Below, one piece after another: positions 1 through 64,000 of a DNA stretch of 64,000 nucleotides. Source of the stretch: Cirrosporium novae-zelandiae (lineage: Eukaryota); the NCBI GenBank assembly GCA_026023565.1, contig JAPETS010000046.1, positions 1 through 64,000 of the forward strand, given 5' to 3'. Each line of letters begins with the position of its first letter. The first letter of the stretch is position 1. The notes beneath the pieces were generated by a model. That model saw only the letters and a list, made by a program, of their open reading frames with translations. It ran no database searches and was not told the DNA's origin. The translations under genes and the position numbers were made by a program.

Positions 1-99
1 CCCCCTCTCCCCCCCCCCCCCCCCCCCCCCCCCCCCAAAACCAAACAGAAACGGGGTAAGTAAGTAGGTATAGATATAGATTAAGTAGATAACCTAGAC

Positions 100-1750
100 A
101 GCTCAAACCCAACTGCCCCCCTGGCTCTTTCTCCTTCTCCTTCTCCTTCCCTACAATCAACAATCCCCAAAAACCAACAAAAATCTACCAAAAAAAACTA
201 CCAAAAAACCATAAGCCTAAAAATCCCCATACACCTATACCTCTACATATAAAGATTTTCGATTCTCAATATCCCCAAACCATACTCAATGTTCAATCCA
301 AAAACCTATATCTAAGTTACACTATGAATTATGAAATTGGTTTGATTTGATTTGAACTAAGTGGGTTGAATACCTAGGTCCTAGGTAGTGAAATAAGTTT
401 TAACAACAAAGAGAGAAAAGGGAAAGGAAAGAGAAAAGAAGAAAAAAAAGAAAAAAAAAGGGAATTCGTATGTCTGCCTGTCTTTCTCGCCGTGCCTCTC
501 TCTCCCTCTTTCCCCGAGTGTCTGAGTATTTTAATAACCTCCCCCCCCCCTCTTTATGTGTGGTATATGTAAATATATAAATAAACTTGATTTTGAACCA
601 ATCTGATCTAATCTGACCTGATATAAATTAATAAAAATAAATAAAACTAACGCTATAGATAGACTAAGAGGTATTAAATAGTTTGAATAAGTTGAATAAT
701 TAAACAAAGAGAGAGAAGGAATTAGGGATTAGGGATTAGGGATTTATTCTACCTACAGTACACCCGTCTTATTCGCTGTTCCTTCTGCTCTCGACCTTTG
801 TAAATTAATAATCTGTGTATGTGTATGTGTATGTGTATATATTATCTGTCTATCCATCTGTCTGTCTGTTTGGGGCTTGTGTATAGTGTATAGTGTATAG
901 TGGATAGTGGATAGTGGATAGTGGATAGTGGATAGTGGATAGTGGATAGTGGAGGTAAGTACCTAGATAGGTTGGGAATAAGTAGTGGTGGTGGTGGATG
1001 GGTAGGTGCGTAGGTGATAGAACTTTTCCATATGGAAAAGGATTATTATACCTATTTACTTTTCTTTTTCTAACCACCTAAAAATCAAATCTATTACCCT
1101 CCCCCTCCCCTTTCTTGTCCTGTATATACCTACAACCTCGATCCCTAAAAAAAAAAAAAAAAAGAACCACTATAAACCTAATTATAAAAGAAGTATATTT
1201 ATTTATTATATTACGACACTTTTGATCTTGATTATTCCCAAAGTATACAAATATACAAATATATAAAAATCTGAATATGAATATGAATAAGAAAATGTGA
1301 AAATATAAGTTTGAACTGATGGGGTACTATAGACTTAAGACTAAGGCTAAGACTAAGGCTATAGATAGATAGGGGTTGAAGAAGAAGGAAAAATTAGCAA
1401 GTTGCCTGCCCGCTTTGCTTTCTTGGTTGGTTGCTCGCCGAGTGCCTGGGTGTTTTAATCATCTCTCTCTGTGTGTGTATGTATGCATATTGTGTAGTGT
1501 AGTGTAGTGGATATTATCTGTCTGTCTGGTTGTGTATAGCGGAAGTAAGGTAAGGTAGGTACCTAGGTAGGTAGGTAGGTAGGTTGGTTGGTTGGGAATA
1601 GGTGGTGGGTGGGTAGGTGATAGAAGAAAGGTAGGTATGATAGTGATCTTCCACATGGAAAAGTTCTAGCCAACTAAAAATCAAACCAAATCCCCCCCTC
1701 CCCACCACCTCCACCTCCATCAATTAAAACCCTACCCTTAGCACAAATTA
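100..1750. repeat. Low-complexity region downstream of SPT16 with microsatellites ((GGATAGT/GTATAGT)n ~890-950, (TTAGGGA)3 ~722-741, (GGTA)n, poly-C, poly-A) and degenerate tandem duplications
   Basis: Recurrent anchors: ATTATCTGTCT (841, ~1513), GGTTGGGAATA (971, ~1590), TTCCAYATGGAAAAG (~1026, ~1649), CTAAAAATCAAA (~1078, ~1674). Confidence 0.75.
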
Positions 1751-1758
1751 AACCTAAC

Positions 1759-4700
1759 CTAACGCTTCCTTTTCCTTCCCCGACTCCGATCTTCATCATC
1801 ATCATCTAACCCCCCTTCCATATCCTTCTTCTTGGCCTTCTTTTCCAACTCATCCCAATCCTCCCCGCCACTTTCATCATCAACATCGCTACCATCCTCG
1901 CTCGCCTCCGCACTAGCATCATCATCGAAATCGCTCTCGTCCTCACTGCTCTCGTCACTTTCCGCCAACTCGCTTTCGCTCATCTCAAAGGCGCTTTCCT
2001 CTTCTTCGGATTCGGCGTCTTCACTGTCAGATTCTGCCGTCAGGAAGGACCAGCCTCCGTCTTTGAAGAATTGATGCGGATCTGCGGTTACCGTTTTCAT
2101 GATCATGGACCAGTTGAGGTTGAGGGGGCCTTCGGTAAAGGGAATGTCGACACTGTCTAGCCACTCCTTGACATTTTCGAGTGATTCCACGGGGATGGTG
2201 TTGATATGTACAGGCGGGCGGTGGTAGTCTTTGAAGACGATGACCATGTCAAAGTTTTTGAGACCAAACTATGCATAAATGTTAGCGTTACATCCAAAGT
2301 AAGCATATTGGATAACTTACCTGAACTCTTTCTAGATGAGCAACTTCAATCTCATTTAGAGTCACCACCGTAAATGGAGGCTCGGTCAGTTGTACCAGGC
2401 AATCCGTTGATGGCTGAACCAACACATTGGATCTGAAGGGCACACCATTAAATGCAAGATCCCTGAATGGAATGTCGACCCCAACACTGTGATCCTTGCC
2501 AGCATCCGCAATTTTATCAGCAAATGCCTTGAATTCTCTGTCAAGAACTCCTCTTCTTCTCCTTTCTTCTTGTTCCGCCTCAAATTCTTCTTCATCGCCA
2601 TATCTGTGCCTGCGTTTGCGATTTCCTGTTTCATCAAACTGCATCTCTGTAGCTTCTCGATAGAACTGAATATCCTTGGTCTTCTTTTTGCCAAGCATAA
2701 TAGGAGTCTTGAGGTGGATGTGAATTATAACAATCAGTTCATGCGCACATGGCTGGAAGAGAAGATGCTTAATATTGCTGAAAAGTATATCAATGCGATG
2801 GTCGAGACGTAGAGGACCCTGGTAACGAATACCATTTTGGTGAATCTCAACTTCTCCAGGTACACGCTTTCCTTCAAGGGCCGGTCGGACGAAGAGATCA
2901 GGTAGACGTTGTGGACGACGGTTTCTGATTTCAATGAGCTTGTCTTGTTCAACAACATCTTCCATTTCCTTCTTCTCCTGTTCACGTCGCACGGCATCTT
3001 TTCTCATATCAGATATAGTTTGAGCAATTTCTTCCATTCTACTCATGTCTTTGGAGCGGAATGTTAAACTTCGCACAAAATGCGCCGAAGCATCCTCAAA
3101 AGGCTGGTCATCTTTCCTACCAACACCTTGACCCGGCGATAAGAAGTTAATTCGTAGATGCGCAAAGTCCCCTTCATTGTTACTGCTGGCATTCTTGATT
3201 GTATTGATATGGAATGGCACTGGCCGACCAAAGATGGGCAATACAACTGTAGAGTTCTTTTGATCAACTACAATCGATAGATCCTTGACACGTGAAGGGA
3301 ATTGGTCTTCTCTTTTGTAAGACTCAAACCGCTTGAACTTTTTCTGAGCAACACCATTCTGGTTCCCGGTTGCTTCGCTGTATAATCGAAGACCTTCTTG
3401 TTGTTTCTTCGAAGCCAACTCCTTTTGATGATCCCTGCGCCTTGCTTCTGCACCCTCGTCTACTTGAGTAGTTCTTTCGGCACGTAACCTTGATTTGGTG
3501 ATATTTTTGGTAGCGATAGCACCAACCTTTGGATCCTTCTTCTCCTTTCTCGGTGCGGGCTGTTCTTCATCATGCTCAAAGAAAAAGGAGACCGAGTCCA
3601 AGTCAAATGGCGCATGCTTGGTGAAAACTGCGGGTTCAGAACTTGGAAGAGTAACTCGAATGGTATCTGCAAGGAACAAAGAATAAGTTGAGCTTCCGTT
3701 TTGAAGGTCGGTAAATCCTGTGGTTATGACCAAAGTCATGCCATCCTTGAGAGTTCTCATATTCTTAGCATTGAGGACTAATGTGCTATCTCGAGTTTCA
3801 ATCCCAACACCAGCACCAATATTTTTGAGGAAATGCCTTTCCAGATCAGGATTCTTAGTCCTGATAATCCCCAGTGCTTTGTTGTAGAGATCTTTGGCCA
3901 CGGCACCATCTCGAGCATCCTTTAGTACTGCCTCGTGAACAGCAAGGAGAAGCTTATAATTGTGTTCTTGTGATTTATTGGGATCCACCAAATATGTTCG
4001 GGCCATAATCGAGGCATAAGTCTTATATCGAAGTCCCATCCCTGCGATGATGATCCCCGGCTTGAGATTATTCCCGTCAGGTTCCGCAGTCAGTTTGAGA
4101 TCATACTTGCCACCACTCTGGATAACTGGCCCATAAGCCCAATCAAGATTCTGATGATCGAAATCGCTTGGTAGTCTTTTGACTTTTGAAAAAAACTTCT
4201 TCTCATCAATTTTGCCATCAATTTTCGCAGCCAGATCCTTGTGGGCGACCTTCTTTTCCTCGTCGAGAATTTCCGACATCTCCTCAACAAAGTACTCGGT
4301 CATGAGGCTGCTGCAAGCGAGTGAAGCATTGCGCATTGCACGCTGAAACCTGTTAGAACTAAATTGCAAAAAGTAATCTCGTACTCACTAATTCTGACTC
4401 GTCCTTCACGGACAAGGCTGCTGTAGACAGAGCTGCGCTAATATCAACTTCCTCCACATCTTTCGATATTTCACCAAATGCCTTTTTCCATTCGTCGGCG
4501 AAAGGTCCTGATGATGTGTCTTTGGCCAGTATACCAACTTTTTTCTGCGAGATGTCAGTCGGTCCAACGCTGACAGGAGGCGAAAACTTACGCCGGCGCT
4601 TTTAATAATATTAAGGCATTTTTCAAATTGTTTGGCATTATGTTCAGGATCTTTGTTGCGGACAAGGATCTCTAGAGGTATCTTGCCACCTTTTTTCAAG

Positions 4701-5116
4701 GGTTCTAAATGTTTTGCTAGATCTAGGAGTTAGGGATCTCCAAGACAAATAATCTGGCGCAGTCCAAGGTACCTTTTTTTGCCGTCGTCACAATGTACAT
4801 GCCCTCGGTAGTTATTACAAATAGGGTCGCAGGGAATTCATAGCCAAGTAGCCAGAACTAGATGATTCAAAATGTTAGTCAAAGGTCTCCAAAACTTCAT
4901 CCAAAGCCACTCGTATTGATATGAATTCCAACTCACATGAACCGCATTGTTCTTTTGAAACTGTGCAGCTTCTTCAGCTTTCCCCATCAAAATCACAATC
5001 GAGCTTGCGCCGTTGAATAACACGTCACCAGAGCGTTTGTCGATCTTCCATTGTCCGACAAAGTGAGAAAGACGCTCCTGAAAGGTTCGACTATCGATCT
5101 TGATCTCGTCCGCCAT
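1759..5116 (-). CDS. SPT16: FACT complex subunit Spt16 (multi-exon)
   Basis: N-terminus [16 protein letters not shown]; peptidase-like domain ([14 protein letters not shown]); [49 protein letters not shown]; acidic tail with [15 protein letters not shown] introns join the ORF pieces. Confidence 0.97.
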
Positions 5117-5844
5117 CCTGATAGATTGTAAATGTAAATCCAATCAGAATGAATAGCGAGCGTTGATCAAGAAATAGGGTTGGATATGGTAGAATGAAAG
5201 GGTGATGGTCAAGAATCAACTCACATTAAGAAAGATGAGAGCTAGTCGGCTACGTGAAGTCGCGTCTCAACGAGATTTGACCAATGTGGTTAGTACCCGT
5301 CCGACGCTTATTATATCAGCCTTTAATGCCTTAGGCACTAAGCTAGTCCTAAAATTTTGACTCGCTTCAAACCATCTAGGGATTCATAAACTCCGCTTTA
5401 AATAATTTTATTAAATTCTGTCATCTTCGTAATAAAGTATTGCAATTATATTATTTTAACGAAAAATATTAAGTAAAGAAATGATTAACGTATTTATATT
5501 CATGATTAAAAATGTAATGTAAGGATTATAATAGGCCAGATAACCATTTTCAGGCAGAGCCAGGCATCAACCTTTTTGCTAAATCATAATGAGCCTCAAG
5601 ATCTTATCATTGGACCAATAAGCCTTTCAGCATTACCCCCCCCCTGTTAATTAGCGTGTACCATCCGACACCAGTTTAGGAGATCCCGAATTTTTGAAGC
5701 TTGGCGTAGTTTGTAGGCACCAGTGCGGAGCGGAGGTCAAGTCCACTGAACCCCGAGCGGGATGATTGCTGATATACTTTCTATACTAGGAATCCTCAGT
5801 TTGAATGGCCACTTATTCTATGATTGCAAGACCAATCCCATCAT

Positions 5845-7217
5845 ATGGAGTCTGCCCCAGATGAGGATCCTACCGACTTTGAAGGAGTTATCTTACCAGC
5901 CCTTCCTTCGAACGAAGTACATCAGAAAAACCCCAAGCAAAATGCCTATACCGGAGTATCCGCTGCCGGAACACGCGCGCTTATCCAACAGATCGTGAGG
6001 TTTTATTTTAGAGCACCAGCAAAATCCTTCTTGCCGAATCGCGTAGAGTATGTGAATTGCAAACTATTCGGGATATGAGCTAATCAGTCTGTTCGAGCAG
6101 CTATCTTGTAAACTATCGACATTCGTCTTCTAAGAGTCAACTGCTGATTGATATTTACTAGACATATGCGAAAGAAATAAACCCGAACGTCTCAAATGGA
6201 CAGGGATGGTCATGGAGAAAGACTACACCCGCCTTGCTTGCTCATGCAGTAAAGACCCAAGGCTGGAGTTTTATACCCAAACAAGTGCTTCCTCCACTAC
6301 TCGCAAATGCTGGGTGAGCCTCCATACCTCCCCTAAGGAGGACACAAGCTCAAAACATATCCCTTAGAGTCGGCTCCATCCTGTACGGTTCATATCTTCA
6401 AGTTCTTAGTCAAGTCTATTCCCCGTCATCCCAAGCTATTAAGGTGACGTATCCACCACCTCCTCCCACCGCGACATTTATTGCAGGGTTTGCAGCTGGA
6501 GGGATTCAATCTTTTGTTGCAGCTCCGCTCGATGCGCTTCAGGTCCGATTCTCCGCCTCTGAAATGTTGGAAGGGCAATACAATAGCATGTGGCAGTATG
6601 GAAAACATAAACTCCAGGAGATCGGACTTAGAGGAGTGTTTGCCGGTTGGAATTTATCATTTATGAAAGACTCGTTGGGATATGGAGCATTCTTTTCGAC
6701 GTTTGAATATGTCAAATCTCAGGCTTATTACAACTTTCTCTCCTACTACTATAGCCCACGGCATCCTCGGTCCCAACGAACAATGGCTCAAGCTTCAGAC
6801 AACGAAATACCGACCATAAAACCCCACTACGCCATCGAACCAACATTTCTCCTCCTTGCCGGTATCTCCGCTGCCTATGCCCAGCAATTGATCTTACATC
6901 CACTTGGTCTCATCCAAACATTCCACTACGATCGCCTCGAATCCCTAGACATACTCAACAAATCTCACTCTCGTGAAATGACCGCGAAAAACTATTACCA
7001 TGCCTACCAAAAAACACTCCAAGAATGTAAATTTCAAGCTCGACGAGCTGGCGGATGGAGAATATGGCTATATAGAAATTTCGCCTTGAATACTATGAGA
7101 CAGATTCCGAGTACGAGTGCGGGATTGATAGTATTTGAACTATTGAGACGTAGGTATGGTGGTGAGCCCGATATAATTAAGATTGAAAAGGATGGTTATG
7201 ACATCTTGCTTTCGTGA
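5845..7217 (+). CDS. Fungal mitochondrial-carrier-like membrane protein (multi-exon, includes a 7-nt microexon at 6101-6107)
   Basis: FIAGFAAGGIQSFVAAPLDALQVRF (carrier Px[DE]xx[KR]-like motif), GLRGVFAGW, FSTFEYVK, HPLGLIQ; spliced frame RVD|YL|TYAKEINP. Confidence 0.8.
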
Positions 7218-9207
7218 AAGCAAGGAACGAGAAGGACCAAACGGAGGATGAATCTCTTTGAGTGGTATTCAATCCCTTGTGAATATTTCTTAGGTTGTTC
7301 TAAACCATAAGAGGTAGCCAGATGTAAGTATATGTATAATAGATACCCATATCTTGTTTTGACTAGCGAGGTTCTAATGGCATGGACATAACATGATGCA
7401 AATGATCAATATCGGGCCACACTATCATATTCTATTCGATCTTAGATGGGCCTTTTCTGGTTCTTCAAATTCCTATTGGTATCCCGATTAACCTTACGCA
7501 TCTAGCTGAAAGTTATGAGTATAGGTTGCGCTGATTTACCTTATTTCCACTCCTGCTCACAGCTGGCTTTCAATACTAATCGGCTACATACCGCAATAGG
7601 TAAGGAGGAAATTCGATGGACGCTACTATGAGGTGTACGCAAAGCTGCTTTGAGGTGGAATCCTATGCCGTTCAAGATCAAATGGTATAATATCTCCGGT
7701 AGGTAGACTAAAGACTTTATTACCTGGCTAACTATAGCCATATCATGGATCAAAAAATATTCAACCTAATTAAAGCTAAGCTGGGACAAAGTTGCGTATA
7801 TTTTCTAGGAGTAGACATACAAGTTTATGTATTCAATGTGGATTTAAATAATAGTTTGAGTGCCTGTCAACGATCCGTCTCCACTATATTACTAATATCG
7901 ATAGCATCGAGCCTCAACTTAAGCGACAAATTAATATCAGCCACCAGCTTAACCGTGCTACCAACAACCATATCAAGCATTGTGTGATAGATGGTTGACC
8001 AAGTCAGTGAGGCATCCATTTCCTTGAGGTGCATCAGCAGGCTATCACATTAATGCGGGTTCTTCTACCACTCCATTGGGCCCATGTGATAAATTTCCAT
8101 TTTTGGGACTTGATGGTTACTTTCCTGGAGCACTTTAGGGCGCCTATGCTCAGGGGTGGCTTAACGTTGACATCGGCGGCTACGTCGGCTTTGCAGAAGA
8201 TGTGCTTATGCGGCCAAGAGATGAAACTGTCATCCGCCAATGGAAATTTAATGCGTACTGGATTGTTGGATTGACCAGTCGTCCAGCAGACTATATCCAT
8301 TTGGACGCTGTCTGACTGGAGGGTTTCCGGCTTATATTGTGCAGCAAAAAGTGATAATGCGTTTCAGACTACCAGGACTGGATTCAAGGTGGGGAATAGT
8401 TCGTCACCAGGACTAGTCTCCTGTATAGTACTACCAGTATAGGTGGAAGAGCTGCCTTTCCATTTGAACCGCTGCACTTTTGATGGATCCGAACCTCGTC
8501 GCGGGATAATGCCAGAATAAACGACTACTTTGTGCCTGAATCTATAAGGGTTAGGAGATTCCTCACAATTATTCCAATATTTCACCGTTTCACTCCTTGA
8601 TGTCTGGCTGTAGAAATCTTAGGCGTTTAGAGATCTCTAATGGGTCTTGAGACGAACCCATCAGTCCAAAATCCTTTGGTCCTTTATAAAATTTCCTGGT
8701 TTCTCCTCCTAGGTTTGTCTGTCTAGTCTGGCTATTACATATCTACTCATCTTCACTAGGCTCGAGTAGGGCATCTTCCAACTACCTATCGAATGAACAC
8801 CTACCTGTGATCATTATGATAACATGAATGCATGCCTTTGATTTTTGCGCCCTAGCCAGCTGAATGAGGTGTCAGCCTTATATCTTAAATTGCGTTCCTT
8901 ACTTCTACATTGATTACTGCGTCTTGATTCGTTGCTGTGGTTATTTTGGACAGCTTCTTGCTCGGTCAAGACCAGAGAAGATAGTGATACTAGTGATAAA
9001 TCCTGAAATAGGAATTCTCGGAAAGATGGGAAGTATGTGTGTTGATACCTACTGACGCTATACCTTCCGTCATAAAAACATTGACCTAAAACCGCTTTAG
9101 TGCCACTATTCCAAATATTTCAACGCTTCTATGCTTACTGCCCCGGTACCATCAGTTATGCTATTGGAAGGATACTATGCACTAAATATTTATTGTTCTA
9201 CTTAAAC

Positions 9208-10630
9208 TTAATTTTTATTTTGACTATCCATTGTCAAACGCTTCATGTCCGCTACGATGGACTCAAACAATGTGTCCATATCCTTTCGCACGGCCTCTTC
9301 GTCAACCCCAACTATCTTAAAATCCCTAACCACTATCCTTCCATCTATAATGACATGCTCGACTGCTGTGCCGTTGCAACCAAACACCAGATGACTTTCT
9401 AACATCTCTTTTCTAGCTTTTGGATCCTTCAATAATGGTGAGAACATCATGTCCTTGGTCAGATCCACCACAATAACATCAGCCTTCTTCCCAACTTGCA
9501 GGACACCAGCGTCGATGCCGAGGGCTTTGGCACCATTGCGTGTCGCCATGCGCAAGATTGTAGAAGCCTGTGTCAAGCTCGGATCCTGATGTTTGGCTCG
9601 CTGCATGAACGAGCCAATCTTCATCAACTCAAACATATCCGTGGAATTATGACATTCGCAAGCGTCGACGCCCATACCAACATTGACTCCAGCAGCCTGT
9701 AAGGCCTGTAAAGGCATTACGCCGTTGCCTAGTTTCGCGTTAGAGCCACCATTATATGAAACAGATGTACCGGTTTTGGCAAATAATGCGATATCCTCGT
9801 CACTGAGATGAACACAATGCGCCGCCACGACATCTGGACCCAGACATCCTGCCTCATAGGCGAGCTGCACTGGCGATTTCCCGTAACGTTTAAGCGTATC
9901 CTGTACCTCTGTTGTGGACTCGGAAAGGTGAATGTGCAGGCCAGTACCTAGCTCCTTCTTCTTGCGTCCAATCTCAGCAAGGAGCTCTGGATTCGATAGG
10001 CAAATCCACTCATGACCCATCCAAACCTTGATACGCCCGGACTCACGACCATTATTACGCTGGTATGCAAGTATATTATCTTCCACCGAGTCGAGTTCGT
10101 GCTCAGGCAGTGCAACGTCGTTGCTAAGCACGGCACGGATACCAGTAGCAGCAGCCGCGTCTGCCAACCCATCCAGGAAACGGTACATGTCGTTGACGGT
10201 AGTTGTCCCAGACTTTAGAGCGGTGCAATATGAGTACAATGCGGCAATGCATGCCGTCTTTGGATTCAAGGCTCGAATAGATGGATACCAGACTTGGTCG
10301 AGAAATTCCCAGAGGGGAAGATTGTCACCATACCCCTAAGAAGCATCAGCCTCAACCGTCTCAGCATCTTAAATGATTGGAGGATTCGTGAATTAACATA
10401 TCTACCTTGGCAACAGATGTATGGAAATGTAAATCCACTAGCCCTGGCATTACCAACTTATCGGTCCCATCAATCGTAGAGTCTACTCTCTTGAGCACCT
10501 CGTCGCTCGGCCTTCCCTCATAGATCTTGGTGATTCGATCATCTTCTATCTCTATTGTACCGGGATAGTAGAACACATCCTTATCATCAAGGGTTAATAT
10601 AGTCGCGTTGTAAATTACTACACGAGACAT
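9208..10630 (-). CDS. Metal-dependent amidohydrolase, MTA/SAH-deaminase / chlorohydrolase-like subfamily (intron 10336-10405)
   Basis: MPGLVDLHFH (HxH), SGTTTVNDMY, LHIHLSE, AAHCVHL, SNAKLGNG, GVD metal Asp, ATRNGAKALG, GKKADVIVVD, VIIDGRIV. Confidence 0.92.
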
Positions 10631-10873
10631 ATTGTTATAATCCTGAATCCGTACACACTAAAGGGCAACTGGCGTTTAATAGATGGACAGGCAACTTTGA
10701 AAAATCCACTGTGAATAAAGAGAGTACAATCTCTGTGCTTGAAATGATGAGGTGAGGTGTACTATCAATGGGAATCCCTCCCTTGTTATTCTCCCGTTAG
10801 TCCAAGAGAACATGAGGGGGAATGATTTCTTTTTCTGCATAATGTATTCAATCCTTGGATTCATGGCTTGAAG

Positions 10874-11192
10874 TAGTCTATACTTTCCCTTTTTAGAAAT
10901 GGGGCACCATCATTACTGGATTATATCACTGTTAGTATGACGAGTTAATCTCAGCTCCCTTCATTTCATGCAATCGGATATATAGCCTGGTTATCAATTA
11001 TCATTTATATTACTTTGAGGCTGATGGTTGACAAGGGTTTACTAGGTACATTCAGCAACGAAGATAGGAGATAGGATAGACCTTTCTCATCAGGAATGGG
11101 CGTACATTTGTTTTATGATAAGTTCTTTATCAGAATCCCAGGGAGTTAAGTGGTTGCATAATTATGCAGGGATAGTATATACTTTCCCTTTT
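10874..11192. promoter_or_regulatory. Two copies of the 20-mer TAGT(C/A)TATACTTTCCCTTTT plus several GATA sites in the amidohydrolase/TF divergent promoter
   Basis: Copies at 10874-10893 and 11173-11192 (1 mismatch); TTATCA/GATAAG/GATAG at ~10991-11175. Confidence 0.5.
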
Positions 11193-11565
11193 GGGAATAG
11201 CCTCGCAGCTCTAATTAATTATCTCTAGACTGCGGAGCACGTGGAGTAATTAAAAGAGTTAAGGTGGACAGTAATAAACTAGAGTATTTATCTAACCTAA
11301 ATAATAGGAAACCAGATTCAATCAGGGATAGTTCAGTAATATATGTCATGATCTCGGTAACTCGATGGAATTTCACCCGGATTGGAAATCATATTTACCT
11401 TCAACTACACTTAACCAAGAGAAAGGAATCTATGGTCTAAAAATGATATTATAGCCACTTCTAGATATCAACCCTATCTCTTCATCTCCGCTATCCTGGA
11501 CTTTCTTCTCCTCCACTTCTGTCTTTCCGTCTATCCTACTTTAGCTATCTGCAGCTAGGTCAACA

Positions 11566-13441
11566 ATGCAGCCATCTGTTGGAAAAACTATTCGCTCCCG
11601 ATCGGGCTGTACTGAATGCAAACGGCGACATCGGAAGTGCGATGAGACCAGACCGGTATGTATCCAGTGCCAGAGCTCTAAAAGGCGCTGCGACTATGGA
11701 CTGCGACTTTCCTGGGGTGGTAGGCCATTCTCCAAGTCTCGATTCGGCGCCTGTATGACGGAGGACTCTTCAATTGTCCGAGTGTCGTTGGATGTCGATG
11801 GTAAGTCTCCAAGCCAATGGCTATCTACTTGCAATAGGTTCATATTCTTAAAGTATCTATAACTAAGGTCGACAGAGGTGCACTCAGCTACCCCCAAGCC
11901 AACGTTTGTATATGGAGTTTTGAATAACAGCCAAAAACCTAGCCTTGAAATTACTGCTTCAAATTGTCCTTCCCAAAGATGTAATGGTCTTTCACCAGTA
12001 TTGCCTTCGTTGTCATTGCCATCTCCACATTCATGTTCACCACTGCAATCAAACTCGTCTCTGTCCTCTGTTTCGTCGTGGTCGTCTCCCCCCCTCCAAG
12101 CATCATCACCTTGGGAGGTACCCAGGGGTCCGAGTTGGATGTCATCACTCCCCCCTTCATGTAGAAGCCTCCTCGATTACTTCCTTGGGGCCATGCAATC
12201 ATTTTCCTGTCATACAATGATCCAATCTGACTTTTGTTCAACCCTAATTCCCATGGCTTTCGAGACACCTTGCCTTCTGGCAACAATTCTTAGTCTTGCA
12301 GCTACTCACCGAAAGGTGGCAGGTCTTGACCAAAGCGATAATCAGCTGGCTCATCTCAGATCCACAAGCCTCAAACAATTTAGAATGGCCCTTTCCAAGC
12401 TCGAAGGTGCTCCAGGCGATGCTATCATGGCAACGGCTTTGACTTTATGTTTAAGTGAGATTGTAGCTGGGGGCAACAAACCAGATTCTTGGAGGTTACA
12501 TCTTGAAGGAGCAGCCACACTCTTCAGCCAAGCCTTTGATAGTGGCTGTGTCAAACCTGGTGCAGCCAATGAGTCGAAATCTAGTGCATTCATTTGGCGG
12601 TGGTTTATCTCGTTTGTTGCCCTGACCAACTTTTGCGGCAAGCCTTCGTTGTCATCAGGTTCGAGGATTGCGCTTCGATTTGTTCGAATGGTACAAGATA
12701 ATTATATCGATGATTTCACTGGCTATTCAACAAAATTAATACCCATTTTTGCAGAAATAGGTCTTTTGGTGATGGAACGGCAGTCTTCGGAAACTGTTAT
12801 TAATGCTGGTGTGTCTCACATCTCGCATACAGCTGGGATTTCAGATTTGATGAGGGAGCGATGCAACCGACTTATCGAAGAAATCCAATCTATGATTCAC
12901 ACAGACACAGGTAAATTTAGAGAGGGGCTCGAGGAAATAATATCGCCTAAATTCCGATGTGATTATATAGCTCTAAACCAAGCATATCATCATGCTGCCC
13001 TATTACATCTTTACCATCGTGTCTTAGAGCTCCCTTCATCATCCCAAGTTATACAGACATCTGTCAAGCAGATCATCACTTGCATTTCGGCAATGGCACT
13101 TCTTCGCGAACCGTGTCCGGGTATTGCGTTGCTTCTACCTCTCTTCTCAGCAGGTTGTGAAGTCATCGATATCGTGGATAGAACACGTGTGACCGAATTG
13201 CTGGGGGTCATGGATCAGTATTACAACGTACGGAATGTACGTCGTTCAATGGAATTTCTCCAAGATCTCTGGATGCATCGAGATATTGAAGGTGACTTGT
13301 ATGGGTATTTGAGATGGGATAAACTTCTTGGTTTGTATCTTCCTTTGTGCCGAACCAACAAACCTTGTAACGGCCCATTAAGAAGTATGGCTAATTGAAC
13401 ATTAAATAGTACAAAAAGGCTTAGATATTATCCCATGGTGA
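11566..13441 (+). CDS. Zn(II)2Cys6 transcription factor with a fungal-specific TF C-terminal domain (3 exons)
   Basis: RSRSGCTECKRRHRKCDETRPVCIQCQSSKRRCDY; LATILSLAATH, WRLHLEGA, LLPLFSAGCE; last exon VQKGLDIIPW*. Confidence 0.93.
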
Positions 13442-14146
13442 GCCGATCGGTCTTCGGCTACCACTGGGATTCCGGACCTCGGATTACTATGGCCCTGCAT
13501 TCAAATAACAGCTACCATAAGCACTGGTAGGAATATCTGTATATCAATGCACCACAGCTGCCACATTCGAAGACTCATGTATCCATATTTCTCCATGATT
13601 ATTGATTGGTAATGGAGAACCAAGGCACTGTGTATCGTGTCTGGGAACTACCTCGACACTAGAATTGGGCGAAATATTAATAACCGGAAGCTTTTAGGAG
13701 CTCGGATAGTTGGTTGAGATTTCTAACTTTGACAAAATTAGCAAACCTCATGCAGACATCATATTATTAGATCACTGCCTAGCCCCTGATGTTTACCCGC
13801 ATTTGGCCTTTTCAATATGGCACTTCGAGGTCGCATGCATCTAGGCCAAAAGTGAATGGGTAAATATTCGAATTAATGCTACGCAGCACCATGGGATATC
13901 AGTTTTCTCTAGCCTTCTAATACAGTGTGCCTTCAGAAAGGAAAGGATACCCGACTGTCTTCAGTGCATGAATATAGATATCAAGCTGTTTCTGCCCACA
14001 GGTCTATGCAAGCTCCATTGGTGTATGTGACTGGTTTTCTCCAATCGTGTTTTTATCAGTACATGATTCGAGTAGGAAAGCTATCGTATTAATAACAAAT
14101 GACGGTTTCTGGGACGGTTTCTCGGATGGCCGAAACCACGGTCTGC

Positions 14147-16375
14147 TCAATGCGATGGGGTCCATCCCCAAGAGTCAGGTTGGTTAATCCCGATGGCGAC
14201 CGAAGAATTCTTCTCACAGCTTCTTAAAATCGAAATATTTGCCATGATAGCTGCATCGTGAACGGCAGTTTGACCGCATGAATCCTGATTCATAAAATAT
14301 ATTCTATTCCGAACTAATATGTCAACTTCTTCAGCTCTCCTAAAAGCAGCTGCCACGTGGAGGGCTGTATTTCCAGATTCATTGGTGGCCTGAAAGTCCG
14401 TAAAACCATTGACGAGGAGAAGTTCTAAGGCTTCTAGGATTTTACGTGACATCATTAACATGGGAAGTGTTAAGGATTAAGCTAAAAGGACGTGGTTGCC
14501 CGCTAGTCAAAGTGAGTAACTCTATTTAGCTATATAAGCTTGCTGTTCGTAACAGGAAGCATCTTCTCCAATGAATTTATCTGGTCAACAGGGAAGAACA
14601 CTAGTGTGACCAATCACTAGCGCTCTTGGGAATCGAACCCAACCTGGTATTTATAGTATTTGACAAACGGAAGCTTCTTTTTGAATAAGTATTCTGCTAC
14701 TGCCCAAGTCGCCAACTCGAAAAGCAAGAAAACGCCTTGTAGCGATTGGTTTCATGGATTGCTCTCGCTAGCTCAAATTTCCTTTCGAATCAGGTTACCT
14801 AAGCGGCTGACTGATATGAGAATGTTTTATCTTCGGATATCGTGTATCAAGTTCACATCAGTTCTAAAATCGATAAAATATTGGACGAATTTGGTGTTTC
14901 TACTCTGTACGGCCATCCGTTGTTTAACTTGAGCATTTTGCTCAAACTTCCAATAGTGGCGGAATACCTACTTTCGAAAGTACATCCAAGGCTGTACTTC
15001 CCGTTATCGACATGTCATTAACGTCACCATTTCTACTCCCAAGATGCAACCCAACAGCGTCCATGTTACCATCCTTACACGCCATAGAGAACCTGCAGTT
15101 TGCCGGTACGATATTCTGGAGACGGATTCGGCCGAATGAAATGGATATCACACCACCCATTTGCTATTCGGTAAGCTAATTCAATAAGGAGGTCTTTCGA
15201 GATTAACCATACTAGGAACCTCATAGGTATTCGATTAGATGCATAATGGATCTTATCATTCTTCCGTGATACTCTTGATTTTTGGATACGGAGCAATTGC
15301 AGCCACCATGATTTGACCAACGCAAAACTTTCGTGTACCCCGGATTTATTAACACGTGTGGTAGTATTCTCATGAATCCCTAGTTGAGTTGCGTTAGAAG
15401 ACTAATAATGTTGTCTAGGTAGCCTTTTCGATCTCATTCTAATGTTTTTATAGATATGCCACTATTAGATTCCTTTCATCGGTACTTAGGCGTACCTTTA
15501 TGAAAATTAAAAAGCAAATGAAACATACAAATATATCGTTTTGGTGAATGATATATATTTCTTAATTTCCTTTACTTTCTTTAGAGCTTTCTTATTCTGT
15601 GCTTTCCTCTACAGGCCGACCATATTTTATTGCCAGCAGTCCATTCATTTTCATCACTATAGGTCTTTTTGATATTATGGTGGAGTAAGTGGGCATGCCC
15701 ACTTACCTCTATGTAAACCCCCCCTAATAAAAGCAATTTGGTTTAGTTTCTTTTTCGGAGGATTATAAGGGTCAGCGAGAGCCTAAGGATTGAAGAGACA
15801 TCTATCTATCTAACTATCCATTGACCCATCTACCTATGCAATTATTGATCTGCCTAATCAATTATGTATCCAACTAGTGAACCATTCATTCAATCAATCA
15901 ATTAGTTATTCATACCTCTATTCTATAAGTTGGGGTCTACTACCTACAATTACACCCCCGTCCATTTGCTATTATCGACACAGTGCCCGAATCAGTACAC
16001 GACTACTATGGCTATAGACATTACCTTAGGGTTTGGTTTGTTTGCTGTTCTTATGACTTGAAAGTACGTACAGTCCATGAGCATACAGACACACTCCACC
16101 ACAATATCATATAGCGTTTCCGTCCTCTGCTGTATTCGGCTTTCGAGGGGTCTTTGTATCTCCGGTGGAAGCAACTTATTATCAAATGTAGACGTAGGAC
16201 AGGCCACGTACTCAAGTTTTTTTTCTATATTCCAAGTCCTCCTAACAATCTTTAGTGCATCTTTTCTAGCATACTTGAACACTCTGCAAGTTTTCTTGAT
16301 GAGCTTGAATGTCGTCATGGCACTGTCAAGGAGTTGAGTGAAGGCAGCATTGATACTGACAACATCCATACTATA
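14147..16375 (-). pseudogene. Fragmented HeLo-like (fungal STAND N-terminal) + ankyrin-repeat gene
   Basis: MDVVSINAAFTQLLDSAMTTFKLIKK..FKYARKDA N-terminal helix pattern; NIVPANCRFSMACKDGN..DMSITGSTALD; ankyrin motifs GNTALHVAA, GQTAVHDAA, GWTPSH*; stops, frame changes and an AT-rich insert ~15330-15990. Confidence 0.65.
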
Positions 16376-19300
16376 ATGGATATGCAATATGATTTTGAAA
16401 GCTTGATCTATAGTATTCGTTTCAAAAACAAGTGTGGTTTGCGAGTATCTAGCCTCATATACTTGAAGTCGGAAAAGTTTGCCATTCGACTGCAAGGCTG
16501 TCAAGTCTACATTAGGCTGAGGCACTTTCACATCTCCACATAGGGAGAGACTTGAGTAAATCATAGATTTTGTACATTCGCTGATATTAATTGATGCAGA
16601 TTGTAATAATGCCCAGGGATAATTACCTATAGACCACCCACATATAATTTCCGCCGAGGTAGGCCCACTCCTCATGTTTCGGTCTAAGGCTTCACTTTCA
16701 GCTTACAAGGATGAAAGTACCGTGAGATGGTTTATCGGTGAGTCTTATTGGTGTCTTTGCCTCTGCCCCCTGTGGATGGTAGTCATGATTAACCAAGTCA
16801 AGGAAAAGTAGAGCTGCCTAATTCAAGGTTACTCGTTTAGCCTGCATGAAGGAGGTGTTCACCCCTCCACAGATTACATCTTCTTTCACCATTTATTTAT
16901 TCGTTCCACCCACCATCTTGTTTTTATAAATCAACATCTAATGGTGAAGTCTGAACGGATTCCATGATTTTCATTTTGCTACCATTAGGAATTTTGGATT
17001 TTGAGGCTGGTGACCTTATCTATCTCCACTACAAGTTCGAACTACCACGTTTTCGTACTCAAACTTCATCAAATTTCTAGAGCGTATGGTGATAAGAAAC
17101 GTAGCTTACGGTCTATGACGCTCGTAATTCATCATGAGCTTCCAATCTGATAAATTCTCTTTGCAAACTCTGGAAATATATTGCGTTCAATTATTTAGCT
17201 ATCGAATTGCTTCATGCTCCTGTCTAATATTTATACCTTGAGGAATTACCTTCCCAAAAACAAATACCTGGAAAGCTAGGGCTAGTTCAGAGTCGACTAA
17301 ATAACTCAGAAATATTGTTCTTGGAGGAATTGATATACCATACTTGTGGCCCTGAAGAAAGATGGCAGACATGACAGAAGTCCGAAATGGAATATTCTAC
17401 CGGACAAGAATGGTAACAGAAGAATCTTCTGTTCTGAAAATATACTCTATATCTTATTAACGACTATACAATAGCTCCCTCGACTCAATACACTCCCCCC
17501 CCCTATGAAATCATGCCATGTACTAGTGAGAATATCATAAGATCCTTCATTTATTCTGCTTCTAGAAGCTAAACATCGCTAGTGTCCCGCACGATCTGAC
17601 TTTGTCGCTTGTACCAACTGCCTTCGGGTAAGCTGATAATTCCAACGCTTTTATTGGTTTCCAAACCTTTTTAAATATTTTGACTCTATAGATTTATGGC
17701 GGCTATAGAAGGTGTGATGTATGTGCTAAATAAAAAAACCATGACCCACATTGTTACCAGCCAATACTAAGAAATTTTGCAGTACTGTGGAGGGTGGTGG
17801 TCAGGGGGGTCTCTCTGCCCGTGGCCTTTCTGTCCTTCCCGACCAACGTGCCCGGTAAGCTTTTGGATACCGCCCTAAACGCTATTCCCGGCGCCATTGA
17901 AGGCTACTCACCTCATTTTATAGGTCTGTTCCTGCATCAAAATCCATGGCCAAACCCGTTGTCCATGGTTAGGCTGTGATGAAAACGATTGGTTTTGCAA
18001 CGTCAGTGAAAATCCTGCCACAATCTTCTTTCCCGTTGAGATTCACCTCTATAGAAGGACTGACCATCTTGGTAGTCTTGTGGTGGCGGGCCTTATAATA
18101 TTTTGCAAGCTTCGGCCTGTTCGCAGTGTAATATGGCGCGGAGATTGAGTTTTCATATATCTAATCATGTATTGAATTAGTGGTCACCTGGGCCTTTTCA
18201 TATCTCAACGACGTTTAATGTGGCTTGGTTAAGATATGGATTACATAGTTGAATCGAGGGATCGAGGGGTCAATCAAGTCAATTGCTGAAGCCTGAAAGG
18301 AAATACACATCTCTCCTTTGGCCAGCAATAACTAACAAAACTCCAAGGTCAAACTGGAGACAGGATGATCTTACAAACACGATAGCACAAACTATATTAA
18401 AAGTCGGATAGGAATTATCACAGCAAATGATTAGTGGGGGGGGAAAATCTATTTCCCGAAATTATCTCACTGAATACTTGAATAATATAATCCTTTCCAG
18501 CTCTTACTTATTCCTGTTACAATACAGCTCGTACCTTATATTTTACCCTCAGCGTATGTATTTTCATGGTCGAAACAATTATTATATCCAAATCCAGTAT
18601 TAAATTGTAATAATTGGTTGGGGTTAACGGCTCAGGCTAAGGGGTAGAGCCCCACAATGACCCCACAAACAACCCCACGTCGCTTCTTTTAGCCAACTTG
18701 AGACCCCCAGGCCATGCCCGTCATATACCATGTAAATTGCAGAATACATCAAGACTGTAATCATAAAATTTCTAACGTCACCTGAGCCAAGTCCATAGGT
18801 AAGGTGAGAACAGCATGAACATTAACGTGACAAATTACCAGTGTTTGTATCAATCTAACCTTGCCTGGTATTTATGGCATCGGGGACATGAATTACACTC
18901 CGAAAGTCCGTACTCATATTTTCCACGCTCTGAAATGAGTACTGTGGTAAAACATATATACCACAAGCCTGACAAAAATGTATGGATCTACAGACTAGCA
19001 TAATGCTGACGTACATATGTACCGCCAAATACCTCAGTTCCACTCTTAGAAAGTCGACGGTTGAATAGAGGTAATTTTTACTCCTTTCCCCACATCTGGT
19101 ATCCAGACCTACTACTAACATCGTAGGAAAACCATCTCGGCAATTGTTATGGAAGTTTTCAGTTGTGACAATTCAAGGCCTTTCTCCTTGTGATCACACT
19201 TATTCTAGTTACTCCCTGCCTCCTTCGTCCTAAGTCTTAGCCTAGATGCCAGCTGACAATTTACTAAGGCAAGGTCTTCTTCAACGGCAACGAACCTTTT

Positions 19301-20343
19301 GTAACGAAAGACCAACCCAAACGATCTAAAACCTATATGCAGTTGATGATGGATAGGCCTTCCCATGGTATCTGCCAGACAAACTAGGGATCTTGGGTAT
19401 CTTTGAACTGTCTTGCAAGGGAAGGAAATGAGCAAGGTTCTTGGTGCTAAGGTTGGCTGCGTTTCCTGTGCGTGTGACTGGCTTCAGAGCCAGAATCCTA
19501 GGAGGCTCGCACTACTCCTAAGTGAATTTTAGATTGAAGATGTTGGAGAAAGAAGCATGCCAGTTTGGTTTGGCCTTAATCTATGGCTTGTAATTTTTAT
19601 ATCATAATCCATTGGTTGGAGTGGAGTGATGGAACTGGCTACTGCTCTACTCGCCCGAAGAACATGCCATAATCATTACTTAAGTCCAGCAAACTCAGAT
19701 TTTTACTACCTTCCACGTATCAGCTATCAACCCCACATTCACCCCAGGTTTCATTGCAGGCCTCTTAACTATATTAAGGCTTTGGCGAATGGGGCGGCTG
19801 CTTAACGTTGTTTACAGCAGTCAACCTGTAGGAGGTGTTGCCGTATTAAAGTTGACGGTGCAAATGGCCATTACTTATTACCGCAGCTTACAGGCCATTT
19901 ACGTTTACTTTAATAATTCCCAATCCAACAGCCCACTATTAATACTGATTATCATGCGCGAAGAGGAAGGCATTTCCTGGACTGGGAGATATGCCGGATC
20001 TAGTCATCGATCGAACTATGCTGGAGGAGTTACGTTGCTACTATATTCTGCAAGAAAGTGCTCAAGCTGGGGGGCTAGATTATAACGTGTTGTTATTTGG
20101 ATGCTTCCCTTCTATGCTAGAGTAGCTCCGGAAATTACTCATTTTTATATTTCCACTGCTTTGCTACTTTCTTGTTAACATAAATAGTCCTGGAACATAT
20201 CGTCTGTCTCGCTCCTGGATCTTTGCTCCTCACTAGACCTCAGACCTGGCTTATTCAGGGCGAGAGCTTTCGTTATCCCGAGAGAAATACTTATACCTTT
20301 GGACGTCAGCAATCCCTAAACCCCAGCCACGAAAATCGCGGCC

Positions 20344-22155
20344 ATGATATTCATTTTCTATCTTCTGTCGATATCGCTTGCGCTTGCAGAGAGTGATTTG
20401 TACACTACTTATCTATCCGTAAGTAGCAAACCTTTTAATGCGCATAAAGCGCATACATAACTGACTGACATGTATCTGTGGAACTAAGCGACCGGAATTG
20501 AAAGTCCCTCTCTATTCCGTTTCCGTCAATGACGAAGTTTTGACCTCTCCAGGATATATCTTCGTCTCCCCTACTGACGTGGATCAAGCCGGTCCCTATA
20601 TATATGACACTCAAGGGGTAGGTTATTATCTTTGGCACCTGTTTCGACACCTGACTGATATGCCCTAGAACTTAATCTGGAGCGGATATGCGTCTGTTGG
20701 CTCGAATGTCGCTGACTTTCAACCTTGCCAATATAAAGGCAGTGAGGCCATTTGTTACTACCACGGAGTTCAGGCGAATGCCCATGCTATAGGTCAAGCG
20801 GTTATTTTTGATAGTCACTATGTAGCCGTTAGATCCGGCCAATCAATTTTCGGCTCACCAGTGGATTCACACGAATTCAATGTTATAGAAGATGGGACAA
20901 GGGCTCTCTTAAGCGGGTATACTGCAGTCAGACGCGACCTGAGCAATTATGACATTACCGACGGGCAAGGCTGGTTGTCCAGCGGTATTGCCCAGGAAAT
21001 TGACGTTACAACTGGAGAATCCATCTTTAAATGGAGCTCTGCCGACTTTGTGGATCCGGAAGAATGCATAGCACCGATAAATAAGACCCTGGGTCGGCCG
21101 ATGGTGACGGGTGATGGGTTGACCCCAGGCAATGCATATGACTATTTGTATAGTACACATCAACTTCTTTGGAGATAGGTTCACGGACGATCTCTAGCTA
21201 TATTAATTCCATCGATAAAACTTCGGATGGGGATTATCTTGTTTCTGGAAGGCACTGCTGCACAATATACAAGATTTCTGGAGTCGACGGATCCATTATC
21301 TGGAAGCTCGGGGGCTATGATGCTGTGGATTCAGACTTTGTACGCGATGGCTTCAACTTCAGTTTCCAACATGACATTGTAAGTCAATTTCGCCATCACA
21401 TTTTTTTCTCTATATAGACATTTGCCAGAAAGAAGTAAAGTCTAATCTACTAGTAGCGTGTCGTATCGACCAACTCCACCACAACCGTCATCTCCCTTTT
21501 CGACAATGCGTCAGACCTCTACAACGAAACCTCAACCGAGTCCTCTGGCAAAGTCATCGCCCTCGACAACACGACCATGACAGCCACCCTTGTACACTCC
21601 TACACCGCACCCAACATGACCGACAACTCCACCAACATTTTCACCGCATACATGGGGAACCTGCAGCTCCTCTCAAACGGAAACGCATTCCTCGCCTGGG
21701 GTGGCCACGCCGTCGTCACCGAACACACCACCGATGGAGACCTAATCTACTACGCCGCCGTCGGCAACGACAGCACGACGCACTACCGCGCCTTCAAGGG
21801 CAACTGGACCGGCTACCCGCTCGACACCCCAGCCGTGTACACCTACTCGCATAACACTTCCGCGCCAACATTCATCGCCGCATCCTGGAACGGCGCGACG
21901 GAGACGGCCAGCTGGAAGTTCTACGGCGGGAGCAACCGCACGGGCGAATTCACAGCTCTGGGGACGGTGGAGCGCACGGGGTTCGAGACTAACTATACCG
22001 CCGCCGGGTACGAGCCGTATGTGGTTGTGGAGGCGCTCACGGCTAATGGAACGTCGCTGGGGAAGTCGGTGATTACGCAGACGTTTGTTCCAGGGGATTC
22101 GTTGACAGATTATTGTGATGATGTCATGTGTCCTGAGACAGACCATTATTCATAG
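20344..22155 (+). CDS. Secreted arylsulfotransferase (ASST)-like beta-propeller protein (multi-exon)
   Basis: Signal peptide MIFIFYLLSISLALA; SRPEL, GPYIYD..G.LIWSG, DSHEF, INSIDK..GDYLVSGRH, IIWKLGG, FQHD, ISLFDNA, GNLQLLSNGN, YRAFK..WTGYP, SWNGATE, RTGFET. Confidence 0.9.
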
Positions 22156-22199
22156 TAGAGTATAAAAAGGTTAAGTTATTGAATAGGTAACCTTTAAAA

Positions 22200-24100
22200 T
22201 CAAAATCAAGCTACTCTTACTTTGTTTGTCAAATCAACGTCTCATTTTTATATATCTAACAGATATTGTTACGGTACCTTATATGACTAGATAGATTACT
22301 CACTTGGTAACAAGCAGGTAATCACGTCCTTTTGGCTTAGGGGTAAACTTCTAGCTTATCGCTAACAAATAGGTTCAAAATATTATTATTATTATTTTAA
22401 GAGCTTCCTATATACATTGTTGTTAAAAGGTAAGGTAACAAACATCTTTATTTAACTAACTAACCAACCTAAGCCAAAAAACCACATAACATCCCCTACC
22501 TGAGTAGATATATATAACCTGACCACCCCTTTTTGTTCCCCCAAATAAACCATAAACCCTAAACATCAAACAAACCCTTAATACCTAGTCCTTAATCCCT
22601 AGAAAAAGGCGTGCGTTCCAACGTTAATAAATGAAAAGGGCAAGATATTTGTGTGTTTGTTTATGCTGCCTGCTTGTTGGCTAGTTATAGGAGTTAGTGG
22701 GAAGGTGGGAGTGAGAAGGGATTAGGGATTAGGAATTTAAAATGGGTAAGGGGGATTAGGGTTGGTTGGTTAGTTGATTGGTTGATTGGTTGATTAGGGA
22801 TGCGAGGGCTCGAAGTTAGAATTGGAGTTGTGGGCTGTGAGTAGTAATGTTGAATTATGTGAAGTAAAGTAAATGTCGTCGGTTTCGTTTGCTGAGTTGG
22901 TTACTTATAATTCCCCCCCCCCCCTTTTTTTTTTTTTCCTTTCTTTTTCTCTTTCTCCTTTTCTTTCTCTTTTCCTTTTCTCGAAACTCAATATTAAGGC
23001 GGGTTAAGGGATAACGGAATAAGAGAGTCGTTGAATGAGGGTTCTATTTTTTATGTTTTATTTTATTGTAGACTCGAGACTCGAGAACTCGGACTCGGAC
23101 TTGGATTTGGACTCGGACTTGGACTCGGACGGATTGACTTTTTGAGGGAGGGGAGTTGATTGTTATGGCTAGAGTTGGGATTATAATTATAATTATTATT
23201 ATATCTCTTCTCTTCTATTTTTTTATATGATGTATTAATCCAACCCAATCCTTTAATGCTTATTATAAACTTACAAACCTACAGAGTTTTATACCTCTAG
23301 ACCTCCAGCTTCTGGTGTCCGTATATTTCACCCAACCCTAATCTCTTCCTTTTGGTTTTCTTTATCTTATCTTATCCCAGCCGTCTTTGTCATTTTCTTC
23401 TTCATCCTTTTCTCTAATCTATCTGTCTGTTCGTATTTCCCTTGGTAAGGAAGTAAATGAATAACTATTTTTTCTTCTTCTGGTTTATTTCATTTTATTT
23501 CATTCTCTTGACATTGCTATTTGCCGTTCTTTTTCACTTGTCGTTCGGTATATATGTATGTATATATATATAGATTTAATCTATCTATCGATTTATCAAT
23601 CTCTGAATACCCGAATGCCTGAATGCCAGTGCTTGATTGGATTAGATTGGGCAGGGGGTCCGTTGATTGATTTGTTAAGGAGTTATCGTTTTTGTGCAGG
23701 CCAACTAGCTGACTATCATTGACGTAGGATAGTCGAGCGTTTGAAATGAATTTTGAATTTCTGTCGTGATAGTTATTTTATTGATTGCCTCACAGTACTT
23801 ACTCTTACTTAGGACCTGGTGATTTGATGTGCTTGTGTCTAGCAGGTAGCAGCAATGTAATGTATTAGAGGGAGGAAAGAAAGCGGAAAGAAGAAAAAGA
23901 AAGCAAAATGGCAGGGGAAAAGGGGGTTAGTGGATAAGAAATAATTAAGATTTTAACTTGAGGGTACTGTAAGTATCGTATTGTAACCCTAAGAGCTTCA
24001 TTTTACTGCTGCTCTTGCTGCTATCCTATCTCTATTAGTATATATATATATAGTTTGCCTTAGCTATCTACTCAGTAGATGATCAGTTAATGGCTTTACC
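22200..24100. repeat. AT-rich low-complexity intergenic region with simple repeats (GGTT/GATT, CGGACT hexamers ~23070-23130, poly-C/T)
   Basis: Direct inspection; no credible ORF. Confidence 0.7.
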
Positions 24101-24469
24101 ACACTGTCTTTACATGCGTATCGCATAATAAGATATCAGATATATCACCTTATTATAAGCTCTGTGGTCTGTAGTAGCAACAAAAACCCGAAACCTAATA
24201 TCTCCTTCCCCCAGCCTCAAGCCATCTTCCAAAACATACTCCCCGATTCCATTGCTATTCTTTGCACCCCGCTTGCCCCTGACTTGGCCTAGGCCGCTCA
24301 TTTGTGATAGGGAAAATAGGTTAATTTGTGTACGAGTATATTGAAGAAACAAATTTGAATTTTTGTTTTTTGCCCTGAATTGATACTACCCCTGTAGGGT
24401 GGTGCCAACGGCGAGAGTTGGACATTTTTGTCATCGTTTTGCACTGCAGCCACGCTACCTAGACACCTT

Positions 24470-26922
24470 TCATCTTCGACTGATTTCTGCCATTTCCCTC
24501 TCCAGCTCTTTAGCTTCCTCCTGCCATCCCTGGTTCTGATAAATTGACGCTAGCTTAGCTATGCTGGCCAATGTATCTGGATGTTCGGCCCCAAGCACTT
24601 TTTTCCTGAGCTCTATTACGTGAATTTCTAGCTTTTCAGCTTCTACCCATCGTTTTTGGAAAGACAAAATTGGCACTAAGTTGGCTAGGCTGGTCAATGT
24701 TTCTGGATGTTCGGCCCCAAGCACTTTTGTTTGGGTTTTTATCACTTGAATATCCAGTTGTTCAGCTTTTTCCCACCGTCCCTGGGCTCTATAAATTGAC
24801 GATAGGCTAGCTATGCTGGCCAATGTATCTGGGTGTTCGGCCCCAAGCATTTTTTCCCTGATTTCTATTACGTGAATTTCCAGCTTTGCAGCTTTTACCC
24901 ATCGTTTTTGGAGAGACGAAATTGATACTAAGTTGGTTATGCTGGCCAATATATCTGGATGTTCAGGCCCAAGCACTTCGCTTCCGATTTCTATTACTTC
25001 CATATGCAGTTTCTCTGCTTCTTCCCAACGTTTTCGATTGAAGTAGACGAATGCAAGACTGGCGATAGATTTTAGCGTATATGGATGGTTCGTCCCAAGT
25101 ACCCTCCGATTTTCTTCCACTTGTATTTCCAAACAGGTTGTTTCTTGCTCGCTGGTAGATTTATCTAAAATACCTTCTGGGTCTTTTGACGCTAGCTGAC
25201 TGGGTAATCGGTCCAGAAAATTATCCACCTTCACTCTAACGTGTGAAAGCTTAGAAAGTTCACTCGTTTCCTGAAGATTCGCTAGAGTAAACGAGGTTTT
25301 CTGGCTCAAAGGATCAGGAGGTGGGAGGCTACTAAGATCCTCTACCTCTATCTCTAAAGAGGACAAGCCGTCAAAATTATCATCATCGTCAGGCTCTTGA
25401 GATCCTCGATTGGCATTGGATGAACCTGAATCCCCTTCTTCCGAGCCCACTTCCATACTCATGGCTCTGGGTAACGCAAAGCAAGCAATTCTTTGGAGAT
25501 GAGATGCGACATGACTCGGGCTGATATTCTTGGTTAGACAAAAAGGACATTCTCGCTCAAATGATTCTGGAGGAGACCCATTCAAGGAGGAAATGTTTAT
25601 ATGGTGTTGATACTCGTGGTTAATCCAGTCTCTAAGGCTATCGTATTGTAAATCTGCTTCCTTGCAGTCTTCATATGTGCATACATAAGGTCTAAGGTCT
25701 CGCAATACGTGGATTCTATATCAATGTAGTCAGTAAGATATTTTAGAATAATTTTTAAATCCATTAGTCAGTTCACTCACTCCCATGCTCTCTTCTCCAT
25801 TATTCGTGTTGAGCACAAAATGAAACAGTAGGGGCATTCGAACTCCTTTTCCTCGCGAAACTTTATCGGAAGCTGTGGAATGAAAGGCCCTTCATAAGTG
25901 TCTTCTTGTGCCATAATAGCATAAGTCGATGTTGAAATCACTGAACTATTGTCATCTAGGTCAATCCTCGCGTCCTCTACTCTGGTCGCAGTGGAAGACA
26001 GTGATAGAGTAATTGCTTCAGCAGCGTATGGGCCTGTGGAGTTTGAGCTGCCTAAAAGATTTTTCTGTTTAGGAGGCAGCTGTATCCCCTGTTGAGGGTC
26101 CCGACCTATCCGTTCAAGTTTAGATTTGTGCTTCTGCCAGTATCGAAATTGTTGTCTGCGTCGTGTATTGGCCTTGGCGAGCCGTTGGACAAGAAAGTGG
26201 TCTTCGCCATTTTGAGTATCCTTACAATATTCGCATCGTTCCTTATGGAGTTGCCCAATGACCTCCTGCATATGGTGATAATCTAAACATTTGAAACAGT
26301 CGATCAGATCGATTCCAGTTGTTTCGTCCACTTCGTGATATGCATAAGCTTTCGAGAAGCCTATCCTTGTGCTAGGATTACGGATTCGAAAGGATAACCG
26401 GTATAGCCTGTCGATTAGGTCTACGAGGCTGTCGAGAGCTACTTGGACTAACGGCTCATCTTCGTCACTATCAGTGTCTTGTTCAAAACAGTCCTCATGG
26501 CCTTCCCCGTCCTCATGGGGATCGGGGTCGTTCTTCCAATGTGGCTTCAATCCCAAAGTCTCATTTACTAGCGTGGTGTCAACTAAGACTCAAATATATA
26601 AGATGGAATTCTTCAAGCCTGTACTTATCGCGAACGGTTCCTCAAAACTTGCCAACAGCCTCCTAGCAAAGTCATACACCGCAGGAGCATCTCTGAATCG
26701 GTAATCCAATGAGCCGTGACCGTGCTGGTATAGACCAAGGTTTATAGCCCACAGACTAAATCTCTGTGACTGGTTAATCAGCTCTATTTTGGACACGCCT
26801 TTTCTGGAAAACTCGTTTGGATCATGAGTCTCAAAATATTCTTCTAAAGCCCTAAACGTGTCCCGTATCCAGAAACCGGTGCTAGCCAAGGACTCGTGCG
26901 CCAATGAACTTCGTAGCATCAT
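24470..26922 (-). CDS. Protein with an N-terminal helical domain, a C2H2-type zinc-finger region and C-terminal kinesin-light-chain-type TPR repeats (3 exons)
   Basis: RFSLWAINLG..SLDYRFRDA; LIDRLYRLSFRIRNP; RLAKANTRRRQQFRYW; FECPYCF..W.IHVLRDLRPYVCTYEDC..WINHE; CPFC..HVASHLQRIA; 42-aa repeats LGAEHPDTLASIA.LA.IY..QGRWEEAE.L. Confidence 0.85.
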
Positions 26923-27235
26923 TCGTTCTCGATATACGGTAATACGCTAGAATGATGCTCTCCTCAATTCAGTCGAGATTTTGATTTCGGAGAAGGGTCA
27001 CTGCTGGTTTATGTATAAGTCGTTGATAGACGGGATAAAGCGGGGTATCTCTCTCGCAAGGTATTTGAGCACCCCGCTTCGATGATAACACGAAGGTAAA
27101 TCAATTCAACCTCGATTTTAAGTCTAGATACTCATATACCGGCAACAACTCGATCTTCTCAAAGCTATCGTCGTCGATTATAGATAAATATACGTGTTTA
27201 TCCTCCCTGAAGTCTCTTCCAACGTCAACGGATAT

Positions 27236-29005
27236 ATGATGAGCGGCATTGAAGGCATCGCGGGTTTAATCATTGGCGCAGTTCCTCTCGTCATATGCAC
27301 CCTTGAATGCTACAAAGAGACTCGACAGACCTGGGACTATATGCGGAACAGTGACCTTTACATTGATCGATTCATTCTGGAATTAAATGAGCAAATGGTG
27401 CTGGTTGAAGCTGACCTCCAAGTTTTGTTAACAGCGGTGGGCCTTGGGGACGAGGTTGACTTGTCTAAGAGCTGCGGGCGCGAGGTTTTCGAGAAAAATG
27501 ACACCGAGGAGGAACTCCAAGAATATCTGGGCCCTATATATACTCCGTACCACAACGCCCTGTTTCAGTGTGAGCGAATTATAGACGAATTCGCCAGGGA
27601 TATTGGCGCTTTTATTCCGAAGTCTCCAGTAAATAAATCGAAATACTGAATAAGAATCATAGACTAACACATATTTAAGGATAATAAGGGAAACCCGAGC
27701 GACCTCGAAGCGGGTTCAAGCTTTCGGCAAGATTTTAAATTCGTTAACGCGATCAAATTTGCTTGCAAAAGGAAAAACTTTTCTAAACGAATGCGCAAAC
27801 TAGAGAGTGCGAGAGCGAGGCTACAACGTTTGAGCGTGTGCGGAAAGGCCTTGATGGAACAGCCTATCCTCTCTTCCTCGAAGACTGTAGTTAAGCTTAC
27901 TTCTGCCTTTACCAGGGTCCAAAGCCATGCAAGTCGTCTATACTCAGCAATCTCTCGAGGGTGGATAGCTAGCTGTCATTCCGCCCATGGCTCAAGCCTG
28001 TATCTCGAAAGTCGCGAGGCCTTATTGCAACGGCAATCGAAGCTTAAGAGATTAAAGCGACCGACCCTGGCATTCAAAATGCTTCTATCCTCCATTACAA
28101 ATCTTGCAACCAAAGATACATTATGGCAGGAGACCAACGTCGAGGTACTAGAAAATGATAATTATAACCCTCCAATGTGCTCGAAACAGCAAGAACCGCG
28201 GCGTTCTGTTACGGTTCAGCTGTCTACTCCAAGATCCATTGATTCCCACCGCACTGAAGCTCATGATCTTTGCGTGGCAATTGATAAGGCAAGGCAGGAA
28301 AAAATCTGCCTCCAACTGTTTTTATCAAATCCCGCAAATCTATACTTATCTCAAACGGTGGTTAAAACTAGCGCATCACCACATTTTGTGGCCAAAGCCC
28401 CAGAATTCGTTACATTGGAACAAGCTTTTTTCGACGCCGAAAATCACGAAGCCTTAGATAACTGGACGCTGATGGAACGTCTGACTTTATCGTTCAACTT
28501 GGCCTCGTCGTTGTTGCAGTTGTACCTGACTCCATGGTCAGCTGAACCTTGGACGAAGAGATCAATATGCTTCTTGAAGACTTTCCCTCAGCAATCCAGC
28601 GCCGCAGTCCCGGATATTTTCGAGGCACAAAATCCACTAGTCACACATCTATTCAACGCCAACCAATCCAGCATTCCCTTGATGCGTGACGCAAGACGAT
28701 CCCTACTCGAGCTTGGCATTATGCTTCTTGAGATATGGGAGAAGAAAACATTTGAATCTTACGCGAAGGTGTCACAGAAGACGCTCGACGATGATTCAAC
28801 TGGACGACGGTCTGATGTTGCACGCCTATGGCTCGACAATATAAAAGCCAATGTCATACCATTGTACTACGACGCCGTGAGCCGATGCATCGAATGTACA
28901 TTTGCGACCAGCTCCTCCTCCCCGGACTGGGACGACGTCGATTTCAGAAAGTCTGTCTGTGAACGTGTCTTAAGACCTCTGTGGGAGCTCCTTGGTAATA
29001 AGTGA
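27236..29005 (+). CDS. HeLo-like N-terminal domain + C-terminal kinase-C-lobe-like (DUF7580-type) domain protein (intron ~27630-27679)
   Basis: MSGIEGIAGLIIGAVPLVICTLECY N-terminal helix; ASRLYSAISRGW..CHSAH; ERLTLSFNLASSLLQLYLTPW; LLELGIMLLEI; YYDAVSRCI; VCERVLRPL; the two exons are in frame. Confidence 0.75.
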
Positions 29006-29039
29006 AGGCTTGTCGATGGCTTGTGCGTCAGGTTGAGGT

Positions 29040-29174
29040 CAGAGACAGGAATAGACCAGACCGATCAGACCACCCTCTTCGCTCTAGTCGGTCTATAAAC
29101 AAGGAAGCTTGGTCTCGTCAGTCTACTCGGTCGGAGTAAGACCATCTATTTGACCTAGTCGACTCCGTTCCCTG
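29040..29174. mobile_element. hAT-like MITE, 135 bp
   Basis: Flanked by the 8-bp near-identical direct repeat GTTGAGGT/GTTGAGGC; imperfect TIRs CAGAGACAGGAATAGAC vs CAGGGAACGGAGTCGAC (12/17); internal AGACC/GGTCT motifs. Confidence 0.6.
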
Positions 29175-29432
29175 GTTGAGGCTCATAAAATAATTTTATG
29201 AATAATGTTATAACGAAATTACGGTATTAGTTATTGAAGTAGAACAATGCCTCCAAAACTGCTAAGCTAGAATTATATTACGACTTGTCCAACTAAGACA
29301 CCGTCCCTCTGTCCAAAGCTTTAGACATACGATATCATCCAAAGAAGGGAAGATCCATGAAATCTTCTATACACTAAAAATACCAAATTTCCTCCCATAA
29401 AAAGAATAAAAGAAAGCAAAACCAATTGTTAG

Positions 29433-29585
29433 CAGTATTGGCAATAGACCGACCAGACCAAGGGAGTCGGTCTGGTCGGGCTATCAAAACCCGAGGCCCG
29501 GTCTAGTCCCTTGGTCGGTCTGGTCGGTCTAAGAGTTTATGGTAAACCGTCTAATTATTTGGTCCAGTCTCTATTACCAACACCG
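29433..29585. mobile_element. Second related MITE-like element, ~153 bp, with internal foldback
   Basis: TIRs CAGTATTGGCAATAGA / CGGTGTTGGTAATAGA (13/16); internal hairpin AGACCGACCAGACCAAGGGA...TCCCTTGGTCGGTCTGGTCGGTCT at 29446-29530; no clear TSD. Confidence 0.55.
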
Positions 29586-29976
29586 GAGATGGATATATAT
29601 ATATACATCCCACAATCGCATAATCAGCGGGAAAACAATAGAAACCTAAGATGTTCTAAATTGTTAAGGGCAGCGATTAACTTAAAAAACTGGGGCCTTG
29701 TGGAACTTTTCGGTTATCTATCGATAGGATTGCGCTAGTATATGACATGTACATTTTTTGGCTAAGCGATCATGCAAGGGAGTTAGAAGAAGAATGTTAA
29801 ATAAATAAGGACCGCCGCTGGCCTGACTTACTAGCTAGGTAGGCATCAGAGTAAAGAACGTTCTCTTCTATTATAGAACCCCCACCTTCAATCAAAGTTC
29901 TTCTCTTAAGATTTATCTTGAAAACTCTCCTCTTAGTTTTAATTTTTTGAAGCAATCGTTACTGTTACCGTAAGTA

Positions 29977-29983
29977 ATGTCTA

Positions 29984-30014
<31 letters not shown>

Positions 30015-30939
30015 GGCGACGGCATCAACGTTTATACTCCCCGACGGCCGCACCCTAGGCTACGGTACTTATGGCGCCGCCCTAGCAGACTCAGCGCACC
30101 TACCAATCTTCTACTTCCACAGCTATCCCGCCTGCCGACTCGAGTGCGGTCTCTGGCATAGTTCCGCTCTCAAGCTAAATATAAATCTCATAGCCATCGA
30201 CCGACCTGGCATGGGTCTCTCGACGTTCCAGGAGGGGCGGAAGATACTTGACTGGCCGGACGATGTACTCTCACTGGCGGACCATCTTAAAATAAAGGAG
30301 TTTGGCGTGTTGGGTCTTTCGGGAGGGGGGCCTTATGTCCTGGCTTGTGTGAAAGCCATACCAAAAGATAGGTTGAAGACTGCGGCGCTGGTTTCGGGAT
30401 TATATCCCACAAGTCTAGGAACAGGCGGCATGCTGTTTAAGAGCCGGGTGCTTCTATATGTCGCGCCGTGGGTTCCCGGTCTCCTCACCGGCGTAGTCGA
30501 CCTCACCATGGGACGCGCCGCTCGGGACAAGACACACCCAGAGAAGTTCGCGCAGCTGGTAGAGGCGGAGATGGTAGGCGACGACAAGCCTGCGGTCGAC
30601 AAGGAGTGTTTTCGAAAAATCGTAGAAGACCCCGCGCTCCGGTCTGCGTTTGTGGAGTCCGTGCGGGACAGCATGAGCACGTCGGCGCAGGGGGCGGTCT
30701 GGGAAGCTGCGCTCAATGGCGGGGATTGGGGGTTCGAGCTGGGGGATGTGGATGCCCGGAGGCTTGTTACTTGGCATGGCGCTTTGGATGTAAATGTGCC
30801 GGTTGCGATGGCCGATAAGGCTGCAACGATGCTTGAGGGGGTGGAGTATAAGAGATTTGAGGAGGAGGCGCATTTTAGCCTCGCTGTTGGTCATTTAGAT
30901 GAGATTCTGACGGGCCTTGTGGAAGGGGCACGGCAGTAG
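29977..30939 (+). CDS. Alpha/beta-fold hydrolase, intronless; N-terminal poly-Ala encoded by (GCA)9
   Basis: LPDGRTLGY, IAIDRPGMGLS, nucleophile elbow GLSGGG, WHGALD.NVP (Asp), EEAHFS (His). Confidence 0.92.
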
Positions 30940-32308
30940 TAGACGGGACGGCTCGGGGGATAGAAGATAGGATCTATCGATTGCGGGTACCGAGAAACCT
31001 TTATCGGACAGACATGCCTCACGTCTATAGACTCCTCGGAGACAGGATTCCAAAGCTCACCGCCAACATGCGGTAGTTTAATTTAAAAAAGGAGGGCATA
31101 CTAGTCTATTATGTATGTCAGTACACTTCTGTTCCCCCCCTGGCTCAGTTAACTGCACGCACTAAAACAAACCTTTCTTCAAGTTGTCTAGGAAATATCC
31201 ATTTTAGTGAGTGTATACATAATAATATCAGCCTTACCATTCATTCCCTAAGCTCGGGGGGGAGGGGAGGCGCTCCAGGACACATTAACAATATTAGCCT
31301 CAGTCGAACCACACGTAAAAATACTTTTTACTTGTACAGTACACGGTCGTATGAACTTTACAGGGTCTCATAGCACATACAGTACAACACCAACTAATTA
31401 ATCACACTACTTTGTTCCCTCACCATTTTCCCACGGAATATCTAGTAGTATAGTCTAACTAAAGAAAGAATTTATAACCATAAACCCAACAATATAGTAA
31501 TAATAAAAATAGAATAATCACAATTGATATCACGGATACCAAGTCATATATATACACATGACGTCATGTAATTACATGTATCCCAGGTAGATTAGACCTT
31601 AAATCAACATTAATTATCTACCTCAAAAGGGCCTGGAGGCTGGCGCCTGATGTGAAGGTAGAAACTGCGATGAGGCTTATGCGACGAGCAGGGCTGTGAG
31701 GCTTGCATTATTGCAATATTTCAGTAATCTTTATTAAACTAAGCCCGGTCAAGGTAGCTTGCTTTTGAATGTTATAACAACGATTTGAAAGCAAAGTAAG
31801 ACGAAGTGACCTGGACAATACAACTTCCGTGTTGCTCATATCACAAGTGTACAAAATAGGCGATTTTACAAGGGGCAATTATTTTAGCCGTACTCTACGC
31901 ATGGAAGTGGCGCGATTTATTGATGACCTAGCTCTTATTTTCCCAGTAGCTGAATAGCTCCTTAGTATAAGCTCCTTTGTTCGGTATTTGAACATTGCCC
32001 AAGATTGAGGATGTCAGCGAGGCTGCAAGGCTCCGTTTTGGCCCATTTTTGACGACTGTCGAGAGGGAAGTAATTCCAGTCATATCTAGTCTAGACGTAA
32101 CCGCTCACCCAGCCTGTTTAGTTAAAGCCATTGCCCTCTCGGAATTAATTGCAAGTTTTCTCACTAAACTTTCCCACTCAATGTCAGGCCTTTACAAGCA
32201 GTTTCATATTTTTCAATTTGATCACTTCACGGAGTATTAAATTATTCCTAAGTTGTCAGACATTGTTGTCCTGACTAGGTCAAGAGCGCGAAGAGTCATC
32301 CGATTTCC

Positions 32309-34792
32309 AATGGCAATTATGGACACACCTATTCGATATCAGGTCATCTACAAGGACGATGACGAGAAATTGGTTAAAGGACCGTATTCTCACACAAATC
32401 CTGGGGTAAAGGAGGATTCCGATGCATCTAATGATAGTCTTGCACCAACTTCTGTCCTAGATCTCATAATTCATGTCACAATACAAGACATTGTCGAGAC
32501 GAAGGCCATCAACACCGAGGTAGATGCGGCCAAAGCAAGCGCAGCAACAGAAAAAAAAGAGGTGGATGTTGAAGATGTTACAGCAGCGCCCACCAAGAAT
32601 TCTTTCAAGATTAGAAAAGTCAATTTTTCGGTAATGGTAATCAGGTCTCAGGCTCTCATTGATGCCTTGCGAGCTGTGGTGACATACTATCCAAAGCAAG
32701 CGATCACTGGAGACAAGATAACCGTCAATGAGCCTTACTATTTCATACTCCATCATATGAAAGACCTTGAGAAATACGTGGGTGATACCGAGGAGGCGAA
32801 CGTAGTAGTAAATGGGGATGTAAACAGGGATGTGAAATGCGACTTAAGTAATGGGGTACCAGAAAAAAAAGATGCAAGTCCCCTCCAGCATGACTTCCAA
32901 GTACTCAAGTCTTTCATTGACACAAGGTGGGCCAAAAAGATTAAAAGGGAGCCAGAGCGGCACAGGCAGGATCCTCCTGTCGTAACATACGAGATGTTGT
33001 TGATGTTGTTCAAGCCAGGCACAAGGGTTTTCGTTCGCGACGACGATGAGGAAGATCAAGTAGGCGGTTGGATAGTCCGTTCAATCAAGTGGGATGCCTC
33101 GAACAGCACCTATAAGCTAGGCATATGGAATCTCGACTTTGACGGGATATTCAGAACCCCTGAGCTAATAAACCTCATCTTAACTAATATGTAGGACACT
33201 ATCTCTCTCAAGCGAAAAGGAAATTCTGGGTGGAAAAATTCGACGGGGAGCACGAGATATCATTACTATATGTGTATCCCGTGGATCTATTGATTGACGG
33301 CAAAAATGTACCGCTTAATCCAAAAGCCCCAGAAAGGTTAGAGAAGCGAGGTGAAAAGTACTGGGGCTTTGTCCAGGAGATCTTTAAGAAGGGCTCGGTA
33401 CAGGTGAATCATAGTGGCGAAATAATCGGCGAGACAAAGCTGAAGGTAATGCCCACTCTTGCAGCCAGATTGCAATCTAATGTCTGAGCTACTAGTACTA
33501 CAATGGCAATGCAATCCTGGACCCTAAAGCCTATTTTTCCTCATCTAACGCTTTAGAACCTCGTTGGCTCTTCGACAATGACAGAAGATTCGCAACCAAG
33601 ACCAATAACCCTCTCATCGAGGAGAAAGGGATGTGGGACGACTATAAATTTATCACAGCGGAGTCCACGGAGAGTCATGAGGCTGAGTTGGGTAAAGGGC
33701 ATTTCTTCCTCTGCCCGGCAACAATTGGTGGCTTCATTATTCGGCGCCGAGAATTCTGTACGGATATTGTTCCGATTGTAGAAAGACTTTGATGTGCTAA
33801 CTTCAAATTAGCTGCAATGAGGATCGACAACATTAATCCTCATTCAATCGACGAAAATATCTTAAAGAACCTACAGATACCTCAAGAGCATCTGGATATG
33901 ATTACCGCGCTAACTCATAAGTATGACGATAAAGGTAAAACCTGGTCTGCGGATTTTATCGCGAGCAAGGGCGAAGGATTGATATTCTTGTTACATGGGC
34001 CATCTGGAGTCGGAAAGGCATATACCGCAGAATGCATTGCAACATACACAGGCAAGCCTTATGATTCTCCAAAAGAACCTGTACTGAACATCCCTAGGTC
34101 GCCCTCTTCTGGCTCTAACTGTTGCAGACGTCGGTACGTAAGCCATTGTCCGTCTGCCGGCATAATCTAATGACCAATAGGTACAAACGAGAGTGAAATG
34201 AAAAAAGAGCTAGCTAAATGGTTCAACTTATCAGAGACTTGGGGGGCTATCATGCTGATTGACGAGGCCGATGTCTACTTTGAGCGCCGAGCAAGTGGCC
34301 AGCTACAGCGGAACAGCCTTGTGTCAGTATTCCTAAGGTCTATGGAATACTATCGCGGCATTCTCTATCTGACGGTAAGTTCCGCTTGTCTGAAATATTG
34401 CACTGAGGCGATACCGAACCCCCTCACGAGGGTAGAAAATTTAGACACTTAAGATCTAACAGAAATCCATTAGACAAATTGTCTAGGACATATAGATGAT
34501 GCGATTCTTAGCCGAATTCATCTCATAATCGAATATAAGGACTTGACCGACGATGATCGCATGAAGATCTGGAAACAATTTTTCACAAAACTAGCCAATG
34601 ATAGGAGCGACTGCAGTGTCGACGAGTACAGATATGTCTGCTGCGTTCAAAAAGTACATGAAGGACTTTAAAGGAGATGAAGATAGACGGGCATTCGTAG
34701 AGGGTTCAAGAATGGACGATGGTATGAAACGAAAGAAGGACCAGTTGGATACAGCAAAGAAAATAGCACGACAAAGTCGACAGCAATTGTAA
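32309..34792 (+). pseudogene. Fungal AAA+ ATPase with long N-terminal domain, probably inactivated
   Basis: ADFIASKGEGLIFLLHGPSGVGKAYTAE (Walker A), MLIDEADVY (Walker B), RNSLVSVFLR..EYYRGIL, DDAILSRIH. Defects: donor GGATAT at ~33145, GKT>GKA, TNR>TNC, lid segment missing with a frameshift ~34620. Confidence 0.75.
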
Positions 34793-35045
34793 GGAATAAA
34801 GATAGAACCTTGCTCGAGTATAAGTTGAACGGCGGCGGATAATAGTGGTTCCGGCTTGCGCTACGCGTAGTCGGCCGAGACTAGTTTTTAGAATAGTCCA
34901 TGTGGTCGGGGAATGATAGACCGACCTTATTGAGACTCGGTGTACAGTATCTTGACGGTTCATTCAAAACATTATATTTTGTAGCTAATTGCTTTTTCTC
35001 CTTTTCTCCTTTTATCATGTATCTGTTTCTTAGTTTTTTCTTTAT

Positions 35046-37841
35046 TTAATCTTCTTTGTTCTTTTCTATCCGGCGTTCTCCATCTTCCTCCTCCTGTCTT
35101 TGATCCTGCTTTTTCTCATCCTCAACAGCCTCATCAACCTCATCAACTTCCGCTTCCTCACCTGTCCCTCCAACATATTTATCCAGCACCTTTTTCCTAA
35201 TTTCATCATCTGTATCACCTCTGCTAATCTTACTCTCACTCTCATCGTTTTCGCTATCACTTTCTTCACTCTGGGTTTCGTCGCTCGAGGAAGTCTTGGA
35301 AGATGGGTTGATGACCGACTCAATGGGTGAGCGCATGCGGACATGCGACGATCGTGGGGGTGTGGTGCGGCCTCTACCGCTCGAGGTACGATTCCTTTCC
35401 ATTTCATTGTAACGGTCAGACTCTCCAGAGACCGATGGGTGGTCAATTTTGCGTAGTCGTTCGTAGGAGCCTGAGCGGGCCGGGCTGAAACCCTGGTAAG
35501 GCGTATATGCTTCCCTATTATTGGGGTCATGGGAGAAGGGGTAGAAAGGACGATATCTGGGAGAGGGCCTACTTTCTTCGTACCACATATTAGGTCCGGG
35601 AAAGTAGTCCCTCCGGTTGGAAAAAGGTGGGATAAAAGGATTGGGCATGTATGGTCCATAGGGGTCCCGTACTAGAATAAATAGTGTTAGTCAAATCCTA
35701 TTAATATAAAGGCAAAAGGTGCTAACAGGGTCCACCCTCATTATATGGATCATATGAGGAATGTCGAAAAGGACGTTGCGTTTCTCTAGGACTGGTTCCA
35801 TCCACTTTATTTACGGACTCGCTCCGGTAAACTTCAGGACCTTCAACATCATGAATTCCGTCTACCCCTAGTCCGTTGTCTCTTGATCTTGACCGCATAT
35901 TTGGAGGAGACCGGTATCGGTATGATGGAGACCGTCCAGTCGGTGTATCTGAACTCCTAGAACGACGCCTCGTTGTGATTGGGCTTGATTCATTCCGCGA
36001 ATATGAACGATCCGGCTCTTTGTACATGTATTCTGACTCGCTAGACAAGCTAGATGCATCTCCTTCGTCAACCGTTTGTCGTTTGAATATTACAAAAGCT
36101 CCTGCTTGACCTTCTTGAGTTACAAGACCTAGAAATCCTCGACGAGTTCTATTAATGATCCTGTCAGCATAGACAAGGACCCATTTATAGTTCTTGCGAT
36201 TCTTATCGTGAAGCCATTGAATGATACTGCTTTTACATCCTTCAGGGAGTAGATGAAACTCTTCATGGATGAGTCGCATTTTTTGGGGACGTCCTTTTCT
36301 TCCTTCTTCCCTTTCAATTAGGCGCTTCAACATCCATTGGTCTGGGATACCCATTTCGTACTGTTGAAACCCCCCTTTTTCGCTTGGCCCAAAATAACAA
36401 GCTTCAAACACCGCGAGACCTCCAACACCTGTTGAATCTTGGATAATGGATGGCAAGACTCTGTGAGCAGGGGCCTGACCAAGAGTAGTATTGCGAGACC
36501 GAAATATTCTAAGTGAACGGATTAGCAATCGTAAATCTAAGTAGCCATGCCACGTTATGTATGCAATCACCTTTTCAGCCTTGTAGAAAATCGACTGGAA
36601 GGTGGAGTTATTCCGGTTAGAGACAGTACACTATTTTCAAAATCCATATTTGTCGAACCAGCCGACTGAGCATCTATCATCAAAGCATGAAGAGGGTCGT
36701 CAACCGTCTTAGGAAACATGTCATCCAAGATCAATTCAATCTGCTTAGGAGGCAGCTTCCTTCTCACAAGTTCCTTGTGCCACTTGTTCTTGTCGTCTTG
36801 AATCCTCTTCTGCTTGGCTTTTGCCTCTTCCAAGGTTTTCTTCTTCCACTCTTCGATCAACTCTTCTCTTTCCTTTTCCCTTTTTGTTTTCTCCGACTTA
36901 ATTCGAAGCTGCTCGGCGTTGAATTCTTCTCGAAATATTTCTTCAAGTTCCGTCAATTTTTCATCGTTGTCAAGATCCAGGTCGTTGGGATCGATTGACC
37001 CGCGGTAGTCACGAGAGCCTCGTCTTAGCCGCCGAGTCCTTCGTGTGCTACCACGAGATCCCCCTATTCTTTTGTCTTTCTGCGCCCTCTTTTTTGTTTC
37101 TCGTAGTTCACGTTTTCTTATTAGCTCTTCCCGAACAAGGCCCGCAATACCTTCGGTGGCATTTCGTCTTATCATCGGACTCGAACTTAAGATTATGCAA
37201 TTAGCACCATGTCCCATGGCATAGTAGAGTGTACTTGGCTCATGGATGATTCGCTGCAATATTATAGGTATAGCTATTGGGGCATTGGAGGGTATTTGCA
37301 TCAGGTTTACAAGAGATGGCATACATAAGCCCAAGATGCTCCAGAAAAAAAATTGATTATAAACCGACTGGGTTCGGACCTACCCCGCTTTGGTCATATA
37401 GGATGAATGAGCGATCAAAATCCTGATCTGAATATCCATCAGATTTCGTTTATGAACTTCTAAATCTGGTTTAAGCCAAGGCCACTTTGCCTGACAAAAT
37501 AGAGTGACATCAATATCCTCTCGTTCTAGCCTGTCAGTTTTTGTTGATGTGGATTTCTGAAGTAATTTTCTAAGGTTCTCCACAATTTTCTCGGAGTCCG
37601 TAACACATTTTTGTGCATTCTTTAAACCGGCGTACGTCCAGCAATGTGTTATTTCATTTTTCTCGATCAGAGCATTAAGGTCGTTTAGTTGATAAAGAGT
37701 AGCTTGGATCTCGCTGGATAGAGCCGATATATCCTCACGAGCGTCGCGAAAGTCTGAAATATAAGAACTCAATGCTGTGGCAAGACTAAATCCAAGCTGA
37801 AGAACTCCAAGTACCGCACTAGCTTCTCCAATGACCGCCAT
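35046..37841 (-). CDS. HeLo-like/STAND-N-terminal domain protein with coiled coil and R/S-rich, acidic disordered tail (about 4 exons)
   Basis: MAVIGEASAVLGVLQLGFSLATALSSYISDFRDAREDISALSSEI..AKWPWLKPDLE; E/K-rich helix; plausible introns ~37186-37383, ~36509-36570, ~35672-35735. Confidence 0.72.
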
Positions 37842-39871
37842 CGTATCCTGTTGGGAAAAACATTAATTAGATCATCTTAACTGGCAAACATTTTCGTACG
37901 ATGAACAAACGAACATTAAAGTGAGTGAAGAATCTTTGAAAATGCGACAAGATGTTTTGCAGGAATAATGGAAATCCGGTCCTTCTTAATGTTCAGCCAC
38001 ATCTATTAACCAGGGCATAGCTCATCAGCATCGCTATTTTAGTACGACAATCCCAATTAAAGTTCTTTTCCAATGGTCGAGCAAAAGGATAAAGCGACGG
38101 AATGAATTTTGTGCTTGGATGAATAACAGTAGTTGTCCGGTATAAGTTGCCATGCTATCCAAAACGAGAATTTTGGTGCTTACAGTCAGGACACTAACGA
38201 CGAAAAATATGCACACAAAACCGAAATAGGAAATATTATTTCAGCCTCGTCAAGGCACTCGTATCGATCGAGATGTCAGGCACAAATACAGAAAAAGAAA
38301 AGCAAACTTGATAAAAGATAAGTATTTGTGAAAGGCTGAGCCTAAGTTTGATGTCCTTGAGTGGAGCTCATCATGCCAATTTTTGTAGCTGCCCATACAC
38401 CCTCCAGCCTCTAGAACGTTGGCATTAGTTACCCCGCAGAGCTCTTTTGCACGTTGCACAGGTTGTACTGTTACAAGGTTAGTGCTTACATAAAATCGTC
38501 GATCGGACCATTGGTGTGTTTGACCAGATGTGTACTCGAGTAGAAACTGAAGATTAATTGTGGGAGTAGAAACCGACAATAAGAAGCGAGGCGCACAGGC
38601 CTCCAGAATCATCACATGATAGGCTAAGCCCTTAGGGCATTGCAACATATTCAGTTCTAGAGTAATCCATATCAGCAACCTGTGATCCCTAGGTCACTCA
38701 CTACTTCCTTATAATGGAATAGGTTGGGTACTATTTAAACTCTTAACACCGTATTGTATATTATATATGGACACGCTAACATAATTATTGCTCCCACTTA
38801 TTTGTTCCATTGTTTGCTTCAGTTGGTTAACCACAACTGAATATCCAAGTTCAAGTGAAGCGTTTAGATTCGGATTCAAGATTGTTTAGACGCCGTCAAC
38901 ATGAATGTATGGCTAGATGAATAGGGGCGAGCCATGGTCGGTCGGATCATATCAGCTCTAGTTCGGTTACCAACTAGCTGTCCCCTGGGGGTTTATCACT
39001 CACGATTGGTTAAGTACGTTTGGTTTCAGGCTTCTAGTTTAGATAATGGCAAGTAGTAGTTGTTATTGGAAATAAAGAATCCCTATTAACATGGGAATAG
39101 TGACTCCATTTTTTATCGTTGTAATGGTGCAGTGTGATTGTTTCGAGCCGCGCCAAGGCTCCCTCAGGAAAACTCTTCATGATTTTTGTATGTTCGGATT
39201 TTATATAGGTACCTGAAAGCCCACCTTCGTTAATTTCTTTCGGATATTATAATTGGGATAATTAGGATAATAAACAGCGGAATACTGCAGGTTATTCCGA
39301 CTAAAATGCCGCATGCCTAAATAGAATGTTGGTAGTGAGGCTCGGGGGCCTGGTGGAAATTATCACCGAAACCTCCGCCCATACCCTGATGTAGGTATTA
39401 TATAATTATTGATTGGCTTATCAAGCCCCCACTTAGTTGTATAGCCAATAAGACAAACCCTCTGTCACATACATAACGGAGAGTACAGGCTACCTGATGA
39501 ATTGTGGCTGGCTGGCTAAACGGATTGCCCTTCCAGTCGTGCTATAGAAGATGAGAGAACCTGTCTTCTCTGAAACTATTAAGGCTGATGGTGCTATGGA
39601 GCCACATTTTCTTGGCTGCATATTCTCTTTTTGATTGCCTCGGGGGCTGCAAGAGGGGTGGGGAGGCATAGGGGCTCTATTTATTTGATCGATGTCCAGT
39701 TTACACACAACCTGTTGTTCAGCCTTGTGCCATTGGAGAGAGTTGGTTCTTGCACGGCACTGCTCGTCTGATTTTATATGCCCCATCGAAAGCTGTAATT
39801 GTTTTGCAAGGAGTATACTGATATAGAACGATTCAAGCCTATATTTTCCACCACTCCCATCCCTCGTCATC

Positions 39872-41728
39872 ATGGAAAAGTCAGAGACCTATTCTAGTAT
39901 ACTACAGACTGAGCAACTTCTGACATCAGCAGCCAAGAGTCCATCTGTAGTCCATCATGGTGCGGTGTATCGCAAGAGCGAGTCGAGCAAAACGAAACAC
40001 TTTGTCACGATCTGGCTGCCGCTCGTTGCACATATCGTGCTCTGCATCTTAGTGGCCTTGCTCGTTACCCTGAAACTGGATGGATATATGGCCCTCGCAC
40101 ACAAGGAGCAGAGTCGACGCCAGCCCAATGGACACTATGTCTTCCGCGTCTCCGACATCACGAGCCTGCTATCCGCCGCCACCATGATCATCGACTTCTT
40201 CGGCGGCATATGGATAGGCATCACCACCTGGCGGTGCGCCTTCATCCTCCTAGAAAACAATGGTCTGAAAGTGAAACATCTCTCTGAGATCTTAGGGGGT
40301 CTGCCGCCCCAAAAGTGGCCGCGAGGACTAGAGTGGCTCGTTACAATAGTGCTGCTGTGCATCCTTCCGCAACAATTCATAGAGCCACTGATCTCTGGCA
40401 GCGTAAACTGGAACGCTGCGACGACGAACGGCCAGCCGGTGCAAGTCCAAAGTGGAGCGGACTCAGCGGCCTCCTCCGACTGGTATTGGTATCTAGCCCA
40501 AGAGACTACCAGGAAGATTTACGCCCGTCGAGCAGCCGGTCTAGCAAGCATCGCCTGGAGCGTCAGCGATGCTCAGGAGACGAATAACAGCAGCAGAAAT
40601 TTCTTAGGCGGTGTCAGCTGTAGGCATGTCATGTCAAGTCGGATGCCCGTCAACTCGACGCTGATGAATGCGACGATCCCCTGCATCGAAATCCACAACA
40701 TTATTTGGCCGGTTGGAGATGTTCCCAGCGATGTCTGGGAGGCCGCGAGCTCGAACTCCCAGAACCTGAGTCTCGTTGGCGACAGCCCTTTTTCATACTA
40801 TCAGTCTGGAGTGGCGGTTTTGTTCAGTCGCGCCGAACCTATATGGAATACTCCAGGGACAGTGGCAATAAATCAGTCGGCGCAAATGGCTGCATTTCCC
40901 GAAGCGACTATTTTTAGGGGCAACATGACCGTCATAATGTTAGTCGATCGGCAGAAAACCACCAATTGCAAGCCCATCGCGGGGAACGCATTCGGCAACT
41001 CGTCGTATACCACAAAGCATGTGCAAAATTTGATGAATCTCGGGAACGCGTACGATGAAAACTGTCTGACTTATGGCACAGTCCACTTCACTGCCGGCGT
41101 CATCCACGCACCGACCAGCAAATATATCTCTGCGCAGGTCGTCGAGGTCGATCCTAATAGCAAAGAACCAGACGGAGGGCGTGCGTATCTCAGTACGGAA
41201 AATATCACGACGGCCATCGAGCCCTCCATCTGGACTAGAGAGGCGCTATGGCTGATGCCAGATATCATGACATCCATTGCCGTGATGAACACTTCCTCCA
41301 TCCCGACGTGGGAGAATCTGGATGGTTACACTGCGACGCTGATACGCCATGCCTATCTTGCTAATTGGGACATGCTTCATGCGTGGTTTGAGCAGAATGA
41401 TACCACCCTAATGACAGCTTTACCGGCACAGCAACGACTCCGAGCATCGGTGTCATTTGTGCAACTATTTTCCTGGCTTGGCGTGACTTTCCTCCTGCCG
41501 CTGAGCGGCATTCTAATCAGGTACATGCAAACGAAATATTGCAGGCGTGGCATGATTGTTGATAACGTCGCGGTACTGCTCACAGATCCGTCGGGAGTAG
41601 TAAAGAAGCATCCAGACATGACAGGGTTAAGCACTATTACGGGAAAAGACAAGAAGATGAGACCCATGGTCCTGGAGCAAGTTGAGAAAGGAGAGCCTCG
41701 GTTTAGGCTCAGTTTCAAGCCGAAATGA
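39872..41728 (+). CDS. Uncharacterised multi-pass membrane glycoprotein, 618 aa, intronless
   Basis: Long ORF; 3 hydrophobic segments near the N-terminus, a large luminal region with many NxS/T sites, 1 TM near the C-terminus. Confidence 0.8.
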   Translation: MEKSETYSSILQTEQLLTSAAKSPSVVHHGAVYRKSESSKTKHFVTIWLPLVAHIVLCILVALLVTLKLDGYMALAHKEQSRRQPNGHYVFRVSDITSLLSAATMIIDFFGGIWIGITTWRCAFILLENNGLKVKHLSEILGGLPPQKWPRGLEWLVTIVLLCILPQQFIEPLISGSVNWNAATTNGQPVQVQSGADSAASSDWYWYLAQETTRKIYARRAAGLASIAWSVSDAQETNNSSRNFLGGVSCRHVMSSRMPVNSTLMNATIPCIEIHNIIWPVGDVPSDVWEAASSNSQNLSLVGDSPFSYYQSGVAVLFSRAEPIWNTPGTVAINQSAQMAAFPEATIFRGNMTVIMLVDRQKTTNCKPIAGNAFGNSSYTTKHVQNLMNLGNAYDENCLTYGTVHFTAGVIHAPTSKYISAQVVEVDPNSKEPDGGRAYLSTENITTAIEPSIWTREALWLMPDIMTSIAVMNTSSIPTWENLDGYTATLIRHAYLANWDMLHAWFEQNDTTLMTALPAQQRLRASVSFVQLFSWLGVTFLLPLSGILIRYMQTKYCRRGMIVDNVAVLLTDPSGVVKKHPDMTGLSTITGKDKKMRPMVLEQVEKGEPRFRLSFKPK

Positions 41729-42987
41729 TAGAGGATGAAAATAACTGTTGAACGTATCAAGGTCCGGGGTATGTCAAATATTTCTAGTCCGAGCTTGGGA
41801 ATAATTCTCTCAGGAAGCGCGCAGATCGAATATTGCTTTTCTCTAATCTAGTGTATGGTGATCCAAAGAGGTTTTCCGGACCTCATAGTGGTCTTGTTGC
41901 TTTTGCGTATAATATAATCGAGGGATTTGCAAATGGGATATATTTGATTCTAATAATGGAGAAAAGTGTGGATAAACGCGGGGATTGTGTAACAAACCGG
42001 CCAACTGCAAAGTATAGATATTGAGACTAGGAAGTCTCAGTACAAGTCTCAATTGGTGCCTCGTCTGTACTTTAGTAGAATGTTCAGCGGAATGCTCAGT
42101 AGGGCGAATATTCAGGCCTCAAGCATGATGTCTAGTCAAGGAACTGTCATGGAATTCAAGCTATTTACCCGCGATTCCTTATCATGCTTATCTTATTCAT
42201 CCGAGCTCCTATTTCAATTATCGAACATGTGTTATATTTGTTGCTGCACTCTGCACCAACAACGAGATAAAATCAATAGAGGCGGAAAATATTAATGAAA
42301 AGCAAGGACAACGTTGTTAAATGGGTCCTTGACATGCGGTTGATTTATATGATTTGTGTACAAAGTAGGGCTGTCGTTAGAAGGTGAGCGACCAATTATG
42401 TTTATGCCCTATGTCTGAGCTAAGCCGAAAAGGGGAACTTTATACGCATCGGTCTTTATGCATTTTCCGTTCTCGTCTGGGCGTTCCACAACACTGTTAA
42501 TGACATTATTGAAAACGCTTGGCTTTTAGTATGTCAGTAGTATTAAGAAACGGTCTTTAGTTTAAATATGTCCTTGATCCACAATGAGCTGCTATCTTGC
42601 AGAGTAGATGGATATGTCATCCGTTTATTTACTTATTGTTACCCTTATCAATGACTCCACCAATTTCTAACGTCAAGAATTGACAAACTCATACATGGTT
42701 TCTTGCCCTAGCGGAAAATTCCAGTCCTTATAGATACACCTGTAAGGTGCCTAAAGATAGAAAATTTCCCTAGGTTGGTTATTCATCAATGAGGCCGATT
42801 GTCGGCGTTGCGCAGAACTTCGATGGCCTGTCTCGTTTGGTAGCTTTTGGTAGAATGATGACCATCGAAGTTGCAAATTTATTGTGCTGACTTGCTTTGC
42901 AAAGACTTTGCCAATCAACCACTCTATCAGGCTTTCGGCTTGTAAGCAGTCACCGATCAGGTGTAAACGTCTCCCGAATTGACTACG

Positions 42988-44460
42988 ATGCCTCCAGACA
43001 CACATACGGTTGGAGAAAAGTCCCCTTCACCGCTCAACCAGTCATTAGCCAATTCGATTGTCATTGATTTTGATGACCCGAAAGATTTTCCAGATGGTGG
43101 ATGGGAGGCATGGGGAGTTGCTTTGGGTGCCTGGTGTGCATTGGTGCCTACATTTGGCCTTCTCAATACCATTGGCATCCTGCAGGCCTGGTTATCGACT
43201 CACCAACTTGAAGGAAGTTCAGAAGCTCGTGTAGGATGGATTTTTAGTATTTTTACTTTCTTCTTTTATTTTGGAGGAGTCCAAGTTGGTAAGACTATAA
43301 ACTGAACGTGGCCGTGAGTGAGATATTGAATTCCCTGAAAGCTAACCTAGTGGTAACCAGGGCCTATATTTGATGCATATGGTCTTAAATATGTGATCAT
43401 TCCTGGCTGCATTGGGCTGGTCGCCTCAATAATGATATTGAGTGTAGCTCAAGGTTCGTAGCAGTCCAATCCCTACAGTTTCTTCATTATCTTGAGATGG
43501 AATCTATCCTGAAAAATAAGATAATGATGGGCTAATATATGCCTATTGATAGAGTACTATCAATTCATTTTGGGATTTGGAATCTTGGGTGGAATCTCTG
43601 CATCAATGATCTTCACACCAAGCGTTGCTGCTGTTGGCCACTGGTTCCTCAAACGTCGCGCATTGGCTACAGGACTGGCAGCGACAGCAGGCAGCTTTGG
43701 CGGTATTATTTTCCCAGTTCTCGTGCTCATGCTTGCACCAAAGATCGGGTTTGGGTGGGCCATTCGTGCCATGGGCCTTATTTGCGCTGTATTTTGTATC
43801 CTTGCTGTTGTGCTGCTGAAAACAAGGCTTCCACCAAATACGAAAGGTGGTGCTACCATAGACTTGAGTGCACTAAAAGATGCACGCTTTGCTTTTACTA
43901 CCATGGGCATCTTTCTTGTTGAATTGGCCATTTTCGTCCCAATTACGTACCTTACTTCATATGGGCTGTCAAAGAATATGGGTGAGAGGCTGGCATATCT
44001 GTTGATTGCCATCCTGAGCGGTGGTTCTGTTTTGGGGCGCAGTATACCTGGGTATATTGCTGATAGATGGGGGCGCTTCAACGTGATGATCATCACGACC
44101 TTTGCCTGCGCAGCATTAATGTTAATTCTCTGGCTGATGGCGGGAGCAAACCTTGTTGCTATTATTATGTTCGCTGTCCTATTTGGCTTCTGGAGTGGTT
44201 CTGGAATTAGCTTGACTCCGGTCTGTGTGGCTCAAATCTGCAAGACTGAGGATTATGGAAAGCGGTATGGAACAACGTATGTCATAGTGAGCTTTGGTGT
44301 CTTGATAGGTATACCCATTGCTGGAGAAATCTTGAATAGTCAGGGTGGTGATTATTCTGGCTTGATCATTTTTGGTGGAACGGTGTACCTGGCATCTACA
44401 GTGGCTTTTATCATTGCCCGAGGATTAGCAGGAGGATGGAAGCTTTCCAAAATATACTGA
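42988..44460 (+). CDS. MFS monocarboxylate-porter family transporter (Mch-like; 3 exons)
   Basis: FPDGGWEAW, GPIFDAYG, VGHWFLKRRALATGLA..GSFGG, GRSIPGYIADRWGRFN, DYGKRYG. Confidence 0.93.
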
Positions 44461-44806
44461 CCTAAAATAGATTAAAGGAAACTTATTAGATAGATAGTCT
44501 AGTAGATGATTTTATATGGTTATGAGAATCATAGGCTCATGATTGGAGTCATGGTTTTCAGCTCTGGTAATTAATTACGGTAATTTTTGGGAGTTGTGTT
44601 TCAAGGAAAATTCATAAAATACACAACATACGCATCTGGCATCTGACGTAGGTCGAACTACCCCACACTCTTCTTTGAATCGTCACAGAAGATATTCAGA
44701 GCAATATTTCCAGCAACACCCCACTTCTGAGCCATATTTGAATAGTCCCATTCTTGCACATCACTTGTTCACTTGTTCTATTACAGCTGTCTGTAGCTCC
44801 ATCAAG

Positions 44807-46893
44807 ATGTTCAAAAAAAAGCCAATTGTTGGATCCTTCGAACCGATCCTTTACGAGCTTGGAAAACTGACCTATCCCAAAGATTAAACCACTTTCACCA
44901 TTGCGATCTTCAGACCGTCGAAGGGTCGCTGATCAGATCATTGCCGATTTTACAATCGATGTACCCTCTCCAGCTCCTGCTGAGCCTACTGGCGATCCTA
45001 CAACAAACGCCCCGCCTGCTATTACGATTTCCACAATTCGCAATCAATTACTACCCGATTCCTCTCTATCCGCGAGATTTACCACCACAGCTGGGCCTGA
45101 TCTCAAGCAGGTCTCAGGAACAATATATGTTGGAGCACATCCCGGAGAGGAGCAAAGAGTGTTATGGGTGAAGATAAATGAAAGAATATACCCCACTGGT
45201 TAGGAGACCAATATTTCAACATTAAATATAGATCTAATATTCGGAATTTAGTATATACGCTATGGCACAACCCTCGGCTAGTTCCTTTATTATTTACTCC
45301 CTCCTTTGTGATGCAGAAACTTCATGGTGGGGCAGACCTTATGACTCCAGGTCTAGCAGGACCCCCATTCCCCGAAACAGCAAAGAAAGGGGCCACTGTG
45401 GCCGTTGCAACTATAGAGAATCCTTCTGTTCCACTTTTTGTGGGCACGTGTGAAATTGACATTAGCTCTCTACAAAATGTACGAGGTGCAAAGGGACGTG
45501 CTGTCCGAGGCGTCCATTGGGAAGGTGATGAGCTATGGTCATGGAGCTCTTCAGGGAAGCCAGGAGGTGTCGTGCCGGATTCCTTGGAGGGCTGGTTACC
45601 GTCAGAGAGTAATCAAGTCATGGAGGATATACAAAAATTACAAATCACAGACGAGGAGGAGGAACAGGATGGGGGTGTTTCCTTGAATGTAGGGGCAACC
45701 AGTACTGGAAAGCAGGTCACACATGAAGCACATGATGATATAGCAGAAACAGTTGAGATAGAACCTCTTTCAACAAAAGGTATTAAGCTGCAATATCCCT
45801 CCTAGAGTCCTCTAACGAGTTCCCAGAAATCGACGACATCTTCCACAAGGCTTTTCTCTACTCCATCCACCAAGCCAAAACCTCTCACCCTACACAGCAA
45901 AACCACGGAATTGACTTTCCAATTCCTCAATCCCTTTTCATCTCAAATTTTGTGATGCCCTTCCTTCCGGCCATTCACCCGTCTCAGCTCTCCTCGCTGC
46001 ATATCAAAAAGACAAGCTGGAAAAATGCAAAGAAATTCATCAAGCACCTTGACAAAAACAAACTCATCAAATCCAAAGACCGCGGAGGTGAGGCCGTCAT
46101 CATAGACATTGACTTTGAGGACTCTGAAATAAAAGACTTTACGCCCTACCGCCTACCAAAGAAAGAAACTCGTGGAGCTGATGAGGGCGGCGGCAAAGGA
46201 TCTTCAGCAAGATCTCCAGGAGCAGACATCTCGGTCGGCCAACAGCTCAAAAAGCTAAATCTTTACCGCCCGAAGGAAAAGCTTTCATCCCTCTTCAAAG
46301 CGGCCAAGGCAGACCCAAAAGCCTACTACCTTGCCTCTGAGATCCGACCCGTTGTAACCACGTACTTTGAATCCGAAAATCTTGTTTCTCTATCCAATAA
46401 ACGCTACATAAAAATCGACCCCATCTTCGCCAACGCCGTCTTCGACGGGTCCTCCGCCATGGACAACGACATCATCTCTCGCGGCCTAGTCACTCGTGAC
46501 ACATTGGTCGACCGGGTCCTGCAGCACTGCAACTCCTTCTACGCAATCCTCCGCAACGACGAGACCCTCGAATCCACCAAACCAAAACCAGGACACGGAC
46601 CCAAGGTCCAAATCCTGCTAGAAACACGATCAGGGAATAAAACCGTTACAAAGGTGAGCGGGTTAGAGGTCTTCTATATCAGTCCCGCGACCCTATCCGA
46701 GGAACTCCAGAAGAGCTGTGCGAGTAGCACGAGTGTTAGTCAGCTAGTTGGGAGCAGCCCGAAGAACCCGGTTATGGAGGTTATGGTGCAGGGGCCACAG
46801 AAGGCAAATGTGCTGAGTGCGTTGGAGAAGCGAGGTGTGAGGAAAGAATGGGTGGATGTAGTGGATAAGACGAAGGGGAAGAAGGGGAGATAG
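44807..46893 (+). CDS. TMA64: Translation factor eIF2D/ligatin (PUA + SWIB + SUI1 domains; multi-exon)
   Basis: MFKKKP|IKPLSPLRSSDRRR; YPTVYTLW; KLHGGADLMTPG; IKKTSWKNAKKF; SUI1 domain RSGNKTVTKVSGLE..LQKSCASSTSV..EVMVQG. Confidence 0.92.
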
Positions 46894-47084
46894 GGGTACA
46901 GTGGGGGGAGGATGGTATCGTTAGGTGCACGCATAGCATGGACTGGACCGAACTGGATATGAAGGGGACAGTATTACATATGTACGTCAGTGAATCAATC
47001 ATGCCATTATGAATAAATGATTAAAAAATGAACCCTTTCAAAATCCCAAAAATACAGCCCAACCCGAATCCAAACCCGAATCCA

Positions 47085-47790
47085 ATCCGGGAGAAATTAA
47101 TTCTTGAATATAAGAACCGTTGTATATATATTAATATATTGACACTCACTCCATCGCTCTTCAAATCGTTATATCTTCATTCTTCCACCTCCCCCAGCAC
47201 CCGACATCACATCTGTAACCACCCTTTACCCTTTATCCCTTACCACTGCCCGCATAGCTCCTATTCTCATCTCGACTTCTAGGTGCATAACAACTAATTA
47301 CCCCCCTTCGTTCGTCCTCGCTCTCACCACCCTCCTACATCCAACATTCCAACACCCCAACTCCCTCAAACGTACAATACCATACCATGGTAGTACTAAA
47401 ACTAAAATTCTTCCAACCTTTCCAATTTCTTTTAAAAAAAACAATTTAATCTAACGCTCTCCATTTCTAAATTCAATCCAAGAGAGACTAAACAATTCTT
47501 ACATATAAAAACCGTTGCACATATATATTAACATCTATTCTCTCTTTCATCCTATCTTCAAGTCGTCATATCTTCATCCCTCCACCTCCACCCCCCGGCA
47601 TCCAACATCCAACATCCAACATCACATCTCCAACCACCCTTTATCCCCTTTATACCCTTTACCCCTCACCGCTACCCATATCGTATAGCCCCCGCTCTCC
47701 ACTCCTTCTCCTTCATCTATAACAAGCTCTACCATCGCTCTCACCCTCCAAACCTACAATATCATATCATGCCATCGTAGTGCTAAAACC
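47085..47790. repeat. Diverged tandem duplication, period ~395 bp
   Basis: AACCGTTG..TATATTAA..TCTTCAARTCGTYATATCTTCAT..TCCACCTCC..CATCACATCT..AACCACCCTTTA..CCATSGTAGTRCTAAAAC at ~47115 and ~47510. Confidence 0.8.
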
Positions 47791-49657
47791 CCCACACCCC
47801 TCCAACTCCTCTCAACTTAATCTGCTCCCTAAAAATCTCAATCCCGCATAAATAATCCTTTCTACTCCTACTTCCATTTCTACCTCCACTCTTCCACTCC
47901 TACGTCTACTTCCTACCCTTCTATTTCTCCTTCCACTTTTCCTATTCTTTTATTTTATTATTATGATTTAGGGTTTATACTTCATACCAAGCAAGTGTGC
48001 GAGTGTTGCGAGTGTGCGAAATGGTTCGAGTATGATAGTAATAGTGGTATTGGTAGTGGAGTGGTAGTAGTTGGAAGAATTGTTAGAGGGGGATCGTTAG
48101 CTTTTTGTAAAAGGAAGGGAACGTGAGGAGGATGGGAGGGAGGGAAGGAAGGGAAGGGGGGTTGAGTTGAGTTGGGTTGGATTAGACTAACGTGGTATGA
48201 TGTATGTGGTGTGTGTGGCATTTGGAAGCAGAAGTAGAAGGTATACCATCCCATCCTCTTTCATCCTCTTTTTATCCATCAACTCTCCACTCCTCTCATC
48301 TCACCTACTTCCATCCCCCTTCATCCCCCTTCATCCACCAAAAGATCTACCTGCTACCTACTTCCTTACTTACCCAACCACCCAACCAACCAACCAAAAA
48401 TAAAAAAACAAAAAAACAAAAAATGGTTATAGTTATGCTATAGGAAATACGTAAGGAGGAATGGGGAGGGAGGAAAGGGAGGAAAGGGAGGAAGATTAGG
48501 GGTGGGGTGGGGGGTGAATAAGTGAGTGATGTGTATATGTATATGCTGAACCAATGAGAAGGGGTGAGAAGGGGTGAGAAGGGGTGAGAAGGAAGAGCAA
48601 GGAGGGATTGAAGAGTAGCCCTGAATGTTCCCCCCCTTTCCCCCTTTCCCCCTTTTTCGAGTTTCGGTTTTTATATTTTATTTTTCACCTTTTTATTCTT
48701 GGAACCCTCTAATTATGTCCCATATCCCATATCTCATATCTCATTGTCCAGGATAATCATCTCTTTGTTTATTGATGTGTCAGGTGGATATAAGAGTGGA
48801 TAGAAGAAGAAAAAAAACTGAAACTGAGGGAAAGGGAAAGGGAAAGGGAATAATAGTAACTTTATTCCATTATTCCTTTATTTCTGTGTTTCTTAACTCT
48901 TTTTTTTATTTTGAAGGGTGGTTGGAGAGGGGGGGGGGGGAACGGGGGATGGGTGTGGATTAGTCGACCAATGAGTCTATCTATTGCTTTTGGTTTTGAT
49001 CTTGTTATTGCCATCGAAAGAGCAGTTCAACGCTATAGCTACAACTATAACTACGCCTTATCCCATGTCTATCTCTATTCCCATACCTATCTCTATTCCC
49101 ATCCCCCCCCAACCCCCCCAAAGTAGATAAATAAATCTCCCTCTCCATCTATCCATCCATCTCTCAATCCCTCCATTCTTCCTTCCTCTCTTCAGTTCAA
49201 CCCAATTCAATTGAACCTAATCCACTAAATTAACCATAAACAGAGTTAGGGAGAGGAGATTAGGAATAGGGCTTAGAAGTCTCACGTTCCACGCTTAAGT
49301 AAAATAAAATAAAATCAAACTCAGGGGAAATTTCATTTTTGTATGTTTGTATTTTTGTTTTTAATTGCTAGTTTTAGTGCTAGGGGTATGTAGTATTTTG
49401 TTGTTTAGCACGTATTCCATTCTGTGTCTTCGTTTGTGCTTTTTGCTGTTGCTGAGAGTGATGAGGGGGGGGAAGGGACATAGCTGAGATGGGCGGTTTC
49501 AAAAAAGGCTGTCACTTTGCTTTTTTTTGTCTGAGATGTGATGAGAGGTCCTATTTAATTTCTTAGTATGGAGCTCTCATGAAAATAGAAGGGAATGGGT
49601 GGGGGCATACCTCTCCCAATCCCTCCCTTCCTCCCTTCTCCAGAAGGAAACCTCCCA

Positions 49658-50092
49658 CTACTCCCCCTCAATCAACCCCCCCGGAACCTCAACCCCATGC
49701 AGCCCCAACTCCTCCAAAAACGCCTCCTTCGCCCCTCCCACCCCAAACGTAAACCTCAACACCGACCCCTTACACCTCAAAAACCTTCCATGCTCCTCCT
49801 GAACCATAGCCGCCGAAACATCATTTCTCCAGTTATGGAAATCCATGTTGCGGTACCAGCGGAAGGTGTGGTCGATCCATTGGTGGATTTCGGGGAGGTA
49901 GGCGGTGTGATTTGGGGAGCGCAGGAGGGCCATGCTTATTAGTTGTTTGTAAGTGTAGGGCGGGATTCGGGCGGAAAAGTGCCAAAGGGGGATGGGGGGC
50001 ATGGAGATGGGTGGAGGGGGTTGGAGGGTGGCCCAGTCGATGGGGAAGGGGAGGTCGTAGGTGGGGCGGAAGGTGACGTGGGTGGAAGACAT
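49658..50092 (-). CDS. Small stand-alone divergent forkhead (winged-helix) domain protein, 144 aa
   Basis: IPPYTYKQLISMALLRSPNHTAYLPEIHQWIDHTFRWYR..NWRNDV matches forkhead KPPYSY..LI.MAI..SP...LTL.EIY.WI..TF.YY...WQNSI. Confidence 0.7.
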   Translation of the reverse strand: MSSTHVTFRPTYDLPFPIDWATLQPPPPISMPPIPLWHFSARIPPYTYKQLISMALLRSPNHTAYLPEIHQWIDHTFRWYRNMDFHNWRNDVSAAMVQEEHGRFLRCKGSVLRFTFGVGGAKEAFLEELGLHGVEVPGGLIEGE

Positions 50093-50809
50093 GGTTCGTG
50101 CTGGTGGTGGGTGAGGTTTGAGAGGAGGGTGAGGTTGGATGGTAATGTGGCTGAACTTGGAGGAGCTTTAGCTCTGAGGTTTATGCCTCTCGAGTGCGTG
50201 CTGATTTGCTTGAGGCTGAGATAGGTGAATTGAAGGGATGTTGATTGGAAGTATGGATTGAATCAATAGCAATTGAAGCTGGTTGCTGTAGTTGACTGAC
50301 TGATACTGACCAGGTGCCGCCGTCAGAGATATCAATGTCATGTACAACCACTAGATAGAAGGTTGAATATCGAGTGTATGTGATACTCTTCGCTGTTCTT
50401 GGCTTTATTTCTCTTCAATCAAGTCTCACATCTCTGTGAAGATTTTATTTTGTGGTTGGCATAGCAGTAGCTTTAACACCCAGTTGTTGTTTCTCCGCTC
50501 GACGTGTATAGGGTTCAAACCTCTAGCAAAGGTTGTGTTGTCCAGCAGTCCATTCACTATGGTGTTAGGAGCTATATTGATCCGGACCTTCTCGTTGATA
50601 GAAAGTGATGGAAATATAAAATTGGATAGACGCTGAGAGTTACTGGGAGCTGTGGTCATTTCACTGTAAGCATATACATACCAGAGCAAATCCCAACGTT
50701 TGACTCCATAATCCAATCGAATTTCTTACCTTATATGACAACCAGCCGCAATAGAAGATACAGCTCAGTCATTTGATATTGATATTTCTTTTCCTTATAC
50801 ATAAAATAA

Positions 50810-51848
50810 ATCTCCTTTGTTCAACAGGCTTCCTAAAGAGCAGCGCCCCCACCTATCCGCATTCGTCCTAGAGTATGGCAATATATCCAAGCCTTATGAT
50901 GAGTACACATATTACTGCCAACCAGGTTTCCGGTACACACAATGTATTGATATCGACCTTCTGCTCACCTACAAGAGAAAATACATAAAAGATCTCTTTA
51001 GATAACACATTCTCAATGAGTAGGAATTTTGGGGCACTTGGCGCTCACCGCCAGGCCAAATATTTACTATGGATTATGTTGTCCAAGGACAGATCAAGAA
51101 GGGAACTCCGGACCCAAGAGAACCAATCCGACACCTGTATCTGTTCATGGGGTAGGAAGAGCTTGCAGAAAACCTGGTCAAATCCTCTTGATATACCTAT
51201 TCGTGAATTTGGCAAGATTGACCATCACCATCCCCCTCATGGATTGGTGCTATTAAGAGAAAGACAATTTCAAAGCCCAGTACACTGATCCGTGAGGTAG
51301 ATGCAATGTGATGGATGGGGCCCATGTGCTAGGGGCCATCAGCTGGAATTTCTGTCTAACCTCAGGATGCTCGGGATGACCGTCAAGATTCTAGTGAAGA
51401 GGGGAAGCTCCTAAATAGTTGGCTCCTTAGTGCGGCTAAGGGATGGAAGTTTTGAGTCTGTCGTGACGAGACCTTGGAGTTGGACGATTGCAATACCGAA
51501 CAGTCTTACTAGAACAGTCCTGCAACGACCACGGATGGATTAGAAAGCTGGGCCATCGGAGTTGGGTACGATGAAATTGAAATGCGTCGAGAATGGGTAG
51601 CTAGTAGGAACAACAGCATCGAAGACATTGAAGCAGAAAAATATCCAGTTTCGATATATCCCGAAGCCGTCTCTTTAGAGTTTCGATTACTACATTTTAA
51701 GACTGACCTAACGCCAACAAATATGCTCATCCAATCCAAGGAAAGACCGAGAGTTGTGGGTAGCTACAAGCATGGTTTAGCATATCAGTGCATGCTTATG
51801 CGTTTTGAGGAGTCGGACAAGGAAGAAGATGACGATACTCCACCCTAA
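50810..51848 (+). pseudogene. Possible degenerate gene relic with an F-box-like start
   Basis: LFNRLPKEQR..AFVLEY resembles the fungal F..LP.E.R motif; only broken short ORFs follow. Confidence 0.25.
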
Positions 51849-52692
51849 AAGTCTTGTTATGATAAGAACATTAAATAAGTGAGCAATACTCTAATGTCTT
51901 CGAGCCCTTTCTTCAGCATAGCCAGATCCCATCCCTTAGGTCTAAGGGCATTAACCCTAGTCCGAGGAATGTTCGATGAGCACAACAGAATTGGATATAC
52001 AAAAAAACACCATCGGTTTGATAAGATGAATGCAAGTCGGAAAAACATAAATTGGATAAACGGGGTAATTACGTCATAATAGAATAATGATGATTATCAA
52101 AACATCTCACCTTGGCATAGATCCAAAGTATGGAAAAGTAGATGGCGAATAAGCCAATACTAACAACCATATTACCACACCTTGTCGTTCTAACTTGAGA
52201 GCTCGTTGGATGCCATCAAGCAAATCAATAACCATAAGGCCATCTCACGAAGCCATAATAAAGAACAAATATATTCAATGGCTTGGCATTTTGCCCCTAA
52301 TTAATTTGACCCAAGTTTACTAGTCCAAGTTGTAACAAGAGCAGGATTATGAACTTACAAATGATTGGGAATCACGATAATATATCTACGCACAAATAAT
52401 TAATCAGTTGTGAAATACTTGTGCAACCTACGGAGTAATGCTTCCGTTTCTGGTTAGATATATCTCTTGCTGTTCTAAATTACCAACAATTCTTTTCAAA
52501 CCAACAAAGAATTACTTCAATACCGGCAAACAAACTAGGACTTGGATGCTTTAGGATTTTGTGTTACATTGGAGTTCCCAAGAATATCCAAACGTTTCCA
52601 AAATGAGAATTGTTATCATAAACCCTATTGGTACAATGGAATCCTTCCATGAGCGTTAGGCATCACCATCACGATATGTTTCCTCTGAAATA

Positions 52693-54063
52693 TCACAAAA
52701 TAGCAGTCCCATTCACATGTGTGCTCACCCCACCCTCCACATTCGCTGGGGCACTGCTGAAGAAAAATGTCCATCGGTTTCGTTCTCGACATTTCTGGGC
52801 TAGCTTTTCCAGATCCATCATTTCTCCTAGTGGCATTCCCCATAGGGATAGAACATATTCGTGGAGATAGTAATCTTCGGTTTCGCCACGTTAGTAATCG
52901 ATCATGACCATGTAAAGATCAAGAATCTTAGGTAAGCAAACCTTCATGACTGGGCCAAGCCTCAAAAGCAGGCGCGTCACCCCCAACAGCGGCAAAATAG
53001 CAATCATGTAACCAATCCAACATCTTCTGCTCTTGTCCTAATCCCGCCCACCTCTGTTCGTCATCTTTCCCGAAATGATGCGGCCTCAAAGCCGCTGCAG
53101 TTCTTACATCCGCCGGTATGGACCAATATTTCTCGACAAACCCCGTTCGGATTAACATAATGTCTCCAATCTTAATATCACCCCCTTCGGCAGCAGGACG
53201 AATGTCGATACCTTGATCTTTGCCGCATTGGTACAGCTCCTCGTAGCTAATGGGATAGTAATCGTAGGGGTCGTATTCGATACCCTTCTTATGGGCATAA
53301 CCGCGGTAGTCGAGTAGTACTCCCCGACCAGAGAGGCCATGGTTGGTCCAGTGATGAATGGAACATTTATGGTTGGCATTTGGGCCAAGGATGTCTTCAC
53401 CTCGAGTCTAAGGAGAGTTAGAGAACCGTGTACTAGTGTGGTATATATGAATATCCCTACGTTGTTGTAGAATTGTTGAGTTGGTATCCAGGCAAACTTT
53501 TAGGTATTCAGTAAGCTTCAAGCAAGGGGACTTGAATGATTACATGTCGGAATCCATCCCATTGAGTGCCACTTTGCGTATTAAGTTGATATAGATCGTC
53601 ATAGGCAATGTTCTCAGTGAGAACCTTGATCTTGTGCTGAAAAGTCTCCCGATTGAAAGCTGGCTGTTCTGGGACACTTAAGGGGAGACTGAATGAGAAT
53701 GAGTAAAGTAATTTGTGTTAGAATGAAGGATGTAGATGTTATACTTCACCGGTACCATCTCCCCCGTCCTAATCTCGGCAGCAGCAGCCTTGACTCTTGT
53801 AGGCGTGAGGAGATTCAAACGACCAATCTATCAATGATCAACGTTTCTCATATGAGCACCAACACAAGATGGCTCACATAATCGTCTTCTCCCCATACCC
53901 AGGCAGCCTCAGGCGGAGCTCCAGGGATATCAGGAAGGTTCTTACGAGTAGGAAATTTAGTGGAATTAGGATCCCAAGGGATGGCGGAAGCTGTCTTGTT
54001 AAAGGTAAGAATATCCTTGAGTTGGCTCAAGCGTTGGGTTGGGCTGGACTTCGGTTCAGACAT
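52693..54063 (-). CDS. Putative cyclase / kynurenine-formamidase-like metal-dependent hydrolase (multi-exon)
   Basis: AWVWGEDDY|IGRLNLLTP, NTQSGTQWDGFRH, GRGVLLDY, GDIMLIRTG, AAVGGDAPAFEAWP, LHEYVLSLWGMPLGEMMDLEKLA, GGVSTHVNGTAIL*. Confidence 0.9.
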
Positions 54064-54390
54064 GGTGATACGTGAAGAAATAAGATGACTTCAAAAAAAT
54101 GGGTGAAGAAGATTCAAGATGAGCAAAGCAATACAAAGATTCAATTGATGGAAAGAACCCATTATATAAAGCAAAACAGAGAAAAGTCATGGGTGGCGAT
54201 AGAATCCTCAAAGTTATACAGTCCCGGGCATTTTGGATTCACCCCGCAGTTCGAGAATCGGAATTGGCATCGTGGTGACGCTTCTTCTCCACCTGAAGAG
54301 ATATGAAGTCAAAGGGTCTTACCTTGGAGTCGGAGCTTCAGCCGTTAATACAACCGAGCCCGAGGTTATTTCAACTCGGCTGTATTTGTG

Positions 54391-54438
54391 ATATCTCGCG
54401 ATGTCTCTCGCGACGTCTCTCGCGATGTATCTCGCGAT
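54391..54438. repeat. 4 x 12-bp tandem array containing TCTCGCGA
   Basis: ATATCTCGCGAT GTCTCTCGCGAC GTCTCTCGCGAT GTATCTCGCGAT. Confidence 0.85.
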
Positions 54439-54825
54439 TTGTGACGGAGAGAGGGGAGAGGGGACATTGATGGCTGCAAAGTCAGAGTCTAACGGTATCT
54501 ATAGTTACGTGACCGATTGAAATATTCCCCAAGTGCCAGAATCACGAGAGGTCAGATCAAAATCCGAAACACGTAATTCGGTGGATTTAACTTCTGGCCA
54601 ATCATATGTACTGTACTGTATGTTGAGCTTCTCAAAAGATAAGCTACTGTAATTCATTTATTTACTCTGTAAATATATTTATTAGATATTCCGAGAGGCA
54701 TGATCCGTTCTATCTAAGCCTCGCCTCTGTCCGAGTCGCCCTTTATAGAAATTCCTACCATTGCTATAGCTCTTCTACTAGTCCGTCCTCGGTGAAGCCT
54801 CGGTAGTCAAATATTCTACATTTAT

Positions 54826-57408
54826 TCAAGCACCTCTGCGAGCATTTGTAGACATCAATGTGATCTTTTTGCCCTTTTTCTTTTTCCCATGTCCCCCTGG
54901 AGTGCTGGATGAAGCCACTCCTTCGCTAAGGGAGATATCTGACGCACGAGCAATCATGTCCTCTTGCAGTAGGTCTTGCTCCCAATTCTGAAGCCAGCCG
55001 TCATCAGGTGGATCCGGTACTACTTCAGCTGGCAGCGAGGGAGATTGTGGCGTGATTGCGCGTGTGCCCCACACCGTACGAGATGTACTTGGGCTGGTTG
55101 ATGGTGAAGCTAAGGAGGCAAAATGGGAACCTGAATGAATTCTCGAGGTAGGCCAAGGAGGTGAAGACGACGTGCTGAGAATACTGGGGTCATTGGTGGC
55201 GAGTGGTTGAAAATCCTCCTGTGAAAATCTGGTATCCTCTGTCGTAGCCGGTCGATTACGTCTAGCAGTAGCCCATCGTTTGTCTTCTTCCTCTTTTTCC
55301 GCTCTTGCACGGTCCTTTTCCTCTCTCATCTCCTTTTCTCGATTCCGCTTTCTCCGACGGTCAATGTCTGATTTAAACTGGCTTAGAATATCGGGATTCA
55401 CAATGTCAGTCCAGTCGCATTCTAGAAAATTAACTTCACATCCGTAGGGCAGATGTCCCAGATATTTGCATCGTTTTCTCAAATCATCATCAACAATATG
55501 GCCGGTGGAGACCCGCTCCACTCGAGGAAGGATAGTAGAGGGAAATTCAGAGTAGTACCCAAATGCAGTCCGTAAAATGCGAATATCAAGAGGAGATAGG
55601 TAATAGTGAAGCAGCGCTTGATAGAAAAAGAAACGATTCCCCGCCGAAATATGCGTTGTGCCAGCACGTTGATCCTGTTTCTCAGAATGTGCTGAATTAG
55701 TAGTGACAAGACTCCCTTTAGGGGTTTTGGGAATGTTATTGGCTGGAGGAATTGCTGGAGATCCGGAAGGACTAGGCTGCATAATCTGATCGACGAAATC
55801 AGGAGCAAGTGAAGGATCAAAATCCTCTTTTCCATCCGATCCCTGGCTGATAGGGGCAGATGTAGATGGCTCAGGTTGCTTTCTAGACTTTCTTTCAGAT
55901 GGTTTCTTTGGCGTGGGTGGTGGATTTCCAATCCCCTTAATCTTTTCTTTGGCTTCCAATACTGCAGATATGGCTTTTCGAGTCCACTGAGTTTCTTCTC
56001 CAAACATTAGCTCGTCTTCGCGTTCCTGTCTTTCCATGTCCCCAATCTCTTGGTCATATTGTGCAAGCATGTAATCTTCGCTTCCTTTCATAACTCTAGC
56101 ATAATCAAGAACCTCTGCGGCCATGTACCATGGAATATCTTCAGACTGTCCCAAAACGTCCGCACCATCACGAGGTAAGGCAAGAGTACTTCCCGGTTCT
56201 CGCATAATAAGTCGAAGCACCACATCAGCCCCCTCCTTTGGAGGATCTCCCTCCTCCCCTATATACCAGCGAACAGGGCGAGTCTCAGACACATAGACGC
56301 TATCCCAACAAATTGGGCACTTTTTCCATCTAGGCTTTTTTTCAGGGACCGGATTTGCCTCATCGGTTGAATGCATGTAGCGAATTAGACATGGCAAGCA
56401 GAATATATGGCCACAGCGAGCCATACGTGGCGCAACCGGAGTAGATAGACATATCGGGCAACTGGCTGCTTGGGATTTGGCTGATGCAAGGATCTGCATA
56501 ACGTTGTTCCAGTCAAGGTGAACGTCAGCATCTACTGCCTGCGCATGATAGCTCCCTTTTGGATTTACTATAAAACGGTAGTTGGCATGTACATATCTAG
56601 AGGTTTTGTGAGCATTCAACTATCGCTTTAGATTATCCCGAATCAGATTCTTACCTCGCCTTATCGACCGCATGATAACCGGAGCCGAGACCCCATGTAG
56701 GATTCCTGCGCGTATGTCTATGCGAAGATTGATATTGCGGTCGAGGTGGCAAAGAAAACCTCATAAGATGGGTGATGGAGGTCTGCCCACGCCGACTATT
56801 CGTGGAATGCATGGCCATCTATAATCTCAGACAGAATTAGCAAAAGTTACCCAGTTGAAACGGCAAAATAAACTGTAAATTGATATCGAAGATCTGATGG
56901 CTCTTTCAAGCCCATCGCTTGAATAATCCATGTCTCAGAGCCAAGAGTAGAATCGAAAGTGGCGGCAGTTGTTCCTCGTACCAGTTCACACCAATCGCCC
57001 ATTTCACTCCGAGGTCTTCCTAATATTCCAAATGCGACAGTGGATCCCTCGTGAAAGCTGATGTGAACCAAAACTTCATCTTGTTTGAAGCCTCCCGGAT
57101 ATGAATGGTGATGGCAAAGTTTGTTGAGGGATTGGTCAAGGAAGTAATCAACTCACCGATTCCGCGATAGCATCTTCATCCACAAGCTTTGGGCGACGAC
57201 TAGTTTTATTCTGTTTCCGGAGGGATTGATTGTTTCGAGCAGAGGCAAGATTAGATCGAGAAACGGAAGCTGATCCAAAGCTCCCAGAACCAACTCGTCG
57301 TTGAGAATAGTTATCTGTTCCAGCACCACCAAAGCTGGGAGTTAGTTGAGGAGCAGATGGTGATTGTGGAGTACTAGTCGATTTCGATGAGATAGAATTG
57401 GAAGACAT
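54826..57408 (-). CDS. MAG2: RING-HC E3 ubiquitin ligase, Mag2/RNF10 family (3 exons; alternative in-frame ATG at 57507)
   Basis: SITHLM.F; YVHANYRFIV; CPICLSTPVAPRMARCGHIFCLPCL..WKKCPIC; FFFYQA..YYLSPLDIRIL; LRKRCKYLGHLP; C-terminal KKKKGKKITLMST. Confidence 0.88.
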
Positions 57409-57595
57409 GGCTACCCCGAAGGGTTGGGGAAGTGGCAGAAGCAGAGAGAGGGAAGAAGTAGAAGCAGTCGAACAGAGGGGCTGATGAGCTTGTCGGGAGT
57501 CATCCATCTAAACCCCGACGGATAGAGGTAGTTCATGTCTGCCTCAGGTTGTCAGGTGTCCAGAGTCTAGAGTCTAGAGTTCAAAGTCCAGATTC

Positions 57596-57627
57596 AGGTG
57601 TCAAGGTGTCAAGGTGTCAAGGTGTCC
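57596..57627. repeat. (AGGTGTCA)x3 plus one variant in the MAG2/UBP3 divergent promoter
   Basis: AGGTGTCA AGGTGTCA AGGTGTCA AGGTGTCC. Confidence 0.8.
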
Positions 57628-58371
57628 ATCCCATCAAAAATAATAAACGACGATAATAACAAATAGACTTCTATTTTGTGACTAGGAAAGTGTGACGGTA
57701 CCTAGGTAAGTAATATATAGATATTAAAAATGTCGTGGCTCGATTCAAAGGATCCTATCGGTTAAAAAGCAGTTGACAGGTGTGACAAAGGTGACCAGGA
57801 CTGATCTCTGCCTGAGGTATTAAGTTTTGATTTGTGTCATCGTTTTCACAGCAAAAAATATCCGCATTTGAGAACTAACCCAAATCGTCGGCTACCTTCA
57901 CTCCCAAGAGCCTCCCTCTCTCACATCAAACCAACCCAGTGGCCTAAAGACGCCTCAATCCACCTTCATCCGCCCTTCTCCTTCTTTCTAACATTACCCT
58001 ATTACATGCATTCTTTCCTTCATGTCCATCGACAAATTGTGAATCTCCGTTTGATTGTTTGTCGTCTCTTCACTTTCTCCTCTTCCTCCTTTGACTTGGC
58101 CGGTCAGAATTGCGCTCCCTAGCCAGCCTAGTCTTGACAGTACCAAACATCCATTTACGCCCAATGACGCCTAAATCTCTATTGTCCCTTGGATTCCAGA
58201 TGCAACTCACGCTTGGCTTGAGCCACTTGAAGGAAATATAAGAACTGCCGCGGTGGCATCAGACTGTCGTCTATCTTTGCCTTGGATTATCAGTCGCGTG
58301 GTCATCCTGATCGCTGTCGACTGGAATTTAAGAGCGAAGACGACGACAAAAAGTACGACGTGGATTCGGCC

Positions 58372-61152
58372 ATGATGAACAATCAAATACCGGCAATGCC
58401 TCCTATGCAACCGGCCATTCCTTATAATTCTCGGCGACATCATGATCTCAACTATGCGCCGCCTCCACCTCAATATCGCCCACCCTACAGTGGTTCGCCC
58501 TATCAGGGCTATCACTATCCTCAGAATGGCGGTCCTCCTCCCCACCTGCCACTGCAATATGGCTGGTATCCCTATCACCAGATGCAACAACCTCTACCAC
58601 CCAGGCAATATCAAGCTCCGTACACGCCATTAGTTGTATCCTCTTACCCGCAGTATTCGCCAAGCCCATCCTCTCCTTATAGACCTCAGATCCCTCAGCA
58701 AGTACCCCCGCCGTCGATGCCACCGCAGGCTATGTTGTCTCCTCCCACCTTGCCAAATTCTCCTCATATACCAACCCCTCCTCCAGAAACGCTACCCAGG
58801 GAGCCGATACACGACGTACCTCCGCCTATCCCTCAGACTGCGACAACGACAACTGTACCCACGAAGCCTGTATCGGAGAAACCAAAGGAGCTATCATCAT
58901 CGCCTATAAACTTCAAGACACCACCTCTGCCATGGCTTTCTCGACCTAATGAAGACTTTCCCCCACGGGCGCCACGACGTCGACGGAAGCGCCACACACC
59001 TGGGGCCGAATCAATTGCGGTCAAATTTCCAGAAAGAAAAGATGTCGAAGAGAATCAAGATACAAGTCCAACTCCGGTCCAACCGGCTCCTGTTGCCGTA
59101 TCCGAAGCAGAAACCCCAGCAACTTCAAACCCCCCTTCTGAGGTAGACTCTACACATCCCACCACACCTTCATCAGCGGTACCGCAGACGGTTAAGCCAT
59201 CACCAACAACTCAATCTAAGAGCTCTAGAGGATCAGTTCTACCAATTATACCAGCCGTTCCAAAGGTTCCTAAAAGTCCAGTCACACCAAAGCACTCGCA
59301 CCATGACTCCATTAGTGCTCATTCTACAAGTTCACGGGTAGTTGCCCAGGAGTCATCCAACGATGATTCTGTCATCACCCCCGTTACAGATACTACCTCG
59401 GCTACATCAGAACAGACAGCTACTCCTGCACGAGCCCCTCCTAAATCGTGGGCCGATCTTGTACGCACAAATGCTCCCAAAAAGGCACCATCAAACACGG
59501 CTAGCAAGCCTACTAATATTGGAACCTCCAAATCGGAAACACTCAATGATGTGTTGAATAATCTAGGGGGAGATGGTCTTTTGGACGAGTCAAGGATTGC
59601 ATTTTTGGAACCAAGAGGGCTTGTAAATACAGGAAATATGTGTTATATGAATTCAGTAAGTTGCACGGTTTCTCTGCTGGACCAAAACTAACATTGAAAG
59701 GTTTTGCAAATACTCGTGTTCTGCATTCCATTTTTTCAATTCCTTGATCAAATCGGCAAAAAGGCGGCGCATAGTTTTAAAAGTGATACTCCCTTAGTGG
59801 ATGCATTGTGAGTGTCTATTCTTTTCTGCGCTGCTTTTGCTGACATGGCTAGGATAATGTTCATGCGCGAATTCAGAGTCATTGATTCTGCGCCATCTGT
59901 AGAACAGCTAAGGCTTCGGTTAAAAGAGACGGAGCTTGAACAGTATGGTGAGGCGTTTATCCCGGAGTATGTTTATGAAGTCATCAGACAACTGCCTAGA
60001 TTTTCTTCAATGAGGGTGAGTTGAATGCCTAGAAAACCATTGATTGCCGCTAACGTTTTCTAGCGTGGACATCAGCAAGATGCCGAGGAATTCTTAGGGT
60101 TCCTTCTCGAAGGGCTCCATGAAGAATGTGTTCGAGTCATGAAATCAAATGCCAACCCTGGAGAGTCAGCTCCTGCTATTGGTTCAGCTTCCCCTGATGG
60201 TACACTAGGTTCGAATGGAGATGTCGGTTGGTTGGAAGTTGGACCCAAGCAAAAGGCGGCCATTACACGTTCTTCTGGTATGGTTGTTACCGAATCACCC
60301 ATTACCAAAATATTTGGTGGTAAGATTCGATCCGAGTTCCGTGTTCCTGGTTTACAGAATTCCGTCACCCTGGAGCCATATCAGCCCTTGCAGTTGGATA
60401 TTGGATCACCACAGGTTAATAACATTATGGATGCTTTGAAGAACCTCACTCGACCCGAAACAATACATGGAGATTTCAACTCTCCTCGTGGTCCTGGGGC
60501 TACTGCCACCAAGCAGGTCTACATTGAAACACTGCCTCCGGTCCTGATAATTCATTTGAAGCGCTTCCAGTATGATAACACGGGAGGTACACAGAAGATT
60601 TGGAAAAAAGTTGGCTATCCTCTGGACCTTGAAATTCCAAAGGAGGTATTCCCTCAACATCGACGAGGTGCTATGACTGCAACCAACTCGTTCCCCAAAT
60701 ACCGTCTGATTGGAGTGGTGTATCATCACGGCAAGAATGCAAGTGGTGGGCATTATACAGTAGATGTTCGACGTCAAGAAGGACGAGAGTGGATCCGTCT
60801 AGATGACACTGCCATCCGGCGAGTGCGAAGTGAAGACGTTGCCGAGGGTGGCAGCGAGGAGGACCCCAAGGTTCTCGCGGCAGCGCTTGAACAACATAAA
60901 AATAAAAATAGCAACAGCAATAAATTTGAGCAAATGACGGTGGAGGATGACGAGGTGTCGAATGAAGCAGGGTGGAGTCAAGTGAATGGGGGATCTGCGG
61001 CGGGGACACCAGGAGTGAAGAAGTGGTCCGGGGTGGTGAATGGAAACTCGACGCCAACCAGCTCGTCGGGTAAGAGAAGTCCGCATGGAAAATACTCGGT
61101 GAAAGACAACAAAGTTGCATACCTTCTTTTCTATCAAAAAATCAAGAATTAA
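58372..61152 (+). CDS. UBP3: Ubiquitin-specific protease, Ubp3/USP10 family (4 exons)
   Basis: P/Q/Y-rich N-terminus, PKSWADLV; Cys box PRGLVNTGNMCYMNS|VLQIL; QQDAEEFLGFLL; ESPITKIFGG; LPPVLIIHLKRF; His box YHHGKNASGGHYT..WIRLDD; AYLLFY. Confidence 0.9.
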
Positions 61153-62091
61153 AAGACTTGTTCTACAAGTATACTTGCATGAGAGGGACTAAAAGTTTGG
61201 CGCAGGAGGCCGGGGATGATGGCCATGATGGGGGATGGTTTCACTGGGTGTTTGTCTCGGCACTTGTAGCGTCTGTAAGTTTGGCGAGGGCAGGGAAGGA
61301 TGGTAGGATGGCAGGATGGCAGGATGGATGGATGGATGGATGGATGGATGAGGATTGATATTTAGAGAGGGCTTAAGAGAAAAGGGGGGGACATTGTGAG
61401 ATAGTGAGTAGGTACCTAGGTGACTATATCTTAATACATGGATACATGGATACATGGAATTACATGGAGATTACATGGAATTACATGGAGATTAAAGTAA
61501 TGGCAATGATGTCGTTGGTGTTCGATGTGGGTGTGTATCCACTTTGTGGTAGGGCTGGTAGTCCCGGGACTTGGCAACTTGGCTCTCAAGGGACAACCAA
61601 CGGGGATTGGTGGGATTCAAGCAGAAATTGGATTCGGGATAATGTCACAATACCATTGGACCATACGGGATACAAACAAGAAGCAGCTCACTGTAAGTCA
61701 TGAGGGTCCGAGTGCCGGTAATCAATCAACACACCAAACTTTTTTCAGACGCGTCCGATACTATGGCTGTTATGGCTGTTCTGGCGGCTTTTCATTTCAA
61801 GAAGTTGGCATGGACCATGTCCTGTCCAAGGCTTAAGAAGCGCCATGTTTTGATCGCTTCTGGTTTACCAAGTCTCGATATGAATTCTCTAAATTCCCTA
61901 AATTCCCTAAATTCCCTAAATCCCGCCCCGGCTTTCCTTTGCCTTCCTCCCGTAATCCTCTCATCTCACTTTTTAAATGTTGCATTTCCAATTGACCCAA
62001 TCCACTCTCCTTTGATTTCTTCGAAAGATACTCTCCTCTCACTCTCTCCCCTCTATCCTAACGTGAAACAAACAGATACATGTTATTTGCA

Positions 62092-63976
62092 ATGACCGTG
62101 ACGAGATCGCAAACAGGGAAAACAGCACTGTACGTGACTATACCCCAACCTCCACCCTGAAAATTATGACGAGAGAAATGAGAGAGACAAAAGAGACGCT
62201 CAACGGTGATATTGTAGGAAGCCCAAATGGCCTGGTTTTGTCCCGACACCTGGTTCCAAATCCCGGAAAAGTCGCTCTACCACTGCCGATATCCATGAGC
62301 CAAAGGCAAAGGCGATCCATGTTGAACATGATTCCAGCTCTCCAATGGATCCAGTCCATATTATACCTTCTCCCAAGTCCAATGGTTCCATTAGTCAGCA
62401 AACGAGAGATGTCCAAATAAACGGATCAAATGGCCATATCACAGAGGCAAAGGCATTGGAACATGAATTGGCCGTACCTAGAGATCCCAAGGTGGACGAC
62501 AGTGGTGATTTTGAATTTGGTGGTGCGCTTGGTGTGTCGGCCATGATGATTGGATTTCCACTTCTCATGTGGTACATGTGGCTCGGTGCAACCTACTATA
62601 ATGGCCATTTCCCTCTCCGTGCGGAAGGCCAGAAGACAATCGAGTTTTTCCAGCACATGGCTTCTTTGGTCTACACAGGAGCATTCCCTCATAGAAAGGC
62701 ATGGTTGATGTACTGGCTGTTCTTTATCTTTGAGGGTGTATGCTATCTTGTGCTTCCTGGTGTGTATGCCAAAGGTAAACCATTGCCCCATGAAGGAGGA
62801 AAACAGCTGACCTACTACTGCTCCGGAGTCTGGTCTTTTTATGTCACTTTCATCCTCGCTGCGGCTCTCCATTTTACCGGCATCTTCAAACTGGAGACCA
62901 TTATTGACGAATTTGGACCTTTGCTAAGTGTTGCCATTCTCTCTGGTTTCCTGGTGGCTATTCTGGCATATTCCTCGGCTCTGGTGAGAGGCAAACAGCA
63001 TCGGATGACCGGATCTCCCGCATACGACTTTTTCATGGGCGCAGAATTAAATCCACGGATGTTTGGTCTTTTAGATTTCAAAATGTTTTTTGAAGTCAGA
63101 CTGCCATGGTTCATACTCTTGTTTCTTAGCTGTGCCACCGCAGCTCGCCAATATGATAAATATGGATACGTCTCTGGAGAAGTTTGTTTTCTTGTCATGG
63201 CTCATTTTCTCTATGCCAATGCATGCGCCAAGGGCGAGCAGCTTATTGTGACTACTTGGTAAATTCTATTCATTCTCCAACAGCCTGATAATCTGACACA
63301 TTCCTAGGGACATGTACTATGAGAAATGGGGCTTTATGCTGATTTTCTGGAACATGGCCGGTGTTCCGCTGAGCTATTGTCATTGCACCATTTATCTCGC
63401 CAACCATCACCCGTCAACTTATGCTTGGAATCCGGTTGCCCTCAAAGCACTTTTTGTCTTGTACCTTTTTGTCTACTGGGTATGGGATACGACGAACAGC
63501 CAGAAGAATGCCTTTAGACAACAGGAACGGGGAGGGTTTCAACCAAGAAAGACTTTTCCGCAATTACCTTGGCAGGTTGTCAAGAACCCTAGGATCATCA
63601 GAACCAAGACTGGGGATTCTCTTCTTGCTGACGGTTGGTGTAAGTGCAGTTCTTACCAGTTATTATTCCTTTTTAGGTCAACTAGCTAACCAAACTTCAG
63701 ACGGAAAGGCACGTAAGATCCATTATACCTGCGACCTATTCTTCGCCGTCTCCTGGGGACTTATCACTGGCTTCCGAAGTCCGTTTCCATGGTTCTATCC
63801 AGTTTTCTTTGCATCAATGATTGCTCACCGCGCATATCGAGACATTCAAAAATGCCGTGAGAAATACGGGAAAGCTTGGTCAGAATATGAACGGGTGGTT
63901 CCTTATTTGTTCATCCCGGTGAGTAGATGACCCTTTTCAATAAGCGCACACTAACAAACAATAGTATGTGTTTTAA
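62092..63976 (+). CDS. ERG4: Delta-24(28) sterol reductase (ERG4/ERG24 family); first exon 62092-62129
   Basis: [92 protein letters not shown]; an upstream exon splices in frame. Confidence 0.93.
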
Positions 63977-64000
63977 TTATCCAATACTACGGAAACCATG

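Follow-up and report, generated by a model that had tools for sequence, protein, structure and literature searches.

In human cells, USP10 counteracts RNF10, which attaches ubiquitin to uS3 and uS5 on stalled 40S subunits. In yeast, Mag2 mono-ubiquitinates uS3 in 18S non-functional rRNA decay, and Ubp3 is the Rps3 deubiquitinase. The antagonism between writer and eraser on which the first-pass annotation of the present locus built is in print, for RNF10 and USP10 on uS3/uS5 and for Ubp3 on Rps3. We describe here a locus of the fungus Cirrosporium novae-zelandiae that encodes members of the same two protein families as this human system (iRQC). The human accounts consulted deal with RNF10 and USP10 as separate loci and make no mention of linkage, whereas the two fungal genes lie head-to-head, 963 nt apart. 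The S. cerevisiae counterparts, encoding Mag2 and the Ubp3 of Ubp3-Bre5, are unlinked and located on different chromosomes (YLR427W and YER151C). The arrangement in S. pombe is closer. Its protein P8B7.23 is directly related to the RING protein described here, and its gene is only two gene numbers away from ubp3 (SPBP8B7.21), separated from it by a single gene for an ER-lumen receptor, while the Cirrosporium genes are adjacent. The systematic names of ubp3 and SPBP8B7.23 carry no 'c' suffix, which we take to mean that both are on the same strand, and hence the S. pombe counterparts are not head-to-head. In published supplementary data, SPBP8B7.23 is a co-directional neighbour of the ER-lumen receptor gene; no mention of SPBP8B7.23 was found in the searchable main texts.

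Conserved divergent gene pairs have been described in fungi and include the functionally linked Rad16/Rad7 and pairs of ribosomal protein genes (Davila Lopez et al., 2010, PMC2871058). In that study, these pairs are divergent, functionally linked and adjacent across Pezizomycotina and Taphrinomycotina, like the pair studied here. A difference is that the partners here are antagonists, while partners of the Rad16/Rad7 type are subunits of one complex. Our pair was not found in the text or supplementary files of that study in the form available, in which long files are possibly incomplete. Likewise, we found no published account of a linkage between RING and USP genes, and neither Ubp3 nor RNF10 was among the matches listed from the literature on gene order and bidirectional promoters, where such a paper could rank lower.

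The window, i.e. the whole stretch of 64,000 nt that was analysed (contig JAPETS010000046.1), contains a minus-strand RING gene of the RNF10/Mag2 family with three exons (57408..54826) and a plus-strand deubiquitinase (USP) gene of the Ubp3/USP10 family with four exons (58372..61152). The features are as follows:

54826..56595, minus strand: RING exon 3 (aa 140-728 and stop), with the RING finger and a conserved C-terminal domain; exact match to P0001
56308..56460, minus strand: C3HC4 RING finger (aa 185-235 of P0001), Pfam PF00097/PF13923; coordinates computed from the exon map
56654..56818, minus strand: RING exon 2 (aa 85-139), holding the family-conserved GQTSITHLM.F.LPPRPQ block
57157..57408, minus strand: RING exon 1 (aa 1-84), deposited start ATG 57408; donor gtgagt after the exon
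57409..58371, no strand: divergent intergenic region of 963 nt between the ATGs, putative promoter region of both genes
57497..57502, minus strand (RING-sense): TGACTC, core of the Gcn4/CpcA type, 94 nt upstream of RING ATG 57408; overlaps the alternative ATG
57558..57626, no strand: two short tandem arrays inside the intergenic region, GTCTAGA x3.3 and AGGTGTCA x3.9
58372..59658, plus strand: USP exon 1, a long P/Q-rich N-terminal region followed by the first part of the catalytic domain, which includes the Cys box (NTGNMCYMNS)
59704..59808, plus strand: USP exon 2, from the exon map of the deposited protein
59854..60015, plus strand: USP exon 3, from the exon map of the deposited protein
60064..61152, plus strand: USP exon 4 (aa 511-872 and stop), the greater part of the UCH catalytic domain, His box included
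62345..63930, plus strand: ERG4/ERG24-family sterol reductase gene, Pfam PF01222 (6e-70 and 8.5e-29)

A divergent RING/USP pair with start codons about 960 bp apart had been proposed for these positions, and both statements hold: the pair is confirmed by Pfam domains and by exact deposited protein models, and the measured distance from ATG 57408 to ATG 58372 is 963 nt, or 864 nt if the in-frame alternative RING ATG upstream, at 57507, is used. The deposited models P0001 (728 aa) and P0121 (872 aa) are letter-for-letter translations of the RING and USP exons, respectively, and the exon ends of both gene models are accurate to about 2 nt. The deposited USP model begins at 58396. Since orthologues begin with MMN..LPA, the ATG at 58372 is the more likely start.

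The RING open reading frame at 54826..56619 on the minus strand encodes a C3HC4 RING (Pfam zf-C3HC4, E 1.3e-7), and Pfam finds a single such finger in the N-terminal third of the protein (residues 185-235 of 728). The product of exon 3 shares 56-62% identity over 99% of its length with hundreds of fungal proteins. Over nearly the full length the protein is similar to S. pombe P8B7.23 (phmmer E 1.8e-96; BLASTP 7e-75 over residues 58-679), and a chytrid protein named RING finger protein 10 is matched with 6e-63. Named members have three blocks outside the RING in common, ..ITHL.NF..PPR.., YV.ANYRF.V just before the RING, and a C-terminal FYQ..LH.YLSPLDIRIL domain, all three invariant in the family alignment; the GQTSITHLM.F.LPPRPQ block is conserved there and aligns with S. 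pombe P8B7.23 and the protein named RNF10. In our reading of the alignments, it is these non-RING blocks that appear to define the RNF10/Mag2 family. Among distant relatives the cluster names are mostly 'hypothetical protein', with S. pombe P8B7.23 and one RNF10-named protein among them. Comparisons with the Atlas serve as leads only: the chordate RNF10 cluster has a feature score of 0.87 and, over residues 67-650, a TM of 0.48, and a Basidiomycota cluster named 'Alkylbase DNA N-glycosylase' scores TM 0.53, an odd name that presumably derives from Mag2. A sequence search of the PDB returned no catalytic or full-length entry of RNF10 or Mag2, and the RING gave generic matches only.

The last USP exon matches Pfam UCH (E 1.7e-34), and for the whole protein PF00443 (UCH) is found at residues 407-771 with E 1.3e-47. 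Residues C416 and H740 and their neighbours are invariant in the orthologue alignment. The exon 4 product is 66-74% identical to proteins named USP10/UBP3, names that are pipeline annotations and not tests. Among animal clusters of the Atlas, USP10 comes closest (feature score 0.89, row 2 by structure), again as a lead only. In the PDB, the sequence search yielded no catalytic or full-length entry of USP10 or Ubp3, the best USP match being USP15 (2.9e-19). When USP residues 1-428 were searched there (E up to 10), one weak USP match and no Ubp3/USP10 peptide came up, and a Bre5-binding stretch could not be recognised; short N-terminal blocks are kept among the fungal orthologues, none of them tied to binding of the NTF2-like cofactor Bre5/G3BP. 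A PAM2 motif, found in 85% of the members of the chordate USP10 cluster, was not detected in P0121, in which Pfam finds UCH and UCH_1 only. PAM2 is probably an animal feature and hence no defining mark of the wider Ubp3/USP10 family. With the S. pombe match, the RNF10-named chytrid protein and the USP10/UBP3-named relatives, the assignment originally made from the letters of the window is supported for both genes, the RING product as a member of the RNF10/Mag2 family of RING E3 ligases and the USP product as a member of the Ubp3/USP10 family of deubiquitinases. The two would be the presumed writer of mono-ubiquitin on the 40S proteins uS3/uS5 and its presumed eraser. A predicted complex of RING residues 90-600 with USP residues 385-872 scored 0.00, that is, 'no answer' on binding.

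The linkage of the two genes is real and is more than chance. Among the 12 named genomes that have positional locus tags, and whose class labels are approximate, 11 carry the two genes consecutively. Of the 29 informative lineages (not phylogenetically independent) in a metagenome scan based on the best 80 of 228 matches, 25 place the USP gene upstream of RING, tightly and divergently in 24; this scoring leaves out Sordariomycetes, Pezizomycetes, Basidiomycota and Saccharomycotina other than S. cerevisiae. Among 18 lineages with refined starts, the ATGs, which are approximate in the metagenomic loci, are 451-963 nt apart in 17 and 1522 nt apart in the remaining one. For the head-to-head layout, the best explanation is an origin no later than the common ancestor of the Eurotiomycetes-like, Lecanoromycetes, Leotiomycetes, Xylobotryomycetes and Dothideomycetes lineages. 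Four of 29 lineages have a broken pair, and in one lineage an insertion of 3.4 kb has loosened it; at least two to three losses took place (one Lecanoromycetes lineage and part of the Dothideomycetes). Given these breaks, the loosening, the intervening gene in S. pombe and the lack of linkage in S. cerevisiae, the linkage is dispensable.

The first-pass annotation had asked how conserved the pair is relative to its neighbours, and the outcome is divided. Within Pezizomycotina the pair is not lineage-restricted, but the unrelated ERG4/ERG24-family gene is also well retained, as a conserved third member of a micro-syntenic block that is not functionally tied to the pair. In 20 lineages the ERG gene adjoins the pair: it flanks the RING gene in 17 of them and lies beyond the USP gene in the other 3. 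Both orientations thus occur, which indicates that the pair was inverted as a unit. Counted leniently the ERG neighbour stands beside the pair in 20 of 28 lineages, and in the strict set it is kept in 8 of 16, compared with 12 of 16 for the pair. On the RING tree, adjacency changes state at least two to three times and the ERG neighbour 5 (presence) or 7 (arrangement) times, counts too small to demonstrate a real difference. No other neighbour is common to more than 8 of 46 lineages, and none of the window ORFs in 30000-54825 is present in any of the 80 loci.

We consider it about an even chance (roughly 0.5) that this is an anciently linked divergent pair of writer and eraser, kept since both genes depend on one compact upstream region. 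The main competing explanation, a real possibility although we lean against it, is that true orthologues with promoters of their own sit in a small block of a slowly rearranging micro-syntenic island and are retained neutrally, with no functional coupling. Retention of the unrelated ERG gene and the small difference in minimum event counts (2-3 versus 5-7) would be expected from such an island, and the repeated loss of the pair and the viability of budding yeast with unlinked genes point the same way. Set against this, the RING/USP junction is the most retained in its neighbourhood, where all other neighbours turn over, and it survived the inversion that moved both genes jointly. In S. pombe the genes are only two apart, improbable by chance for two given genes. 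Moreover, the products are known to oppose each other on the same substrate, and conserved divergent pairs of fungi include functionally linked ones such as Rad16/Rad7 (PMC2871058). The two halves of the intergenic region bear different recurrent motifs, as promoters of their own would predict; none common to both sides was found, and a k-mer scan of the whole region revealed no element common to all lineages. Three recurrent intergenic motifs near the USP start are confined to one related group of loci.

A conserved element is present on the RING side. In 26 of 30 lineages the 450 nt preceding the RING ATG contain TGACTC (shuffle mean 5.5; 0 of 1000 shuffles reach 26), compared with 261 of 1322 background windows, and the hexamer ranks 1 of 2039 there. 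In the window the copy at 57497..57502 is the only one within 57301-58500; a single hexamer with 27 copies in the 64 kb, it is not significant on its own. The conserved position suggests that at least the ligase may answer to an activator of the Gcn4/CpcA type (amino-acid starvation). One paper names YLR427W together with Gcn4, in connection with a predicted uORF and not with Gcn4 targets, and in one paper that treats Mag2, Gcn4 and uS3 none of the Gcn4 passages concerns MAG2. In lineages in which the RING gene has no USP neighbour (L028, L056, L078) the element stays with RING, which fits separate promoters and neutral retention. Another reading is that the intergenic region is shared physically but only the ligase is regulated by stress, through TGACTC and a Gcn4/CpcA-type factor, with a constitutive deubiquitinase, so that the layout would tune rather than balance the writer-to-eraser ratio. 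Of 18 lineages, 15 have the element in the RING-proximal half and 2 in the USP-proximal half, 25 of 34 sites are RING-sense, most sites are 180-350 nt from the RING ATG, and several lineages carry a distinct conserved inverted repeat in the USP leader. Fungal upstream activating sites, however, commonly work bidirectionally over a few hundred bases, and with a distance of 276-700 nt to the USP ATG in most lineages, TGACTC is within reach of the USP gene as well; the factor binding it is putative, and the window has a single copy, 94 nt from the RING ATG and not significant by itself. Such one-sided control seems to us distinctly improbable.

Dependence of both genes on one compact upstream region is most likely why the linkage persists, since a break in this region would damage both. 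Chromatin opening or activator binding there would tend to raise both genes, and a joint rise would keep the doses of the opposing enzymes in step. The analysis shows the structures of the two genes, the families they belong to, and that the arrangement and the TGACTC element are conserved. The enzyme activities in Cirrosporium novae-zelandiae, co-regulation and selection on the linkage are what we infer here, and the self-balancing shared promoter proposed by the first-pass annotation is still hypothetical. A starvation-wired 40S ubiquitin switch is unlikely in our view. In such a switch, a Gcn4/CpcA-type activator, made when the integrated stress response throttles initiation, would bind TGACTC in the common upstream region and raise the ligase, and through the shared region also the deubiquitinase. 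The stress response would thereby be coupled to ubiquitination and turnover of the 40S subunit in a closed loop of transcriptional feedback, and selection on the common control region would have maintained the head-to-head layout from a time before the major Pezizomycotina classes radiated.

Evidence from conserved gene neighbourhoods is rare in eukaryotes. In the present case such evidence independently connects a family of 40S ubiquitin ligases with one particular family of deubiquitinases, over a time span of hundreds of millions of years. This supports the notion that fungi, like human cells, have in Ubp3/USP10 a dedicated antagonist of Mag2/RNF10. Because lineages variously keep, loosen or break the pair, it is a natural experiment. 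The conserved TGACTC offers a concrete regulatory handle and would tie amino-acid starvation signalling to ribosome quality control. Should co-regulation fail, the pair would be a further case of micro-synteny without function.

The window carries the divergent gene pair that the first-pass annotation had placed there, with a RING gene of the RNF10/Mag2 ligase family on the minus strand and a USP gene of the Ubp3/USP10 deubiquitinase family on the plus strand. Both translations match the deposited models P0001 (728 aa) and P0121 (872 aa) letter for letter, and the locus tags of these proteins, which derive from a metagenome-assembled Cirrosporium novae-zelandiae (classed by taxonomy in Xylobotryomycetes, Pezizomycotina), are consecutive. 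Exon boundaries are accurate to about 2 nt:

57408-57157, 56818-56654, 56595-54826, minus strand: RING gene, 3 exons, match to P0001
56819-57156, minus strand: intron 1 of the RING gene, 338 nt
Residues 185-235 of P0001: C3HC4 RING, single (Pfam)
58396-59658, 59704-59808, 59854-60015, 60064-61152, plus strand: USP gene, 4 exons, match to P0121
Residues 407-771 of P0121: USP catalytic domain (Pfam UCH, 1.3e-47)

In P0121, a long N-terminus rich in proline and glutamine precedes the catalytic domain. An upstream in-frame ATG at 58372 (58372-58395, plus strand) encodes MMNNQIPA and is a likelier start than 58396, because orthologues begin MMN..LPA; the deposited USP model thus probably starts 8 codons late. 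From the RING ATG at 57408 to this USP ATG we measure 963 nt, in agreement with the roughly 960 bp claimed before. Fungal introns are usually shorter than intron 1 of the RING gene, which contains a 101-codon open frame (56847-57152) that has no match in Pfam.

A scan of 1.84 billion representatives returned 1998 relatives of P0001 at E <= 0.001 and 386 at E <= 1e-30. A chytrid relative carries the name 'RING finger protein 10', and further ones come from Protomyces, Pyronema, Mucoromycota, chytrids, Basidiomycota and Saccharomycotina. Pairwise alignments of the RING proteins span an N-terminal ITHL.NF block, a YV.ANYRF.V block, the RING and a C-terminal FYQ..YLSPLDIRIL domain. Among the nearest clusters in the ESM Atlas is chordate RNF10 (0.87 by features, TM 0.48), which we treat as a lead only. 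For the last USP exon, the closest relatives are 66-74% identical and are named USP10, UBP3 or 'hydrolase 3' in their sources, and USP10 is the nearest animal cluster to P0121 in the Atlas. PDB sequence searches with both proteins matched no USP10, Ubp3, RNF10 or Mag2 entry. The family assignments proposed earlier are sound and well supported; strict orthology of both genes is very likely. Yeast Mag2 is the counterpart of RNF10 and targets uS3 during 18S non-functional rRNA decay (PMC10878831, PMC12700985), and Rps3 is deubiquitinated by Ubp3 and USP10 (PMC5704183). A table in PMC1964767 lists for S. cerevisiae MAG2 (YLR427W) a predicted, conserved upstream ORF of 6 codons at -71, a hint that the yeast ligase may be controlled at the level of translation.

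Two independent lines speak for conservation of the adjacency. Twelve genomes besides that of the window occur in both the RING and the USP match lists with positional locus tags, and for 11 of them the tags follow each other directly (Xylographa trunciseda, X. soralifera, Sarea, Gallowayella weberi, Squamulea, Ikaeria, Candelaria, Candelina, Blastenia, Variospora velana and Psora testacea). The sole exception is Mollisiaceae sp., where the tags are two apart; four further genomes, in which both genes lie on contigs of identical length, fall outside this count and say nothing on gene distance. The second line is a metagenome scan with the RING alignment, in which 395 stretches matched and 228 were confirmed; the best 80 of these 228 loci form 46 lineages at 90% RING identity, 17 of them on contigs too short to judge. 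A USP gene lies upstream of RING in 25/29 informative lineages from these best 80 loci (a further lineage, L068, with a partial USP match was left out of the count), and in 24 of the 25 it is divergent with an ORF-to-ORF gap <= 2.5 kb. In the other four no USP gene occurs within about 10 kb. In lineage 35 (Dothideomycetes-like), an insertion of about 3.3-3.4 kb parts the genes at L070:6700-9990 and contains several open frames on the minus strand, 120-200 codons in length, and at L059, a locus of the same lineage, the USP gene is inverted and 6.4 kb from RING; this looks like a pair caught while breaking up.

On a RING tree built with FastTree and including named sequences, with approximate class labels, the paired state occurs in Lecanoromycetes, Leotiomycetes, Pleosporales-like Dothideomycetes and a clade with a USP 91% identical to a Thermoascus protein. 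Of the four unpaired lineages, one falls within Lecanoromycetes and the others group with Cladosporium-, Aureobasidium- and Elsinoe-like Dothideomycetes. Adjacency requires a minimum of 2 state changes on this tree, or 3 with lineage 35 scored as kept. In S. pombe, ubp3 is SPBP8B7.21 (PMC3032702, table) and P8B7.23, the RING counterpart, is co-directional with the adjoining ER-lumen receptor gene and convergent with atg8 (PMC2871058, supplement); by these positions the two genes lie two apart, in an arrangement other than head-to-head. The S. cerevisiae genes, YER151C and YLR427W, lie on different chromosomes. Judged from gene order across these genomes and loci, the head-to-head linkage has an ancient origin and is widely retained.

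The neighbouring genes provide a background for this retention. None of the window ORFs in 30000-54825 was recovered in any of the best 80 of 228 loci, and the only neighbour shared more often than in 8/46 lineages (antisense shadow frames removed) is an ERG gene, present in the window beyond USP:

62345-63930, plus strand: ERG4/ERG24-family gene

It adjoins the pair in 20 lineages, on either side: beyond USP in three Leotiomycetes-like lineages (L004, L007, L071) as in the window, and beside RING in 17 (L011, L015, L019, L022 and others; 16 downstream co-directional, 1 opposite). The pair thus appears in either orientation with respect to this gene, which implies a single inversion that moved both genes together and left the intergenic region intact. 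Among the 16 lineages whose left and right flanks are both long, USP is present in 12 and ERG in 8, and ERG requires at least 5 (presence) or 7 (arrangement) changes vs 2-3 for the pair. RING-USP is the most stable junction at the locus, with a modest margin over the unrelated ERG gene and small counts. The ERG gene has no evident functional link to ribosome quality control. An eIF2D/Tma64-like gene (45182-46893, plus strand; Pfam WH_eIF2D 2e-20, SUI1 5.6e-21), from a family of 40S recycling/reinitiation factors, is located some 8 kb away from the RING gene, probably by coincidence because no such neighbour accompanies the pair at the loci of other lineages. Ordinary genes elsewhere in the window encode a TPR_10/TPR_12-repeat protein with an NLR-like C-terminus (24470-25720, minus strand) and the FACT subunit SPT16 (2288-4384, minus strand).

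After refinement of the start codons, 17/18 lineages have 451-963 nt between the two ATGs and one has 1522 nt. A k-mer scan across whole intergenic regions gave no universal element. Within 450 nt upstream of the RING ATG, TGACTC is found on either strand in 26/30 lineages including the window, where 5.5 +/- 2.2 are expected from shuffling and 0/1000 shuffles reached 26, statistics that overstate independence because related lineages share ancestry. The hexamer, which we take to be the core motif of Gcn4/CpcA response elements, ranks first among 2039 in this region and is present in 261/1322 background windows of 450 nt. Its sites are distributed over all major clades, mostly 180-350 nt from the ATG, with RING-sense orientation in 25/34 and a context of roughly C(T/G)GTGACTC(C/T). 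Of the 18 paired lineages, 15 carry it in the RING-proximal half and 2 in the USP-proximal half, and it is retained in three lineages that lost the USP neighbour. The single copy in the window, taken alone, is not significant. Two adjacent micro-tandem arrays lie 150-220 nt upstream of the same ATG, the second with copies that match 100%:

57497-57502: TGACTC, single copy, 94 nt from the RING ATG, overlapping an alternative ATG
57558-57626: micro-tandem arrays GTCTAGA x3.3 and AGGTGTCA x3.9

On the USP-proximal side, 25-85 nt before the USP ATG, Dothideomycetes-like and some Eurotiales-like loci carry an inverted repeat, GTTGCCTCA ... TGAGGCAAC, which is absent from the window:

L010:3640-3729, minus strand: inverted repeat
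L030:8797-8886, minus strand: inverted repeat
L039:9044-9133, minus strand: inverted repeat
L057:9092-9181, minus strand: inverted repeat
L062:3851-3940, minus strand: inverted repeat
L053:9209-9298, minus strand: inverted repeat

Hairpin z-scores are -3.9, -1.4, -1.8, -5.6 and -3.5 at five loci, -2.5 at a sixth and about 0 at two others. The inner stem of the long hairpin varies between groups with pairing preserved, and the repeat may represent a structured 5' leader or a palindromic site for a protein.

A single bidirectional promoter that balances the putative writer and eraser, as the first-pass annotation proposed, is plausible but unproven. Three results speak against such a one-promoter mechanism: motifs are distributed asymmetrically, the pair was lost repeatedly, and the ERG neighbour is sticky. 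We give a probability of about 50% to a putative co-regulation of the pair that is selectively maintained. That the pair is kept without functional coupling is a real possibility, though not the reading we favor; the retention of the ERG gene would fit it. Asymmetric control, with stress regulation of the ligase only, may account for the RING-side position of TGACTC, and we consider it unlikely. Selectively maintained co-regulation is our preferred reading. Our literature search, with subscription journals outside its scope, and the text and supplements of PMC2871058, in possibly incomplete form, yielded no report of the linkage. The new result is the linkage itself, a head-to-head arrangement of RING and USP genes that is of ancient origin and widely retained.
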